Shown piece after piece: positions 1 through 64,000 of a stretch of DNA of 64,000 nucleotides. The DNA comes from an uncultured archaeon (lineage in GTDB: Archaea > Asgardarchaeota > Lokiarchaeia > Sigyniarchaeales > SOKP01), in assembly GCA_964388035.1 (NCBI GenBank), contig CAYLZE010000006.1, positions 48,576 to 112,575 of the forward strand, read 5' to 3'. The notes under the pieces are model-generated. The model was not told where the DNA came from, made no database searches, and saw nothing but the letters and a program-made list of their open reading frames with translations. Positions within the stretch are counted from its first letter, which is position 1. Each line of letters starts with the position of its first letter. Made by a program: the position numbers and the translations under genes.

Positions 1-103
1 TTATTTTTACCACTATTCTATAGTACAAAACCTCTAACTAATGGGAGAAGTTTTTTCAAAACACGCAAATTAAAAATCATTTAGCGCATGAATAAAATGG
101 GAT

Positions 104-733
104 TTAATGAGTAAGATTAAATGGTTTTAAATCTACCAATAATAAATCTTTTTCAATTAACTTTTTATTTTCTTCAAGGAATTTGATATCTTTTTCTTTA
201 TCCCGATATTGATCTGGGAGCATTTGCGGAATTGTTTCTACAATGGGATACCAACGATTACATTCTTTACAGAAGAGTAATCCTGTTTCGATTTCCACCT
301 CTAATTTGAGCTGGTTTATAAAGAAAAGTTCGGGTAATACGCAATTAATCTCCTCCTTGGTCATGTTCCGGGAAACTTCCTTTAATTTTTCCTTGATCGT
401 TGTCTTACTCAATTCAAAACATTTTTTAGCTAATTCATTGGAAGATCTATCCTCAACATGATCAAATTCTTCAATACTTGAGAGAATTTTTTCAATATAC
501 TTGCCGAATTCCGTGAATTCTAAAATAATATTATCCTTAATGAGCGTTTTCCCGTTTTCTTCGGATATCAATATTATTTCTTTTTGATCAATAACCTTCA
601 TATCTCTATTAATAAAGGTGTCCAACATGGATTGAATTGATTCATTAGAGGTTTCATAGCTAAAAATCTTTAATTCCAAGGGGTAATATTTATCAATTGG
701 GCAAGCAAGGATGTCAAAAAGCCACGGTTTCAT
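104..733 (-). CDS. trm112: Trm112 family methyltransferase activator with a long central insertion
   Basis: N-terminal LFDILACPIDK and C-terminal EIETGLLFCKECNRWYPIVETIPQMLP are Trm112 zinc-knuckle halves; GGTGA SD upstream of ATG. Confidence 0.85.
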   Translation of the reverse strand: MKPWLFDILACPIDKYYPLELKIFSYETSNESIQSMLDTFINRDMKVIDQKEIILISEENGKTLIKDNIILEFTEFGKYIEKILSSIEEFDHVEDRSSNELAKKCFELSKTTIKEKLKEVSRNMTKEEINCVLPELFFINQLKLEVEIETGLLFCKECNRWYPIVETIPQMLPDQYRDKEKDIKFLEENKKLIEKDLLLVDLKPFNLTH

Positions 734-815
734 TTTAATTCACCAATATAAATTTTTATAAATTAAAGGTAAGAAAATATTTATACTTTTTATACCTTGA
801 TGTGATATCTTTCAA

Positions 816-2651
816 TTATTTCAAGAGATATGAACGAAGTTGTTGAATTATTCTGTCTATTGAGCGGTCGATTTTACTTCTACGCTTTTCAAAATCATCC
901 GTTAACTTTTGATATGCGACTTTGGAAGGTAGCTTTCCCTTCTTGTAACGAACTTCAAGAAGCCTGAGACTATCATTCACGGAAAGTCTTTCTGCATCGA
1001 GTAATTCGAGTCTTTGAACAATATTTGCAAATGTATCATTAATTCCTGAGAGCACTTCTTTCAGGGGTTCTGTATCTTTTTTCAGTTCTTCTATTCTTGA
1101 TTCATTTCGATCGATAGTGTTTTTAAATTTAGGTTTTGACACTCTCTTATATTTTAAATCTTCCAATAGGTTTCTATTTTCAATTAATAATGCGCTCCTT
1201 TCTTCATAAAGCAGGCAAAACTCTCTTATATCCGAAATGGGGAGGCGTTCTTCTTTGATAAAGGCAGCTTCTTCTCTCTTTCGAGTTTTAATAATGACCA
1301 CAAAAATAGAGGCAATTGCCATTAAAGTTAATATTAAGATCATGACTGGCAAGAAGAGATCAAAAAAATCCAGAGTATATGTAAATTGAATTACTTTATT
1401 CTCTTTTGGACCTAGCAAGTTTTCATTGTAAGTAATAATATCTCCGTCTATTGTATTCTCAAGCGCGTTGGGTGGGTGAGATATGTATGTAAATTGATGA
1501 GTTCCCTCGAGGACAATATTAATGGTTTGACTTCTACATAAAAAGTCAAATTTGGTGGTATAAATATTCATTCGGATGGATTCTTGGATCCAATTAAAGG
1601 TTAAGTATTTTCCAATAGGTAAATTATATTCTAAGGTAAATCTAAATCTTGAATTTATAGGAATTATGGCTCGATTTTGGGTTAAATCGATAGTTACCTC
1701 TTTTTCAGGAAAAGTATAATTATATGCTGGATTTATAGTTACTCCCTGAATTTCTCCTAATTCATCCGAAACGAAAATACTTTTAGCATCTCCGGGAATG
1801 GTAAAAGCTAAATCAGATACACTGATTTCTCCCACATTTTCGACTAAAATATCATCAGTTACTTTTATGATTCCCCAAGGATTAATATATATTTCTCTAT
1901 TCAAATCAAGAAGTTCCATTTTTGTTGTACTAGTTTCGGAAAAAGAAAGGGAGACATTCTCCTTTGAGCCTAGATTCCCTAAAAAAGGAGATAACTGCTT
2001 TTTTCCTCCACTGTAGGAACTAAAATTATAAGTATATACATTTTCGCTTGACTCAGGTTCGACAAATGTCGACGTATCGGGAATTCTGAACGAAGAAACT
2101 ATGCTTCCTTTGGCCACGTAAGGCATTATCGGAAATATATATCCCGTATAGTTTATTTGTTGAGCGGATTGTACTATTCCATAATCCAGGAGATCCTTAT
2201 ATGTTTGAAGGATATATACATTGAATTTCTCAAGAGGTAAAATAGGTTCATCAAAATATACTGAGATTAATTCAAATTGATCCACAATGATTGAATCGTA
2301 CTGATATAATAAGGAACTTCCCTCCTTTCCGAGAACTTCCAGATAAATTAAATCATCTCGGTGATTTTTTGGGATTCCAAATAAAAAGGAATCTATAGGA
2401 TTATCATTCACGTTCTGTATTTCTATTTTATCTCCAATATCCACTAAGCCATAACTGCTAAAATTTACCTCTCTTTCTATAGCTGTTATTAAAATATTGT
2501 CAGTATCTTCTAACGAAGCAGAACTTTCTGGTTTTTGAATACTTCTCCTTTCTTCATTAGTGTTATTAGAATAGGAGGGAAAATTGCTCAATATTATGAT
2601 ACAAAATAAAAAGATAACCGAAAAGTAAATCAAGAAGAGTTTTTTGCGCAT
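816..2651 (-). CDS. Ribophorin I (OST1/RPN1)-like protein
   Basis: Signal anchor; two beta-rich repeats (REVNFSSYGLVDIGDKI and REIYINPWGIIKVTDDI) resembling the ribophorin I SHWGNI motif; single TM near aa 430-455; C-terminal coiled coil. Confidence 0.75.
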   Translation of the reverse strand: MRKKLFLIYFSVIFLFCIIILSNFPSYSNNTNEERRSIQKPESSASLEDTDNILITAIEREVNFSSYGLVDIGDKIEIQNVNDNPIDSFLFGIPKNHRDDLIYLEVLGKEGSSLLYQYDSIIVDQFELISVYFDEPILPLEKFNVYILQTYKDLLDYGIVQSAQQINYTGYIFPIMPYVAKGSIVSSFRIPDTSTFVEPESSENVYTYNFSSYSGGKKQLSPFLGNLGSKENVSLSFSETSTTKMELLDLNREIYINPWGIIKVTDDILVENVGEISVSDLAFTIPGDAKSIFVSDELGEIQGVTINPAYNYTFPEKEVTIDLTQNRAIIPINSRFRFTLEYNLPIGKYLTFNWIQESIRMNIYTTKFDFLCRSQTINIVLEGTHQFTYISHPPNALENTIDGDIITYNENLLGPKENKVIQFTYTLDFFDLFLPVMILILTLMAIASIFVVIIKTRKREEAAFIKEERLPISDIREFCLLYEERSALLIENRNLLEDLKYKRVSKPKFKNTIDRNESRIEELKKDTEPLKEVLSGINDTFANIVQRLELLDAERLSVNDSLRLLEVRYKKGKLPSKVAYQKLTDDFEKRRSKIDRSIDRIIQQLRSYLLK

Positions 2652-2837
2652 GTAATCAAGGAATCTAATTTTTTTTTTCTAATTTTTCTGTTACAATTAA
2701 ATAATCTAATTTAAAAATTAATAAAAATTTATCAATATTTTAGAGGTTTTTAACTTTTTTTTCTTAAGTAACAATATTTTAATGGTTGTTTGTATTAAAG
2801 TCATAAAAGGAATATAATCATAATGTTCTGATGTAAA

Positions 2838-3062
2838 ATGTCAACTAATCGAAAAGCTTCTCGACGTAAGAGGAGACGACAAGGAAACACCCCGATGCCC
2901 ATGGGAGGCGCGGGTTTAATGAGGTTTTTTGAAGACAGTTCAATCGGAATCAAGATAGGACCCATAACAACCGTTATTTTTGCAGGAATTTTAATCATAA
3001 TCGTAATTTTAGCTCACTTGAATGTTTTCACGTGGTTATTTACGCCAGGGGCTGGAACTTAA
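2838..3062 (+). CDS. sec61b: Preprotein translocase subunit Sec61beta
   Basis: Basic N-terminus, AGLMRFFED..GIKIGP motif, C-terminal TM. Confidence 0.9.
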   Translation: MSTNRKASRRKRRRQGNTPMPMGGAGLMRFFEDSSIGIKIGPITTVIFAGILIIIVILAHLNVFTWLFTPGAGT

Positions 3063-3118
3063 AATATTTCCAAGGTTATTTTTAAAAGACGATAATTAAC
3101 GTATAGATTAGTCTACAC

Positions 3119-3415
3119 ATGGAATTATCAAACTTTCAAAAGTTAATTCGGGATCTATATTTTCAAAAAGATAAAAAGAGAGGCATCCAAGGGACTTTTA
3201 TCTGGCTTGTAGAGGAAGTGGGTGAACTTGCACATCTTCTTAAAAATAAGGAATTAGATTTAAATAATATTTCTCAGGAATTAGCAGATATTATTGCATG
3301 GACCGCCTCTATTGCTAATCTATTAAATATCGATCTTCAAAAAGCTTTTGCCGAAAAGTATCCCTTAAAGTGTTCAAAATGTGGTCAAAATCCCTGTAAT
3401 TGTCTTGAACAATAA
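3119..3415 (+). CDS. MazG-like nucleotide pyrophosphohydrolase
   Basis: WLVEEVGELA...ELADIIAW motif, C-terminal CxxC...CxC. Confidence 0.85.
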   Translation: MELSNFQKLIRDLYFQKDKKRGIQGTFIWLVEEVGELAHLLKNKELDLNNISQELADIIAWTASIANLLNIDLQKAFAEKYPLKCSKCGQNPCNCLEQ

Positions 3416-3553
3416 TATTAATGTCTCTTTCTTTTAAATTTACGCATTGAATTTGCTCCTAAAAAGTATTCTTAGGGAGTATATTAAAAAAAGAAATAAT
3501 ATAACATGCTAGTTTATTCTAGATACTTTAATTATTTATAACTCTATGGTAAC

Positions 3554-4318
3554 TTGATGAAGGAATATTTTAACAATTCTCAGCTAAAGAAAATTCATGA
3601 GGATGCAAAAGTTCATGAAAGTGCTTTTATCGATAATTTTAGTGTAATTGGTAAAGGGGTAGAAATCGAGAAAAATGTATATATTTCTTCAGGGGTTAAA
3701 ATCTATGGAAAAGCACTAATACAAGAAAATGCTTATATTGGAGAAAATTGTATAATCGGGCATCCGATTAGAGAACATCTTCAACAATTAATCAGAGAAA
3801 AAATACCCGCTCACGATTCTGAAGGAGCTTTAGTAAATATTGGGAAAAGGTGTGTAATTCGTGCTGGAACCATCCTTTATTCCGGTACATCAATAGGAAA
3901 TGATTCTCAGACCGGACATCATGTTTTAATTCGTGAAAACACGCAAATCGATGAAAAATCATTAATAGGTACAAAAACAGTAATTGATGGTAAAACGTCA
4001 ATAGCTGCCGGAGCAAACATACAAACAGGAGTCTATATCCCGTTGAATTGTAAAATTGGAGAGAACGTATTCATGGGACCTCATTCGTGCGAGACCAACG
4101 ATAAATACATGGCACGTAAAGATCAGGAGCTTAGAGGACCTGTAATCGGTGATAACGTATCTTTAGGAGCAAATTCTGTTCTCTTACCTGGAATATATTT
4201 AGCAAAGGGGACGATGGTTGGTGCAGGATCAGTTGTAACCAAGGATACTGAGGAAAATGATATAGTTCGGGGCAACCCCGCACAATTTTTACGAAAAAAG
4301 CCAAAAAACTGGAAATGA
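3554..4318 (+). CDS. Hexapeptide-repeat acyltransferase (sugar N-acetyltransferase-like)
   Basis: Left-handed beta-helix repeats, TNDKY, VGAGSVVTKD...GNPA. Confidence 0.85.
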   Translation: MMKEYFNNSQLKKIHEDAKVHESAFIDNFSVIGKGVEIEKNVYISSGVKIYGKALIQENAYIGENCIIGHPIREHLQQLIREKIPAHDSEGALVNIGKRCVIRAGTILYSGTSIGNDSQTGHHVLIRENTQIDEKSLIGTKTVIDGKTSIAAGANIQTGVYIPLNCKIGENVFMGPHSCETNDKYMARKDQELRGPVIGDNVSLGANSVLLPGIYLAKGTMVGAGSVVTKDTEENDIVRGNPAQFLRKKPKNWK

Positions 4319-4371
4319 TCTCTTTTTTCCAGTTTATTACAAATTAAGAAAATGTAGGATTTGATAAGGGG

Positions 4372-5472
4372 ATGTCATTAGAAAGAAAGAGAATTTGGAT
4401 AGATATCGAGGAACCTAAAACAGCAATAATGTTCCGTTCATTAATTGATAAAATCTCGAAGGAAAAAGCTCGTATCTTAATAACTGCGCGAGATTACGAT
4501 TCGACTTATCAAATTTTAGATGATTATAATCTAGAATATGGAAAAATAGGGAAGTATGGGGGGCCCTCCCTAGAAGATAAATTACAAGCATACATCGAGC
4601 GCATATCTCAGCTTTATCCCATTATAAAGTCATTTAATCCCAATTATTTCTTAACCTTTTCTTCGGTTGAGGGTGCACGAATCTCTTTTGGATTGAAAAT
4701 TCCTTCTATTGGATATAATGATGAACCCAGGAATGCTGCTGTGTGTAAATTGATTCTCCCACTTTTAGATAAGATATTGGTTCCAAAATGCGTACCCTTT
4801 GAAGATTATTTACAATTAGGAGCTACCAAAGATAAATTAATACAATATAATGGTATAGATGAAATTGCATGGCTTTGGAACTATTCTCCTGATTCTACTA
4901 TTCTTAATAAATTTCATCTCAAACCCAAAAAGTACATTATCTTACGAACTGAACCTTCCACTGCAAGTTATTTTTTAAATTCAATACCTCCCGAAAAAAG
5001 TTTAATTACAACCTTTTTTCCAAAGATATTTCAAAATTATCCTAATTTTAAGTATTTAATTATCGCGAGAAGCATGCAACAAGAGAATTATTTGAAAAAG
5101 GAATTAAAACCCTTTTTGGAAAATGTTATAATCACCCGTTTTTTACCTAACATGGTTGATTTATGTTATCATGCCGCATTAGTAATTAGTGGAGGGGGGA
5201 CTATTGTCAGAGAAGCTAGTCTTTTAAATACTCCTTGTATAGAATTTTTCCAAGGATATACTGCACCTCAAGAAGAATTTCTGATGGAAAATGGATTTCC
5301 AATTGAACATGTTAAAGATAGTAACTTAATCGTGTCTAGAGCTCTGGAAATTCTTTCAAAATCTGCCAATTCTCACCAGTTTCAAGAGAGCTTTCGAGAG
5401 AAAATCAAAAGATTTGAAAATCCAAACTTGATTTGTTTTAAAATCCTTAAAAAAGAACTGATAAAAACCTAA
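4372..5472 (+). CDS. DUF354 family (GT-B fold) protein
   Basis: IWIDI..PK, LITARDY, ISGGGTIVREA motifs. Confidence 0.75.
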   Translation: MSLERKRIWIDIEEPKTAIMFRSLIDKISKEKARILITARDYDSTYQILDDYNLEYGKIGKYGGPSLEDKLQAYIERISQLYPIIKSFNPNYFLTFSSVEGARISFGLKIPSIGYNDEPRNAAVCKLILPLLDKILVPKCVPFEDYLQLGATKDKLIQYNGIDEIAWLWNYSPDSTILNKFHLKPKKYIILRTEPSTASYFLNSIPPEKSLITTFFPKIFQNYPNFKYLIIARSMQQENYLKKELKPFLENVIITRFLPNMVDLCYHAALVISGGGTIVREASLLNTPCIEFFQGYTAPQEEFLMENGFPIEHVKDSNLIVSRALEILSKSANSHQFQESFREKIKRFENPNLICFKILKKELIKT

Positions 5473-5482
5473 GACATCCCGG

Positions 5483-6592
5483 TTATTGATTTAAAAAATT
5501 AGTATAAACTTGCTCCAATTTTTTCCCTACTGCTTTCCAAGTATACCGTTTAACAAATTCTTTAGAATTTCTGATGAGATCTTCTCTTTTTTCATCGTTT
5601 TTTAATATATTGATTATTCCTTGCGCTAATTTTCTTGGATCTCTTGGTCTAACAAATACAGCATTATCTTTTAGCACTTCCCTATATGCGAGTAAAGAAG
5701 AACATAGCACGGGCGTTCCGCAGGCAATTGCTTCTATGGGAGTTAATCCAAATCCTTCTCCGGCATGGGAATACGTTACAAATAAATCAGCCATAGAATA
5801 ATACCAAGGTATTTCCTCTTCCGAAACATGACCCAAAAATATGATATCTTTATATTTATTTTTCCAAGAATTATATTTTTTTTCCATGGTAAAATCAGGT
5901 AATCCCCCTATTATTAAAGTCACCTCATCAATCTCTCCTTTCACGATTTGATACGCTTGGATTAAATCTTCTACTCCTTTATATTTTGTAATACGTCCAA
6001 TATATAATAGAACTTTTCCAGGGATATCCAAAGTTTCTCTTAATTTCTTTGCTTCTTCTGGATAAGGATGAAATTTATCCTCGATAGCTGAATACAAATT
6101 ATAAATTCGGTCCTCATTTATCTGGGGATAAAAATACTTTATCTCCTTTTTGATAAAGCTAGAACAAGTAGTAATGAGAGAAGCTTTCTGTATTACATTT
6201 TTTATTAAGACTTTTTCAATAGGAATTAAGGAAAAGTCCGTTTCCAAGGGTCCGAGGTCATGAATGGTAGAGATAAACTTCGTATTACTTTTAAAAAGAA
6301 GAGGTAGGGTACCTTTTGGACCATTACAATGGATTATATCAAAGTGATTTGTTTGAATAAATTTTAAAACAGCTTGAATAAATTTGGGAACCCAAAAATA
6401 ACTTCTTTTGAGGACATTAACTTGAAGAACATTCTCTTCCAGCAATTTATGAGTCCATAGGGCGGTAATTAACTTTACATCATGACCACGAGAATTTAGA
6501 TAATTAAAAATACCCCGAAAAAACTTTGCGCTTCCATCTTGGCTGTCAGGACTAATAGTTAGAGAAACAAGCCCTATTTTCAATTTATCCAT
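5483..6592 (-). CDS. Glycosyltransferase family 4
   Basis: YIGRITKYKG and EGFGLTPIEAIACGTPV. Confidence 0.9.
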   Translation of the reverse strand: MDKLKIGLVSLTISPDSQDGSAKFFRGIFNYLNSRGHDVKLITALWTHKLLEENVLQVNVLKRSYFWVPKFIQAVLKFIQTNHFDIIHCNGPKGTLPLLFKSNTKFISTIHDLGPLETDFSLIPIEKVLIKNVIQKASLITTCSSFIKKEIKYFYPQINEDRIYNLYSAIEDKFHPYPEEAKKLRETLDIPGKVLLYIGRITKYKGVEDLIQAYQIVKGEIDEVTLIIGGLPDFTMEKKYNSWKNKYKDIIFLGHVSEEEIPWYYSMADLFVTYSHAGEGFGLTPIEAIACGTPVLCSSLLAYREVLKDNAVFVRPRDPRKLAQGIINILKNDEKREDLIRNSKEFVKRYTWKAVGKKLEQVYTNFLNQ

Positions 6593-6624
6593 GCTATTTG
6601 TAATTAAAGTTGTTATTTCTCATC

Positions 6625-7725
6625 TCATGTAAGTTGCTCATGTCCATCCTTTGTAATAAGGATAGTTTCTTCACTCTGAGAAACATACTCGCCCTTCTTT
6701 TCCGCTAAAACGAAATGAGAATTAATTTTTCCTTGTTGAAGGAGTTCCTGTAAGCCAAAAGCAACTCCCATTTGAAATTCTTCTGCTAACCATCGTTCTG
6801 CAAAAGGCAAGGTTTTATAATTCTCGTTGATAAATCCTAATATTTTTTTTGAACTTTTTCTCCTTAAGGGAACCCTTCCGGAATATGGATTTAATTCATA
6901 TATGCTGCATGTATTTGTTCTGTGAATCGAGCCCAAGCCGGTAGAAGCAAAGATTTCTACTCCAAAAATGTCTCCTTCCTCCATTAATTCTCCTCCTTGA
7001 GAACCTAATTCTGGTAAGGGTTTGTTTCCATGAACAATCCAACGCTCTATTTGATGTCCCCCTAATTCTTTTATGGGATTATATTTAAATCCCTTGACTA
7101 TTTCTTCAATTTTTTTTCCAATTTTTTGAGTATGAGCTCCGGGTTTTGCCATCATTTTTGCGGCTTCAAGAGCAACTTGCGTGGCCTGAATGATGTTTTC
7201 TAGACGTTCAGAATTATTTAAATTCACCGTAAAAGCAGTATCAACGATCCAACCTTCGATATGAACCCCCAAATCAATTTTAACAACATCTCCTTCCTCT
7301 ATAGTGAGTTCATCATCTTTTAAAGGAGAAGTATAATGAGCAGCCACGTTATTTATACTTAAATTAACGGGAAATGCAAAAAAACCCCCCAATTCTCTGA
7401 TTTTTGCTTCTGTTCGGGTAATAATATCAAGAGCCTTGATTCCTGCTTTAATTTCAGGTTTTATAAATTGTTTTACTTGTTTAGCAATTTCCCCTGCTTT
7501 CTTAAGGGATTCTACCTTTAATTTGATCTCTTCTTCATTCTCTTTGGCCTCTTTTCCCTCTTTAGATGGTTTCTTAACATCTTGGGATGGTTTTTTGATC
7601 ATTTCCTGCTTTACAGTTTTCTTTCCCCTTGCTCCAGATTTTTTCATAGTCTTTGAATCCGACATTTGGGATGGTGCATTCTTCGGTTTCTTCTTTTCTT
7701 CTTTTTCCGATTTTTTATCACTCAT
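6625..7725 (-). CDS. map: Methionine aminopeptidase type II with Lys/Glu-rich N-terminal extension
   Basis: AFPVNLSINNVAAHY, KIDLGVHIEGWIVDTAFT, GGHQI, EIFAS, LPFAERW insert, QSEET. Confidence 0.92.
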   Translation of the reverse strand: MSDKKSEKEEKKKPKNAPSQMSDSKTMKKSGARGKKTVKQEMIKKPSQDVKKPSKEGKEAKENEEEIKLKVESLKKAGEIAKQVKQFIKPEIKAGIKALDIITRTEAKIRELGGFFAFPVNLSINNVAAHYTSPLKDDELTIEEGDVVKIDLGVHIEGWIVDTAFTVNLNNSERLENIIQATQVALEAAKMMAKPGAHTQKIGKKIEEIVKGFKYNPIKELGGHQIERWIVHGNKPLPELGSQGGELMEEGDIFGVEIFASTGLGSIHRTNTCSIYELNPYSGRVPLRRKSSKKILGFINENYKTLPFAERWLAEEFQMGVAFGLQELLQQGKINSHFVLAEKKGEYVSQSEETILITKDGHEQLT

Positions 7726-7930
7726 TAACTTTTTAAATGAAAAGATTCTTATCTTTTTTTGTTTTTTATCTTATTAATTCAAGGTTATAAAGCTTTATTG
7801 AGGTAGTTATTGATTTCCTTTTAAAAGAAAGGAAAATTTAAAATAAATAGAAGATGAAAAAATATAAAAACATAGAATTTTATCTTTATTTATAAGATCA
7901 TACTACTCCTTATCATAGTTGATATGAACC

Positions 7931-8302
7931 GTGAGTGAAAACATTTCCGAGCTCTTAGAAGCCCTTAAAAATTTAGAAGCAACGAATTCAGATATTCAAG
8001 GTAGTGCAATAGTTAGCGTACAAGGCCTTCCTATTTGTTCCGTTTTGAGCCAAAATAGCAATGAGGGAATCGTATCTGCCATGAGTGCCGCAATTTTGAG
8101 TGTGTCTGAAAGAGCTGTTGAGGAATTGAAGCGCGGTCAACTTAAAAGGATCTTGATTGAAGGAAATGAAGGTCTAATTATTTTGTCCCGAGCAGGATCC
8201 AATGCAATTTTATGCACACTTGCAAAACCAAATTCTAGTCTAGGTATGGTTTTTATAAACATCCAGAGCATTAGTAAAAAAATTGCTCATTTATTGGACT
8301 AA
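7931..8302 (+). CDS. Roadblock/LC7 domain protein
   Basis: SAIVSVQGLPICS...SAMSAAILSVSERAVEEL..G.LKRILIEG pattern. Confidence 0.9.
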   Translation: MSENISELLEALKNLEATNSDIQGSAIVSVQGLPICSVLSQNSNEGIVSAMSAAILSVSERAVEELKRGQLKRILIEGNEGLIILSRAGSNAILCTLAKPNSSLGMVFINIQSISKKIAHLLD

Positions 8303-8451
8303 TTACAGTAGATTTAAATCCCGAATTTATAATTAATTGAATTTAGAAATTTATTGTTAATAAATAAGATCTTAAAATATAGATAACAAATTATGGGTTT
8401 TGCAATATTGTGGGAACAGAATCACTCCTTACGAACATGTAAATCTAAGCA

Positions 8452-10068
8452 ATGCAACTGACAAATAAATTTAATCAAATCCAATCGCGTCTTAAAGAGG
8501 AAATTAAGCGGAATTCCCTAAATTTACATGCCTTTTTTGACGAATGTAACATTCAAAGTCGGGAAGAGGCAATTCAAATCCAACTCGTGTTAAGGGAAAT
8601 ATTATTAGATTATCTAAATTCCACGGAATTTGACAAATTTAAAAGTGTTCTGCAATATCTTTCACGGGAGAATGATAAAGGGCTGATGATTTTTGCCGCT
8701 CCTTCAAATTTGAATGAATTTGTGGAGGGGATATTTTATCAAGGGTTATCACGGTATCTTGAATTAAAAGAATTTGAAAGCTTTAAAGAATTAGTATGCA
8801 TATCTGACAAGGTAAATATATTTTTAACCACTGAAAAAATACCCGATCGTTTGGAAATTTTATCTAAATTGATTGTCAATTATATCAGAAAACTGAGTGA
8901 ATCTTATCACACTGAAAGCTTGGGAGAAATAATTGAATCCATTCGATTTTTTAACCAATTTAATTTATTGACAAGAGATTTTACAGGAGTAGATATAAGT
9001 TTTATTGAAGAAACAAAAAGAGATCACGTATTTTGCTCGAATTTAAAAGACTTATTCAATACAATTACAGATCCTTTAATATATTATATAAGAATGGATT
9101 TGCCAAGAATATTCTATGATTTCTTTATTAATAATCCTAATCCTTATTTTCCCGAACCTTTAACACTAGTACATTATATTAAGGATATTTTTCTCAATCA
9201 ATATGCCATTTATGGCCTAAGCGTTAAAAATTTAGGGAATGTGGTAAAATTTTTAGAAGGGTTTGAAGAATACTTAAAGATTTTTCATCAAAATTCTGAA
9301 GGAGCAGATAAACTTATAGAATATTCTGTAGAACATAAATATAGAACTTATTCAATGTTTAACATGGAATATAAAAACACGGAATATAAAAGACATTTAT
9401 TGAATCACTTGAATTTAAAGAAAAATTTTCAAAAAATAAGGGATGAAGAAAATTACAATTTTTATTGTATATCCATGGTCATTCTTGGAGGACTAGGTCC
9501 ACAGGGCCATGGATTTACCTATTCAACTCCTAAAGGAGAGTTGATAGAAATATGTTCTGATCGAAAAGAACACGAAGCTATAATTATAAAGTACAAGCAA
9601 TTTTTAAAACAGCAATTTTTAGAGAAATTAAAAAAAGAATTAATGACTTATAACATTGGACCTTCTACAATCGAGAAAATACTCTCATTTCTCAATGATC
9701 TATTAAAAAATAAAGAATTGATAAATATTTATAAAAAAGAGCTAATCATCAATCAGCTTCATGATTTTTTATATGAAAACTTCTTGCAAGCAAAAAATAA
9801 TGAGCAAGATTATGATTCCATAATTGAGCAAATTTCAAAAACTATTACCATTATATTACGACCAATAAATTTAGTAGATCAATTTAAATGTAGAATGGAG
9901 TTAATTGCTCAAAATAAAGTTAAGTCTGAGGATATTGCAAAATTAACGAGTCTTCGTGGCAAATCGCATTATGATGTATTACGGGAAAGATTTTTTTATC
10001 AATATGTTATTTCTTGGTTCTTTCAATTATTTAAACAAAGGAGAATGAATATTTTAAATAAATTCTGA
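8452..10068 (+). CDS. Hypothetical protein (538 aa)
   Basis: Long ORF; Gly-rich motif LGGLGPQGHGFTYSTPKGELIEICSD; family not recognised. Confidence 0.7.
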   Translation: MQLTNKFNQIQSRLKEEIKRNSLNLHAFFDECNIQSREEAIQIQLVLREILLDYLNSTEFDKFKSVLQYLSRENDKGLMIFAAPSNLNEFVEGIFYQGLSRYLELKEFESFKELVCISDKVNIFLTTEKIPDRLEILSKLIVNYIRKLSESYHTESLGEIIESIRFFNQFNLLTRDFTGVDISFIEETKRDHVFCSNLKDLFNTITDPLIYYIRMDLPRIFYDFFINNPNPYFPEPLTLVHYIKDIFLNQYAIYGLSVKNLGNVVKFLEGFEEYLKIFHQNSEGADKLIEYSVEHKYRTYSMFNMEYKNTEYKRHLLNHLNLKKNFQKIRDEENYNFYCISMVILGGLGPQGHGFTYSTPKGELIEICSDRKEHEAIIIKYKQFLKQQFLEKLKKELMTYNIGPSTIEKILSFLNDLLKNKELINIYKKELIINQLHDFLYENFLQAKNNEQDYDSIIEQISKTITIILRPINLVDQFKCRMELIAQNKVKSEDIAKLTSLRGKSHYDVLRERFFYQYVISWFFQLFKQRRMNILNKF

Positions 10069-10174
10069 ACTTCTTGAAAGGATTTTTTATTTTTTTTTTC
10101 CATTCCACTTTGTCTTGAAAATTATATTGAAGCTTTCATTCTACTTATTAAAAATAGATTACTTTAGATTCTCA

Positions 10175-11215
10175 ATGCAATCGAAAAAAAAGTATTATCC
10201 TACGGGTAAATTAAGCCACGATGAATTAACAAAATTGATTCAAGAATATGTTAAAGATCTTTCTATTAAAGATGAACGTGTGATATTAGGCAGCCAGATT
10301 GGTGAAGATGCCGCAGTAATTGATATGGGGGATAAATACCTTATCTCAAAAACCGATCCCATTACCTTTGCAACGGATGAAATTGGATATTACGTTGTGA
10401 ATGTTAATGTGAACGATGTGGTGTGCATGGGAGCAAAACCAAAATGGTTCCAATCTACCATATTACTTCCAGAAAAAAATACAGATGAATCTTTAATACA
10501 GAAAATTTTTAAAGATATACATGATACCTGTTTAAATTATGATATTACGGTTATTGGGGGGCATACGGAAATTACAACAAACCTAAATAGACCCTTGGTA
10601 ATAGGATGCCTATTAGGAGAGGTAGAAAAAAAGGATTTAGTAACTACTGCAGGAGCTGAAGTTGGAGATGCTCTGGTGTTAACTAAAGGAATTTTCATAG
10701 AAGGGACGTCCATTATTGCAAGAGAAAAAGAGGATTTATTGAAAAAAAAAGGCTTTCAGCAAGATTTTATCGAGAAATGCAAGAATTTCTTATTTAACCC
10801 CGGAATTAGTGTTTATAATGAAGCAGTTTTAGCCCAGAAGTATTTTAAAATAAAGGCATTTCATGATCCTACCGAAGGGGGAATTGCTTGTGGAATTGCT
10901 GAAATGGCAAAAGCATCTCACACGGGTGTTTTAGTAGATCAAGAAAAGATCAATATTTTACCTGAATCGCAAGAGCTCAGTAAAACCTTCAATTTAAACC
11001 CTCTTAATACTATTTCATCTGGATCTTTATTAATCGCAATTGAAGAAGAGAATCATGACAAACTTATCCGCTTATTGGAAGAAAAAGGCATTTTTGCCAA
11101 AAAAATTGGAAATTTCATTCCTGAAAAAAAGCAATTACTAATAAAAAACCGGGAAGGGAAAATTATTCCAATGATATACTCAGAAATGGATGATATCCTT
11201 AAAATTTATAAATAA
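10175..11215 (+). CDS. AIR synthase-related (HypE/ThiL/PurM superfamily) protein
   Basis: GEDAAV, KTDPIT, VNDV, GGHTE, HDPTEGG motifs; start moved to ATG 10175 (MQSKKKYYPTGKL). Confidence 0.85.
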   Translation: MQSKKKYYPTGKLSHDELTKLIQEYVKDLSIKDERVILGSQIGEDAAVIDMGDKYLISKTDPITFATDEIGYYVVNVNVNDVVCMGAKPKWFQSTILLPEKNTDESLIQKIFKDIHDTCLNYDITVIGGHTEITTNLNRPLVIGCLLGEVEKKDLVTTAGAEVGDALVLTKGIFIEGTSIIAREKEDLLKKKGFQQDFIEKCKNFLFNPGISVYNEAVLAQKYFKIKAFHDPTEGGIACGIAEMAKASHTGVLVDQEKINILPESQELSKTFNLNPLNTISSGSLLIAIEEENHDKLIRLLEEKGIFAKKIGNFIPEKKQLLIKNREGKIIPMIYSEMDDILKIYK

Positions 11216-11426
11216 TGGGATGCGATAGCACCAATCTTAATAAATACTTGGAATTTTAGTTATCCTTTATATTTTAATGTGATCATGATGAGTGGAAATT
11301 AGATGTATGTTTGACGGAAAGAAATTAATGAAAAATGTCCTAAAATTTTTATTCTTAAAATTTAATTGTTAATTATATTAAAGTGATGTACATTCTTAAT
11401 AACATAATTAGATATAAGATTATAAC

Positions 11427-13349
11427 GTGGTTAATAAGGAACTAAAGCAAGTTATAGACGATTTAATAGAGACGGTTAAGGAAAAACCAGAAAGATTTAG
11501 GGAAGAGAAAGAGTTATTTTTAGAAATTTTAAAGCAAAAGGGAGATCTATTCAAGTTATTTAAAAAGGAGATTCGTTCGAAATGGCACCAGTTTAATATA
11601 AAAAATCATGATAGAGTAATATCAAAATCTTATACATCCTTTTTTCTACTGAATTTGCATGATTTATACATGCAATATTTACAAAGCTTTTATGGCTTTG
11701 ATTCTAAATCAATAGAGCTCATCTCCACGGAAAAAATCTCAGATACAGATTTATACATGGAATATAAATATTTCATATCTTCAGAAGATGAAAAAATTTA
11801 TAAAGAAGCATTAGAAGGTCTTAAAGATAAGATATATGGAATATCTTACCCCTTTGGATTATTATTTTTTGCGACATCAATATTTGGAATCATCATTAGA
11901 AATCAAATTAAAAAAAACATGTTTATAATTTTGGAAGCAACGGTTTTAAAAAAAAAAGAAGAACGAAATTATATTCATTTCTTAATTTTAGTAAGGGATT
12001 CCCGTGATGAACAATTTAGAAATTATTTTTATAAAGATCTCTACTATTTTCTAAGACCTTTTCGAGGAGTTCCCGAGAAATTTTACGAGAAGTTACTTGT
12101 GGGAAGGGAGAGATTATATCAACTGGCATTAAGAGAATATCCTCTCGCCAAAGAGAAGTTGATTGATTTATTTTATTACTTTTATAAGAAATGCACCCTT
12201 CTTCAAAGCATTAGCCCCTTATTGGATTTCTTAAACTTTGTATGTGCACGTGTTGAAGATTCCGTATTTTCGAAGATTGAAGTTATTAGAAAGAATTTAT
12301 TAAACAATCTTAACTATACACCGGAAGAAAAGAATGCCATTATACGGATATTTAACTTTATTGATAAAGAAAGTACCCTATATAGTACTTTTCAAGCAAA
12401 TAATTTACCGTCAGAAAAATCTCAATTAAATTTATTCTTGCTCTATATGAAATACTATTTTAGTTCAGGACTAGAAAGCTTAGAAGTAGGAGAACTTTTA
12501 TTCTTTCCTACTATCTTTAAAGAAAAATTGAATGTAATCAATAAAAATAGAACACATGCTACTCTTGATTCAAATTCTATTAAAAATATTAACAATTTCA
12601 TGAATTATTTTTCACGATTATCTGAAAATGAATATGAAGGCAACATTATTTTCTTTAAAATCTTTCATGCTAATGTTTTTAATTTGAATAATGATTTATT
12701 AAAAGCCTTCTTAACGAGCTTTAATAAGAAAGTTCTAACTCTTATTGATCGAGAAAATGATGAATTATCCGACGTGATTGAAAGTAATAAGTTTACTTTT
12801 GAGAGAATTATTGGCGATTTCTGCCGGATATTATATGTATTGATCGAAAAAATATTCATTAAAACTACTCCTGATGAGGCCTCTAATAATTTCATAGATC
12901 CTCGCAGTCGTTATATTGGAAGGAATATTGCATTGAGGGTCTTAGAATTATTCTTTTTTCAATCCTTAAATATATCGGATGATCTCTGGCCAGATTACCT
13001 CATAAGTTTAAATAGGCAAAATATTTTAGAAGAATTGAAGGAAAAGGTCTCCATCCCAGAAAAATATTTTTACAATATCAATGAACTGACGAATTTAATG
13101 TTATTTCACAGTCTACAGTCTTTTATCAAACCCAAATATTTTGAGGACCAACTTATTGATGATGTTATTGTTCCCCTTAATGATTTTCTTTTAAAAATTC
13201 ATAAGTCTGTCGAAGATCCTTCTAATACAATAGAAGTATATGAAAAATTATTAGCTTTTTTTTTGGATGGTACCCCCAATAAGAAGATGATTAAGAGAAT
13301 GGAATCTGCATGTCAAGTCATGGCTCCTTTTTGGAAAATCATGGAATAA
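11427..13349 (+). CDS. Hypothetical protein (640 aa)
   Basis: Long ORF, probably helical; family not recognised. Confidence 0.7.
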   Translation: MVNKELKQVIDDLIETVKEKPERFREEKELFLEILKQKGDLFKLFKKEIRSKWHQFNIKNHDRVISKSYTSFFLLNLHDLYMQYLQSFYGFDSKSIELISTEKISDTDLYMEYKYFISSEDEKIYKEALEGLKDKIYGISYPFGLLFFATSIFGIIIRNQIKKNMFIILEATVLKKKEERNYIHFLILVRDSRDEQFRNYFYKDLYYFLRPFRGVPEKFYEKLLVGRERLYQLALREYPLAKEKLIDLFYYFYKKCTLLQSISPLLDFLNFVCARVEDSVFSKIEVIRKNLLNNLNYTPEEKNAIIRIFNFIDKESTLYSTFQANNLPSEKSQLNLFLLYMKYYFSSGLESLEVGELLFFPTIFKEKLNVINKNRTHATLDSNSIKNINNFMNYFSRLSENEYEGNIIFFKIFHANVFNLNNDLLKAFLTSFNKKVLTLIDRENDELSDVIESNKFTFERIIGDFCRILYVLIEKIFIKTTPDEASNNFIDPRSRYIGRNIALRVLELFFFQSLNISDDLWPDYLISLNRQNILEELKEKVSIPEKYFYNINELTNLMLFHSLQSFIKPKYFEDQLIDDVIVPLNDFLLKIHKSVEDPSNTIEVYEKLLAFFLDGTPNKKMIKRMESACQVMAPFWKIME

Positions 13350-13355
13350 TAATGC

Positions 13356-13862
13356 TTAGGGAAGGTTAAAAATCTTAAGGAATTCTTTAAATTCTTTCTC
13401 AATATCAATACAAGACAAATTTCCTCTTAATTGTATAGGTCCAGTACTTTTATTGCAGATGATACCCGAAATCATTAGAACATTGTCTGTTAATTGTTCA
13501 TCAACTTGAGATGGATTTTCCACGCATAATACCGTAGGATAATTTAAATTTCTAAATCCTTCGGTCACGCACATATCAACTTTAAAAGGAGCTGTTTCCA
13601 TCCAATTTAATAGGTTTGTAAGGGAGAGTTCTTTTTTTATGAAAATTGCAGTTTCATTGTAAACGTTTTTTGTGATAGCGAGGAGAGCTCCATTTTCAGA
13701 ATAGCGAAAAGTATCCTTTCCTTCTTTATCAATCTGATGTTCATGAATATTTTTAATAATAACTAAGTTATAATCGAAATATAGATCCATTAATTTAATT
13801 AAATTAATAATTTGATGTGTTTTACCACTTCCCGAATAACCAATGAAACTCAATATTTTCAT
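13356..13862 (-). CDS. mobB: Molybdopterin-guanine dinucleotide biosynthesis protein B
   Basis: GYSGSGKT P-loop, D.EGKDT.R...GA, EGF motif. Confidence 0.85.
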   Translation of the reverse strand: MKILSFIGYSGSGKTHQIINLIKLMDLYFDYNLVIIKNIHEHQIDKEGKDTFRYSENGALLAITKNVYNETAIFIKKELSLTNLLNWMETAPFKVDMCVTEGFRNLNYPTVLCVENPSQVDEQLTDNVLMISGIICNKSTGPIQLRGNLSCIDIEKEFKEFLKIFNLP

Positions 13863-14081
13863 TTAAACCCCTTTATTTTATGGGTAAATAAAACGATATA
13901 TTGCAAATGCATTTTTTTTATTTGAAATTATCTAACTATTAACCGATAGAATTGTAAATAGTCATAATTATTGAAGCTCAATTTAATATAAAATGAAATA
14001 TGAAACAAATATATATATGACTTGGTTTTTTTCTTTAAACTTAGTTTATTTAAAAATTTATTTCTAATTTAAAAAAATAAC

Positions 14082-16079
14082 ATGACAGGAGAAAAGCAAA
14101 AGATAGTATTTGACGCCAATTTCTTCATTTGCATGAATTCAATCCATGCAAAAGATTTTCTGGATAATTTAGGAAAAGCAGGATTTGAATTGGGCTATGA
14201 ATATTATATATCAGAGATGGTGTTTGAAGAGATTAAAGCACCCCAAAATTTTAGGGAAAAATTTAAAGAAGTAGTAAATGTTAAAAAAATTGAAGCTAAT
14301 CAAATTGACGAAATAAAGTCGAATTTAAAATCTTTCAACATACGATTTCCCGCTCAAGACCCCGATCTAAGTCTTGTTGCATTAGCAAATATTCTATTGA
14401 GTGAAGGTAATAACTCTAATGTACATTTAGTTAGCGATGATTTTAAACTTGTAAAAAATACAAACCTACTTTACCGAGGAAAAATAAATATTCTTTCCCT
14501 ATCCAGTTTCCTCTTAAAAGTTCAGAGATCCACGACTAAAAAAGTAAGACGGAATTATTTTGAGAATATTTGGAAGAAAAGCTTAAATTATACCTTGTCT
14601 TACATGATAGAACGCTCTAAAATATACCCTGCGGAGGAGAAAATACAATGGTTAATCGAGCGAGCTGTAGCGGTAACTGAAGATTCTATTGTCACGAAAG
14701 ATGCACAATTATCATCCAATAAGACGATGGAATTTAGAATAGGAGGGAAGAAATATTCAGAGCAAATTGCAATTGCAGAAAAATATATTGAAAACCAAAA
14801 TCTTCCGGCAAGCGATGAAGTACTCGTTCAAAATATAATTACATTCCTCGAAAATTTGAAAATATCAAGAGAATACGTGAAGAGAGCCAGGGATGCCATT
14901 ATTAAAAATGAGGCAAAAGAGGCGGTAAAATTCTTGAAAAAAGGAAATGGATTCTTGATTTCGCTGTTGCAATTAGCATCTGGGCGTCTACAAAAAGCTA
15001 ATGATTATGAAATTGTGGAGCAATTAATTTGCATGGAAATTTCAAAAATGGAATTTTTACATTCATTTCTATTAATCTCTTTAGGAAGGGTAAGTACTTC
15101 AATAGATTCCTTAGAGCGTGCCGCATTATTCTCAACCATAATTCATAATTATGAAACATGTCTTACCCTGAATTATTTGAAAGCTCTGATTCTCCTTTTT
15201 CATTCTTTTTATAATGAGGCAATTAAACAATATAACTTTACGGAAGAATTATCCGAAATATACTCAGACGATAAATTAAAGTTGAAATGCTTGATTGGAA
15301 AAGCTATCGCTTTATATCTGCAAGGTGGAGAAAATGGGAATGATACAAGGGCTGCAATGGCAATCATGGAAGACATTTCTAACATGGACCTCGATAATGA
15401 TTTTATTGACGCCATCATTGTTTTTACAGATTTGGGAGACTATTTTCTAGCCCTGGGACATTCTCAAATTGCAACTAACCTTTATAATCAAGCATTGGAA
15501 ATCTCTATCGATTACAAATTAGATCTTAAAAGTGAGATTCTTATTGAAAAATTAAAACGTTCCTATATAGCCACCGTTTTGGAAGGATATAGCACGGAAG
15601 AAATGGGTGTGAATTTAGATGTACTTTTGGATAAATCTTATTCCGTTAAAGATGTGGAAAAATATAATGATCAAATTAAAAAAATATCAAGTTTTAATCG
15701 GTTGTTTTATGAACCATTTCCTTACATCAAAGGCAAAAAAAAAAATGTCTTGTTCAAAGATTTACCTGAAGAACTTCAAAATGACTATCTTGAGGTGGTT
15801 CATATTGAAAAGAAAGAAGAGGATAACCAAGTATTATTCATTGTCTCTCATTATGAATTAGGACTCTTAGGAATTAAAATTAAGACAGATCAGAATATAA
15901 CGGGAGTGGCAGAAAATTATTCTTTAAAAATAAAACCTACCGCAAAAATGAAAATATATGACCCCGATTCGATATTAAGAGAATCTTATTTAATAAGAGC
16001 GATAATAGAGATAACGCAAAAGGATCAAATTGATATTGTTTATACCTTACCCAGTTTTTTCAAACAATTGAACATTTAA
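14082..16079 (+). CDS. PIN-domain / TPR-like repeat protein
   Basis: VFDANFF, VFEEI, QDPDLSLVALA, VSDDFKL PIN motifs followed by TPR-like helices (LGDYFLALGHSQIATNLYNQALEI). Confidence 0.7.
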   Translation: MTGEKQKIVFDANFFICMNSIHAKDFLDNLGKAGFELGYEYYISEMVFEEIKAPQNFREKFKEVVNVKKIEANQIDEIKSNLKSFNIRFPAQDPDLSLVALANILLSEGNNSNVHLVSDDFKLVKNTNLLYRGKINILSLSSFLLKVQRSTTKKVRRNYFENIWKKSLNYTLSYMIERSKIYPAEEKIQWLIERAVAVTEDSIVTKDAQLSSNKTMEFRIGGKKYSEQIAIAEKYIENQNLPASDEVLVQNIITFLENLKISREYVKRARDAIIKNEAKEAVKFLKKGNGFLISLLQLASGRLQKANDYEIVEQLICMEISKMEFLHSFLLISLGRVSTSIDSLERAALFSTIIHNYETCLTLNYLKALILLFHSFYNEAIKQYNFTEELSEIYSDDKLKLKCLIGKAIALYLQGGENGNDTRAAMAIMEDISNMDLDNDFIDAIIVFTDLGDYFLALGHSQIATNLYNQALEISIDYKLDLKSEILIEKLKRSYIATVLEGYSTEEMGVNLDVLLDKSYSVKDVEKYNDQIKKISSFNRLFYEPFPYIKGKKKNVLFKDLPEELQNDYLEVVHIEKKEEDNQVLFIVSHYELGLLGIKIKTDQNITGVAENYSLKIKPTAKMKIYDPDSILRESYLIRAIIEITQKDQIDIVYTLPSFFKQLNI

Positions 16080-16104
16080 TAGTTTAGAGAGCTTTTGAAT
16101 CAGT

Positions 16105-16380
16105 TCAAGCTCCTTTTCTTTCAGTTTTCGCTCTTTGAGCTACTTTGCCCGTATGGATAGCGCAACTAATGCATAAATATTTATCGCTACTACCACCCAG
16201 AATAATCGTTCCTTCTTTCTTTAATTCACGATACATTCTGCTATCAATTAAGGACGTCTTGGACGTAAATTTTTTGGCTTTACTTCGACTCACAAATCGC
16301 CCGCAATTAGCACATTGAACTTTTTGGTAATTTCCTTTACTTGAACCGGTATGTCCTCCACTCCTACGTTTCTTAGGCGT
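16105..16380 (-). CDS. rps26e: 30S ribosomal protein S26e (91 aa, ACG start)
   Basis: Extending the tracked ORF upstream gives (M)PKKRRSGGHTGSSKGNYQKVQCANCGRFVSRSKAKK...YLCISCAIH; first codon ACG, 7 nt after GGAGGT. Confidence 0.92.
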   Translation of the reverse strand, partial: TPKKRRSGGHTGSSKGNYQKVQCANCGRFVSRSKAKKFTSKTSLIDSRMYRELKKEGTIILGGSSDKYLCISCAIHTGKVAQRAKTERKGA

Positions 16381-16516
16381 ACGAATAACCTCCTTTTATA
16401 AGAATTAGTATTTTTATTAAGTTCTAGCTTATAATAATTTACTAAAACTTAAATATTTTTGTTTCCTTTCAGTTTTCTAAAAGGTCTAAAAAAGTCTCTC
16501 GATTTTAAGGAATTAA

Positions 16517-17200
16517 CTATAAATTAGACTGATTTCTGTGTAATGCCAAATTAACAAGACTAAAGTATATTCTTTGCCCTAAAGTATAGATGAGAAGAAG
16601 AGTGAAAATGAAGATGAAAACAGGAAAAAACCAAGTAATAGGAGTACCCGTGAAAATTTTGGAAAGATTGTAGATCCAACTCTCTGCAATTAGAGCTATC
16701 GTTAAAAGAACCAATCTCTCCGCCCTCTCTAGAAAACCAACTCCTTTCATGGTAAGACCAAGATTCTCCGCTTTTGCTCGCGAATATGAAATCATGATAA
16801 TTAAGAACATTAAAATAAAACCGTGGAGAAAGTTAATCAATTCTCCATAGATTAACCCAATGAAAATGATAATATCAGAGACACGGTCTAAATTGGAATC
16901 TAAAAATGCGCCTGCATCAGAAACCTTACCCGTTTTTCGAGCAACTTCTCCGTCGAAAACATCAAATACTCCTCCAATGAAGAGGAAAAAAGGAACTAAC
17001 CATGCCAGCCAGAGGGGATCATGAATAAAATTCAAAGCAATCATAACGGTTGAAATGGCAGAACAAAGAAAACCAAAAAGAGAGAGTAAATTTGGAGTAA
17101 AATGGCACTTGATAAAGAATTCTACAGGTTTTGCAATTATTTTACCGATGAATTCCTTTTGATTTTTTCGCTTATCGGGAAGTTCTTGTTGACTATTCAA
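16517..17200 (-). CDS. pgsA: CDP-alcohol phosphatidyltransferase (archaetidylinositol phosphate synthase-like)
   Basis: TPN.LS, DVFDGEVAR...GAFLDSNLDRVSD, SYSRAKAE, GFLERAER. Confidence 0.85.
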   Translation of the reverse strand: MNSQQELPDKRKNQKEFIGKIIAKPVEFFIKCHFTPNLLSLFGFLCSAISTVMIALNFIHDPLWLAWLVPFFLFIGGVFDVFDGEVARKTGKVSDAGAFLDSNLDRVSDIIIFIGLIYGELINFLHGFILMFLIIMISYSRAKAENLGLTMKGVGFLERAERLVLLTIALIAESWIYNLSKIFTGTPITWFFPVFIFIFTLLLIYTLGQRIYFSLVNLALHRNQSNL

Positions 17201-17257
17201 TTTTCAACTTTTTTTTAGAGGATTATTTTAATTTAAACCATGGTTAGAATAAAAAAT

Positions 17258-17851
17258 TTATGTATCGTGGTAGATTATTATCTTTATTAATCGGATAACA
17301 CTAGAAGCCAAGTATGATTTTAACCCCAGACTTATTACCTTAATTTTTTCTGACAGATGAGCTTCAAAACGATGAGAAATTCCCATTTGATTCCCTATAA
17401 TGAATACCATTTTTTGGGGTGAGGTACTATTATTCATTCCTTCCATTATATTAATACCTTTTTCCATCAATGCATGGGCTCTGTATCCATCTCTCATTAA
17501 ATTTGAGAGAGAAGCGTTCATGTCCTGATCAATGTAGGCAACTCCCGATAGAGGATTGTTATTTAATTCCTTGATAGAATAATATGATTTAATCGCTTTA
17601 ACGAAATAATCAGTAAACTGTAGCTCGTTCTTGGGAAAAATCTCATAGATTAATTTTTTCGGGTTGAAAATGAAGGTTCCATACTTCTTTAGAAATACCC
17701 AGATTTCTGAGCTAATATCAAATCCATCATCATTCATTAAAGCGGCGAGCACGCAACGGGAAATTACGTCTAAACGACCTGTAGATCCGGGAATATCCTT
17801 GATGGTGTAATTGCTAATATCCACGGTATCTGATTCAATAAAAAATATCAT
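17258..17851 (-). CDS. trmY: tRNA (pseudouridine-54-N1)-methyltransferase (SPOUT)
   Basis: DIPGSTGRLDVISRCV, FIIGNQMG, ISLG.KSYLAS. Confidence 0.8.
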   Translation of the reverse strand: MIFFIESDTVDISNYTIKDIPGSTGRLDVISRCVLAALMNDDGFDISSEIWVFLKKYGTFIFNPKKLIYEIFPKNELQFTDYFVKAIKSYYSIKELNNNPLSGVAYIDQDMNASLSNLMRDGYRAHALMEKGINIMEGMNNSTSPQKMVFIIGNQMGISHRFEAHLSEKIKVISLGLKSYLASSVIRLIKIIIYHDT

Positions 17852-17973
17852 GGGGTTAACTTGATTATGATTTGTTTAATTTAATTAAGGGGAATTATTA
17901 GAATTTATCCTAAAATTGGAATTTTACAAGCTATACGATTTCTTTGATAATTTTAATATTACAAAACCAAAGA

Positions 17974-18017
17974 TTTAAATACTGTGTAATACACAGATCA
18001 ATAGTGTGTCATGCACA
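17974..18017 (+). promoter_or_regulatory. TATA box plus tandem palindromic operators upstream of padR
   Basis: TTTAAATA at 17974-17981, perfect palindrome CTGTGTA-A-TACACAG at 17982-17996, second copy TGTGTCATGCACA at 18005-18017 (22 bp period). Confidence 0.65.
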
Positions 18018-18042
18018 ATATTTAAAAAAAATCGATCAAACC

Positions 18043-18396
18043 ATGAACCAAACAACTGAAGAAATTATTGAAAATTGGATAAAGCAACTTCGAAAAGGGA
18101 CTCTTGAGTTGGCTATATTATCTTTCATAAATAAACATTCTGAAAATACATACGGATATGATCTAATCAAGAATCTCAATGAAGCGGAAATTGAAATTGA
18201 AGGAAATACCGTATACCCGATATTGAGAAGATTAGAAAAAGCAGAATTAATTGAATCTACATGGATTACCAAAGATAATCAACCTAAAAAGTTCTTCAAG
18301 ATTACCCAAGCTGGACACATAATATTAAAGAGAATGAAAAAAGAATGGTCATTTTTTAATACACAAATTAAACATTTTATAAATGAAGAGGTGTAG
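18043..18396 (+). CDS. PadR family transcriptional regulator
   Basis: QLRKGTLELAIL, YGYDL, TVYPILRRLE; start moved to ATG 18043. Confidence 0.9.
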   Translation: MNQTTEEIIENWIKQLRKGTLELAILSFINKHSENTYGYDLIKNLNEAEIEIEGNTVYPILRRLEKAELIESTWITKDNQPKKFFKITQAGHIILKRMKKEWSFFNTQIKHFINEEV

Positions 18397-18399
18397 ATT

Positions 18400-19068
18400 G
18401 TGAACAAAGAAGCAGAATTGATGATGTCTAATTATATTAAAAAAGTTAAAAAATCTTGGGACTACCTCCCAAAAGACGAGTTAAAAAAAAGAATTGAAAT
18501 GGTGGAAACCCACATCCTAGATGCAATTAAAGATCAGAAAGGTGAGCTTACTGAGGTAGAAATCATCAAAAAATCCATGGAAGAGCTTGGAATTCCGATT
18601 AGAACAACAGATATTAAAGAAATCGTTAAGGGATACCTAAGCATTATTATAATCGGGATCGTATTTATCATTGGAGATTTACTATATTTTTATCCCACAT
18701 ATAAATATTCAATTTCCATCCCCTACTTTTTGATTATTTTCACGGGAGACGTGGGTCATGAAGCTTGGAAAAAGTATATAGCCGTCCACGTGCACGATAA
18801 AAGAATTAATCTCCTATATGCCTGGATTTTTTTCCCAATACTCTCTCTTGAATTATGGCTTGTAAATACATGGAACTTATTACCATCCGTAGGAATAATC
18901 AGCATATTTCTCTTAGGAACAATGATCTATGGAATTGTACTAATCGTATTTACAATAATTGCATTTGTTTCTCCTGGAGAAGTATTTGAAAAAAGATGTC
19001 CAAATTGTAATGAGCTATTACCTTTAAATGCAAAATATTGTTTAAAGTGCGGAGAATCTTTGGAATAG
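18400..19068 (+). CDS. Membrane protein with HAAS-like N-terminus and C-terminal zinc ribbon
   Basis: YIKKVKK...VETHILDA...EELG.P N-domain, about 4 TMs, CPNC...CLKCG; follows padR. Confidence 0.65.
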   Translation: MNKEAELMMSNYIKKVKKSWDYLPKDELKKRIEMVETHILDAIKDQKGELTEVEIIKKSMEELGIPIRTTDIKEIVKGYLSIIIIGIVFIIGDLLYFYPTYKYSISIPYFLIIFTGDVGHEAWKKYIAVHVHDKRINLLYAWIFFPILSLELWLVNTWNLLPSVGIISIFLLGTMIYGIVLIVFTIIAFVSPGEVFEKRCPNCNELLPLNAKYCLKCGESLE

Positions 19069-19339
19069 ATGAATAAAAATTGGATTATATAAAATTGATA
19101 ATTAATGGTAATGAAAAAAGAATTGAAAAAAAATCACCATGTAAAAAGAATTTAACTTGTTAAGTAGATTTGACAGTGATAATAAAAATATGTATATTAT
19201 ATAATAATGGAGGATAAATTTAAAGAATAACATTTAAATTCAATGTTAAGTTTACTTAACATAAGATTATTTTTTTTAATATAAATTTAATAAAAAAAAT
19301 TAGAGAATGAACTATCTATAAATTAAGGACGAGACCGAA

Positions 19340-20335
19340 ATGAAAAAATATGTCATTAAAGAAGATGAATTGGTAATACATAAGGATAGAACCATAAAAG
19401 TTGAGCATCTTAAGAAATATTTTGAAGACGTAAAAGCCGTCGATGACATTTCTTTTGAAGTGAATAGTGGAGAATGCTTCGGATTTCTGGGTCCTAATGG
19501 GGCGGGAAAAACGACTACTATAAACATCTTAGCTTGTTACCTAACTCCAGACGAAGGAAATGTGGAAGTAAATGGATTAGACGTGGTAAAAGAAAAAAAT
19601 AAGGTGAAAGAAAGTATCGGAATATGCCCTCAGGAGAACATTTTTTTTGAAGAATTAACAGTTTACGAAAATTTGATTTTTTTTGGTAACATGTACTCTG
19701 TTGATTCTAAATCCCTGAAAGAACGCGTGAATCGCTTGATAGAAAAAGTGGGATTAGGAGAGAAACGCAAAACAAAAGTTCAAAAACTTTCGGGAGGGAT
19801 GAAAAGAAGGTTGAACCTCATTATTGGATTGGTACATGATCCCGAGATCATTTTCCTTGATGAGCCCACGGCAGGATTGGATCCACAAGCAAGAAGACTG
19901 ATATGGGATTATATATTTGAATTAAAAAAACTAAATAAAACCATTTTCCTGACCACTCATAACATGGAGGAGGCAGATGCCTTATCAAATCGCCTAGCGA
20001 TTATCGATCATGGAAAAATCATCGCAACGGGTAGTCCTGAAGAATTAAAAGAGAGTATTGGTAAGGGGGATCTGTTATCCTTTAAAATAGAAGGACCGAG
20101 AGAAAGTTTAATGCAAACCATGGAAAACCTTAAAAACATGGAGTACGTCTTGAGTGTAAGTTATGTTGAGGAAGATAACTTGACGCGAATCAGTGCCATG
20201 GATGGGTTGGGCAAGGTGGGTAAGATCATAAAAGAATTCACTAGCAATGGCCTTCAAATTTTGGATGTTGGCGTGCAGCGGAATAGCCTAGAAAACGTGT
20301 TCTTGGCACTTACCGGCAGGTCCTTAAGAGATTGA
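19340..20335 (+). CDS. ABC transporter ATP-binding protein (ABC-2/DrrA type)
   Basis: GPNGAGKTT, LSGGMKRR, LDEPTAGLDP, TTH. Confidence 0.95.
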   Translation: MKKYVIKEDELVIHKDRTIKVEHLKKYFEDVKAVDDISFEVNSGECFGFLGPNGAGKTTTINILACYLTPDEGNVEVNGLDVVKEKNKVKESIGICPQENIFFEELTVYENLIFFGNMYSVDSKSLKERVNRLIEKVGLGEKRKTKVQKLSGGMKRRLNLIIGLVHDPEIIFLDEPTAGLDPQARRLIWDYIFELKKLNKTIFLTTHNMEEADALSNRLAIIDHGKIIATGSPEELKESIGKGDLLSFKIEGPRESLMQTMENLKNMEYVLSVSYVEEDNLTRISAMDGLGKVGKIIKEFTSNGLQILDVGVQRNSLENVFLALTGRSLRD

Positions 20336-20350
20336 TAAAGAGGTGAAAAT

Positions 20351-21898
20351 ATGATACGATTAATTGTTTTAGTGAAAAAAAACCTATTAAGATTCATTCG
20401 GAACCCTAAAACCTTGGGACTTTTAATACTTATTCCGGTGGTGTATTATGCAATGATTGGTGCCATATTTGGAGGCATCAACTTTGAAGACACGACGACT
20501 ACATATTATGTAGGATGGATCGATCACGATAATACCACCGCCAATTACAAATATCACCCCAATTTTAAATTGGACTTCATTAATAATTTTATCACCACGA
20601 ATGTTTCCGGTATTAATCTTGTTAATTATACCACCCAAGAAGTCGCTAAAGCTGCATCCTTAAACGGTACGATTTCTGCTTATGTTTATTTTCCGCAAGG
20701 ATTCGAGAAAGATTTGGAACAACGGTCTTACCTGAGATTGGCATTTTGGGATAAGGATAATTCCAATTCTACCCTGGGATATTCAAAAGCAGGTTATTTA
20801 GCCAGTTTAGAATCCACCTTGACGTCGGAGATAAAATTCACAAATGTTTCGGGCAAAGGGAATAAAATCTATAATAATTTTGATGATTATCAATATGATG
20901 CCATGCTGGTAATTAACGATAATTTTCTCAAGGGGTTAGATAACAAATGGAACGTTAACATGAGCTATTTATACAGAAAAAATAATACTTCTGGTCAAAA
21001 TGCTTATGTAATGGGAAAGGTGATTAGTGCAACATACAACTATTTTTATTCTATCAATTACTTGCTAAGATCCAATTTTAGCTTCACGACTGACAGGGAA
21101 ATTGCAGATAGCACTCCTTTTGACCCCATCCAATACGAGATCTATTTCCTTCAAACTGTATCTCCCGCAGAAAAGGCGGCAATCAAAAACATTATAACCC
21201 AAGTAATAGACGGAATAATCAATGGTGACCCAATTCAAATACAATTAGAAGCGGAAGAAAAGAGCACCGTTGGCAGAAAGGTGAACAATATCACATACTC
21301 TGCCCCCGGTTATGTTTTGTATGGGCCCATGACGATCTTGACTTTTGCATTAGTCGTCTTAACGGATGAAAAAAAGCAAGGCATTTACAAACGATTATCA
21401 TCAACAGAAGTCAAGAATTGGGAAATAATCTCCTCCAGCATTATATCTAACATCACGTTGATATTCATGCAATTTGCAATTGGTGCCTTCATATTATACT
21501 TATTTGGCTGGAACCCGATTGTATATTCATTATTTGATGCCGTAGTTGGAATTATTTTAACCATGCTATTATTTTCCTTTTTGATTTTAGCTTTGGCATT
21601 CGCATTAGCTCCGGTGTTTAAAGATCCGGATACTGCAGGAGGAGGGGTGTGGATCATCCTCATTCCTTTATCGATGCTTTCAGGGATCTTCGTTCCCGTG
21701 GAATTATTTGGCGAACAAATGCAAGCCATTGCTTCTTGGTTGCCACCGAGATTTGCAGTGGTCGCACTACAAAATCTCCTATTAAATGGGCTTCCCTTAA
21801 ATAATCCAGAAACGCTCATAAATCTAGGATTACTTTTACTCTATTCAGCTGTAATTTTTATTATCGGGTTGAAACTCTTTAATAAATTCAAATCTTAA
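20351..21898 (+). CDS. ABC-2 type permease with a large extracellular domain
   Basis: N-terminal TM, large loop, C-terminal TMs with LSGIFVP and LPPRFAV. Confidence 0.9.
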   Translation: MIRLIVLVKKNLLRFIRNPKTLGLLILIPVVYYAMIGAIFGGINFEDTTTTYYVGWIDHDNTTANYKYHPNFKLDFINNFITTNVSGINLVNYTTQEVAKAASLNGTISAYVYFPQGFEKDLEQRSYLRLAFWDKDNSNSTLGYSKAGYLASLESTLTSEIKFTNVSGKGNKIYNNFDDYQYDAMLVINDNFLKGLDNKWNVNMSYLYRKNNTSGQNAYVMGKVISATYNYFYSINYLLRSNFSFTTDREIADSTPFDPIQYEIYFLQTVSPAEKAAIKNIITQVIDGIINGDPIQIQLEAEEKSTVGRKVNNITYSAPGYVLYGPMTILTFALVVLTDEKKQGIYKRLSSTEVKNWEIISSSIISNITLIFMQFAIGAFILYLFGWNPIVYSLFDAVVGIILTMLLFSFLILALAFALAPVFKDPDTAGGGVWIILIPLSMLSGIFVPVELFGEQMQAIASWLPPRFAVVALQNLLLNGLPLNNPETLINLGLLLLYSAVIFIIGLKLFNKFKS

Positions 21899-21960
21899 AT
21901 ATCATTTTTTTTGATCTTTTTTTCATAATTTTTAACTTAAAACGTTATTTTAATAAGAAT

Positions 21961-23004
21961 ATGGTAACAAGACCCACTTTTGGGAATAATTTATCAATTG
22001 ATAAATTAAATTCGCTTGATGATTATGCTGTATTTACCATGGAAGAACCATGGAAGATCATTAACGAAAAGATCAATACAATGCCAAGAATCCTCAATTT
22101 CAATCGAGAGATGTCTTTAGAGAATTTGAATAAAATTTACAAAGACTTAATCTCTAAAAGAATAAATGGATGCACTCTGATTGGATTAGGAGGAGGAACA
22201 GCATGCGATACCGCAAAATTCATGGCATGGAAGTTAAAAGAAGAAAAGATTTCATCTTGTCCTCTCATTTTAATTCCTTCTATCATCTCCGTGGATGCAT
22301 TTTTGTGTTCTTCCATTGCCGTGAGAATTGCTGATAAAGTGAAATATGTTGGAGAAAGTGCCCCAAAAGAGATATTAATAGATTATGATTTAATAAAAAG
22401 TGCTCCAAATTATCTTAACAGGGCGGGGGTTTCGGATACCATTTCCATTACTTCCGCATTAGGTGATTGGATCATTGCAAGAAATGAGATAAATGAAAAA
22501 TTTGATCAAGGTGTATTTACTAATGCTAAAAGAATTGTTGAAGACTTGATGAAAGCTAAAGAAGATATTCATGCTGTTTCGAACGATGGAATAAAAGCAT
22601 TAGTAGATGGATTTTATCGAGAAGTCGAATTAACCAAGAAATGGGGAAATGCGAGACCCGAAGAGGGAAGCGAACATTTTCTGGCTTATTGCTTGGAGTC
22701 GATTACTCATGAGCATTATATTCATGGAAATATTATTGGTTTAAACATATTGATTAGCTTAATCCTACAAGAGGAAAGAGCAGTTTTTCCTTTGGAGCTT
22801 ATTCAACAATTCTTTAAAGATATTGAATTATCAATCTCACCAGAAAAGCAGAATATTTCTTTGGATCAATTGGAAAACGCGTTGAAAATGATAAAGAGGT
22901 ATGTTGAATCCGAAGGATTATTTTATTCAATTTATAATTCCCCTCAATTAATCCTTAATGAAGATAAAATAAACATAATTTTAGATTTTGTTAAAAAATT
23001 ATGA
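21961..23004 (+). CDS. Glycerol-1-phosphate dehydrogenase-like / iron-containing alcohol dehydrogenase family
   Basis: GLGGGTACDTAK, PSIISVD, AGVSD, GSEH, HG motifs. Confidence 0.75.
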   Translation: MVTRPTFGNNLSIDKLNSLDDYAVFTMEEPWKIINEKINTMPRILNFNREMSLENLNKIYKDLISKRINGCTLIGLGGGTACDTAKFMAWKLKEEKISSCPLILIPSIISVDAFLCSSIAVRIADKVKYVGESAPKEILIDYDLIKSAPNYLNRAGVSDTISITSALGDWIIARNEINEKFDQGVFTNAKRIVEDLMKAKEDIHAVSNDGIKALVDGFYREVELTKKWGNARPEEGSEHFLAYCLESITHEHYIHGNIIGLNILISLILQEERAVFPLELIQQFFKDIELSISPEKQNISLDQLENALKMIKRYVESEGLFYSIYNSPQLILNEDKINIILDFVKKL

Positions 23005-23185
23005 GCAACACTGCTTTTTCACTAGCATTGTAGCAAGGTTCACGGACAATCAAGTAATTCTTTCTCGCAAGCTACTTTTCCATGTTTTATCATGTATTTA
23101 GAATGATAAAAAATTGGACTCCTTTATTGATTAATACCGTCCTAAATAATAAGAATAATAAAGAGCAAAATAGCTTGAAAGTATA

Positions 23186-23353
23186 ATGTTAAATTTCATG
23201 TTCCTTATTCTGAATGTACTATTACTCATTTTTCTAATCGCATTTTTTTCAAAATATGAGAATAAAAAATATCGTTTATTCATGATTATTTATGTGGTGT
23301 TCACTGCAATATTTGATATCTTTGCAGGAATTATCGTAATGGGCGGATTATAA
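23186..23353 (+). other. Small 55-aa two-TM ORF or decayed membrane-protein remnant
   Basis: ATG 23186 to TAA 23353 encodes MLNFMFLILNVLLLIFLIAFFSKYENKKYRLFMIIYVVFTAIFDIFAGIIVMGGL. Confidence 0.3.
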
Positions 23354-23548
23354 AGGATTAAATAAGCGTTGCACATGCACGATATTATTTTGATTCTTTT
23401 ATTAGTATTTTACTCTCCTTTGCAAATCAGGATTATAATAAAACTAGATCAAGAATCATGGAACTTGTCATTAATTCTACAACTGCTGGAAGGGTTACTA
23501 TATTAACTTTTAAAAGGGAAAACTAAAAAAAAGAAAAAATTAATAAAA

Positions 23549-25525
23549 TTAATCAGAAGCAAGATCTTCAAGAAATCCTGCATCAATTTTATTAAATTCT
23601 TCAGCATATGGGACGCCATACTTTTGACCGGTTTCGCCATACACGAACTTGACCAATAAATTAACTCTAATGGCGTTAGGAACGTCTTCTTCTAGTAATT
23701 CAATATATAAATGATTCGCCCGAGCTAAAAGCTTATTCTGGAAGAACCAATTTTTCATGACTTCTTTCTGTTGCGTGATGGCTTTTATCTTTTCATCTAC
23801 AAAATCAGTAATATCCACGTGAAAATTAGCAATTGTCGGATTTCGAGCAAAAAGATAGCGCTCTCCTACGGTATGAATTTCCAATCCTTCCTCAAGATGT
23901 TCGGGATAATATAAGGCAAAAGAACTTTGCCAACACGCTTCATTTACGGCCTGTGCCGTTACGATATGATCCATGTTCTCTTCATCTGTTCCGTTCAAAT
24001 CAAATGAAACGATTACGTCCGGTTTATATTTTCTTATTAAATAGATCAACTTGCCTCGTAATTCAAGATAATCAACTCCAGCAAGAACATCAGTCGGGTA
24101 ATCTAAATGAACGATTTCTCCGGCTCCAATTGATCGATATGCTTTTTCAACTTCCTTCCGATTCTTTTTTATTCCTTGCTCTTTGGTTAATCCGTAACAA
24201 TCGCCGTAATCGTCCGTTATTCGCACGCAGATTAATTTATTGCCCTCACTCGTAAGCTTTTTGAGGGTTCCTCCTGCCCAAATGGTAAGATCATCTGCGT
24301 GGGGACCAATTCCCATAATAGTTTTATAATAAAATATTTCTCGCACGGCATTACGAATCGTTTTGGCAATTTCTAATCCAACCGCTTCCGTTTCATGCCC
24401 AATGAACTTGCCGTTCTCTATATCATCAACCCACACTTGCGGTTTCAAGCGATATTGTTCAATGGGAATTAAATAACCAATGGAATCATTTGCATTGCAA
24501 ATGAATAGAATATCTTTTTCGGCGTTTTCCTTTAGCGTCTTGGTAAATAATCCGGGAAATGCCTCTCCCGGTAAATAAACAAGATGCAAATTCCCGATCC
24601 GAACTTTACTGACCGTGGTCTTGGCTGCTCCATTTATTAGTTCTCGTTCAAATATCCCCAAAGTAAATAATAGTAAAAAGTCAGAATTCTCTAATTTAGC
24701 TTCTATTCTACGGTGTCTAATTTCTATTGGTTCTATATCTAATTTATTAGCCGTGGGGAAAATTTTTTGTAATTCAGTAAAAACTTCCTTGGCAAAAAGT
24801 TCCATCTTCTCAAATCCTTGCTCACAATAGATGGGGGCTTGTCCACCGCAAATTCCCAATCCAAATAATGCTATCCCACCATATTCTTCTTCAAGTTTCG
24901 TGCATACTATTCCCGGATAATCACCGGATATGGCAAGATTCTCCCGAGTTGTTATTTCCGGTTGAGCACTAAAGGTCCATAGGCAAGAGACAAGTTCTTT
25001 TCCTGCCATGAACTTTAATAGATTTAAATCTCCCGTAACCACCTTTTCATCTCTATAATTCTCTACAAGACGTACTAAAGAGGATTTTGCACGAGACATC
25101 TCTACCTCCTTCATGTTTTCTTCCGCCTCGAGAATTGCATTGACAATCGTATCAATCAAAAAGAATTGATATTTCCAGTTGATGCCACTCTTGCCAATTA
25201 TACCACCCCAGAGCCCCATAGTATCCGGTCCACCATGCGTGTGAGTCGAGAAAATGTAAATTTGCCGCTCCGTGTAACCGTGGGCTCTCAATCTATCTCT
25301 CACTCTATCGATAAAGTCCGCTAATAATCCTATACATTCTACGGAAACTAATGCGATTTTAGTCTCATCATCAGAAAGTACCATTGCTCGCGCATGAATG
25401 GAATCGTGAACGGATTTGAATTTCGGAGCCATCATGGTTAAGTATCCCGCTACTTGTATATCTCCTACTTGGTTAAAGTTAGGAGTAATATCTTTTTTAG
25501 AAACTCCACATTTTAATATGGCCAT
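23549..25525 (-). CDS. Neutral/alkaline ceramidase-like domain fused to a PIG-L/LmbE deacetylase
   Basis: HDSIHARAMVL, STHTHGGPD, ISGDYPG, PGE in the N-part; GPHADD and NMDH in the C-part. Confidence 0.75.
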   Translation of the reverse strand: MAILKCGVSKKDITPNFNQVGDIQVAGYLTMMAPKFKSVHDSIHARAMVLSDDETKIALVSVECIGLLADFIDRVRDRLRAHGYTERQIYIFSTHTHGGPDTMGLWGGIIGKSGINWKYQFFLIDTIVNAILEAEENMKEVEMSRAKSSLVRLVENYRDEKVVTGDLNLLKFMAGKELVSCLWTFSAQPEITTRENLAISGDYPGIVCTKLEEEYGGIALFGLGICGGQAPIYCEQGFEKMELFAKEVFTELQKIFPTANKLDIEPIEIRHRRIEAKLENSDFLLLFTLGIFERELINGAAKTTVSKVRIGNLHLVYLPGEAFPGLFTKTLKENAEKDILFICNANDSIGYLIPIEQYRLKPQVWVDDIENGKFIGHETEAVGLEIAKTIRNAVREIFYYKTIMGIGPHADDLTIWAGGTLKKLTSEGNKLICVRITDDYGDCYGLTKEQGIKKNRKEVEKAYRSIGAGEIVHLDYPTDVLAGVDYLELRGKLIYLIRKYKPDVIVSFDLNGTDEENMDHIVTAQAVNEACWQSSFALYYPEHLEEGLEIHTVGERYLFARNPTIANFHVDITDFVDEKIKAITQQKEVMKNWFFQNKLLARANHLYIELLEEDVPNAIRVNLLVKFVYGETGQKYGVPYAEEFNKIDAGFLEDLASD

Positions 25526-25747
25526 GATTCCTTTTACTCCAATTTGTTGAATGTTAATTATAAATCAAATCAATATTATAATTAATTTAATTCATACCCT
25601 ATAATAAAGTATAGGTTCAACAATAATATATAATTCGAAAAATGAAATGTTGCTCCTGAATGAAAGGAAAATTATTTAAATCTTTAAAACGAAATTAATT
25701 ACACATCTGAATATATTTAGAATTATATTAGGAAGGTATTAAAAAAT

Positions 25748-27142
25748 ATGAATGAAGAGCAAAAAAAATATAATTATCCCCTATTTACGTATGTAAGCTA
25801 CGGATTGGCGGGTTTTGTAGATAACTTTTTCACGGCATCCTTCACTGTCCGTGTCATTGATTTTTATGAAAATGAGTTGCTTCTGGGTATCTTTTGGGTC
25901 GGTCTGGCCTTCGGAATCTATGGTTTCTGGAACATGGTCAATGATCCCATTCTAGGCTGGATCTCAGATAAAAAGTTCAAGTTTACGAAGCGTTTTGGTC
26001 GACGATATCCTTTTTTTCTCATTGGAGCCCTATCTTTTGTATGGGTGTATTTGTTTATTTTTACGGTGCCCTTCACGGACCAGATTGGCATGTTTATCTG
26101 GTTATTGGTGACCATTTGTGTCTTTGAGCTCCTTTATTCTCTTTTTATTGTGAATTATTTAGCGCTCTTTCCCGATAAATTCCGCAGCGCGCATGAAAGG
26201 ACCAGAACTGGGGCTCAAAATACCATGTGGGGAGTTGTCGGCATCGCAATGGGGGTTTTAATCCCTCCCTTGATCATTATCTATGGCGATCTTATTTCCT
26301 ATATTGTAGCCGCATTAGTTGTATCAATTATAGGTTTTGGTGTAGCTCTGACTTCAATACCTGGAATGAAAGAAGACAGGGAATTGATTGATAGACAACT
26401 AAAAATTGTAGAAGAACAAAAAGAAAAAGCCTCCTTTATTTCAACTCTCCAATATGGATTAAAGAGTAGGAATTACGTGGCGTATATTTTGATTAGCTTG
26501 GGACATGGAGTCTTGACTGTAATGATGCTCTCTTCTCTTCCCTATTGGAATAAATATATTATCGGTTCTGACGATCCCCAGCTGGAAACAGTGCTTGCTG
26601 CAGGATTTCTCGTGGCGGTTCTTGCTTCGATACCGGTATGGACCTATATAGGACGTAAATTGGGAAATAAAAAAGCAATCACCTGTGGAACCTTAATCAC
26701 TACGATATTATTCGTGTTATTATTTTTTACTAGTAGTTTGATAGGAAGCACGATTTTCATTGCTTTAATTGGAGTTGGCATCGGTTGCTTTTGGGTCCTC
26801 ATGTATCCAAGCATGTCAGACGTCTATGATGAACTCATCCTAAAAACGGGAAAGAGAGAAGAAGGAGTATTAACTGGGATCACAATCTTCTTTTTAAGAT
26901 TATCTATTATAATTCAAGCCGTTTCATTTGCCGTGATCCATCCTCTTACCGGTTATGTTGCTGGACTTCCTCCTGGACCAACTTCTCAGACACCTCTTGC
27001 ACAGTTTGGAATTCGTTTTCTCATGGCAGGCATTCCCATGATTTTCTATTTTATTGCATTTCTCTCAATATGGAGGATATATAATTTAAATAAAGACCGC
27101 GTGCGAGAAAACACAAATTTACTAAAACAAAGGCATCTATGA
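25748..27142 (+). CDS. MFS transporter, GPH (glycoside-pentoside-hexuronide) family
   Basis: WNMVNDPILGWISD, FGRRYPF, TGKREEG; about 12 TMs. Confidence 0.9.
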   Translation: MNEEQKKYNYPLFTYVSYGLAGFVDNFFTASFTVRVIDFYENELLLGIFWVGLAFGIYGFWNMVNDPILGWISDKKFKFTKRFGRRYPFFLIGALSFVWVYLFIFTVPFTDQIGMFIWLLVTICVFELLYSLFIVNYLALFPDKFRSAHERTRTGAQNTMWGVVGIAMGVLIPPLIIIYGDLISYIVAALVVSIIGFGVALTSIPGMKEDRELIDRQLKIVEEQKEKASFISTLQYGLKSRNYVAYILISLGHGVLTVMMLSSLPYWNKYIIGSDDPQLETVLAAGFLVAVLASIPVWTYIGRKLGNKKAITCGTLITTILFVLLFFTSSLIGSTIFIALIGVGIGCFWVLMYPSMSDVYDELILKTGKREEGVLTGITIFFLRLSIIIQAVSFAVIHPLTGYVAGLPPGPTSQTPLAQFGIRFLMAGIPMIFYFIAFLSIWRIYNLNKDRVRENTNLLKQRHL

Positions 27143-27495
27143 ACCAATTTTACTTCTTTTTTTTTAACTATTGGAAAAAAGTTAGATTTAATTGCTTTAT
27201 TTTTTCTTCAAGAAAAATATAGTTAAAATCTTCCTTTAGGTTGACAACTTTCTTTGTATAGTTCTTTTTATTGAATTTGTAACAAAAATGGATTTTAAAC
27301 CGATTAATTAATATCATGTTTAATTCTTTTTGCCTTAAACATGTAGAATATTATTTTTTAATGCTTTTTGACCATGAATTCCTTGCATTCATTACTTGCC
27401 CAAGACAATAGGAATAGCGGGGGTATCAAATAATTAACCAGCATTCCCTACAAGTTAAAAAGCTCCTATCAAAGATCAAAATTTTGAGAATTTTC

Positions 27496-28062
27496 TCATT
27501 CACTTAAATCTTTGCCGCTTTGATAGGAAATATCGAATACTTTATTCTGTAAATCTACATCGGCAAAAGCACTTTTTATGGTTGTCACTAAATCCGTTCT
27601 AAATTCTTCAAACCCCAACCCCTTAACAGCAGAAATTTCAAAATAATTCATTTTATAGTCCGAAGCTATTTTTATTGCCTCCTCCTTATTTACAACACGT
27701 GGTGTATCATCAATCTTATTTCCTATTAAATAGGTCTTTATTAGATTATCCTGCTTTATCAACGGAATCCATTCCTCAATGTTCAAAAAAGAAGGGAATC
27801 TTAAAACAGAAAATACCAAAATTACAACATGAGCGCTCTCGAAAAAGCATTCTTGGAAAGTTCTGAATTGGTCTTGCCCCCCAAGATCCCAGAGCTGTAT
27901 TCTTATCAAGTCTTCGGCAATTTCAAGGTGATGAAAATCTATTCCGGGGGTCATTTTTCGATCTTCATTTAGTTTTAACGTGCCAGCGAGCGCTTGAGCG
28001 ATGGTAGTTTTCCCGACACCTCCCAATCCACAGAGGACAATTTTGCAGTTCTTATATGGCAT
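27496..28062 (-). CDS. Rab/Ras-like small GTPase
   Basis: G1 GLGGVGKTT, G2 TPGIDF, G3 WDLGGQ, G4 NKID, G5 EISA. Confidence 0.9.
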   Translation of the reverse strand: MPYKNCKIVLCGLGGVGKTTIAQALAGTLKLNEDRKMTPGIDFHHLEIAEDLIRIQLWDLGGQDQFRTFQECFFESAHVVILVFSVLRFPSFLNIEEWIPLIKQDNLIKTYLIGNKIDDTPRVVNKEEAIKIASDYKMNYFEISAVKGLGFEEFRTDLVTTIKSAFADVDLQNKVFDISYQSGKDLSE

Positions 28063-28804
28063 GGTTCTAATCCATCTTTCTATATCTTTTAAATGAAAAA
28101 TTGAGAAATATACCAGTACTCCCTTCCAATTTGTTAGAAAGGGTATTCTGATGTTTATTACTACATTTTAATTTCCCTAATATATTTCACGAAAGGTTTC
28201 TTTCACGAACTATAATTAAAAATTCCTTAATTTAAATTGAAACATAGAAATATTTAAAAATTTATGATTTTAAGGAGTAAAAAAAAAGTACGTTATACAA
28301 AGACGTCAAAAAATAACATGTCGTATAAATTAAGGGACGCAAAACATGCGACAAAATTTCATCATTAGAAGAGTGCTTTTATAAGTTAAAACTTAGATCA
28401 ATTATTCTATTAAGAACTTATACTTCCATTTTCTCGATGCTCTAAAATAAGTTACTATAAATACTAACTGCATTAGCGCATCATTTTAATTCATCTTGCG
28501 ATGATTTAACTAAGCCCTTTTAAATTTCGCTGAAAATAATGGTTTCTTTTCTAATAGATGGCATTCCAAAAGCATTTTACTATTTTTTTGGGAATAGAAC
28601 CCAAATATTTGAGCTGTTTTTATATTTACTTTTTAATATTTGATTATACTTCTTAATATTTAATATAGAATATAGAGAGTATTTTGAAAAGATCGGAAAA
28701 ATTGATCCCATTCATATAGGAAAGAATTAAATTTTTTTAAAGGGTTAAGTCTTATTGCTTTACTTTAATGTAATATTCAAAAAATAATTTCTATCAAAAT
28801 CATC

Positions 28805-29326
28805 ATGCTAGAACAACAGATTAAAACGAAAACATGTAAAATACTATTGGGTGGAGATGGGTTTGTCGGGAAAACTACCATGTGTAAGAGATTAGAAGGA
28901 AATTTAAATTCAAGAAAACCAACTCATTTTACATGCGGGATTGATTTACATCACATGAAAGTCTTGAACGAAGGATTAACATGCGCGACGCTCTATGACC
29001 TGGGAGGGCAAGAGCGCTTTCGGATCTTTCAAAAAACATTTTTTACAAATGCAGAGATCATTATTTTGGTTTTTTCTTTCGATCTTTATATTTCCTTTTC
29101 AAATCTCGATGAATGGCTCTCATTTATTAGCAATTCTAATTCAAAAGAGATTTTCCTTGTAGGAAATAAATTAGATGTTTCAGAGAAATGTATTGAAACA
29201 CGAGTGGCGCAAAAATTTGCAGAGGATCATGGCATGAGATACTTTGAAACCTCTGCTCTAAAAGGCACTAATTTTGAGAGCTTTCGGAAAGCTCTTATTC
29301 AAACAATCATCAAGATTACCGAATAA
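28805..29326 (+). CDS. Rab/Ras-like small GTPase
   Basis: G1 GDGFVGKTT, G2 TCGID, G3 YDLGGQERF, G4 NKLD, G5 ETSA. Confidence 0.9.
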   Translation: MLEQQIKTKTCKILLGGDGFVGKTTMCKRLEGNLNSRKPTHFTCGIDLHHMKVLNEGLTCATLYDLGGQERFRIFQKTFFTNAEIIILVFSFDLYISFSNLDEWLSFISNSNSKEIFLVGNKLDVSEKCIETRVAQKFAEDHGMRYFETSALKGTNFESFRKALIQTIIKITE

Positions 29327-29583
29327 AAATATGAATGCATTAATCTTGCTCCTTCTAGTTTCCTACTTACGAATATCAGAAAATGTACTCCTTTTTGAAT
29401 GAAGCGAACGAATGATTAGAAATTTGTCAATTGGTGAGTGATTTTATGAATTATAAATAAACTTAATAATACTAATACAGAATATATCATCCCAGTTTTC
29501 TCTTTCCTCCCAAAATGGACTAAGAAAAATTTGATGTGAATTGTATCTCTAAATTGGAAAAGAACGAAAAAATAAAAAAATAC

Positions 29584-29895
29584 TTAAGCGCTTCTCTTCT
29601 TTTTTTTGATGTAAACTATTAAATATAGCACGGATATCATTATAACAAGTGTCAAAACCACTCCGAGAATTCCGGCAACATACTCGCTTTGAATCCAACC
29701 TAAAATGGGTTTCCACGGGGAGCTCAACCCTTCCAGCCAAGATTCACCTTTTGAATCAATTACCACTCTCTCCAATCCATCCGGCTCTGAGGAAATGAGT
29801 CCAAGAGGCAAGCCAATGGCAATCATTAACGTTAATACCACAATTGTAACAATAAGCGTGATGATGGGCCACTTATATCTGTTCAATGCACTCAT
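29584..29895 (-). CDS. nikN: PDGLE-domain protein (NikN-type ECF component)
   Basis: SSEPDGLERV motif between two TMs; follows cbiM/nikM. Confidence 0.85.
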   Translation of the reverse strand: MSALNRYKWPIITLIVTIVVLTLMIAIGLPLGLISSEPDGLERVVIDSKGESWLEGLSSPWKPILGWIQSEYVAGILGVVLTLVIMISVLYLIVYIKKKKRSA

Positions 29896-29898
29896 TTA

Positions 29899-30618
29899 TC
29901 ATACCACTCCTACTTGTTTTTCAGTCTTTATTATTTCTGGCTTCACTGGCTTTACTCCCAATTGTTTTTCAGTCATTATCAAATCTGGTTTCGCCTTATA
30001 AATATAAAAGATTATAAGACCGGTAATGATTGCTTCTCCAATTCCAATTAGCATGTGCCAATATACCATGCTTGGAACAGCTACATTCATTGGAATGATG
30101 CCACCTAATCCAATCTCAACCCCACAAGCGAAAGCGGCAAGAACGATAGCAATATAAGATCCGATGGCACTAGCTAGAGTAACCTTTAATGGCTTGCTTA
30201 ATTTCGTCTTATTTAGTCCAACGATAATCAGTTTCACGATATAAAATCCTAAAATCCCACAAATGATCCCCATATTGAAAGTATTCGCCCCTAAGGCAGT
30301 TATACCTCCATCGCCGAATAAACTCTGCACGACTAATACTAAAAATAGGACTATAACGGCTGCCCAGGGTCCTAAAATGATGGCTACCATGGTACCCCCT
30401 ATCAAATGCCCCGAAGTTCCTCCCGGAACGGGATAATTAACAAATTGGAAAGCAAAAACAACTGCAGCTAGTACTCCAATATATGGAACCATTTTTTCGG
30501 AATCTTCTTTTTCAAACATCTTGCCGACTTTATAAAATCCCATTACAAGGACACTTATTGACACGATCCATAATACGATAAGTGTAGCGGGATCTAAAAG
30601 ACCATCTGGTATGTGCGT
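29899..30618 (-). CDS. cbiM: Ni/Co ECF transporter S component CbiM/NikM (239 aa, ACG start)
   Basis: Upstream extension gives (M)HIPDGLLD; GGTSGHLIGG and GDGGITALGAN motifs; ACG lies 6 nt after GGTGA with an in-frame TGA three codons upstream. Confidence 0.92.
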   Translation of the reverse strand, partial: THIPDGLLDPATLIVLWIVSISVLVMGFYKVGKMFEKEDSEKMVPYIGVLAAVVFAFQFVNYPVPGGTSGHLIGGTMVAIILGPWAAVIVLFLVLVVQSLFGDGGITALGANTFNMGIICGILGFYIVKLIIVGLNKTKLSKPLKVTLASAIGSYIAIVLAAFACGVEIGLGGIIPMNVAVPSMVYWHMLIGIGEAIITGLIIFYIYKAKPDLIMTEKQLGVKPVKPEIIKTEKQVGVV

Positions 30619-30668
30619 TTTATATCACCTTCACTACTTTTTAGTTTATTTATCTAAGTTCCCTAATA

Positions 30669-30751
30669 GTAATACTATTTTATTATTTAGTATTAAAAAA
30701 TATAAATTATAAATCTTTAAAGAATATTACTATTTTATAAAATAGTATGAA
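30669..30751. promoter_or_regulatory. Two NikR-type inverted repeats flanking the cbiM/nikM TATA box
   Basis: GTAATAC-N14-GTATTAA (30669-30696) and ATATTAC-N14-GTATGAA (30724-30751, containing the perfect palindrome TACTATTTTATAAAATAGTA); TTTATAA on the minus strand at 30707-30713. Confidence 0.6.
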
Positions 30752-31123
30752 ACCTAAGGTTAATCTTCTATTTAGTGATTATTTTAAAGAAAAAAGCCCA
30801 TTTTATAATTAAAGATAATTAATAACACTATATATTAAATAGGATGAAAAAGTTGGATTTAAAAATGTTATTTTCTCATGCTCCATCTCTCAATTTTAAA
30901 ATCACCAACTTTCTGAATTAAAGATTCGTTATTAAAAATAAAAAGTGAGTTGAAGATTATCGAGAGAATTGAAAAAATTAAGAGTAGGGGTTATTTTTAT
31001 TTTATAATAAATCATTTTTATATACTCCATGGTTTTTCATTCTTTGAAGTGTTCGGTGCAAAACAAACGTGACTATTATACATTTACTTCAATTTTTCAA
31101 ATAGAATTAAAATTATCGTAATA

Positions 31124-41503: not shown

Positions 41504-41946
41504 TTTATTTAGCTTTTCTTTTAATTTTATTTAATGTAATAAAGATAAATATAGTAAGAAAGGAAGTACACTTAGAAATTTAATATTTTTCTATATAGCT
41601 TGCACAAAAATAATTAGAATACATTGTAATATCATAATATAGCTAAATAAACCTTTTTAAACAAAAAGTTAAAAACGCGCTTCTATTTCTCAAAAACTGG
41701 AGAAAAGAAGGGATGCATACACTTTCAAACAGCTCAAAATTAACCCAACAAGACGATAAATAAAAGAAGATTTTCTTTTTCATTCATGAGTTATAAAATT
41801 AACAGGTAAATTCAATTACATCTAAAAGATTAAAGGTGGATTAAGAGATAAATTAAAACCTTAAAAAGAAAAAATGATGATTATCAGAAAAAACTTTTTT
41901 ATCCTTATACATTTCCTTAGATAGTATTATTAAATTGGTAAGCAAA

Positions 41947-43077
41947 ATGTCTAATAATAAGCTAAAAGTTGGCGTTATTGGTTGCGGAACGGTTGCGAAT
42001 ATTGCTCACTTACCGATCTACCGCGACTCTCCGCTTGTAGAACTTGTGGCAGTTTCTGATCCCCTCGATTCTCATCTCAAATACGCCCAAGAGCAATATA
42101 AAGTATCAAAAACATATAAAGACGCAAACAATTTATTAGATGATCCAAATATTGATGCTGTAAGCATTTGTTCTCCTCATTGGGCTCATGCTGAGCAAGT
42201 AATAAGAGCTGCTAAAAACGGAAAGCATGTTCTATGTGAAAAACCGATTGGTATAAGTTTAAAGGAAGTGGATGAGATGATTAAAGCCGTTCAGAAAAAT
42301 GGTGTAATATTTCAAACGGCCACTCAAAAACGATTTGACTTGGGATTCCAATTCATAAAGGAGAAGATCAAGGAAAAGGAGATCGGAGAGATTTTTCACG
42401 CTTCCCTTCATTGGTATCAATCCATACCTGATTTAGGAGCTAATCCCCGAAATGATGTGATTCAAGAAGCGGGATTATGGAGAATTGCAGATAATAGGTG
42501 CGGAGGGGGAGATCTTTTGGATCATGGGCCCCATTATTTTGATTTATTTAGATGGTGGTTTGGGGAAATAAAAAACGTTAGTGCGCAAATACGGCGAATA
42601 CGCAAGAGTAGGGTCAACGAAGATCATTCAATCATTTTATTATCGTTTAAAAATAGCGAGGTAACCGCCGTAATAGAACGTTCTGAAGCATTTTTTGGTG
42701 AAGTCTTTGGTCAAGAAGGGGGTAAGGTTCATGGAATTAATGGCACGTATTTTTTTGATGTTCCAAATGAATACAAGAGAAAACCGATGACTATAAGGAA
42801 ATATTCAAGAGAAAAAGAGATTAGTAAACCCTCGGAAGTTAAAATTACCTTTCCAAAAGACCGTTGGAGCTTGCCTTATGCTAGAGAAATACGCACATTT
42901 ATTAATCAGGTTTTAGGCCACTCAAATGAGGATGTTGGGTTTCCTAAGGAATGGATACCGACCATCCATGACGGGAGAGCCGGATTAGAAACCGTGTTAG
43001 CCTGTTATACCTCGCAGAATTTGCAGCAAACCATTTCATTACCCTCAAAAGAATATAAACCGCTAAAATGGAATTAG
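41947..43077 (+). CDS. Gfo/Idh/MocA family oxidoreductase
   Basis: GVIGCG, GKHVLCEKP, GGGDLLDHGPHYFD. Confidence 0.92.
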   Translation: MSNNKLKVGVIGCGTVANIAHLPIYRDSPLVELVAVSDPLDSHLKYAQEQYKVSKTYKDANNLLDDPNIDAVSICSPHWAHAEQVIRAAKNGKHVLCEKPIGISLKEVDEMIKAVQKNGVIFQTATQKRFDLGFQFIKEKIKEKEIGEIFHASLHWYQSIPDLGANPRNDVIQEAGLWRIADNRCGGGDLLDHGPHYFDLFRWWFGEIKNVSAQIRRIRKSRVNEDHSIILLSFKNSEVTAVIERSEAFFGEVFGQEGGKVHGINGTYFFDVPNEYKRKPMTIRKYSREKEISKPSEVKITFPKDRWSLPYAREIRTFINQVLGHSNEDVGFPKEWIPTIHDGRAGLETVLACYTSQNLQQTISLPSKEYKPLKWN

Positions 43078-43108
43078 ATAGAATGAAATTTTCAAACACA
43101 CTTGAATA

Positions 43109-44290
43109 TTAACTTTTTATTTCAAAAAACTTTACTTGCTCTACGATGAATTCACATAATTCTTTTAACAAGTGGGCATCCACATTTTCGAGAGAATCGT
43201 ATTTAGAGTGCATGTATTGACCTGCTTCGGGGCTTCCAAACTCGAAGAGATTAAATTTTTTTCTGAATAGATAGATTCCATCAGTATGGACACCACGATT
43301 AATCCTGCTGATATATGTAAAAAAACCTCTTTTCTTAGCATGAGAGCGAAAAAGTTTGAGATAATCTGGATTATTTTCTAAATTATTTTTTCCTATAAAA
43401 ATCCCCACGCTTTTTTTTCCTAAAGATTCAAAATTATTAACAATTGTTCGACGTGGATCCACTTGCTTTAACTTTTTATAGAAATATCGTATTCCCATCG
43501 TGCCCGTTTCTTCAGCCCCCGTAAGAACGAACCACAAATTCAATTTTTTCAATTTCTCAGTGTTAGGAGGTTGAGAGTAATAGTCCATGAGTTCTAAAAC
43601 GCATGCCACACCAGAAGCATTATCAATAACCCCTTTAGATTGATTATTAATAGTATTAAGAGCAAGGATCGCAAGCGTTATTAAGTTAACAGCAAGTGGA
43701 AAAGCACCGATATAATAGAATAACCGTGCAAGTTGGGGTAAAATGATGTTCTTTAATAAAATGATGATTACGCAAGCAAGCAATGAAATTATAAAGAAGA
43801 AAATGCTGATAAATCGCAATCTTACCGTAACTCTTTGCCCTTTAGAATCCAAATGAGCAATGAAGAAAATATTTTTGACGTTATTGGTTTTATCACCTTC
43901 CATTTCTTTGGATTTTTGTCCACTCAATTTAATGTATAAATTTTGGGAATCAAGTACTTTTCCGATTCGGATATTTTCGGGATTTCTTGTTAGGATAAAG
44001 AACGGAAGAAAAAAGAGGAATGTAATGATAAGGCTTAAGGACACGAATATCCCGCTTAAATTCAAGTAGAGTGTAAATATAATCCATAATGCTGTGGGAA
44101 AAGCAATTTTAGGATAAATACGAGAATAAAAAGTGGAGAATTTAAAAGATTGGGTTTCAAGAGGTAAATTTAATTTTTTAATCTCTTCCTTGGCGAGAGT
44201 AAAAGCTCTATCTTCATGAATTGTTCCCGATAATCTAGGGAAGGCAAATATTTTCAAATATTCTTGGATCCTTTCTTCATTTAAGCCCAT
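43109..44290 (-). CDS. M28 family membrane metallopeptidase
   Basis: FPRLSGT, AHLDS, DNASG, GAEETG, HTD, MHS..D. Confidence 0.85.
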   Translation of the reverse strand: MGLNEERIQEYLKIFAFPRLSGTIHEDRAFTLAKEEIKKLNLPLETQSFKFSTFYSRIYPKIAFPTALWIIFTLYLNLSGIFVSLSLIITFLFFLPFFILTRNPENIRIGKVLDSQNLYIKLSGQKSKEMEGDKTNNVKNIFFIAHLDSKGQRVTVRLRFISIFFFIISLLACVIIILLKNIILPQLARLFYYIGAFPLAVNLITLAILALNTINNQSKGVIDNASGVACVLELMDYYSQPPNTEKLKKLNLWFVLTGAEETGTMGIRYFYKKLKQVDPRRTIVNNFESLGKKSVGIFIGKNNLENNPDYLKLFRSHAKKRGFFTYISRINRGVHTDGIYLFRKKFNLFEFGSPEAGQYMHSKYDSLENVDAHLLKELCEFIVEQVKFFEIKS

Positions 44291-44588
44291 GATGAGTATT
44301 TAAATGAAAATCTTAAATAATATAATTATAATAATTAAAAATAAGTAGATAATTAAAAAATCTAATAGATGTAAAAAAACTTTTACAATATTTCACGTTT
44401 TCTGGTAAATTAGTTTAAAATATGCTTTTATATCTGATTTTGGAAATTTTTATACAATTGAATTGAAGGTTAACTAAAAAAGTAACAGATGTGAAGAAAT
44501 ATAAGAATGAAATGATATTCATTTTAATAGAATGATGAAAGATCGATTTAGTACCATGAAATATAAGAAATCATGGTCGTGATGAAAA

Positions 44589-44876
44589 ATGGAATTAAAG
44601 CATAATATACCTACTGAGGAAATAAGCGTAGCAGCGTACTACGTGTGGCAACGGCAATATAATTATGAAATCCTTTGTTGGTTATTGGCAGAACGTCAAT
44701 TACATGTGGAAAAAGAATTTACTAAATCATCCGTTACCTTGATTAGCCAATTGGCAGAGAATATTTTTTCGTCAAAAACTCCTTATGATATCCTCTGTTG
44801 GTATATAGGATTATATAATTTATTCATAAAAAGAAAAACATCAATCAAAGATGTAGATTCAATCTTTAAGAGATAA
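44589..44876 (+). CDS. Hypothetical protein with an internal repeat
   Basis: YEILCWLLAERQL / YDILCWYIGLYNL duplicated motif. Confidence 0.7.
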   Translation: MELKHNIPTEEISVAAYYVWQRQYNYEILCWLLAERQLHVEKEFTKSSVTLISQLAENIFSSKTPYDILCWYIGLYNLFIKRKTSIKDVDSIFKR

Positions 44877-45011
44877 TTTTTAATCTCTTTTGATATATTG
44901 ACAAGATTTTTGTTCTCCTATAGGAGATCTTTTATTTTTAAGAGTTCGCAAGAGATAAGGAGGATTAATTCGTATATTACTCAATAATCCAAGAAAAATA
45001 GGTGAAGAGGA

Positions 45012-45680
45012 ATGGAAAAAATTGAAGAAGAATTGAAAATAGATGAATTTAGAAGATCCTTTCTAATATATACTAGAAAAGCATTTAAGATGCTTCCAAA
45101 TTTAGAAAACCCCTGCATATTAGATATAGGATGCGGTTCGGGAATTCCAACTTTAGAATTAGCCACATTAAGTAATGGGAAGATCATCGGAATCGATATT
45201 GACCAAAATGCTATAAGTGAATTCAAAAAGAAGATTAAAGATTCAAATTTAAGCAAGAGGATTAAAGCTTTAAATCTCTCCTTGTTTGATGTAAATTTTC
45301 CTAAGGAATGTTTTGATATAATATGGGCAGAAGGTGCTGTAGGTCCTATTGGGTTTGAAAAAGCGTTAAGACATTGCAAGCGTTTATTAAAACCCAATGG
45401 ATTCATGGTAATCCATGATGATCTGAAAAAGAAAGAAGAGAAATTAGAAATGATTTTAAAAGATGGATATGAATTACATGACATGTTTGAATTACCTGAG
45501 GATACGTGGGGTATTGAATATTATCAACCATTAGAAATCAAAATGAAAGAGTTTCGTATCAAGCATAAAGAATCACCTCAGATAATGGAGAAATTAAAGA
45601 AATACCAAGATGAGATCAATGCATTTAAGAACGATCCAAGCGATTTCAAATCCATTTTTTATATTATAAAAAGAATCTGA
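45012..45680 (+). CDS. Class I SAM-dependent methyltransferase
   Basis: ILDIGCGSG, FDIIWAEGA, LKPNG. Confidence 0.92.
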   Translation: MEKIEEELKIDEFRRSFLIYTRKAFKMLPNLENPCILDIGCGSGIPTLELATLSNGKIIGIDIDQNAISEFKKKIKDSNLSKRIKALNLSLFDVNFPKECFDIIWAEGAVGPIGFEKALRHCKRLLKPNGFMVIHDDLKKKEEKLEMILKDGYELHDMFELPEDTWGIEYYQPLEIKMKEFRIKHKESPQIMEKLKKYQDEINAFKNDPSDFKSIFYIIKRI

Positions 45681-45792
45681 AGAAAATTTGGATGCAAATT
45701 AAAACCAGATTATTATCTCTTTCAAAATTATTTTTTAAAATGATGGGTGATCAAAAAGTTACCTTTTTTAACATTTATCTAGAAATAAATGA

Positions 45793-46011
45793 ATGAAAGA
45801 GATTTCTAAGAAAGTTGAGAATGAAAAAATATGTGACAATAACATGTGGGATAAAATAAATGAGTGCCTTAGAAATGATGATTATGAATTACTGAAGGCG
45901 CATTTTGGCCGAGATGATTTAAGCTTACAAATTATTGATATGCTGCCCAAGTTAGGTAAAATTAAAGTGTCTATTGAAGATTTTCAATCGGGAACTATTC
46001 TTGGAAAATAG
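45793..46011 (+). CDS. Hypothetical protein (72 aa)
   Basis: ATG-started ORF in an otherwise empty gap; no motif. Confidence 0.45.
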   Translation: MKEISKKVENEKICDNNMWDKINECLRNDDYELLKAHFGRDDLSLQIIDMLPKLGKIKVSIEDFQSGTILGK

Positions 46012-46057
46012 AAGATCTCTAAAGGATGAAAATGACCATTCTATTTTTACTTACTTC

Positions 46058-46095
46058 TAAAAAAAAAAAGAGAAAAGGAAAAACGGTGGCAACCG
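46058..46095 (-). terminator. Hairpin plus U-tract terminator of the putative selenoprotein gene
   Basis: Minus strand CGGT-TGCC-ACCG followed by TTTTTCCTTTTCTC and a long T run. Confidence 0.5.
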
Positions 46096-46096
46096 G

Positions 46097-46138
46097 AAAT
46101 CGCTAATCTTCTAAGATTTTTAAGATTAGGTCATATTT
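46097..46138 (-). promoter_or_regulatory. Eukaryote-type SECIS-like element in the 3' UTR
   Basis: Minus strand AUGA-C-CUAAUCUU-AAAAAUCUUAG-AAGAUUAG-C-GA-U: AUGA/GA kink-turn core, perfect 8-bp stem, A-rich loop; AUGA begins 10 nt after the stop. Confidence 0.75.
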
Positions 46139-46144
46139 TTATGG

Positions 46145-46492
46145 TTATTTATATTTCAAGAACAGGTAGTTTCTACTCCATTTAAACATTTTATAAATCT
46201 TGGCATCCATGATGAAATCTTCGGGATGTTCAAAATCGCCAAATAATGGTCGTTCTAAGTAGACTTGAATCGTTTTTTCACCAACTTTAAGTTCCGTCCA
46301 TTTATCAACACTATCATACTTTCTCACTTCACTTTCGGATAGCATTTGTACCATAATTTGGCAAGATGTTCCTGATCAGGATCGCATGAAATATCGATAC
46401 ACCAAGATGACAATTGGTTCTGCATTTTCGTTCTCTAAGGTTTGCTCTAATTGTTCTTGAATTACTTGTTTAGCATCTTCAGTTACTTGCAT
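46145..46492 (-). CDS. Putative selenoprotein, HesB/IscA-like N-terminus (115 aa, Sec at codon 39)
   Basis: MQVTEDAKQVIQEQLEQTLENENAEPIVILVYRYFMRS-TGA-SGTSCQI reads in frame into the tracked 69-aa ORF; TGA at 46376-46378; SECIS-like hairpin downstream. Confidence 0.75.
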
Positions 46493-46621
46493 TTTTTAAG
46501 TGATATTTCTTTTCTTAAAAAAATGGTATATATCCCTAAAATCTTAAGCTTATATTTTAAAATTATTTAAAAAAAAAGCTTTAAATAATATTTGTTTTGG
46601 GAAATATTTAGATCATGATTC

Positions 46622-47404
46622 TTAAATTTCTTTTTCTTCTTTTATTTTGGGCTTGTATTTAACCATGATCACGATGATTACCCACAATATATAAAGCATT
46701 ACGACTCCGCTTATCCAACCGTTTTCACCGCCCTCTTCCATAGTAAATATAGACAAAAATCCTAACGAAATGACTCCCAAAAGAGCAAAGAATACCATCA
46801 TAATGACTTTACCTAAAAAACAATAAATCAGCGTCTTTTTCTTATCGTATTTAAGGAAACCCAATGTCGTTAATAAAATAGATTCTGGCAAGGGCGTAGC
46901 TCCGAATAATAAGATTATAAAGGGAATTAATTTAGGTTTCTTTAAAATAAGCTGACTCCACGGATTTTGTAATTCATGAGACTCTCGACTGATTAGACTC
47001 TGAGTACCTCTGCCAATCACCCAATCTAGCATGTCTCCCAAAGTATTAGAAATAGCTGCAGATAGAACTAATAATATAATCAATATCCACGCATCTTCTT
47101 TAGATAGTAACCAAGTTGCGGTAAAAGCGGTGATAGGAATGGCATAGGGCACGGGAATAGGAATGATCGCTCCAATGAAACATACTAATATCGTAAAACC
47201 GATTGCTATATATACAGGAATAGCATCAAGGGCTTCAGAACCAAACCAGTTGCTCATATCGAATACATTCCCTACGTTTTGATAAAGTGCAGATAATATG
47301 GTGACTACGATTATCACTCCCAGAAAGAGAATCAGGATTATATTGATTTTTTTCTGAGACTTTTTCACCTTTTTCTCTTCCAGTATATTATTATTTTCAG
47401 TCAT
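46622..47404 (-). CDS. DedA/VTT (SNARE-associated) family membrane protein
   Basis: IIPIPVPY, NTLGDMLDWVIGRG, LFGATPLPE, FLGK. Confidence 0.8.
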   Translation of the reverse strand: MTENNNILEEKKVKKSQKKINIILILFLGVIIVVTILSALYQNVGNVFDMSNWFGSEALDAIPVYIAIGFTILVCFIGAIIPIPVPYAIPITAFTATWLLSKEDAWILIILLVLSAAISNTLGDMLDWVIGRGTQSLISRESHELQNPWSQLILKKPKLIPFIILLFGATPLPESILLTTLGFLKYDKKKTLIYCFLGKVIMMVFFALLGVISLGFLSIFTMEEGGENGWISGVVMLYILWVIIVIMVKYKPKIKEEKEI

Positions 47405-47510
47405 TATGATAGTTTATTCAACGTGTTCTTTAAATTAAGGCTTCAAAAAAAGAAATTTTTAAAAAAAAGATGAATTAAAAGTTTATAATTTTATCTATCT
47501 TGGCAAATCC

Positions 47511-48941
47511 TTAAGATTGTTTTTCCTTGAGATAATCCAAGTAATTCTTTTCCTTTTCGATATGAATCGCTTGCAATTTATTCTTTTGTTCTTTCCATTC
47601 TGCTCCACCTAAAGGAAAGAACTTGATGGCTATAGCAGCAAGAAGCGAAAAGATCCCTGGAATGAGGGCTATTCCTATCATGATACCCAGCTTAGCAGAA
47701 TAGGATTGTTCCGTACCGGGGACATTAATAAACCCATATGAAGAAATTATGGTCAAGAATAACCAAGGAGCAATGGAAACTGCGGGCTTAGTAATAAGTG
47801 CGCTCACCCCAGAATAACTCGTTTCTCTGCGTTTTCCGGTACGCATCTCATCGTAATCGATGGCATCCGCCAAAACCATCTGGATTGTCATGGTCTGTCC
47901 TGAATATCCGATTCCTAAAAGGACCATGGCAATTATGGCTGTAAAGAAATTCCACCCGATGAAGAAGAAAAGGAAAAAGGCTGCACCCGTAAATATAATC
48001 GTCCAAAAAAATATTGTTTTTAATTCATATTTTCCAAGAAATTTATTGAAAACTATGGTGAAGGCAAATATCATGCCGAAAAAGATAACGAGTGGAACGA
48101 TGGTAAGGACACCGCCAATATCAAGCACGAAATCAAGATAATAAAATACCGCACCCGTCAACGTGTATTGTGCTACGGTTAAGCAGAAAGCCCCTACTTC
48201 AAAAATTAAAAAGGGCTTGTTTTTAAAAGTTTCCTTGATCGAATTCCAGTAACTTAGAGGTTCTTCTAGGTAAGTATATTTATTTTCTTTTATATAATAG
48301 CTTGCAATGAAAATGATCACACCGCAGATAATTCCAAGAATGACCATCGTATTTTGGAATACGGCGATAGGAGGTGCATCTGAACCCGTTAGTAGAACAG
48401 AGGGAAGTAAAAAAGTAAGCAGCGTGCCAAGCCCGGTAAAGATAGAAACAAAAATCATTACTCCGGCCCTTGCTTTTGAGGTAATTGCCATTTCTGCCGG
48501 CATCGAATATGTTATTAACCCCACGATGGTAAAGATAGTATCGAAAGCAAAAAGTATGAATAAAAAATACCAAAATAGCGCGACTTGGTCATTCAAACCG
48601 ACTAAGGGAAACCAGCAGATAATAAATAAGATCACGTAAAATGGCGCTCCAAACCTTATATAAGGAATCCTTCTTCCATACTTCTCTGACTTGGTCCTAT
48701 CTTCTATAAATCCAAAAAGGGGATCATTTAATGCGTTCCACGCGATAAATATTAGCCAAGCAAGCCCCGTATAAAATTCACTTAAACCTAAATGAACATT
48801 ATAATAATATGTTATCGGACCTAATCCCAATCCCGATAAGACCACGTGTGCAAAGTACAAGATACCGTAAGAGAACTTTGATTTCATGGGGATTTTTTCC
48901 TCAATTGAGGTAGAGGATGGCCCTTTTTCAACTATTTTCAT
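47511..48941 (-). CDS. MFS transporter, GPH family
   Basis: WNALNDPLFGFIED, YGRRIPY, DAIDYDEMRTGKRRE. Confidence 0.9.
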   Translation of the reverse strand: MKIVEKGPSSTSIEEKIPMKSKFSYGILYFAHVVLSGLGLGPITYYYNVHLGLSEFYTGLAWLIFIAWNALNDPLFGFIEDRTKSEKYGRRIPYIRFGAPFYVILFIICWFPLVGLNDQVALFWYFLFILFAFDTIFTIVGLITYSMPAEMAITSKARAGVMIFVSIFTGLGTLLTFLLPSVLLTGSDAPPIAVFQNTMVILGIICGVIIFIASYYIKENKYTYLEEPLSYWNSIKETFKNKPFLIFEVGAFCLTVAQYTLTGAVFYYLDFVLDIGGVLTIVPLVIFFGMIFAFTIVFNKFLGKYELKTIFFWTIIFTGAAFFLFFFIGWNFFTAIIAMVLLGIGYSGQTMTIQMVLADAIDYDEMRTGKRRETSYSGVSALITKPAVSIAPWLFLTIISSYGFINVPGTEQSYSAKLGIMIGIALIPGIFSLLAAIAIKFFPLGGAEWKEQKNKLQAIHIEKEKNYLDYLKEKQS

Positions 48942-49054
48942 TTTTATACCTTGTTTGTCAGGAATAATTTTTATTTAAATTATGAGATGAAAATATCTTA
49001 ATTATTTTAATTTTATTTAAGAGCTAAATCTTAATGTTTTCATCTTCTTTTATA

Positions 49055-49387
49055 CTAAAAATTTAGTTTAGAAGTAAACTTTCGCCCTCTAGCTTCGATT
49101 ATACACTCTTTTCCATTCGGGCTTATTATCAATATTGCCTTATCAATAACCTCTAGTGGAATTTCTTCTTTTTTTAGAACCTCATGAAACCAATCTATAA
49201 TAGAGGCATAATATTTTTCAATATCATCTCCTATGAGATCGGGAGTGAAGATCCTTCGTTTTAAATCGATTATAATCTCGATTTTGGGTTTAACGTGATA
49301 AAATGGGTCAATTAAATACCCGTGAGAAGTCCGGGATGAATCTCGCATGACTTGATTTACGATAGATTTTAGTTTATTTAATTTCAT
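49055..49387 (-). CDS. Hypothetical protein (110 aa)
   Basis: ATG-started ORF with plausible composition. Confidence 0.6.
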   Translation of the reverse strand: MKLNKLKSIVNQVMRDSSRTSHGYLIDPFYHVKPKIEIIIDLKRRIFTPDLIGDDIEKYYASIIDWFHEVLKKEEIPLEVIDKAILIISPNGKECIIEARGRKFTSKLNF

Positions 49388-49655
49388 ACTTTATGGAAAA
49401 AAATTATTTTTCTTAAAAATAAATGGGAAAGTAAGAATTATAAATAAAATGAAAAGATTAATATCGGGAAAGGATTCCATTTTTTTATTATCGTGTATTT
49501 ATGCCAAATTTTCCCCTTTTCCATATACCCAAACTAAGGCATTAAGGATTATTTAAGGGGGAAATGTATTTAATTATGAGAAGAAAATAACTTATGCATT
49601 TTAATTTTTATTTATTAGCTGAATCTTTTTATTTTTAGCATTTTTTGTCTATTCA

Positions 49656-50921
49656 ATGAATCCTAATCATTATCCCTACATTCCTCGGCATGTTCTCCTA
49701 CGAAGGTATAATGAAATTAATATTTATGATTTGAAGAACGACGAGTCTTATTTCATTGATGAGGAAGCTTATTCCGTTTTAAAAAAGATCAATGGAAAAA
49801 GTACATTCCAACAAATACTTGATAGTCAGGATCTTAAAAAGCGGGAGGAAGTTAAAGGCGCCTTGGATAACTTTTTAGAATTACAAGTAATTCAATCCAA
49901 TCCGGAAATTAAAATTAAGCAAGAGTTTGATTTCTCTAAACCGCATCATTTACCGGATAAAAATCCTTTTGAAGAACCCTATCTAATGAAACTCATGATT
50001 AATATCACGGAAAGATGTAATTTGCAATGCAAGCATTGTTATATTGCAGAAAAAAATCAAGTGGACATGCCAATGAAGGATTTAAAGAAGGTAATTGCAG
50101 AATTCTATGATTTACAAGGGGTAAGATTGATTTTAACTGGGGGAGAACCTTTCTTATATTCAGAATTAACCAACTTGCTAGAGGTTTTAAAAACCATTCC
50201 TCTTCAAAAAGTATTACTTTCAAATGGGACATTAATTACTACCAAGCCTGAAATAATATCCCTTCTGAAAGATAATTATTTTGAAGTGTTCATCAGTGTA
50301 GATGGGCTAGAGAAGGTTCATGAAGATTTAAGAAATGCTCATTGTTTCCAAGATACCATCGAGGGAATCAAACTTTTGATAAAAAATCAAATACCCGTCT
50401 CAATAAATACCATGGTTCACAGAGGCAATATCAATCAATTTGATCAGATCAATGATTTAATTCGAGAATTAGGACCGATAAAAAGTTGGGCAATCGACAT
50501 CCCTACCTTTGATAAATCAACTCCTGAAGAGGTTCGAAAAAAGTATGAAATATCTTTTGAAGAAGGAGCAGGAATATTAAGGAATTATGGATGGGGGGTC
50601 TTATTTGAATCCGAACCTTGCTCCAAAGATCTTGCCTGTGGTCCTAATATCATGGCCATTGATGTCCTGGGGAATATTTCGAAATGTGGATTTTTTAGTG
50701 ATCCCTCTTTAGGTAACGTGTTTAATCAGGGATTAGAGAAAAGTTGGAAATTGGTGCAGAAAAAATTAAATTGGAATATAAAGGAATTAAAATGTTCTCA
50801 ATTGAATTGCCAATACTTAGACCAATGCCGGGGAGGATGCAGGTATCGTGCATATACTACAACGGGGGATATATTAGGAATTGATACCTATAAATGCTAT
50901 CAATTAGGAAGATTAAATTAG
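49656..50921 (+). CDS. Radical SAM/SPASM protein with PqqD-like N-terminal domain
   Basis: CNLQCKHC, TGGEP, SVDG; SPASM CGP...GNISKC...C...C....C.GGC..RA; N-terminal IYDL...Y.IDE.A..VLK.ING..T...I pattern. Confidence 0.88.
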   Translation: MNPNHYPYIPRHVLLRRYNEINIYDLKNDESYFIDEEAYSVLKKINGKSTFQQILDSQDLKKREEVKGALDNFLELQVIQSNPEIKIKQEFDFSKPHHLPDKNPFEEPYLMKLMINITERCNLQCKHCYIAEKNQVDMPMKDLKKVIAEFYDLQGVRLILTGGEPFLYSELTNLLEVLKTIPLQKVLLSNGTLITTKPEIISLLKDNYFEVFISVDGLEKVHEDLRNAHCFQDTIEGIKLLIKNQIPVSINTMVHRGNINQFDQINDLIRELGPIKSWAIDIPTFDKSTPEEVRKKYEISFEEGAGILRNYGWGVLFESEPCSKDLACGPNIMAIDVLGNISKCGFFSDPSLGNVFNQGLEKSWKLVQKKLNWNIKELKCSQLNCQYLDQCRGGCRYRAYTTTGDILGIDTYKCYQLGRLN

Positions 50922-50979
50922 AAGAAAAATTTAATAATTTTACATTCGAGAAAAATAAAAAAAGGTGAGAAAGAATAAA

Positions 50980-51228
50980 ATGGCAAAAAAAGAACATGTT
51001 CTTTTAAGGACCGAAGCAGATATTACACCCTTGAATAGAGAATTAATAAACCGAGTTTGTCATAAATGTAATTTCTACCATGAGGATCAAGAATACTGGG
51101 AAACAGAATATGAATGTTCTGCATACAAATTTATCCGACAATTAATAGAAGAGAAAACAATAACGTTAGATCAGATTGATGAAATTTATACTCGTGTAGA
51201 TTTAAATCCTGAGAGAGAACTAAGATGA
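50980..51228 (+). CDS. Small Cys-containing protein co-transcribed with the radical SAM gene
   Basis: VCHKCNFY...YECSAY; ATG 50980. Confidence 0.7.
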   Translation: MAKKEHVLLRTEADITPLNRELINRVCHKCNFYHEDQEYWETEYECSAYKFIRQLIEEKTITLDQIDEIYTRVDLNPERELR

Positions 51229-51271
51229 GATGGACTATATCTTTCAGCACATATTCTTAAGAGGGGTTTTG

Positions 51272-52789
51272 ATGCATAATGTTATTATAATTGGTGCTGG
51301 TGTGGGAGGCTTAACTTGCGGAGCAAGATTGGCAAAAATGGGTAAGAAGGTCCTAATTATAGAAAAATCACATCATTTAGGAGGTACGAGCTATATTTTT
51401 AGAAGAAACGGATATTATTTTCCCATGGGACCCTTATCTTTCAGCTTTCCTAATTTAGTGAAGAGAATTTTAAAAGAAGTAGGCGTTCAAGAAAAAATAC
51501 AATTTAGTAGAAACGATTTTCAATTGATTTCACCATGTTTGGATATAATTTATTCCGTACCTCTTGAAGAATTAGAATCGGTGTTAATTAATTCATTTCC
51601 CGAAGAAAGGCAGGGAATTCAGGGCTTTTTTGAGGAATTAGCTCCCTTGATTGATGCGATCCAGAACATTCATGAATGGCATCCTGATTTTTTAATAGGA
51701 AGTCGAAAGGAAGAGGCAAAAGCGAGTTATTTAACCACTCATTCAAAAGAGGTCGAAATTATTGACAAGTATTCCAAGATATCTTCGAAATACCTCTTAG
51801 ATTCTTATCTTTCGGATGATAACGTAAAACGATTGTTGGGTACGCAGGGAACCTATTCCCCCATCATGTCGATGTTGCATTTAGCTTTCATGTGGAATAT
51901 CATGTCCGTGCAAGGAATTTGGAATCCAACTTGTGGAATTCATAAAATCAATGATTATATACATGAGTCATTCAAACGAAATGGCGGTGAATTAAAACTC
52001 AATAGTGCCGTCCAGGAAATTTTGATGGAAAATAACAAGGTTATGGGGATAAGAACTGATAAAGGAGAGATTTATAATGCAGAATGGATAGTATCTAATG
52101 CGGACTACAAGAATGTTTTTTTAACTTTAATAGACCCAAAAAATGTTCCTGTAAACCATTTAAATAAAGTAAAAAACACTCCATATACGGGTTCGGAGTT
52201 GTGTGTTTATTTGGGAATCAACCCTAATCGTATAGATTTAAGAAAGTTGCGTGGGAATCATGTTTTTTATCGAAATACAATCTCGGAAGAGCTAAGTGAT
52301 CCTGCTAGTTTTGAAAATAAAGAGATTGAAATTTGTTTATGGTCAAACAAGGCACCAGATACTGTCCCCGAGGATAAAATTAGCCTTCTCTTACGTGTCA
52401 ACATGCCACATGATTACTTTAATGCGTGGAGGACGGAATATAAAAAGAGAAAGGAGGGTTACATGGAATATAAAAAGAAATTAGCCTTAAGTTTGGTAAA
52501 AGTTGTAGAGAATGTCGTTCCTGGTCTTTCTTCCGCAATTGAACTAATGGAGATCGCTACGCCCCTCACTTATCAAGATTGGGGACATAGATATCGAGGA
52601 TCTGTGGCGGGTTGGTCAAGACGCATGGAAAAGGTTAGTTCTTTTGAACACAAATTATTAATAAACAGTCCAATTCAACACTTTTTATTTGTCGGTATTT
52701 ATTCCGTCTTGGAACCCTTTTTAGGGGGTTATCCCGTTTCCATGCATACGGGAAATTTGGCTGCTAATTACATTTTAGAAAATCATTAA
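51272..52789 (+). CDS. Phytoene desaturase-like FAD-dependent oxidoreductase
   Basis: VIIIGAGVGGL, EK...LGG, IVSNAD, ATPLT...GS..GW; start moved to ATG 51272 after GAGGGG. Confidence 0.85.
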   Translation: MHNVIIIGAGVGGLTCGARLAKMGKKVLIIEKSHHLGGTSYIFRRNGYYFPMGPLSFSFPNLVKRILKEVGVQEKIQFSRNDFQLISPCLDIIYSVPLEELESVLINSFPEERQGIQGFFEELAPLIDAIQNIHEWHPDFLIGSRKEEAKASYLTTHSKEVEIIDKYSKISSKYLLDSYLSDDNVKRLLGTQGTYSPIMSMLHLAFMWNIMSVQGIWNPTCGIHKINDYIHESFKRNGGELKLNSAVQEILMENNKVMGIRTDKGEIYNAEWIVSNADYKNVFLTLIDPKNVPVNHLNKVKNTPYTGSELCVYLGINPNRIDLRKLRGNHVFYRNTISEELSDPASFENKEIEICLWSNKAPDTVPEDKISLLLRVNMPHDYFNAWRTEYKKRKEGYMEYKKKLALSLVKVVENVVPGLSSAIELMEIATPLTYQDWGHRYRGSVAGWSRRMEKVSSFEHKLLINSPIQHFLFVGIYSVLEPFLGGYPVSMHTGNLAANYILENH

Positions 52790-52902
52790 GAAATTAATTT
52801 TTCAAATTTTCTTTGTCTTTTTTAAATCTTTCTTTTTTTATTAATTAGATTTACTATTGCTTGATTGATTTGAAGACTTTTAGAAGCATTACTTGATTTT
52901 TT

Positions 52903-53367
52903 TTATTTTTTGTTTGGAAAAATCACTCCATTGGCTTCAACTAAATTCTTGAACGTGATCAATTCAGATTCTGCTTGCTTGGTTATTTTTCCTCGCATTA
53001 ATTTTAGTATAATTCTTGCTAACAAGGATTTACTAGTACCTTTCCAATTCATTGAAATTTGAGTGGTGTCTTGAAAAGAATCAAAAATTGTTTCTAAAAT
53101 AATATCCAGCCCTTGACCAGAAATATGGGATTGGATTTTTTTACCCTCTTCATAATCTAACATCTCATCCTCTAAAATGTAGGCACGGCCTTTTTCCAAA
53201 TAATGTAAATGACATTTAGCTCCTACTTTTCCAAATTCTCCTTTGACAATTTCCACCTTTTCTAAATATTAGGTCCAGTGAAGCATGTTTTGGGGATTAA
53301 TATATGCCTGCCATACAATATCCAATGGTTTATTAATATTCACGGATATATTGAAGTCGGTTGTCAT
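52903..53367 (-). pseudogene. SRPBCC (polyketide cyclase/START) family gene interrupted by an in-frame TAA
   Basis: MTTDFNISVNINKPLDIVWQAYINPQNMLHWT*YLEKVEIVKG...; TAA at 53269-53271. Confidence 0.75.
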
Positions 53368-53710
53368 TTTACTTTAAAATCAATAATCACAGGATTTAAA
53401 TTAAATTGATACATGGATATGGAAATTACTAATGTAGATGATTATTTAAATCTTATTTTTAACTTTACCCCAATTTAGTTGATTTTAGCAAGCTTCGATT
53501 TGGTAATACTTAGCGAGATATCAATTTACCCAAGATTGAAGTAAAAGCAAAAATATTTCATTGCGGGTATGATCCATGAAAAAGAGATATGAAATCTAAA
53601 AATCCCTCTTAAAACAGAGATTAAAAGAACATTATAAGTTGGAAATTTTCAAAATAGATTATAAAAGTATAAGAATAATCTTTTAAACCGGGGGTTGTTA
53701 TATATTATTA

Positions 53711-54030
53711 GGGAAACACGATGAAGGAGAAATTTTGCATTTTCGAGGACTCGTATGATTAAAGATGAGTACGTGAGCAAAAAAATGCATACATCCCGAG
53801 TTTAATAATCAAAAATCTACTGCAATTAAATGGGCACTTGACCATAGCTAAAGGTAGGTCCAAGCAATGAGGTTTAAGTCAGCGTGAAGCAGCATACATG
53901 ATTATGTCCCTCAGAGCATAGAAATTAACGCCTCACACGAGAGACCTCTATTGAATTAATTATTGGAATGATTCCTAACATGATATAGAGAGTTAGTGTG
54001 TCAGGCAACAATATATGCTTATTCTTCCTG
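53711..54030 (+). ncRNA. Candidate structured non-coding RNA (partly RNase P-like helix order)
   Basis: TTTTAAAC TATA box at 53681; no long ORF; many nested helices, with G-U pairs favouring the + strand; 3' AACAAUAUAUGCUUA resembles RNase P CR-V. Confidence 0.45.
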
Positions 54031-54034
54031 CGCT

Positions 54035-54511
54035 TCATATTAAAAGAGTATCAGAACCTAATAAATCCTTTAATTTTCCACTCTTGGAACTTTCTTCTCT
54101 AAAATAAGAAGAGAGAACCTTCTGGATTTGAGGAGCATATTTTTTAGTCACCGCCCTTACATAACCGATATTAACATTATTATCTGTAGCTAAGACAAGA
54201 ATACCCTTCCCGGCTTTTACAGAAAAAATCGTTCCTTTATCATATTCTGTAATTTGCATGTCAATATGACCATATCCCAAAACTTCCCCTTGTTCTTCTC
54301 CTGCTATGAAAACGGCTCCTCCAATCGCCCCGATCTTTTCAACAGAAATCATTTCTTCACTGCTAAGATTGAATTTGGAATAGCTTACAATGGTTATTCC
54401 CGTATCATCTATAATCAGTGAATATTTGATTCCAGCAGTGCTATTGACAATGGTGCGTAATATTTCCTTTAAAACCTGTTCCTCGTTAGGAAATTCTCGT
54501 GAAGAATTCAT
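54035..54511 (-). CDS. Roadblock/LC7 domain protein
   Basis: SLIIDDTGITI...IGAIGGAVF.AGEE...LGYG...QITEYDKG. Confidence 0.85.
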   Translation of the reverse strand: MNSSREFPNEEQVLKEILRTIVNSTAGIKYSLIIDDTGITIVSYSKFNLSSEEMISVEKIGAIGGAVFIAGEEQGEVLGYGHIDMQITEYDKGTIFSVKAGKGILVLATDNNVNIGYVRAVTKKYAPQIQKVLSSYFREESSKSGKLKDLLGSDTLLI

Positions 54512-54682
54512 TTAAGAGCTACCCTTTTAGTTTAACCTTTTTATTAACAATACTATTATTATTGTGGCTTATTTAAACTTGGTAGAATTTCTTACCAATA
54601 AATGAGTAACATGGTAAATTTTATATTCTCATATCTATTAAAAAAAATTTCATAGAAAAACTTGCTTATTTTACATTAGAGA

Positions 54683-55018
54683 TTAAAAAAGTACCTGACT
54701 TTTTATCATTTTTCTAAGATTTGAAAGACCGAGAATATAATTGTTTGGAGTCTCTATTAATAGAAGTAATTTTATATTCTTTGTTTTATCCAAATTAACC
54801 TTAATTTTTGTGATGGATAAATCGTCAGATAATGAAAATCTGTTTGATATGGCTTGAAGAGCTAACTCATTCTCCTTCATCTTAATCTTATTAGTAATGT
54901 GAGTTGAAATGGGAAAGCCATGATGATCTGTGATTATACCGGCTAAAAAATTAGGAAATAAATTCTTTATCATGGTTAAAAATCCGTCTACATCGGATTG
55001 GGATATTATATTATTCAA
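54683..55018 (-). CDS. Roadblock/profilin-like small protein
   Basis: FLAGIITDHHGFPIST...ELALQAI pattern. Confidence 0.55.
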   Translation of the reverse strand: MNNIISQSDVDGFLTMIKNLFPNFLAGIITDHHGFPISTHITNKIKMKENELALQAISNRFSLSDDLSITKIKVNLDKTKNIKLLLLIETPNNYILGLSNLRKMIKSQVLF

Positions 55019-55307
55019 CCATACCTACCTTGGCATTAGAATAGTATTAATTTTAAGTAAAAAGAACATTTTTTTAATCTTAAATTGCAGTAATATCATT
55101 GTATTATGCTTTCTAACACCAAAGTATCAAAAAAATGAATCGTCATGGGGGCGTTTCTGTTTAAAAAAATGTTTATAAATTAGGACTAACAAAATGAAGT
55201 TAATCAATTATAAAAATTAAAAAGGAAAATGGATGGAATATTCCTTTTCACAATTATTCCAAAAAAAGAAAAAAAATACCAAATAAAATTATTTGTATCT
55301 CACGCTA

Positions 55308-56276
55308 TTATTTTTTAAGTTCAATTCCCAATTTGAGATTTTCAACTAATTCAGAAAATCTATTGCGAACGGTCACTTCGGTACATTGAGAGATCTTGGC
55401 AATCTTTCTCTGTGTTCGTCTTTCCTTGCAAATAATACAAGCGCAATATATAGCTGCAGCGCAAACGCCCGTGGGACCTCTACCCGAAGTTAATGTACTC
55501 TTCTCAGCCAATTTGATGATTTTTTTTGCGGTTCGCTGGCATTCCGTGGACAATTCTAATTCAGAAATGAATCGATTGAGAAAGTCCAAGGGTTTTGTGG
55601 GATTAAGGTTTAAATTTAATTCATTTGAAATGAAACGAAAGGAACGCCCGATTTCTTTCTTATCAACTCGTGCCACTTCAGCAATTTCGTTAAGGGTTCT
55701 TGGCACCTTAAAAATGCGACATGCGGCATAAAGGGAAGCTGCGGCAACTCCTTCAATACTTCTTCCTCTGATGAGATGCTTATCTACTGCATCTCGATAA
55801 GTTTTAGCCGCACATTCGCGTAAGTTTTTCTGTAATTCTAAACTTGAAGCCATTCTATCCAATTCAAATAAGGCAAAAGTTAAATTCCGTTCCGTTGCAT
55901 CAGAAACTCTAATTCGACTTTGCCATTTACGCAATCTATAAATCTGCCCTCGAGCTCTTGCGGGAATTTCTTTTCCAAATATGTCCCTGTTCTTCCAGTC
56001 TATCACGGTACTCAAGCCCTTGTCATGAATCATGTACGTCATGGGGGCTCCCGTACGTGTTCTTTTCTTCTTTTGATCTGCATCAAATGCTCTCCATTCA
56101 GGGCCATTATCTATATATTTTTCGGAATGTACCAATCCACAATTTTCACACACTATTAACCCTCTATTATCGTCAAAAAATATATTTTTTCCACATTCCG
56201 CGCATGTATTGGTTTCTGTTTGTAAATTTTCATTCCGAACCGATTTTACTTCCTTCCAACTGGAAATGATTTTCAC
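55308..56276 (-). CDS. tfb: Transcription initiation factor IIB
   Basis: Zn ribbon CAECG...[40 protein letters not shown]. Confidence 0.97.
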
Positions 56277-56319
56277 CTATATTATTATAGATTTCTTCTA
56301 AAACTGACTTGTAAAACTA

Positions 56320-56574
56320 TTATTGTAATTTGACATACAATCTAACTTTAGGGTTAAGATCTTGATTGGATGTATTTTTTATTGAAATAAAAGGCGATTC
56401 TATTGGTCCAAAAATATCATGTACATGTCCAATCTTTTCATAAACTTCATTATATACGGGTTTTTTCAAAATTTGTTCGTACTCTTTTCTCCATTTTCTT
56501 GCCCGAAAAATTTCATGTTTTTTCGATTTTCCAATAAAAGTTATAAATTGAAAAATTTTTAACCAAGTTTGCAT
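56320..56574 (-). CDS. gar1: H/ACA RNP protein Gar1/Naf1
   Basis: KIGHVHDIFGPIESPFISIK; conserved position upstream of tfb. Confidence 0.8.
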   Translation of the reverse strand: MQTWLKIFQFITFIGKSKKHEIFRARKWRKEYEQILKKPVYNEVYEKIGHVHDIFGPIESPFISIKNTSNQDLNPKVRLYVKLQ

Positions 56575-56746
56575 GGAGTACCCCGATTTACCCTATTGTA
56601 GATCAAAACATTAGATCTGAACATATTCAATTCTATTTAAATATGACGGTTTTCACCTTAAAAAAAAAAACCCAATTTTTATTAAGGATTTGTTAATAAA
56701 TTTCTGGTCAATTAATACATGGAAATGTAAAAGGATGTTCTAATTA

Positions 56747-57829
56747 CTAAAATTGCTTTTGCATGGCATATTTCGTTTTACAGTCACATTTGGAATCATT
56801 CCCATCTAAATAATCAAGGTTTTGGGTCAAGACAAAGTTTTTTAGTTTCATTCTCATCAGTTGATTACATGATCTATCCAAGCAGTTATGAATTCCTCTT
56901 TTAGTTCCTGCGCCAGATGGATCACTCACTATTCGGAGATGCTCAAGATCAGAAGGACTCACGGATTTCTGGATACATTCCATTAATGAATAAAACCACG
57001 GAGGACGATACTTTTTATGATACCAAAGATATTCTACTAATGTTCCTTTTTGAACATTCATAGGATTAATGGAAATTGTACTGATGGGAAGATCCTTTAA
57101 TGTTTTAATGGAGGCAATGCAATCGTCGATGGCCGCCTGTTCGTTAAAAAAAGGAGGTTTAAAAAGCAAATATACTTTCACGCCCACCTCATGCTCATTG
57201 CATAGTTGGACTTTTTTATAGAACTCATTATATGAGAATCCCTTGTTAATGTATTCCAATCTTATTGAATCATTGACAGTTTCGAGTCCAATCCCGATTT
57301 CAACATTTTTATCTTTTAAAGTAGCTTTCAACTGTTCTAATTTATCTGATGTGATAAATTCGGGTCTAGATTCCACCACAACTTCCTTACATTTAGACAC
57401 TTGGTTAATTCTTTGATATATATGTTCTCGAACCGTTGAGTTGATTTCTTGATCATCTAAAAAGCTCCCCGAATTAAATAGTTTAAAAACATAGTTCTGA
57501 TTATCCTGTTGGATTTCATTAAGTTTCTGATTCAATGCGCGATCAAATTGACCGATTATGAATTCGGGGGCAACATCACTGAAATATGCATCATTAGTAT
57601 ATCCACACATGGTACATCCACTTCCTCCTAATGCCCAACTACATCCTCTCGTTCTTAAAATAACCGTGAATTCTTTTCCAACTTCTCGTAAAAGGCGCTC
57701 TTCTTTTATCCAATATGCTACAGGGTCCGAACAGGATATATTCCTTCTTTTTTGAGCTCCTTTTAATGTATTGGATCTTAAAATTTTGACCTGTTCCTTG
57801 AATGGGATGTTTTTATCAAGCTTTTTCAT
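56747..57829 (-). CDS. raSEA: Archaeosine biosynthesis radical SAM protein RaSEA
   Basis: LRTRGCSWA...GCTMCGY, FNSGSFLD, VESRPEF, YRPPW, RGIHNC; overlaps arcS. Confidence 0.9.
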   Translation of the reverse strand: MKKLDKNIPFKEQVKILRSNTLKGAQKRRNISCSDPVAYWIKEERLLREVGKEFTVILRTRGCSWALGGSGCTMCGYTNDAYFSDVAPEFIIGQFDRALNQKLNEIQQDNQNYVFKLFNSGSFLDDQEINSTVREHIYQRINQVSKCKEVVVESRPEFITSDKLEQLKATLKDKNVEIGIGLETVNDSIRLEYINKGFSYNEFYKKVQLCNEHEVGVKVYLLFKPPFFNEQAAIDDCIASIKTLKDLPISTISINPMNVQKGTLVEYLWYHKKYRPPWFYSLMECIQKSVSPSDLEHLRIVSDPSGAGTKRGIHNCLDRSCNQLMRMKLKNFVLTQNLDYLDGNDSKCDCKTKYAMQKQF

Positions 57830-59891
57830 GGATCCTTATAATCCTCCCCGAATTAGATTTTTTAATAAAATTAGAGCTCACCAATGCCTTTCCAACTGCG
57901 ATAACGTCATTTTTATCTTTACTTAATACGAATACTTGCTCATTAGGGATAATGTTAGGGCTGAATTCCAAAATTCCCGGCCTAAAAAGAGTATTTCCTT
58001 GCAATTTATATCCATCAAAGACGACAATATTGCTTGTAGTCCCTAAAGAATGTATTTTCTGGGCTCCCTTTAAGGTGTAATGGAACACTCCCGTATCATT
58101 TTCGACCCAAAATAATTTTTGATTACTTGTTCCCTCAAAGATTTCTAATCGATTCGCTTTGATATTTTTTTTCATGCTAAATTGAGCATTGAAGATTTTT
58201 TCTCCCCATCCTACACCCAATTGGTAATCAAGCATCTTAATTAATTTGTTTATTTTTGTTTTCGCCATCTTAGGGAAAAATTCAGACTTCTGGTAATCAA
58301 TATGGTCTAAGTGATGCTCTTTAATTAAAGAATACAGGGAATCTAAAGAGTTTTTAGACGTGACCTTGTTTTCCACCTCAGTACAATATACATGTTGTTC
58401 AATCCGTGGTTTTGCAGCATCAATAATTTTAAGATAATCACCAGAAAGATGACTTATAATGGGAACGCCAGCTTCGAACTTTCTCAACAAACTTATAAGC
58501 ATTTCAGAGGAGAGCTTAATTTCTTCAAAATCCCAATCTCCCGTGACTGAAATGTCGTAGGAATTCACGGGATATATTTCTTCCAATTGTCTGGGAATCG
58601 CTCCAAGAGGAGAAGTCAGGATAATTTCTTGAAAATAAGGAAAATCTGGGAATTTTTTTATTATTTCAAAAAATTTCTGATGGGACCTTGAACTCGAATA
58701 AGGCTTTTTAGCAGAACAAGGTAATAAGATAATTACAGTAATATTCGAATCGGGATTAAACGTTTGAACTACCCGCTGTCGAAATTCTTGGAAATCAGGG
58801 CGATAATAGGAAGATGGTCCGAGAGAACTAACCTTGATTCTCTTTTGATAAGTCGGTGTTTCAGATTTTAATAGCGGAAAGAAATCCTTATCGAGGATTT
58901 TTAAGGTTGAAATCATCCTTAAATCATTCAAACAGCTTTTCTCGACAAAGGTACGATAATCCTCAAATTGCAGATATTGTTTGATCTTATTCATGTAATT
59001 CCGAGCAAAGGTAATATTATGAAGACATAACAAGTATAGAATATTCGAAAAATTCTCCTCCTTCAAATGATCTTTTAATCCGCCACGGCAAGCGGGGCAA
59101 GAACAAGGTAGGTATTTTAATTTATTAAAGGGAATTAGCGTTTCTAAAGTATCATAGAAGTTTTCAGAAGATAGATATAAAGCTTGGGAATAATCGATTA
59201 AATCAAATCCAAGATAGACCAGTAGAGGAAAGAATTTTGGATATATTTTACCCGATACCATGAGAATGAGATTTCTACTAAAATTCTCTTTTAAATTAAA
59301 GATTATGCTAAGTATATTTCTATAATTATTCAGATTATCAAAAAGATCTGTAAATTCAAGAATTGTTATGTTAGAATGATTTCGGATTAAATTGGAATAT
59401 AATGAAAAAAACTCGGGAAATTCGAACAATTTAATTGAGATACCAAATGATATGTCGCTAAATTCTTTGACAATACTACTAATTATTGTGATGTGTTCTT
59501 TTATTCGTTCTCGAGTAAAATCTTTACTGATGCTGGTGGTGGGTATGTTGAAAGGAATAATAGGAATGACAATTTCTTCGGAAAAATGCTCAATATTGTT
59601 CTTGAGAATATCTATAAAATTCTCGAGAAGCCCCGAATGCGTGTAAATAAAACCTTTATTTTTGAATTTTTGATGTAAAAAAGTTTCTTTTAGAAAGATT
59701 TCATCATTGATTTTGAAAAGATCATCGTCCTCAAATTCAATGATAAATTTGATATCTTTAACTAACCCTTTATTGATTGGAATAAGAATTGTGGGGGTTT
59801 TAATATATTTATGCGATGATGGAAAGATATTAATCCTCCCAATTCGTGAAAGAGCAACTTTCTTTTTAACTACTTCAAATAAAGGTTTCAT
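57816..59891 (-). CDS. arcS: Archaeosine synthase subunit alpha (TGT-like, DUF5591 and PUA domains)
   Basis: SRIGRI, CSCPAC...HN, LLPCSAKKPYSSSRSH, TSPLGAIPRQLE.IYP..SYD..VTGDW, C-terminal PUA. Confidence 0.85.
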   Translation of the reverse strand: MKPLFEVVKKKVALSRIGRINIFPSSHKYIKTPTILIPINKGLVKDIKFIIEFEDDDLFKINDEIFLKETFLHQKFKNKGFIYTHSGLLENFIDILKNNIEHFSEEIVIPIIPFNIPTTSISKDFTRERIKEHITIISSIVKEFSDISFGISIKLFEFPEFFSLYSNLIRNHSNITILEFTDLFDNLNNYRNILSIIFNLKENFSRNLILMVSGKIYPKFFPLLVYLGFDLIDYSQALYLSSENFYDTLETLIPFNKLKYLPCSCPACRGGLKDHLKEENFSNILYLLCLHNITFARNYMNKIKQYLQFEDYRTFVEKSCLNDLRMISTLKILDKDFFPLLKSETPTYQKRIKVSSLGPSSYYRPDFQEFRQRVVQTFNPDSNITVIILLPCSAKKPYSSSRSHQKFFEIIKKFPDFPYFQEIILTSPLGAIPRQLEEIYPVNSYDISVTGDWDFEEIKLSSEMLISLLRKFEAGVPIISHLSGDYLKIIDAAKPRIEQHVYCTEVENKVTSKNSLDSLYSLIKEHHLDHIDYQKSEFFPKMAKTKINKLIKMLDYQLGVGWGEKIFNAQFSMKKNIKANRLEIFEGTSNQKLFWVENDTGVFHYTLKGAQKIHSLGTTSNIVVFDGYKLQGNTLFRPGILEFSPNIIPNEQVFVLSKDKNDVIAVGKALVSSNFIKKSNSGRIIRIHEKA

Positions 59892-60038
59892 TATTATAAG
59901 GTAATGCAGTAAGATTCAAGTTTTTTCTGGTTATTAAGTTATACTTTAATTATTGGATTAAAAGAAGGTTTAAATCGATCCTATCATGATCTAACTAGAA
60001 ATTCAATATTTAATGGGAAAGAGGACTTAACTTCATGA

Positions 60039-61001
60039 TCAACTAAAAATCGCAAAATTAGAATAGGATATCCTCTCATCGAGCACGTAATTTGTGAAGG
60101 TATCTTCTATTTCTTCTGATTCATATAATCCCTTTATAAAAGTTCCATAATTTTCTATTTCTTTTACTCTCACGATAGCTAATAAACCATATTGTTCCCC
60201 TATCCTGAATAAATCCGTGATTTCTTTCTTTTTCACCAGATTTAACGCCAAAATATCATATTTTGAAGGATCTTTTGGCTTGATTCGGACAATATATTTT
60301 CCTTTAAATCCTATTTTTTTAGCATCGAAATTTAATGCATAGTTAAGAATTACACCAGTTCTCTCAAGTATTTTTATTCGATTATAAATGGTAGATTGTG
60401 AAACATCCAAGTTATATTGCTTTTTCATCATGCTTGCAATTTCATAGGTAGAAATTAGCTTGGATCCTTGATCATTTTGTAAAATACTCAGTATAGTATT
60501 GTCAATTCCATCGATCTCCTTATTTTCTCCAATGTTTGAATTAGTTAAATCCATTCCATTTGTTTTAAAGACCTTTATCGTTTCAAGGATTTGATACTTC
60601 TTAAAATAAGAACTTGCCATGATATTATCTATTTTTGGCAGAATGCTAGTGAATTCGGAAGAATCTCTGAAAATAAATAAAGCCAAAAGAGAAAATTCGC
60701 CTAATATCCCATCCAGCATTTTTAATTGATGGATTTTTAACAAATCCGCAATTAATTGAGGTTCTTTGGGATTTGTTTTAATTTCCATGATAACGAATTT
60801 TATGTTAGGTTGGATATTAGGATTGATATTTATCGTGAAATTATTAATTATTTCGTTCTTTCTTAAATTATTCAGATATTTGAGAATTGTCTTCCTAGAT
60901 ACATTTAACTCTTTAGTTATCTCCAAAAATTTGGGCTTTGAATCCGAATGAAGCTTTATTAACATCTTCAATGCATTTATTTGATTATTTGAAGAACTCA
61001 T
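60039..61001 (-). CDS. Tandem Lrp/AsnC family regulator
   Basis: Two HTH+RAM repeats (VSRKTILKYLNNL and VSQSTIYNRIKILE..GVI). Confidence 0.85.
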   Translation of the reverse strand: MSSSNNQINALKMLIKLHSDSKPKFLEITKELNVSRKTILKYLNNLRKNEIINNFTININPNIQPNIKFVIMEIKTNPKEPQLIADLLKIHQLKMLDGILGEFSLLALFIFRDSSEFTSILPKIDNIMASSYFKKYQILETIKVFKTNGMDLTNSNIGENKEIDGIDNTILSILQNDQGSKLISTYEIASMMKKQYNLDVSQSTIYNRIKILERTGVILNYALNFDAKKIGFKGKYIVRIKPKDPSKYDILALNLVKKKEITDLFRIGEQYGLLAIVRVKEIENYGTFIKGLYESEEIEDTFTNYVLDERISYSNFAIFS

Positions 61002-61132
61002 GATAGTTTTTTTAAATAAGAGTGGTAATTTGTGTAATTATTCTTGATATTTATACCCATTCTTCCAAAAATATATTTAAATATGAATTAAAATTAAAGA
61101 ATATAATTATCATTAAAAAAATTTGTTTAAAA

Positions 61133-62395
61133 ATGGTAAAATATAAAGTCGCAGATGAAAACTTAGCTGAAAAAGGAAAAGAATCTCTCTATATTGCGGA
61201 AAATAAAATGCCCGTCACAGCAAGGGTTATTCGAGATCGATTCTCTAAGGAAAAACCTTTAAATGGGGTGACTATTGCCGGATGTTTGCATATCACCAAA
61301 GAAACGGGGATTCTTGCCAGAACATTAAAAGCTGGTGGTGCAGAAGTATATTTATGCGGGAGCAATCCCCTCTCAACTCAAGACGATGTTGCTGCAGCAT
61401 TAATCAAGGAAGGTATCAATGTATTCGCTTGGCATGGAAATACATCCGAAGAATTTTATTGGTGTATTAGACAATGCTTAAAAGAAAAGCCCAATATTTT
61501 AATTGATGATGGAGCTGATATGATAGTAACCGCCCATAAAGAATTTCCCGAATTAATTACCTCAGGAATTATTTATGGATGTCAGGAAGAGACCACTACC
61601 GGAGTAAAAAGATTCAAGGCAATGGCAAAACAAGGCGCGTTAAAACTTCCTTTATTCCCAGTAAACGATGCTCGATGCAAAAATGAGTTTGATAATGAAC
61701 TAGGAACGGGACAAGGCATTTTGGCCGCATTTGTAGGGATGCACATTCTCTTTGCTGGAAAAAATGCCTTGATTGCAGGATATGGCCATTGTAGTTCCGG
61801 AATGGCTTTAAGAGCAAGAGGTTTAGGGTCCAATGTAATAGTCACTGAGGTTGATCCGATTAATGCACTAAAAGCTAAGTTCGCAGGTTATAATGTAATG
61901 CCGATAGCAAAAGCCCTACCGCAAGCAGATTTAATTTTTACGGCAACAGGATGTAAGAATGTTTTTACTAAAGAACAATTTCACTTGCTTAAAGATGGAG
62001 TAATAATGGGTAATCTGGGGCATTTTGATGTAGAAATTCCAACAAAAGCGCTCTATGATTACGCTAAAGAAATAAAACCCGTACGAAAGGACGTGGAAGA
62101 ATTAACTTTCCCCGATGGAAAAAGGGTGTATTTATTAGGCCAAGGAAGGTTAGCAAACTTGGTTCTCGCAGAGGGGCATCCAAGTGAAGTCATGGACATG
62201 TCATTCGCTTTGCAATCCTTAATATCAGAGCACATCATTAAAAATAAGGGTACCTTGAAACCTGGAATAATTAATGTACCCCAAGAAATCGACAATCAAG
62301 TGGGCTACTTAAAATTGCAAGCGATGGACATAGAAATAGATAAACTAACGCAAGAGCAATATAATTACATTCATGGCTATGAGGAAGGAACTTAA
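61133..62395 (+). CDS. ahcY: Adenosylhomocysteinase
   Basis: GCLHIT.ET, SNPLSTQD, DDGAD, EETTTG, VND, GHFDVEI, GHPSEVMDMSFA; start moved to ATG 61133. Confidence 0.95.
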   Translation: MVKYKVADENLAEKGKESLYIAENKMPVTARVIRDRFSKEKPLNGVTIAGCLHITKETGILARTLKAGGAEVYLCGSNPLSTQDDVAAALIKEGINVFAWHGNTSEEFYWCIRQCLKEKPNILIDDGADMIVTAHKEFPELITSGIIYGCQEETTTGVKRFKAMAKQGALKLPLFPVNDARCKNEFDNELGTGQGILAAFVGMHILFAGKNALIAGYGHCSSGMALRARGLGSNVIVTEVDPINALKAKFAGYNVMPIAKALPQADLIFTATGCKNVFTKEQFHLLKDGVIMGNLGHFDVEIPTKALYDYAKEIKPVRKDVEELTFPDGKRVYLLGQGRLANLVLAEGHPSEVMDMSFALQSLISEHIIKNKGTLKPGIINVPQEIDNQVGYLKLQAMDIEIDKLTQEQYNYIHGYEEGT

Positions 62396-62748
62396 GGATT
62401 AAAAATTCTTAATTTTTTTTAACTATATATTTACAAATGCATTATTATTTATCTAACATGTATTCAATCTATTCAAGCACTATTGGAATATCTTTACCTC
62501 ATTAGATGGATTCGTTGGGGGTTATCCCGAGTTTATTATGAACATGAGTTAAAAATTTTCACTAAACAAATTGTAATTTTTTAGATTTTAAATAGTACAC
62601 GACTATCCTTTTACTAATAAATGAATGAAAAATGACAATTTCTCTACGCACCCTAAAAATATCTTTTTAAATTTAAACTTCAAGAAGTCAAATCAATTGA
62701 TCATTATCTATTTCTTTCTTTGAATTGAGTACCATTATTATTAAATTC

Positions 62749-63771
62749 CTAAGATTTGGGCTTCAAAATTTGTTCCACGCCTAAATCTTTATAGACTTCT
62801 TTGGCGAAGTTTCGTAATCCTTCAATTCCAACCGGTTCATCTTGAAGTTTGTTGGATTCCCAGATAACGGTATTTTTAAATTCTGCTTTAATTTGATGGA
62901 TATATTTCAACTGAATATCCCTTAATTTTCTGCAATATTCACAATGGTCGGGTTCAGGAGTGATCATGTTGATGTGAACGGCATCTAAATTCACGTATTT
63001 TTGCGTTAAATCTCGTGCCCTCTTAATTTCCTCGAAGCTCGGTTTTTCAGCAATGGTTACTAATCGCAGGGATCCTAAATCTTGGATTAATTGGGATATT
63101 CGCTCCCCTCTTTTTTCTAAATCATTCAGCATTCCTAATAGCTCATCACCGAGATCTGAATTTTGCTCTTGCGCTTCAAAAGGGTGAGTTACCTTTTTAA
63201 GCATTTTAGAAACATTCTTCATAGTGCCTCTAACGGAATTGTAAAAGTTAAGAGAATACTTTAGTACAACTTTAACTGTATCTTCTGGAATATCAAAAAG
63301 AGCAATCATGTTGCCCGTGGGAGGAAAATCTGCGACAATTATATCAAATTCTATTCCTCTTTCGTTAACCTCTTCAGCATCCAAGATTTTTTGAAAAAAC
63401 ATGGCATTCTTCAGTGCTAAAGGAATCGATTCGGCTGTAAAGGTAGTATCGATGAATGTTTTTATCTGCGGGATTAATCCAACTATCGGCATCTTCTTTA
63501 ACAAAAGACGCATCTTTTCTGCAAATTTCTTGGTATATTCTTCCGCATAAATTTCAGGATCTGGTTCGATTGCCCATAAATTCTTAGTAAGGGGAGTTAA
63601 TTCATTTCCTATTTCAATTTCAAATAAATCCGTCAAGTTATGTGCCATGTCAAAAGAAATCAGTAAAATGTTTTTATCGGGCATCAAATCGGACAGAACC
63701 ACGCCGGTTGCCGCACTTATTGTGGATTTTCCTACCCCACCTTTTCCCCCAAATATAAGAATACGTTCCAA
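62749..63771 (-). CDS. ArsA/GET3 family ATPase
   Basis: GGKGGVGKST, DMAHNL, DFPPTG, C-terminal CEYC, EPVG...L. Confidence 0.9.
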   Translation of the reverse strand: MERILIFGGKGGVGKSTISAATGVVLSDLMPDKNILLISFDMAHNLTDLFEIEIGNELTPLTKNLWAIEPDPEIYAEEYTKKFAEKMRLLLKKMPIVGLIPQIKTFIDTTFTAESIPLALKNAMFFQKILDAEEVNERGIEFDIIVADFPPTGNMIALFDIPEDTVKVVLKYSLNFYNSVRGTMKNVSKMLKKVTHPFEAQEQNSDLGDELLGMLNDLEKRGERISQLIQDLGSLRLVTIAEKPSFEEIKRARDLTQKYVNLDAVHINMITPEPDHCEYCRKLRDIQLKYIHQIKAEFKNTVIWESNKLQDEPVGIEGLRNFAKEVYKDLGVEQILKPKS

Positions 63772-64000
63772 AAGTCTCTTTCTCCAAATATAGTACTTAG
63801 GTATTAAAATACGCGAGAATTAAAAAAGTTTTAGATAAGGGTATCAAATAATGCTCTAATTACAATACGATACTGCTTTGATTTACACTTTAAAGAATAT
63901 TTTTTTGGCTAATAGTTTGTAAGTAATAAAAAATTTAACGAAGAATTAATTTATATATATTGTATTTGATTTGAATCATGATCGAAATTAATGATCCAAA

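Follow-up and report, generated by a model that had tools for sequence, protein, structure and literature searches.

Can a ribosomal protein gene begin at ACG? The gene for eS26 (rps26e) raises this question in the stretch of DNA that we analysed (64 kb, hereafter the window), which comes from an uncultured archaeon of the class Lokiarchaeia. A preliminary description made from the sequence alone had reported ACG in place of the initiator codon of eS26, and had proposed that the whole lineage initiates translation at near-cognate codons guided by Shine-Dalgarno (SD) motifs. We find it highly probable that initiation in these organisms is indeed SD-guided and near-cognate, the ACG of eS26 being one case of a Lokiarchaeia habit that is strongest in the family of this genome.

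An ordinary eS26 gene with a probable ACG start

We firstly reread the locus. On the minus strand, reading from 16398, TAA is followed by AAG GAG GTT ATT CGT, by ACG (16380-16378) and by CCT AAG AAA CGT AGG, so that ACG at the homologous Met1, GGAGGT ahead of it and the in-frame stop are all as had been claimed (Table 1). The GGAGGT core (16393-16388) leaves a spacer of 7 nt, and the duplex of this SD with the genome's own anti-SD (16S 3' end on contig C189) has a predicted energy of about -11.5 kcal/mol. The protein matches Pfam S26e (PF01283) over residues 2-89, corresponding to model positions 2-93, with 52.5 bits for a cut-off of 27. In an alignment with the solved crenarchaeal eS26 chain 9fs6_b the two Pro2 residues coincide, and the basic N-terminal PKKR and two CxxC zinc pairs are present. 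In comparison to the eS26 family (PF01283; crenarchaeal chains 9fs6_b and 9e71_BX) it is an ordinary member, which differs by its start codon alone. The GTG at 16293 sits 29 codons downstream of the ACG and beyond the first CxxC (16314-16303); starting there would cost these zinc ligands, as the preliminary description had pointed out. We also looked in the leader for an Rfam match and for a stable fold, and found neither (fold z = -0.5). The gene thus has the features of an infC-like start: it lacks an upstream canonical start, has a codon one mismatch from ATG at Met1 and is preceded by a normally spaced SD. ACG at the start position of an otherwise ordinary eS26 gene is confirmed as a real feature of this genome.

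Table 1. Features of the eS26 and cbiM loci (positions in the window)
Feature	Position	Strand	Remark
eS26 (rps26e) CDS	16105..16380	-	ACG start, 91 codons + stop
ACG, inferred start codon at homologous Met1	16378..16380	-	ortholog codons; identical base in 3 runs
Shine-Dalgarno AGGAGGT	16388..16394	-	7 nt before ACG
In-frame TAA closing the eS26 frame	16396..16398	-	6 codons upstream of ACG (5 codons between)
136-nt intergenic region upstream of eS26	16381..16516	-	ATG/GTG/TTG absent, all frames
First CxxC zinc-ligand pair of eS26	16303..16314	-	upstream of first standard start
GTG, first standard start in eS26 frame	16291..16293	-	62-aa truncated product
cbiM starting at ACG (30618-30616)	29899..30618	-	AGGTGA at 30630-30625; (M)HIPDG; Pfam CbiM from residue 2

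That the ACG is an assembly error or marks a recent null allele (pseudogene) might be suspected, since the sequence is a metagenome assembly of low depth with 7% contamination and since ACG was found in this genome alone among the 120 eS26 genes examined. However, three runs (X1, X2 and X3), each of a separate study, gave contigs in which 16378-16380 are unchanged, which excludes an assembly error. One of these runs, X1, is a possible source of the assembly; X3 represents another strain, for which 6 SNPs are listed close by, just upstream. Moreover, the gene is single-copy, its frame is intact and it shares 87% identity with the ortholog of the sister species (the closest relative, a Promethearchaeota MAG), which itself starts at ATT. 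Together with the presence of ACG at Met1 in five separate genes, this makes an error or a null allele very improbable, in agreement with the earlier remark that the ACG starts are hard to explain as errors. A pattern search of metagenomes spanning the ACG of cbiM found nothing.

Other probable near-cognate starts in the same genome

The second ACG start reported in the 64 kb, that of cbiM at 30618, also held, as the Pfam CbiM match begins at residue 2. In 30 CbiM genes the Met1 codon is ATG (24), TTG (3), ATT (1) or ATA (1), and ACG in this genome only. Five ACG starts are supported by homology, namely those of eS26, cbiM, a DHDPS-like gene on contig C1 (GTG or ATG in its orthologs) and genes on contigs C32 and C7 (ATG in the sister species); a sixth candidate, on contig C6, is more weakly supported. 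In addition, a small GTPase gene starts at CTG here, and at ATG, TTG, GTG or ATT in relatives. The SD duplexes at the ACG and CTG sites are all strong, -8 kcal/mol or better where computed. For the 13 homology-supported near-cognate starts, 2 of which were picked out via their SD, the median is -8.3 kcal/mol versus -3.75 kcal/mol for ATG starts. ACG and CTG together account for 4 of 582 orthologs in this genome and for none of 461 in the sister species (p = 0.13), so that an excess of ACG peculiar to this genome is not significant in this comparison.

On the plus strand of the window, an ABC ATPase gene has ATT ATT (31924-31929) behind GGAGGT, 5-6 codons ahead of its first GTG, and this is a third likely near-cognate start in the window. 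Elsewhere in the genome, hydrogenase- and heterodisulfide-reductase-like genes on C32 (near 4133, +) and C45 (near 2171, +) contain an in-frame TGA conserved with the sister species. These codons likely encode selenocysteine, which is known for Lokiarchaeota (PMC8211752).

SD spacing across the genome

We scanned the 4341 ORFs of this genome for 5' regions that have an SD and lack canonical starts. Compared with expectation, ATT (43 vs 22), ATA (30 vs 16), ATC (10 vs 6.4), ACG (6 vs 1.9) and CTG (3 vs 1.2) were enriched, and TTA, CTT, CTA, ACA and ACC were not. A sharp peak was observed at a spacer of 8 nt, where near-cognate codons occupy 36 of 63 slots for 9.6 expected; at canonical starts the spacer is spread over 6-9 nt. 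Set against 542 canonical SD-led starts, the near-cognate excess of about 45 suggests that some 8% of the clear-SD genes of this genome are near-cognate-started, as a rough excess-over-background estimate. An ortholog truncation test gave about 13 of 582 genes (about 2%), which is a lower bound. An earlier genome-wide SD/codon count with an out-of-frame control, in which canonical starts diluted the signal, had shown a modest ATH enrichment and no ACG signal. By the de novo scan, uS10, PCNA and an ATPase subunit are probably near-cognate-started as well.

Met1 codons across relatives

We then tabulated the codons at conserved Met1 positions across Lokiarchaeia, as the preliminary description had advised, and found a near-cognate excess made up chiefly of ATT, ATA and ATC. 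For eS26, the 30 genomes of the same family have ATG (8), TTG (5), GTG (2), ATT (10), ATA (3), ACG (1) and GTT (1), the 20 genomes of other families in the class ATG (14), GTG (1), TTG (1) and ATT (4), and the 70 genomes of other Asgard families ATG (31), TTG (30), GTG (8) and ATT (1). A near-cognate start is thus present in 15 of 30 family genomes versus 1 of 70 from other Asgard families. On a tree of 18 ribosomal proteins, with 35 scored genomes, the state of eS26 changed between canonical and near-cognate at least nine times. Near-cognate and ATG-started eS26 orthologs showed no significant difference in the strength of their SDs (p = 0.25).

In the ribosomal superoperon (19 genes), 17 of 462 slots in the family lack a canonical start, and Met1 is ATT, ATA or ATC in all 17, which belong to uS14 (8), uS3 (3), uL22 (2), eS4 (2), uL14 (1) and uL6 (1). 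Outside the family, none of 262 slots was clearly near-cognate. When eS26, CbiM, the ribosomal protein operon, aIF1, the small GTPase and the DHDPS-like gene are pooled, about 75 of 76 Met1 positions without ATG, GTG or TTG hold a codon one mismatch from ATG; the genomes are related and not independent, so p-values are overstated. At internal Met positions near-cognate codons make up only about 37% of the replacements other than GTG and TTG, TTA being as common as ATT, which indicates that the Met1 site acts as a start codon rather than as an amino-acid position. A Pro at position 2 (eS26, uS14, uS3, uL22 and two small GTPases) seems to go with more frequent non-ATG starts family-wide, and this trend could be a context effect or a detection bias.

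In a genome that we take as that of the cultured 'Ca. L. ossiferum' B35 (PMC9834061), eS26 is a single-copy gene whose in-frame stop is followed by ATT ACT ATT, with no canonical start. The claim of near-cognate initiation is therefore testable in a cultured organism.

Taken together, the proposal of lineage-wide SD-guided near-cognate initiation stands as a trait, on the ortholog tables and the SD spacing, and falls as an ACG pattern, ACG and CTG being minor. Likewise, N-termini are misannotated, as had been expected, but not by truncation alone, because NCBI entries of relatives are often extended upstream.

The initiation machinery

The anti-SD at the 16S 3' end is intact, the initiator tRNA has the canonical A1:U72 and its three G-C pairs, and the genome encodes aIF1, two copies of aIF1A and the alpha, beta and gamma subunits of aIF2. 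A low Pfam score of aIF1 had been read as the sign of a broken factor; alignment against the consensus (at least 85%) gives a single conservative difference, I to V, and the conserved residues are kept. Two further candidates in aIF1 were rejected: the Q to R substitution of the LQGD motif recurs in five other genomes of the family and shows no correspondence with ACG use, and the loop-1 Trp is common to families that rarely use near-cognate starts. No lesion accounting for permissiveness was found in the aIF1 or initiator tRNA sequences, and the suggestion of relaxed aIF1 scrutiny was thus not borne out in that form.

The start of aIF1 itself is another matter. Its position holds ATT, ATC or ATA in 30 of 30 family genomes (ATT in this genome); 24 of them have no in-frame canonical codon there and 6 have an in-frame GTG inside the SD. 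ATA also occupies the aIF1 start position in several genomes outside the family. In S. solfataricus, aIF1 rejects AUU in vitro, and the bacterial gene infC, encoding IF3, is autoregulated through its AUU start (PMC4705826). Given the family-wide AUH start, this rejection and this precedent, the simplest reading is an equivalent aIF1 loop. An infC-type loop would keep its weak codon invariant across the clade, as is seen for aIF1 and not for eS26. The comparison suggests that such a loop may set stringency, the factor still policing start codons with a lenient set point.

Several observations were made on the same components. The two aIF1A genes (C19:57262-57468 and C2:101119-101325) are probably real paralogs rather than contamination, and several relatives also have two. 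aIF2-gamma (L373:1477-3024, -, contig C112) has a helix-hairpin-helix domain (HHH_5, E = 5e-12) at its N-terminus; its N-terminal extensions are variable and often Lys-rich in relatives of the order, and absent from most sampled genomes of other orders. In relatives (L392, L396-L400, L403; G033, G019, G023, G030, G024, G004, G021) the P-loop of aIF2-gamma (GHVDH-GK) is interrupted by a frame-changing insert of 29 nt, at the same position in several genera and absent from this genome. Some copies fold with flanking CAT bulges in a bulge-helix-bulge-like manner, and the insert is a candidate for an intron of a protein-coding gene, here one for an initiation factor. Small GTPase orthologs of the MPSRRGDG type (L288, L289, L294, L298) have short frame-breaking inserts near the 5' end, at differing positions, which are possibly further introns. 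The initiator tRNA-Met(CAT), on C31, has an intron in its anticodon loop. ARAGORN gave only 22 tRNA records in the assembly, with tRNA-Thr(CGT) on C23; a 'Thr' call on C32 looks like a mis-assigned Ser.

Weighing the explanations

The codons, their homology to Met1, the lack of alternative starts and the position and strength of the SD are direct observations. From these we infer initiation at the near-cognate codons, with Met as first residue, at a lower efficiency and with the aIF1 loop described above. The SD in the eS26 mRNA leader would pair with the 16S 3' end and put the ACG into the P site, where the ordinary Met-tRNAi would accept it with one mismatch to give (M)PKKRR. The gene would be one instance of a permissive, SD-positioned initiation in Lokiarchaeia, strongest in its family, which would use chiefly AUU, AUA and AUC and occasionally ACG and CUG, in at least 2% of genes and about 8% of clear-SD genes in this genome, single-gene start codons drifting within the allowed set. 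ACG initiation is weak in E. coli and in yeast, where it reaches 0.4-0.5% of AUG (PMC4705826). For a ribosomal protein such weakness is hard to understand, except with a permissive machinery or a small demand for eS26.

Other explanations fit less well. The conversion of ACG to AUG is a classic product of C-to-U editing, and mRNA editing as in plant organelles, which the preliminary description had also raised, could repair the five ACG starts of this genome. Homologs restricted to ATG or ACG would be expected in that case; relatives instead hold ATT, ATA, ATC, CTG, TTG or GTG at these sites, ATT, ATA, TTG and GTG being common and the sister species having ATT. C-to-U changes cannot make AUG from ATT, ATA, ATC or CTG, and we therefore discard editing as a general explanation. 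The peak in SD spacing also suggests that the ribosome selects these codons, and editing seems extremely improbable. Excision of a bulge-helix-bulge intron, or a frameshift, could also bring in a canonical eS26 start that lies upstream, and intron-like inserts do occur in protein genes of relatives, for instance the 29 nt in aIF2-gamma. But ATG, GTG and TTG are absent from all frames of the 136 nt upstream of eS26, which leaves no nearby canonical start for splicing or frameshifting to bring in; with the normal SD spacing and the lack of an unusual fold, we regard this route as scarcely conceivable. It is very unlikely, too, that a cognate elongator tRNA (Thr or Ile) initiates in place of Met-tRNAi. 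A tRNA-Thr(CGU) is present, but only codons one mismatch from AUG are in use, ACA, ACC and ACT show no enrichment despite being as common in the genome as ACG, and the initiator tRNA is normal.

The near-cognate explanation could be extended by supposing that the weak start of eS26 was selected as a negative feedback, in which excess eS26 shuts off its own SD-dependent mRNA. In S. solfataricus, eS26 occupies the exit channel of the mRNA, where it competes with the SD:anti-SD duplex and excludes it; an excess abolishes the toeprint of leadered mRNA, and about 5% of purified 30S subunits carry the protein, which is thus substoichiometric (PMC11698992). A near-cognate start depending on the SD would accordingly limit eS26 synthesis. 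In favour of this extension, near-cognate codons occur in 15 of 30 family genomes for eS26 versus 17 of 462 slots of the ribosomal protein operon, and 39 of 70 other Asgard eS26 genes have a non-ATG start (TTG, GTG or ATT), mostly behind SD-like motifs, in a tally made for eS26 only. However, eS26 has returned repeatedly to ATG (8 of 30 genomes, with the changes counted above), unlike aIF1 with 30 of 30. Furthermore, a similar enrichment is seen for uS14 (8 of 26, p = 0.18) and for further genes that encode Pro at position 2 (uS3, uL22, the small GTPase), perhaps by context or detection bias. Because of the comparable uS14 and the frequent codon reversion, we rate the feedback as rather unlikely. 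A combined scheme, in which aIF1 with its invariant AUH tunes stringency and eS26 throttles its own start, the two jointly determining how SD-led and SD-independent initiation are balanced in Lokiarchaeia, we would hold to be unlikely.

Significance and relation to known systems

Reviews hold that aIF1 rejects AUU; with eS26, uS3, uS14 and aIF1 at AUH, ACG or CUG, stringency may sit much lower. The lineage is near to eukaryotes, and an autoregulation of aIF1 would parallel those of IF3 and eIF1. In practice, Asgard proteomes contain wrong N-termini, short or extended, with consequences for structure prediction, for expression constructs and for estimates of how far SDs are used. No systematic report of non-canonical starts in Asgard archaea was found in the literature searched, which leaves most subscription journals outside.

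Near-cognate initiation itself is already known, from infC and from ACG and CUG in eukaryotes. The gene pcnB is another bacterial case of an AUU start, and eukaryotic near-cognate starts mostly yield extensions or uORFs. As in bacterial infC (PMC4705826), the near-cognate start is here placed by an SD, and the gene of a fidelity factor, aIF1, begins with ATH; unlike infC, dozens of genes per genome are concerned, ACG and CTG are included, the codons turn over between species and the factors are archaeal aIF1 and aIF2. The codons and, in all probability, their reading by Met-tRNAi under the eIF1/aIF1 gatekeeper are shared with eukaryotic and viral ACG/CUG initiation (PMC4705826), which relies on scanning and Kozak context where an SD is used here; here the near-cognate codon would be the sole start of core genes. 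The one published Asgard case found is AtubA of Kariarchaeota, for which an ATT start was inferred (PMC13394414). There, too, the annotation is too short and a ribosome-binding site precedes the near-cognate start; it differs in being published as a single rare case, from another Asgard class, without a lineage survey or ACG. Finally, reviews list AUG, GUG and UUG as the only archaeal starts and describe SD motifs as not prevalent in Lokiarchaea (PMC7531240, PMC6237735). The genome studied here shares with the SD-led initiation that they describe the positioning by the SD, a canonical tRNAi and the full set of aIFs, and departs from it in that SD-dependent AUH, ACG and CUG starts form a measurable class.

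What the first reader, a model, noticed from the sequence alone, without database searches (positions are those of the whole stretch)
30601..30630. cbiM/nikM starts at ACG
Seen on the minus strand: AGGTGA-TATAAA-ACG CAC ATA CCA GAT GGT = (M)HIPDG. An in-frame TGA three codons upstream excludes any earlier start. Known: CbiM/NikM need the exact N-terminus Met1-His2 because the free amine and His2 bind the metal. Inference: the gene can only be functional if ACG is read as initiator Met, or edited C-to-U. A weak start could also tune metal uptake.
Basis: partly seen in the sequence, partly recalled or inferred. Interest (0 to 1): 0.75.

Follow-up and report, generated by a model that had tools for sequence, protein, structure and literature searches.

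The report
Metal-transporter gene starting at ACG
In this Asgard (Loki-type) archaeon the nickel/cobalt uptake gene cbiM has ACG where its relatives have the start codon ATG, and it very probably does start there, as one of dozens of genes in this genome that start at near-miss codons behind a strong ribosome-binding site, which makes gene finders cut off the metal-binding end of the protein.

Summary
On the minus strand, AGGTGA (30630-30625), a 6-nt spacer, then ACG (30618-16) precede CAC ATA CCA GAT GGT. In-frame stops lie 3, 5 and 6 codons upstream.

The 239-codon ORF is a full-length CbiM/NikM. Residue 2 aligns to His2 of the solved NikM, and all metal-site residues are kept.

Among 97 orthologue starts read in the order, codon 1 is ATG 85, TTG 5, ATT 3, ATA 2 and ACG 2. 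All non-canonical cases sit behind a Shine-Dalgarno (SD) motif.

In this genome, the codon 11 nt after GGTGA that opens a long ORF is canonical in 31 cases, near-cognate in 16 (ATT 6, ATA 4, ACG 3, ATC 2, CTG 1) and other in 4. Non-SD controls give 51 near-cognate against 293 other (odds ratio 23, p 9e-10). The two other ACG genes have ATG or GTG at the same codon in relatives.

Further ACG-start cbiM genes occur in other archaeal contigs. One Thermoproteota pair keeps ACG with dN/dS 0.21.

Best reading (about 0.75): ACG is a genuine near-cognate start read as Met. This is lineage-wide, not cbiM-specific. Assembly error and recent start loss remain possible. RNA editing is unlikely.

Earlier reports of this scan had noted ATT/ATA/ACG starts elsewhere in this genome.

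The parts
30616..30618 (-). ACG, proposed near-cognate initiation codon of cbiM (C at 30617)
   Evidence: One search gives the sequence. It aligns with codon 1 (ATG in 85 of 97) of orthologues. NCBIfam and PDB alignments put the next residue on His2.
30624..30630 (-). Shine-Dalgarno AGGTGAT. G1 of GGTGA lies 11 nt before the ACG, and its TGA is the in-frame stop 3 codons upstream.
   Evidence: It is complementary to the genome's own 16S 3' end ...GGATCACCTCCT on contig C189. A distance of 11-12 nt is the modal GGTG-to-ATG distance in this genome.
30631..30636 (-). Two further in-frame stops (TAG 30636-34, TGA 30633-31) that close the frame upstream
29899..30618 (-). cbiM/nikM, S component of an ECF-type Ni/Co transporter, 239 codons plus stop
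   Evidence: Pfam PF01891 7.9e-57. PDB 4M58 TtNikM2 5e-40, with residues 2-215 on chain residues 2-218. The equivalents of His67, Gln94, GDGG, Asn109, His190 and Glu198 are conserved. dN/dS against the same-genus orthologue is 0.07-0.12. It is the single copy in the genome.
29584..29895 (-). Small downstream gene (103 aa, ATG start 3 nt after the cbiM stop), PDGLE-domain, CbiN-like partner
   Evidence: Pfam PDGLE 1.7e-5, just under the cut-off. In many relatives this part is fused to CbiM, giving open frames of 330-365 aa.
31124..31939 (+). cbiQ (ECF T component), divergently transcribed; its start codon was not examined
   Evidence: Pfam CbiQ 2.2e-24; TIGR02454
31942..32682 (+). cbiO (ECF ATPase)
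   Evidence: Pfam ABC_tran 2.1e-32; TIGR04520/TIGR01166

Best explanation
cbiM is a working gene whose translation starts at ACG. An SD (AGGUGAU) pairs with the 3' end of 16S rRNA and places ACG in the P site. The ordinary initiator Met-tRNA (anticodon CAU) accepts the single middle-base mismatch. The protein therefore begins Met1-His2, as the metal site needs, probably at a lower yield than from AUG. This is not peculiar to cbiM. In this Promethearchaeota (Loki-type Asgard) genome, about a third of the genes that sit 11 nt behind a GGTGA begin at ATT, ATA, ATC, ACG or CTG. Shown here: the sequence, the alignment, the SD geometry, the genome-wide enrichment, and the recurrence in other genes and lineages. 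Inferred: that the initiator tRNA reads ACG, that residue 1 is Met, and that yield is reduced.
For: (1) No canonical start is possible upstream, and any downstream start deletes His2 and helix 1 (PMC3945884).
(2) Codon 1 of 97 orthologue starts read: ATG 85, TTG 5, ATT 3, ATA 2, ACG 2. The second ACG is in another family (G028). All 7 non-canonical cases have an SD 4-mer and 6 of 7 a 5-mer, against 30/85 and 10/85 for ATG.
(3) In the own genome, for NNTGA placed 11 nt before a codon that opens an ORF of at least 120 codons: with GG (true SD) there are 31 canonical, 16 near-cognate and 4 other codons. With 13 non-SD dinucleotides there are 51 near-cognate against 293 other. Fisher odds ratio 23, p 9e-10. 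AAG and AGG score 0.
(4) Pfam domains begin 1-6 residues after these codons, and the next canonical start would truncate them. Examples are AOR at ATA, DHDPS at ACG and a response regulator at ATC.
(5) The two other ACG genes have GTG or ATG at the aligned codon in relatives. eS26 in this window also has ACG behind GGAGG.
(6) The protein is intact: all metal-site and hydrogen-bond residues of TtNikM2 are kept, and dN/dS is 0.07-0.12. It is the only cbiM, no NicO was found, and NiFe-hydrogenase and CdhC genes are present.
(7) ACG-HIPDG cbiM ORFs with no upstream canonical start occur on 4 metagenome contigs. A Thermoproteota MAG and its 92%-identical relative both keep ACG, with dS 0.17 and dN/dS 0.21.
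(8) The initiator tRNA found has a normal CAU anticodon.
Against: There is no protein, ribosome-profiling or transcript evidence. The reads behind base 30617 could not be seen, and no second assembly of this species exists in the collections (P0001 is a singleton). The closest relative (76% identical) has ATG and no SD, so the change is confined to this lineage and could be recent. The low dN/dS covers the whole divergence, not the time since the T-to-C change. Reviews list only AUG, GUG and UUG for archaea (PMC7531240). In E. coli ACG falls in the group of 57 codons that initiate at 0.1-1% of AUG (10.1101/063800). In G028 and in two ATA orthologues an in-frame GTG lies 3 codons upstream, inside the SD. 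One ACG cbiM (Desulfurococcales MAG, L140) is truncated to 62 codons.
Confidence: 0.75

Rival explanations
1. Recent loss of the start codon: ATG mutated to ACG and the gene is now silent or nearly so, a young pseudogene that has not yet decayed.
For: Within the family (92 genomes with the gene) only this genome has ACG, and its same-genus relative has ATG. 43 of 135 family genomes gave no cbiM match (some are incomplete), so the gene may be dispensable in some. One ACG cbiM elsewhere (L140) is truncated.
Against: The ORF is intact and every functional residue is kept. The SD sits at the optimal distance. Near-cognate codons behind such SDs are strongly enriched genome-wide and head domain-complete genes, so ACG here need not silence anything. 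It is the only cbiM in a genome that encodes Ni enzymes. ACG is retained under purifying selection in a Thermoproteota pair.
Confidence: 0.1
2. Assembly or consensus error, or a minority allele: the real genome has ATG at 30618-30616.
For: The genome is a 211-contig MAG with 7% contamination. No second assembly of the species is available for comparison. A single T/C difference is all that is needed.
Against: The same 'error' would have to hit the middle base of the start codon in at least three other genes of this genome. It would also have to occur in independent assemblies of other archaea. The ATT/ATA/ATC starts show the same pattern, and transversions are as common as transitions.
Confidence: 0.08
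3. A shorter protein is made from a downstream canonical start (GTG at residue 19 or ATG at residue 26, as in the public gene call). The ACG would then be untranslated leader.
For: Gene finders call it this way (P0001, 214 aa).
Against: Residues 1-18 are conserved in sequence and frame with all orthologues (HIPDGLLDP...). The truncation removes His2, the N-terminal loop and most of helix 1, which are required for metal binding (PMC3945884). No SD precedes the downstream starts.
Confidence: 0.04
4. C-to-U RNA editing turns ACG into AUG in the transcript, as at plant-organelle start codons.
For: ACG (and CTG) are the near-cognates that a C-to-U change would make canonical. Plant chloroplasts do this at ndhD and other genes (for example PMC6302522).
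Against: I know of no mRNA C-to-U editing in archaea (own knowledge). ATT, ATA and ATC starts are enriched in the same SD context and cannot be repaired by C-to-U editing, so one mechanism, near-cognate initiation, covers all cases.
Confidence: 0.02

Closest known systems
TtNikM2 / CbiM-NikM S components of ECF Ni/Co transporters (PDB 4M58; PMC3945884)
   Same: Same fold family (5e-40). It has the same N-terminal loop x-H-I-P-D/E-G and the equivalents of His67, Gln94, GDGG, Asn109, His190 and Glu198. The CbiN-like, CbiQ and CbiO genes are adjacent.
   Different: Codon 1 is ACG instead of ATG. CbiQ and CbiO are transcribed divergently. The small partner is a PDGLE-type protein. Metal specificity (Ni or Co) is not determined.
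Bacterial non-canonical starts behind an SD: E. coli infC and pcnB (AUU), the only two confirmed there (10.1101/063800)
   Same: A near-cognate codon one base from AUG is placed at normal distance behind an SD, read by the initiator tRNA, and gives N-terminal Met.
   Different: Here the codon is ACG (a middle-base mismatch), which falls in the 0.1-1% group in E. coli. The host is an archaeon with eukaryote-type factors (aIF1, aIF1A, aIF2). The habit affects dozens of genes rather than two. No autoregulatory loop is shown for cbiM.
Eukaryotic near-cognate initiation (CUG, GUG, ACG, AUU..., with AAG and AGG poorest; own knowledge; PMC4705826 for start-codon stringency across domains)
   Same: The same set of tolerated codons is seen here (ATT, ATA, ATC, ACG, CTG; no AAG or AGG). 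The initiation factors are homologous.
   Different: Selection is by SD pairing, not by scanning or Kozak context. The evidence here is purely genomic.
ACG-to-AUG start-codon editing in plant organelles (e.g. ndhD; PMC6302522)
   Same: The genomic ACG sits at the position of a conserved start codon.
   Different: No editing machinery or transcript evidence exists here, and the co-occurring ATT/ATA/ATC starts cannot be explained this way.

Membership tests
CbiM/NikM (Pfam PF01891), ECF Ni/Co S component | Full-length match to the family profile above the curated cut-off | tested here: met
   PF01891 at 192.8 bits against a cut-off of 23.1, with residues 2-213 on profile positions 1-205. NCBIfam CbiM equivalog models match at up to 189 bits but stay below their strict cut-offs.
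CbiM/NikM (Pfam PF01891), ECF Ni/Co S component | N-terminus Met1-His2 followed by the conserved loop, with no extension | tested here: inconclusive
   His2 and the loop HIPDGLLDP are present, and the frame is closed 3 codons upstream. Residue 1 is encoded by ACG, so Met1 depends on initiator-tRNA decoding, which was not observed.
CbiM/NikM (Pfam PF01891), ECF Ni/Co S component | Second metal ligand (His67) and the hydrogen-bond network (Gln94, Gly101/102, Asn109, His190, Glu198 of TtNikM2) | tested here: met
   All are aligned and identical in the phmmer alignment to 4M58, and they are kept in the orthologue alignment.
CbiM/NikM (Pfam PF01891), ECF Ni/Co S component | Dedicated CbiN-like, CbiQ and CbiO partners encoded nearby | tested here: met
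   PDGLE protein at 29895-29584, CbiQ at 31124-31939 and CbiO at 31942-32682.
CbiM/NikM (Pfam PF01891), ECF Ni/Co S component | Ni2+ or Co2+ uptake activity | not testable with these tools
   This needs an uptake assay.
Near-cognate (non-AUG/GUG/UUG) initiation behind an SD | No canonical start can give the conserved N-terminus | tested here: met
   Stops lie at -3, -5 and -6 codons, and the next canonical start is at residue 19.
Near-cognate (non-AUG/GUG/UUG) initiation behind an SD | SD complementary to the organism's own 16S 3' end, at the spacing used by its ATG genes | tested here: met
   AGGTGAT pairs with ...GGATCACCTCCT (C189). The distance of 11 nt lies within the modal 11-12 nt.
Near-cognate (non-AUG/GUG/UUG) initiation behind an SD | Orthologues carry a canonical start at the homologous codon | tested here: met
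   ATG 85 and TTG 5 of 97.
Near-cognate (non-AUG/GUG/UUG) initiation behind an SD | The codon class is enriched over other sense codons in the same SD context across the genome | tested here: met
   16 near-cognate against 4 other behind GGTGA, compared with 51 against 293 behind non-SD NNTGA. Odds ratio 23, p 9e-10.
Near-cognate (non-AUG/GUG/UUG) initiation behind an SD | N-terminal Met on the protein, or initiating ribosomes on the codon | not testable with these tools
   This needs N-terminal proteomics or ribosome profiling.
C-to-U start-codon RNA editing (plant-organelle type) | The transcript differs from the DNA at the C | not testable with these tools
   No transcript data are available.
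C-to-U start-codon RNA editing (plant-organelle type) | Only C-containing near-cognates (ACG, CTG) should appear at start positions | tested here: not met
   ATT 6, ATA 4 and ATC 2 occur in the same context as ACG 3 and CTG 1.

The most novel reading that the evidence does not exclude
Loki-type Asgard archaea, and some Thermoproteota, routinely use ACG alongside AUU, AUA, AUC and CUG as genuine initiation codons behind an SD. The tolerated set is eukaryote-like, with AAG and AGG excluded. This may be linked to an aIF1 gene that itself lacks a canonical start. Because CbiM function fixes the N-terminus to one residue, cbiM would be a natural single-codon reporter of this relaxed start selection.
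Probability: 0.6. Interest if true: 0.75.

Novelty: new variant of a known kind. Interest (0 to 1): 0.6.

Why it matters
There are three reasons.

First, annotation. The public gene call for this cbiM starts at residue 26. It lacks His2 and most of helix 1, so the protein would be judged defective. Dozens of other genes in this genome, and by sampling its order, are clipped in the same way.

Second, biology. Reviews give AUG, GUG and UUG as the archaeal start codons. A lineage close to the eukaryotic ancestor that tolerates ACG, AUU and AUA bears on how start-codon stringency evolved with the aIF1/eIF1-type machinery.

Third, testability. The metal site of CbiM needs the free amine of residue 1 directly before His2, so a simple Ni/Co uptake assay reads out initiation at exactly this codon.

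Tried and rejected
- **Rfam:** a scan of 29000-32000 at E<=1 found no riboswitch or other RNA family in the cbiM/cbiQ intergenic region.
- **Unusual initiator tRNA:** ARAGORN finds an incomplete tRNA set (introns). It finds one normal initiator-like tRNA-Met(CAU) with A1:U72 and GGG/CCC, and two doubtful intron-containing tRNA-Thr(CGU) calls with no initiator features. This gives no support for a special decoder.
- **Independent assembly of the same species:** the gene-caller protein P0001 is a singleton cluster and the next hit is 79% identical. The base call could therefore not be cross-checked.
- **Order-wide search:** 154 genomes added no ACG case beyond G000 and G028.
- **Wider SD definition:** adding GGAGG, GAGGT and AGGTG raised the noise, with GC-rich codons of small totals at the top. 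ACG stayed at 3 genes, so the strict GGTGA d=11 test is the one reported.
- **Weak or unresolved candidates:** one ACG candidate (C6 + strand 10963, 45 codons after a stop) looks spurious. The RuBisCO-like gene with GCG at the SD distance is unresolved. The Desulfurococcales ACG cbiM is truncated and does not count as support.
- **Scans I could not run:** The share of ACG among all cbiM genes in the public collections is therefore unknown.
- **Jobs not run:** no structure or complex prediction was run, because the sequence alignment to 4M58 answered the question.

Full report
**Observation.** The minus strand reads AGGTGA (30630-30625), TATAAA, ACG (30618-30616), then CAC ATA CCA GAT GGT, as reported. 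The frame is closed by TGA at 30627-25, TGA at 30633-31 and TAG at 30636-34, and no ATG, GTG or TTG lies in between. The 'TGA three codons upstream' is the TGA inside the ribosome-binding motif GGTGA. From ACG the frame stays open for 239 codons, to 29899.

**What the gene is.** The ORF is a full-length CbiM/NikM. Pfam PF01891 matches at 7.9e-57 with residue 2 on profile position 1. The NCBIfam CbiM models align residue 2 to model position 2. It aligns to the solved TtNikM2 (4M58, 5e-40) with residue 2 on His2. The equivalents of His67, Gln94, Gly101/102, Asn109, His190 and Glu198 are all identical. A 103-aa PDGLE (CbiN-like) gene follows 3 nt after the stop. cbiQ (31124-31939) and cbiO (31942-32682) are transcribed divergently. 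No Rfam family matches the intergenic region.

According to PMC3945884, Ni is held by the free amine of Met1, the backbone N and imidazole of His2, and His67. An extra Met, or an Ala before His2, abolishes transport. The initiation site is therefore pinned to one codon. The public gene call (P0001, 214 aa, starting at residue 26) lacks His2 and most of helix 1.

**The organism.** The window has 32% GC and carries Ras-family GTPases next to the locus. Homologues are named Promethearchaeota or Lokiarchaeota MAGs. The genome (G000) has 5.47 Mb in 211 contigs, is 96.7% complete with 7.3% contamination, and holds a single cbiM. No NicO transporter was found. A NiFe-hydrogenase large subunit and CdhC are present, so nickel is needed.

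**Orthologues.** I read the start region of cbiM in 97 genomes of the same order.
- Codon 1, directly before the conserved His, is ATG 85, TTG 5, ATT 3 (one clade), ATA 2 and ACG 2.
- The second ACG is in another family (G028, 38% identical).
- The same-genus relative (76% identical) has ATG and no SD.
- All 7 non-canonical cases have an SD 4-mer within 4-18 nt and 6 of 7 a 5-mer, against 30/85 and 10/85 for ATG. After crude clustering of upstream regions this is 5/5 against 18/40. Relatedness makes this only indicative.
- In G028 and two ATA cases a GTG inside the SD lies in frame 3 codons upstream. That start would add three residues and should, by the NikM data, be non-functional.
- dN/dS against the same-genus orthologue is 0.07-0.12, with dS saturated.

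**Genome-wide test.** In G000 the modal distance from G1 of GGTG to a first ATG is 11-12 nt, the same as at cbiM. The genome's own 16S 3' end reads ...GGATCACCTCCT.

I took every NNTGA placed 11 nt before a codon that opens an ORF of at least 120 codons. For non-canonical codons I required no canonical start nearby in any frame.
- With NN=GG the codon is canonical in 31 cases, near-cognate in 16 (ATT 6, ATA 4, ACG 3, ATC 2, CTG 1; AAG and AGG 0) and another sense codon in 4.
- With 13 non-SD dinucleotides the counts are 51 near-cognate against 293 other.
- The odds ratio is 23 and p is 9e-10.

For these candidates Pfam domains begin 1-6 residues after the proposed codon, and the next canonical start would truncate them. 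Examples are AFOR_N at ATA (next start at residue 76), DHDPS at ACG (residue 30) and a response regulator at ATC (residue 13), among others.

**ACG specifically.** Besides cbiM, two genes carry ACG at this distance.
- A DapA-like gene has GTG in the same-genus genome and ATG in another genus at the aligned codon.
- A membrane protein has own ACG-AAC-GAA against ATG-AAT-GAA in two relatives.
- In this window, eS26 reads GGAGG-N8-ACG CCT AAG AAA.

The initiator-like tRNA found has the normal CAU anticodon.

**ACG-start cbiM elsewhere.** I scanned for ACG directly before HIPDG(L/F)L(D/N)P, with under one chance hit expected (my estimate from pattern degeneracy and an assumed collection size).
- The scan found four metagenome contigs (GC 0.31 to 0.65) with no upstream in-frame canonical start. 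Three carry whole ORFs of 209-220 codons. The fourth, Loki-like, runs off its contig end after 41 codons.
- It also found two named MAGs. One is a Thermoproteota genome whose gene is 92% identical to one of the contigs. Both keep ACG, with dS 0.17 and dN/dS 0.21.
- The other is a Desulfurococcales copy truncated at 62 codons, which does not count as support.

**Interpretation.** The most economical reading is SD-directed initiation at a near-cognate codon by the ordinary initiator tRNA, giving Met1-His2. It is probably weaker than AUG. In E. coli, ACG-started GFP carried N-terminal Met, and ACG lies in the group of codons initiating at 0.1-1% of AUG (10.1101/063800). The tolerated codon set resembles the eukaryotic one (own knowledge). 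The aIF1 gene of this genome has no canonical start before its Cys motif and has an ATT at codon 3. That is a lead on the mechanism, not evidence.

Reviews give only AUG, GUG and UUG for archaea and note few SDs in Prometheoarchaeum (PMC7531240). I found no paper on near-cognate starts in Asgard archaea.

**Rivals.**
- A recent start-loss pseudogene and an assembly error cannot be excluded for this one base, because the reads and a second assembly are missing. Both are made unlikely by the recurrence in other genes and assemblies, by the intact protein, and by a spectrum in which transversions are as common as transitions.
- C-to-U editing cannot explain the ATT, ATA and ATC starts.
- A downstream start would remove the metal site.
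- 'Tuning of metal uptake' remains untested. Since the habit is genome-wide, no cbiM-specific logic is required.

**Earlier notes of this scan.** After my own genome-wide test, one search showed that other windows of this genome had already been reported to hold ATT/ATA/ATC starts, an ACG start of eS26 and an AUU start of aIF1. My results agree with these. What this locus adds is a structurally fixed N-terminus, orthologue support for two further ACG genes, and ACG-start cbiM genes in other archaeal lineages.

Noticed in passing
window 16378-16394 (minus strand): The ribosomal protein eS26 gene reads AGGAGG-TTATTCGT-ACG CCT AAG AAA CGT AGG, giving (M)PKKRR. ACG sits at the expected start, and an in-frame ATT lies two codons upstream.
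   Followed up: partly
G000 contig C78, about 3090-3350 (+), locus L139: The aIF1/SUI1 ORF has no ATG, GTG or TTG before its N-terminal Cys-x2-Cys motif. An ATT at codon 3 lies behind GGAAGG. The start-codon proofreading factor itself seems to use a near-cognate start.
   Followed up: partly
G000 C112:48-1322 (minus), locus L117: A RuBisCO large-subunit-like gene has its Pfam N-domain from residue 3 and GCG at the SD distance. ATT lies directly after GGTGA, and the next canonical start is at residue 19. Its true start is unresolved.
   Followed up: no
G000 C1:100943-101884 (+) and C7:12808-13866 (minus), loci L105, L107: Two further genes (DapA-like, and a membrane protein with a weak GWT1-like match) start at ACG 11 nt after GGTGA. 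Relatives have GTG or ATG at the aligned codon.
   Followed up: yes
L138:595 (+) and L141:7855 (minus), Thermoproteota MAG JAOZFN010000007: GC-rich (0.64-0.65) cbiM genes with ACG before HIPDGFLDP. The ACG is conserved between two 92%-identical lineages with dN/dS 0.21. Near-cognate cbiM starts are therefore not confined to Asgard archaea.
   Followed up: partly
window 27496-28062 (minus) and 28805-29326 (+): Two Ras/Roc/Arf-type small GTPase genes lie next to the transporter locus, typical of Asgard genomes.
   Followed up: no
orthologue loci of genus g11, e.g. L004, L036, L043: In many relatives CbiM is fused to its CbiN/PDGLE partner (open frames of 330-365 aa; some sources call these 'fused nickel transport protein LarMN'). 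In this genome the two are separate genes 3 nt apart.
   Followed up: no
orthologue loci of genera g2 and g11: The upstream regions of ATG-type cbiM genes carry genus-specific conserved blocks just before the start (AATCGATAATAAAATAT... in g2, AAAAAAAATTAACC... in g11). These may be promoter or regulator sites.
   Followed up: no

What the first reader, a model, noticed from the sequence alone, without database searches (positions are those of the whole stretch)
46097..46138. Eukaryote-like SECIS hairpin directly after the TGA-containing ORF
Seen on the minus strand 10 nt after TAA: AUGA-C, perfect stem CUAAUCUU/AAGAUUAG, loop AAAAAUCUUAG, then C-GA-U, followed by a terminator-like hairpin and U-tract. 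Known: the AUGA...GA tandem G-A core with unpaired apical As defines eukaryotic SECIS, and a similar short-stem form is described for Lokiarchaeota; methanogen SECIS uses a different GAA/A motif. This independently supports Sec recoding.
Basis: partly seen in the sequence, partly recalled or inferred. Interest (0 to 1): 0.75.

Follow-up and report, generated by a model that had tools for sequence, protein, structure and literature searches.

The report
Loki-type SECIS after hidden selenoprotein gene
The hairpin is a genuine selenocysteine-insertion signal of the already published, eukaryote-like type found in Loki-group Asgard archaea; it lets an in-frame UGA in a small IscA/HesB-fold gene be read as selenocysteine, and that gene family is missing from the Asgard selenoprotein lists I read.

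Summary
Observation confirmed, interpretation supported. On the minus strand, 10 nt after the TAA of a 115-codon ORF with one in-frame TGA, lies AUGA / C / 8-bp stem / 11-nt loop AAAAAUCUUAG / stem / C / GA / UUU. This fits the published lokiSECIS (Mariotti 2016) position for position.

- A covariance model built only from eight other SECIS elements of the same genome scores it 34.1 bits (E 4e-6), the best hit in the window.
- In 18 related genomes, every UGA-containing homologue with 3' sequence (26/26) carries the element just after its stop. The three Cys-containing paralogues carry none.
- Seven of the nine upper-stem pairs show compensatory changes.
- A 3-bp lower stem leaves a 3-nt bulge before the tandem G.A pairs, which is kink-turn geometry.
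- A short GC-rich side hairpin with a GC-containing loop follows all 35 elements examined, against 1-2% of control positions.
- The genome has SepSecS, a Sec-containing SelD, EFSec and PSTK candidates, and an intron-bearing tRNA-Sec candidate. TGA is otherwise an ordinary stop.

The RNA is a new member of a known kind. The protein family and the side hairpin are not described in the papers I read. This scan had already noted both: the ORF on this same DNA, the side hairpin on other contigs of this genome.

The parts
46145..46492 (-). Selenoprotein gene: 115 codons plus TAA, with an IscA/HesB-like fold and the motif R-S-U-S-G-T-S-C.
   Evidence: Translation. In an alignment of 31 homologues the Sec column is the only invariant column, with 28 U and 3 Cys. 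AlphaFold pLDDT is 91.6. The top 9 structural matches are all IscA/SufA/HesB-fold proteins, Z 8.8-5.3, followed by a drop to 3.2.
46376..46378 (-). In-frame UGA at codon 39, read as selenocysteine. It lies about 241 nt upstream of the SECIS core.
   Evidence: TGA is an ordinary stop elsewhere, ending 22% of open frames of 300 codons or more.
46136..46138 (-). 5' strand (AAA) of a 3-bp lower stem, the C-helix of a kink-turn.
   Evidence: Pairs with UUU at 46097-46099. 96% of cells are paired in 27 family elements, with A-U changed to U-A in 4. Other SECIS elements of the genome carry UAG/CUG, UGG/CCA or UGG/CUA at the same place.
46133..46135 (-). Three unpaired bases, U-A-U (N-A-U in the family), forming the bulge before the G.A pairs. 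The A-U are the first two letters of AUGA.
   Evidence: Alignment A3 columns 5-7. The kink-turn reading is an inference from known kink-turn geometry.
46131..46132 (-). GA of AUGA, the 5' half of the tandem sheared G.A/A.G core.
   Evidence: Invariant in 27/27 family elements and 8/8 other SECIS elements.
46122..46130 (-). 5' strand of the upper stem. C46130 faces C46102 and is unpaired here. CUAAUCUU forms 8 Watson-Crick pairs.
   Evidence: Seven of nine pairs show changes on both sides. The first position is paired in only 14/27.
46111..46121 (-). 11-nt apical loop AAAAAUCUUAG, with an A-run at the start and AG at the end.
   Evidence: The identical loop follows two VhuD genes (C32, C57). 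A21-A23 and A28-G29 are conserved.
46102..46110 (-). 3' strand of the upper stem (AAGAUUAG plus C).
46100..46101 (-). GA, the 3' half of the G.A/A.G core.
   Evidence: Invariant in the family.
46097..46099 (-). UUU, the 3' strand of the lower stem.
46084..46095 (-). Side hairpin CGGU-UGCC-ACCG, with a GC dinucleotide in the loop.
   Evidence: A comparable hairpin starts 0-5 nt into the sequence that follows the core GA in 35/35 SECIS elements. Controls: 2.2% of random 40-mers and 1.2% of fixed windows after long ORFs. The stems differ between genes: CGG/CCG, CACUC/GAGUG, AUGG/CCAU, GGGA/UCUC.
46060..46083 (-). U-rich tract (U5, then CCUUUUCUC, then a run of U), the probable transcription stop.
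   Evidence: Sequence. Seen after all 14 type-A family members but not after type-B members or other SECIS elements. Termination at oligo-U tracts is established archaeal biology; its use here is an inference.
46550..46562 (-). TTTTAAAATATAA, a TATA-box-like motif 58 nt upstream of the ATG.
   Evidence: Sequence. Closely similar A/T-rich boxes, containing TTTTAAAATATAA or TTTTAAATTATAA, precede type-A genes in other genomes. Promoter function is an inference.

Best explanation
This is a functional 3'-UTR selenocysteine insertion sequence of the Lokiarchaeial, eukaryote-like class (lokiSECIS, or Asgard type I eSECIS-like).

The gene is transcribed as a short single-gene mRNA that ends in the U-tract just after the element. 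The element folds into three parts:
- a 3-bp lower stem (AAA/UUU);
- a 3-nt bulge, then tandem G.A/A.G pairs (the GA of AUGA against the downstream GA), then an 8-bp upper stem capped by an A-rich 11-nt loop. This is a kink-turn-like core;
- an adjacent GC-rich side hairpin.

The structure marks the mRNA so that the Sec-specific elongation factor carrying Sec-tRNA(Sec) decodes the UGA at codon 39, about 241 nt upstream, instead of release factor. The result is a 115-residue IscA/HesB-fold selenoprotein with Sec at the position that is Cys in its paralogues.

Shown here: the element, its fit to the family, its covariation, its strict association with UGA-containing and not Cys-containing homologues, and the presence of Sec machinery in the genome.

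Inferred: the kink-turn fold, what binds it (L7Ae or EFSec are candidates; no SBP2 is known in archaea), the role of the side hairpin, and actual Sec insertion.
For: - Position-for-position fit to the published lokiSECIS.
- Independent model R1, built from 8 other SECIS elements of this genome: 34.1 bits, E 3.6e-6, top of the window.
- Reciprocal test: model R2, built from this gene family only, recovers all 8 other SECIS elements (E 1.5e-8 to 1.8e-3). It does not recover the false pattern hit inside a coiled-coil ORF.
- 26/26 UGA-form homologues with 3' sequence have the element within -82 to +42 nt of the next TAA/TAG. 0/3 Cys forms have it.
- Covariation: 92-93% of cells paired against 80-82% in shuffles, and 38-42 cells with double changes against about 12. 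None of 500 shuffles reached the observed value for either measure.
- The UGA column is the only invariant column of the protein alignment and aligns with Cys in the paralogues. A confident single-domain model spans the UGA.
- Sec machinery: SepSecS at 385 bits on the same contig; SelD with an in-frame TGA; an EFSec candidate at 237 bits; a PSTK candidate; and a tRNA-Sec candidate with a UCA anticodon and an insertion in the T-loop, as published for Loki, about 430 nt upstream of SepSecS.
- TGA ends 22% of long ORFs, so there is no genome-wide reassignment.
Against: - There is no experimental evidence of Sec insertion or of the RNA fold.
- The hairpin is thermodynamically weak (-5.4 kcal/mol, z -2.1). 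Its longer context is not significantly stable.
- No Rfam family matches it.
- The tRNA-Sec match is below Rfam's threshold (25 against 47 bits), and its acceptor stem looks odd.
- The Cys-form control comes from one genus only.
- Homologues are related, so shuffle statistics overstate independence.
- The archaeal SECIS-binding factor is unknown.
Confidence: 0.9

Rival explanations
1. The hairpin and the following U-tract are only a transcription terminator or 3'-end stability element. The TGA is then a true stop, and the locus encodes two small peptides or a decayed gene.
For: The side hairpin plus U5 looks like an intrinsic terminator. Public gene calling kept only the 69-residue C-terminal part.
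Against: - The AUGA and GA letters, the A-run and the terminal AG of the loop are conserved, while the stem covaries.
- The same architecture follows VhuD and VhuU, which are known selenoprotein genes.
- It is absent after Cys paralogues.
- Only 6% of regions after long ORFs have a comparable side hairpin.
- The reading frame and its conservation continue across the TGA in 28 homologues.
Confidence: 0.03
2. The element is a kink-turn RNA bound by L7Ae for another purpose, such as translational control or a box C/D-like small RNA, and lies next to the gene by coincidence.
For: The geometry is kink-turn-like: 3-bp stem, 3-nt bulge, tandem G.A pairs. Weak, non-significant snoRNA-model matches lie nearby (E 4.5).
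Against: There are no C/D box sequences (RUGAUGA, CUGA). The element is strictly linked to in-frame UGA genes of unrelated families. It has the A-rich apical loop typical of SECIS.
Confidence: 0.04
3. The hairpin is a chance product of an AT-rich intergenic region.
For: The genome is 33% GC. The stem is A-U rich and weak.
Against: E 3.6e-6 with an independent model. About 0.8 pattern hits per genome are expected against 10 seen. The element is conserved with covariation in 18 other genomes.
Confidence: 0.01

Closest known systems
lokiSECIS (Mariotti et al. 2016, PMC4989117), also called the Asgard type I eSECIS-like element (Huang, Xiao and Zhang 2024, PMC11227280)
   Same: AUGA before the stem and GA after it. 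Nine stem positions. An 11-nt loop beginning AAAAA and ending AG. Position a few nt after the stop codon. In some homologues the UGA inside AUGA serves as the gene's own stop, as published for VhuU.1. No SBP2 in the genome.
   Different: It serves a gene family not among the seven Asgard selenoprotein families listed (SelD, FrhA/VhuU, HdrA, FrhD/VhuD, PrxL, AhpF-N-like, DsbA-like). The first stem position is C.C here and is paired in only half of the family. The conserved side hairpin with a GC-containing loop is not described in the text of either paper that I read; their supplements and figures were not seen.
Eukaryotic SECIS (Rfam RF00031 SECIS_1 and related families)
   Same: AUGA...GA non-Watson-Crick core, unpaired adenines in the apical loop, location in the 3' UTR, and action at a distance on an upstream UGA.
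   Different: The upper stem is only 8-9 bp and the lower stem only 3 bp. There is no Rfam match. There is no SBP2. An extra 3' side hairpin is present.
Methanococcales/Methanopyrus archaeal SECIS (GAA_A bulge type)
   Same: A 3'-UTR location in an archaeon, and the same archaeal Sec synthesis route (PSTK, SepSecS).
   Different: There is no GAA/A asymmetric bulge, no GC-rich 10-bp lower stem and no 3-bp GC upper stem.
Kink-turns bound by L7Ae (box C/D RNAs, Kt-7)
   Same: A canonical stem, a 3-nt bulge, tandem sheared G.A pairs, and a variable, often non-Watson-Crick next position.
   Different: No protein binding was tested. The canonical stem is only 3 A-U pairs here. The function is tied to UGA recoding.
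HesB-like selenoprotein (NCBIfam TIGR01911) and IscA/SufA A-type carriers (Pfam PF01521). This entry concerns the protein served by the element.
   Same: The same fold (Z 8.1-8.8 to IscA/SufA over 87-93 residues), and Sec or Cys in an S-U/C-S-G-like motif.
   Different: Sequence models miss it. Matches are 1/31 members to TIGR01911 at E 0.054 and 4/31 to PF01521, best E 8e-5. The window protein itself matches none. It has a second Cys five residues after Sec and no C-terminal Cys pair.

Membership tests
lokiSECIS / Asgard type I eSECIS-like | AUGA immediately 5' of the upper stem | tested here: met
   46134-46131. 25 of 27 family elements have AUGA; one has GUGA and one ACGA.
lokiSECIS / Asgard type I eSECIS-like | GA (rarely AA) immediately 3' of the upper stem | tested here: met
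   46101-46100. Invariant in the family.
lokiSECIS / Asgard type I eSECIS-like | Upper stem of 9 bp (Mariotti), or 7-15 bp with at most 2 mismatches (Huang) | tested here: met
   8 Watson-Crick pairs plus one C.C position. Compensatory changes in 7 of 9 pairs.
lokiSECIS / Asgard type I eSECIS-like | Apical loop of 11 nt (8-20 in Huang), starting with an A-run and ending in G, usually AG | tested here: met
   AAAAAUCUUAG, identical to the loops after two VhuD genes.
lokiSECIS / Asgard type I eSECIS-like | Lies just downstream of a coding sequence with an in-frame UGA that aligns with Cys in homologues | tested here: met
   10 nt after the TAA. The U column aligns with Cys in 3 paralogues.
lokiSECIS / Asgard type I eSECIS-like | Scores with a model built from bona fide members | tested here: met
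   R1, built from 8 other SECIS elements of the genome, gives 34.1 bits, E 3.6e-6. The published lokiSECIS model itself was not available.
lokiSECIS / Asgard type I eSECIS-like | Host encodes the archaeal Sec machinery | tested here: met
   SepSecS, SelD(U), EFSec-like and PSTK-like genes. The tRNA-Sec is only a sub-threshold candidate.
lokiSECIS / Asgard type I eSECIS-like | Directs Sec insertion | not testable with these tools
   Needs labelling, mass spectrometry or a reporter assay.
Eukaryotic SECIS (Rfam SECIS families) | Match to the curated covariance models | tested here: not met
   No SECIS family at E up to 10 in 45500-47000.
Eukaryotic SECIS (Rfam SECIS families) | Recognition by SBP2 | tested here: inconclusive
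   Only two small L7Ae-family proteins, plus one weak match inside a 429-aa frame, were found. The papers report no SBP2 in Asgard. Binding was not tested.
Methanogen-type archaeal SECIS | GAA_A asymmetric bulge between GC-rich stems | tested here: not met
   No such bulge or GC-rich stems in the sequence or the fold.
Bacterial SECIS | Stable hairpin immediately 3' of the UGA, inside the coding sequence | tested here: not met
   The 59 nt from the UGA fold no better than shuffles (z +0.30).
Kink-turn | Canonical stem, 3-nt bulge, tandem G.A/A.G, then a non-canonical stem | tested here: met
   The sequence layout fits, and the 3-bp lower stem covaries within and between gene families. The three-dimensional fold was not tested.
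HesB-like selenoprotein TIGR01911 / PF01521 (protein) | Score above the curated HMM cut-off | tested here: not met
   The window protein has no hit. Only a few family members hit weakly.
HesB-like selenoprotein TIGR01911 / PF01521 (protein) | IscA/HesB fold | tested here: met
   The model has pLDDT 91.6. Its top 9 matches are all of this fold, with Z up to 8.8.

The most novel reading that the evidence does not exclude
The Loki-type SECIS may be a three-helix module rather than a simple hairpin. A 3-bp lower stem completes a true kink-turn. An obligatory GC-rich side hairpin with a conserved GC-containing (often UGC) loop either stacks on that very short lower stem, standing in for eukaryotic helix I, or is a second contact for the still-unknown archaeal SECIS-binding factor. 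If so, the published two-dimensional models of Asgard SECIS elements are incomplete, and the side hairpin would be a handle for finding the binding protein.
Probability: 0.4. Interest if true: 0.65.

Novelty: new member of a known kind. Interest (0 to 1): 0.5.

Why it matters
The element confirms that a gene which public gene calling truncates to 69 residues is a full-length selenoprotein. It adds an IscA/HesB-fold family, found in 19 of the 135 genomes scored from one Promethearchaeota (Loki-group) family, to an Asgard selenoproteome so far described as seven families.

Homology-based catalogues miss such families. The analysis shows that a simple SECIS model recovers them.

The covarying 3-bp lower stem and the side hairpin seen in every element give concrete, testable features for two open questions. 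One is how archaea without SBP2 recognise a eukaryote-like SECIS. The other is how the eukaryotic element arose.

Tried and rejected
- **Rfam:** a search of the region found no SECIS family and only noise.
- **Pfam and NCBIfam on the window protein:** no meaningful hit.
- **Profile against PDB sequences:** nothing.
- **Large protein database search:** returned only the truncated 69-residue product of this same gene.
- **The search for related loci:** The window protein found nothing in genome contigs. A homologue from another genome (P0003) identified one record, a Promethearchaeota MAG.
- **tRNA-Sec:** aragorn and Rfam at default thresholds found none. Only a relaxed search gave the intron-bearing candidate.
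- **Second-best R1 hit, 43078-43117 (+):** rejected as a SECIS. Its loop is 6 nt with no A-run or AG, and the preceding 380-codon oxidoreductase-like ORF has no in-frame TGA.
- **R2 hit at 47970-48033 (-):** lies inside the MFS transporter ORF and was treated as chance.
- **Pattern hit on contig C27:** lies inside a coiled-coil ORF and is a false positive.
- **Gene neighbours:** a VTT/DedA-like membrane protein, an MFS transporter and a methyltransferase. They give no functional clue.
- **Bacterial-type SECIS after the UGA:** rejected.
- **Genome-wide TGA reassignment:** rejected.

Full report
**What is there**

All coordinates below are on the minus strand.
- An ORF runs from ATG 46492 to TAA 46147-46145. 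It has 115 codons and one in-frame TGA at codon 39 (46378-46376), in the motif R-S-U-S-G-T-S-C.
- Ten nucleotides after the TAA comes AUGA (46134-46131), then C.
- The stem CUAAUCUU follows, then the loop AAAAAUCUUAG, then the stem AAGAUUAG.
- After the stem come C, GA (46101-46100) and UUU.
- A small hairpin CGGU-UGCC-ACCG (46095-46084) follows, and then a long U-rich tract.

RNAfold predicts exactly the 8-bp hairpin. It is weak: -5.4 kcal/mol, z -2.1. Longer contexts are not significantly stable. The case therefore rests on motif and conservation, not on folding energy. Rfam has no matching family.

**Fit to the published element**

Mariotti et al. 2016 (PMC4989117, read) define the lokiSECIS as follows:
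- AUGA before the stem;
- a 9-bp stem;
- an 11-nt loop whose first five bases are mostly A and whose last base is an ultraconserved G, usually preceded by A;
- GA after the stem;
- a position close to the stop codon.

The window element matches every item. The one exception is that the first of the nine stem positions is C.C. Huang et al. 2024 (PMC11227280) generalise this as the type I eSECIS-like model: GA_[G/A]A core, 7-15-bp stem and 8-20-nt loop. That model is also met.

**Is it more than chance?**

A strict pattern scan of the whole 5.47-Mb, 33% GC genome gave 10 hits. Five first-order Markov genomes gave 0-3, mean 0.8. Nine of the ten real hits lie just after ORFs with in-frame UGA:
- four VhuD-type genes;
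- one VhuU, where the UGA of AUGA is the stop, as published;
- two members of a family with adjacent UGAs;
- a tiny zinc-ribbon ORF ending in UGA;
- this gene.

The tenth hit is a false positive inside a coiled-coil ORF. The loop AAAAAUCUUAG is identical after two VhuD genes.

I aligned the eight other SECIS elements of the genome (A1) and built covariance model R1 without the target. I then searched the window with filters off. The target is the top hit at 34.1 bits, E 3.6e-6. The runner-up scores 21.4 bits and is not a SECIS.

In the reverse direction, model R2 was built only from this gene family's elements. It recovers all eight other SECIS elements, with E from 1.5e-8 to 1.8e-3. It does not recover the false positive.

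**Homologues**

A six-frame search of 400 genomes of the phylum found the protein in 19 genomes including this one. All 19 belong to one taxonomic family. Almost every match has exactly one TGA inside it. One of these genomes is a Promethearchaeota (Loki-group) MAG.

The loci hold tandem paralogues of three kinds:
- type A, with motif RSUSGxxC, as in the window gene;
- type B, with motif xxUTMxFCGN;
- a Cys form, with motif KQACAGSY.

In the protein alignment the Sec position is the only invariant column: 28 U and 3 Cys. A second paralogue (type B) in this genome, on contig C124, has its own SECIS with the same stem sequence.

R1 finds an element after 26 of 26 UGA-form genes that have 3' sequence. 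The elements lie within -82 to +42 nt of the next TAA/TAG. Negative distances occur where the UGA of AUGA is itself the stop. R1 finds no element after any of the three Cys forms. One caveat applies: the Cys forms come from a single genus.

**Structure from covariation**

The analysis used an alignment of 27 family elements (A3).
- The eight inner pairs of the upper stem are 85-100% paired (96% overall).
- Seven of the nine pairs show changes on both sides.
- No shuffle in 500 reaches the observed paired fraction or the covariation score.
- Sliding the 3' partner by 1-3 columns drops pairing to 39-56%.
- The outermost position (C.C in the window) pairs in only 14/27. This fits the variable position next to the G.A pairs in kink-turns.

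A 3-bp lower stem (AAA 46138-46136 with UUU 46099-46097) is 96% paired, with A-U changed to U-A in four elements. In the other gene families the same three positions read UAG/CUG, UGG/CCA or UGG/CUA. That is covariation between families.

The lower stem leaves a 3-nt bulge (N-A-U) directly before the tandem G.A/A.G pairs. This is the layout of a kink-turn such as box C/D (established knowledge; the fold itself was not tested). Short lower stems are mentioned by Huang et al..

**The side hairpin**

All 35 elements examined (27 from this family, 8 from other genes) have a 3-6-bp GC-rich hairpin that starts 0-5 nt into the sequence following the core GA. Its loop contains GC, often within UGC. 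The stems differ between genes: CGG/CCG, CACUC/GAGUG, AUGG/CCAU, GGGA/UCUC.

Controls are far lower:
- 2.2% of random 40-mers;
- 6% of 70-nt regions after long ORFs;
- 1.2% at a fixed offset after long ORFs.

A U-tract follows the hairpin only in type-A genes. The hairpin is therefore not simply a terminator. I found no description of it in the text of the two papers I read; their figures and supplements were not available.

**Host capacity for selenocysteine**
- SepSecS, 385 bits, on the same contig.
- SelD with an in-frame TGA.
- An EFSec-like gene at 237 bits, just under the bacterial SelB model's cut-off.
- A PSTK/KTI12-like gene.
- A tRNA-Sec candidate at contig C6:4085-4188. It has a CUUCAAA anticodon loop and a 19-nt insertion in the T-loop, about 430 nt upstream of SepSecS. 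It scores 25 bits, below Rfam's 47. The published Loki tRNA-Sec also carries an intron in the T-loop.
- TGA ends 22% of open frames of 300 codons or more, so the code is standard.
- Only L7Ae and L30e-type proteins are present, with no SBP2-like protein. This agrees with the literature.

**The protein**

AlphaFold with the family alignment gives pLDDT 91.6. Sec lies at the turn of a beta hairpin. Foldseek's top six matches and the top nine in the VIA-align second look are all IscA/SufA/HesB-fold proteins, with Z 8.8-5.3 followed by a drop to 3.2. Sequence models barely see the relationship.

A HesB-like selenoprotein family is known from methanogens and bacteria (listed). Neither Huang et al. 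(no mention of HesB) nor the 2026 review passages I read (PMC13188914) list it for Asgard archaea.

**Mechanism, with its status**
- Shown: the element, its class, its covariation, its exclusive link to UGA-form genes, and the Sec machinery.
- Inferred from established knowledge of SECIS function: the folded 3'-UTR element recruits EFSec carrying Sec-tRNA(Sec), directly or through a kink-turn-binding protein such as L7Ae. That complex decodes UGA-39.
- A UGA too close to the element, namely the one inside AUGA, acts as a stop. This is seen in four homologues and was proposed by Mariotti et al..
- The U-tract probably ends the transcript.

**Verdict**

The RNA belongs to a published class, so it is a new member of a known kind. 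Its added value is twofold. It marks a selenoprotein family missing from the Asgard catalogues. The comparison also exposes a covarying lower stem and a side hairpin present in every element.

Earlier notes of this scan had reached the same reading of the ORF on this same DNA. They had also noted the side hairpin on other contigs of this genome. I re-tested both here.

Noticed in passing
L053:1501-1604 (G000 contig C6:4085-4188, + strand; outside the window): A tRNA-Sec candidate with a UCA anticodon and a 19-nt insertion in the T-loop, about 430 nt upstream of the SepSecS gene. It scores 25.3 bits, below Rfam's 47, and its acceptor stem as aligned is A-U rich and doubtful.
   Followed up: partly
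L034:2501-2560 (+) and L040:2501-2560 (+) (contigs C9 and C81): Two homologous ORFs with adjacent in-frame UGAs (SSUGUUAK and HADUUAD), each followed by a lokiSECIS with a side hairpin. The family is not in the Asgard selenoprotein lists I read.
   Followed up: partly
L035:87-121 (- strand; contig C9:15453-15487): A lokiSECIS about 40 nt after a tiny zinc-ribbon ORF (CxxC...CxxC) whose last codon before TAG is UGA. It may be a C-terminal selenocysteine.
   Followed up: no
L065:1443-1890 (- strand; contig C124:7614-8061): A second paralogue of the family in this genome (type B, motif SSTUTMAFCGN). Its SECIS has the same stem sequence, CUAAUCUU/AAGAUUAG, but a 10-nt loop. The strict pattern scan missed it.
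   Followed up: partly
L011, L014, L020 (other genomes): The family occurs as tandem arrays in the order type B (Sec), Cys form, type A (Sec). Each Sec gene has its own SECIS. A closely similar A/T-rich box (containing TTTTAAAATATAA or TTTTAAATTATAA) lies before the type-A gene.
   Followed up: partly
window 43078-43117 (+): An AUGA-flanked hairpin with a 6-nt loop lies right after the TAG of a 380-codon ORF that has no in-frame TGA. It scores 21.4 bits with R1. It is probably a chance or 3'-end hairpin, not a SECIS.
   Followed up: yes
L042 (contig C47), end of selD: The SelD gene has Sec in HGUSCKLG. It ends ...VSK-UGA-UAA, so an AUGA overlaps its stop. The downstream structure was not matched by R1 or R2, which fits the published type II form for SelD.
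   Followed up: no
G000 contigs C7:54735-54839 (-) and C19:22275-22377 (+): With introns allowed, aragorn calls a tRNA with a CUA anticodon ('Pyl') and one with a UUA anticodon ('Stop'). These may be artefacts of the permissive search, or suppressor or pyrrolysine tRNAs.
   Followed up: no
L041:1750-1806 (+) (contig C90): A VhuU-like ORF (YDCULSCAAH) uses the UGA of its SECIS AUGA as its stop codon, as published for Loki VhuU.1. The contig reads N shortly after.
   Followed up: no
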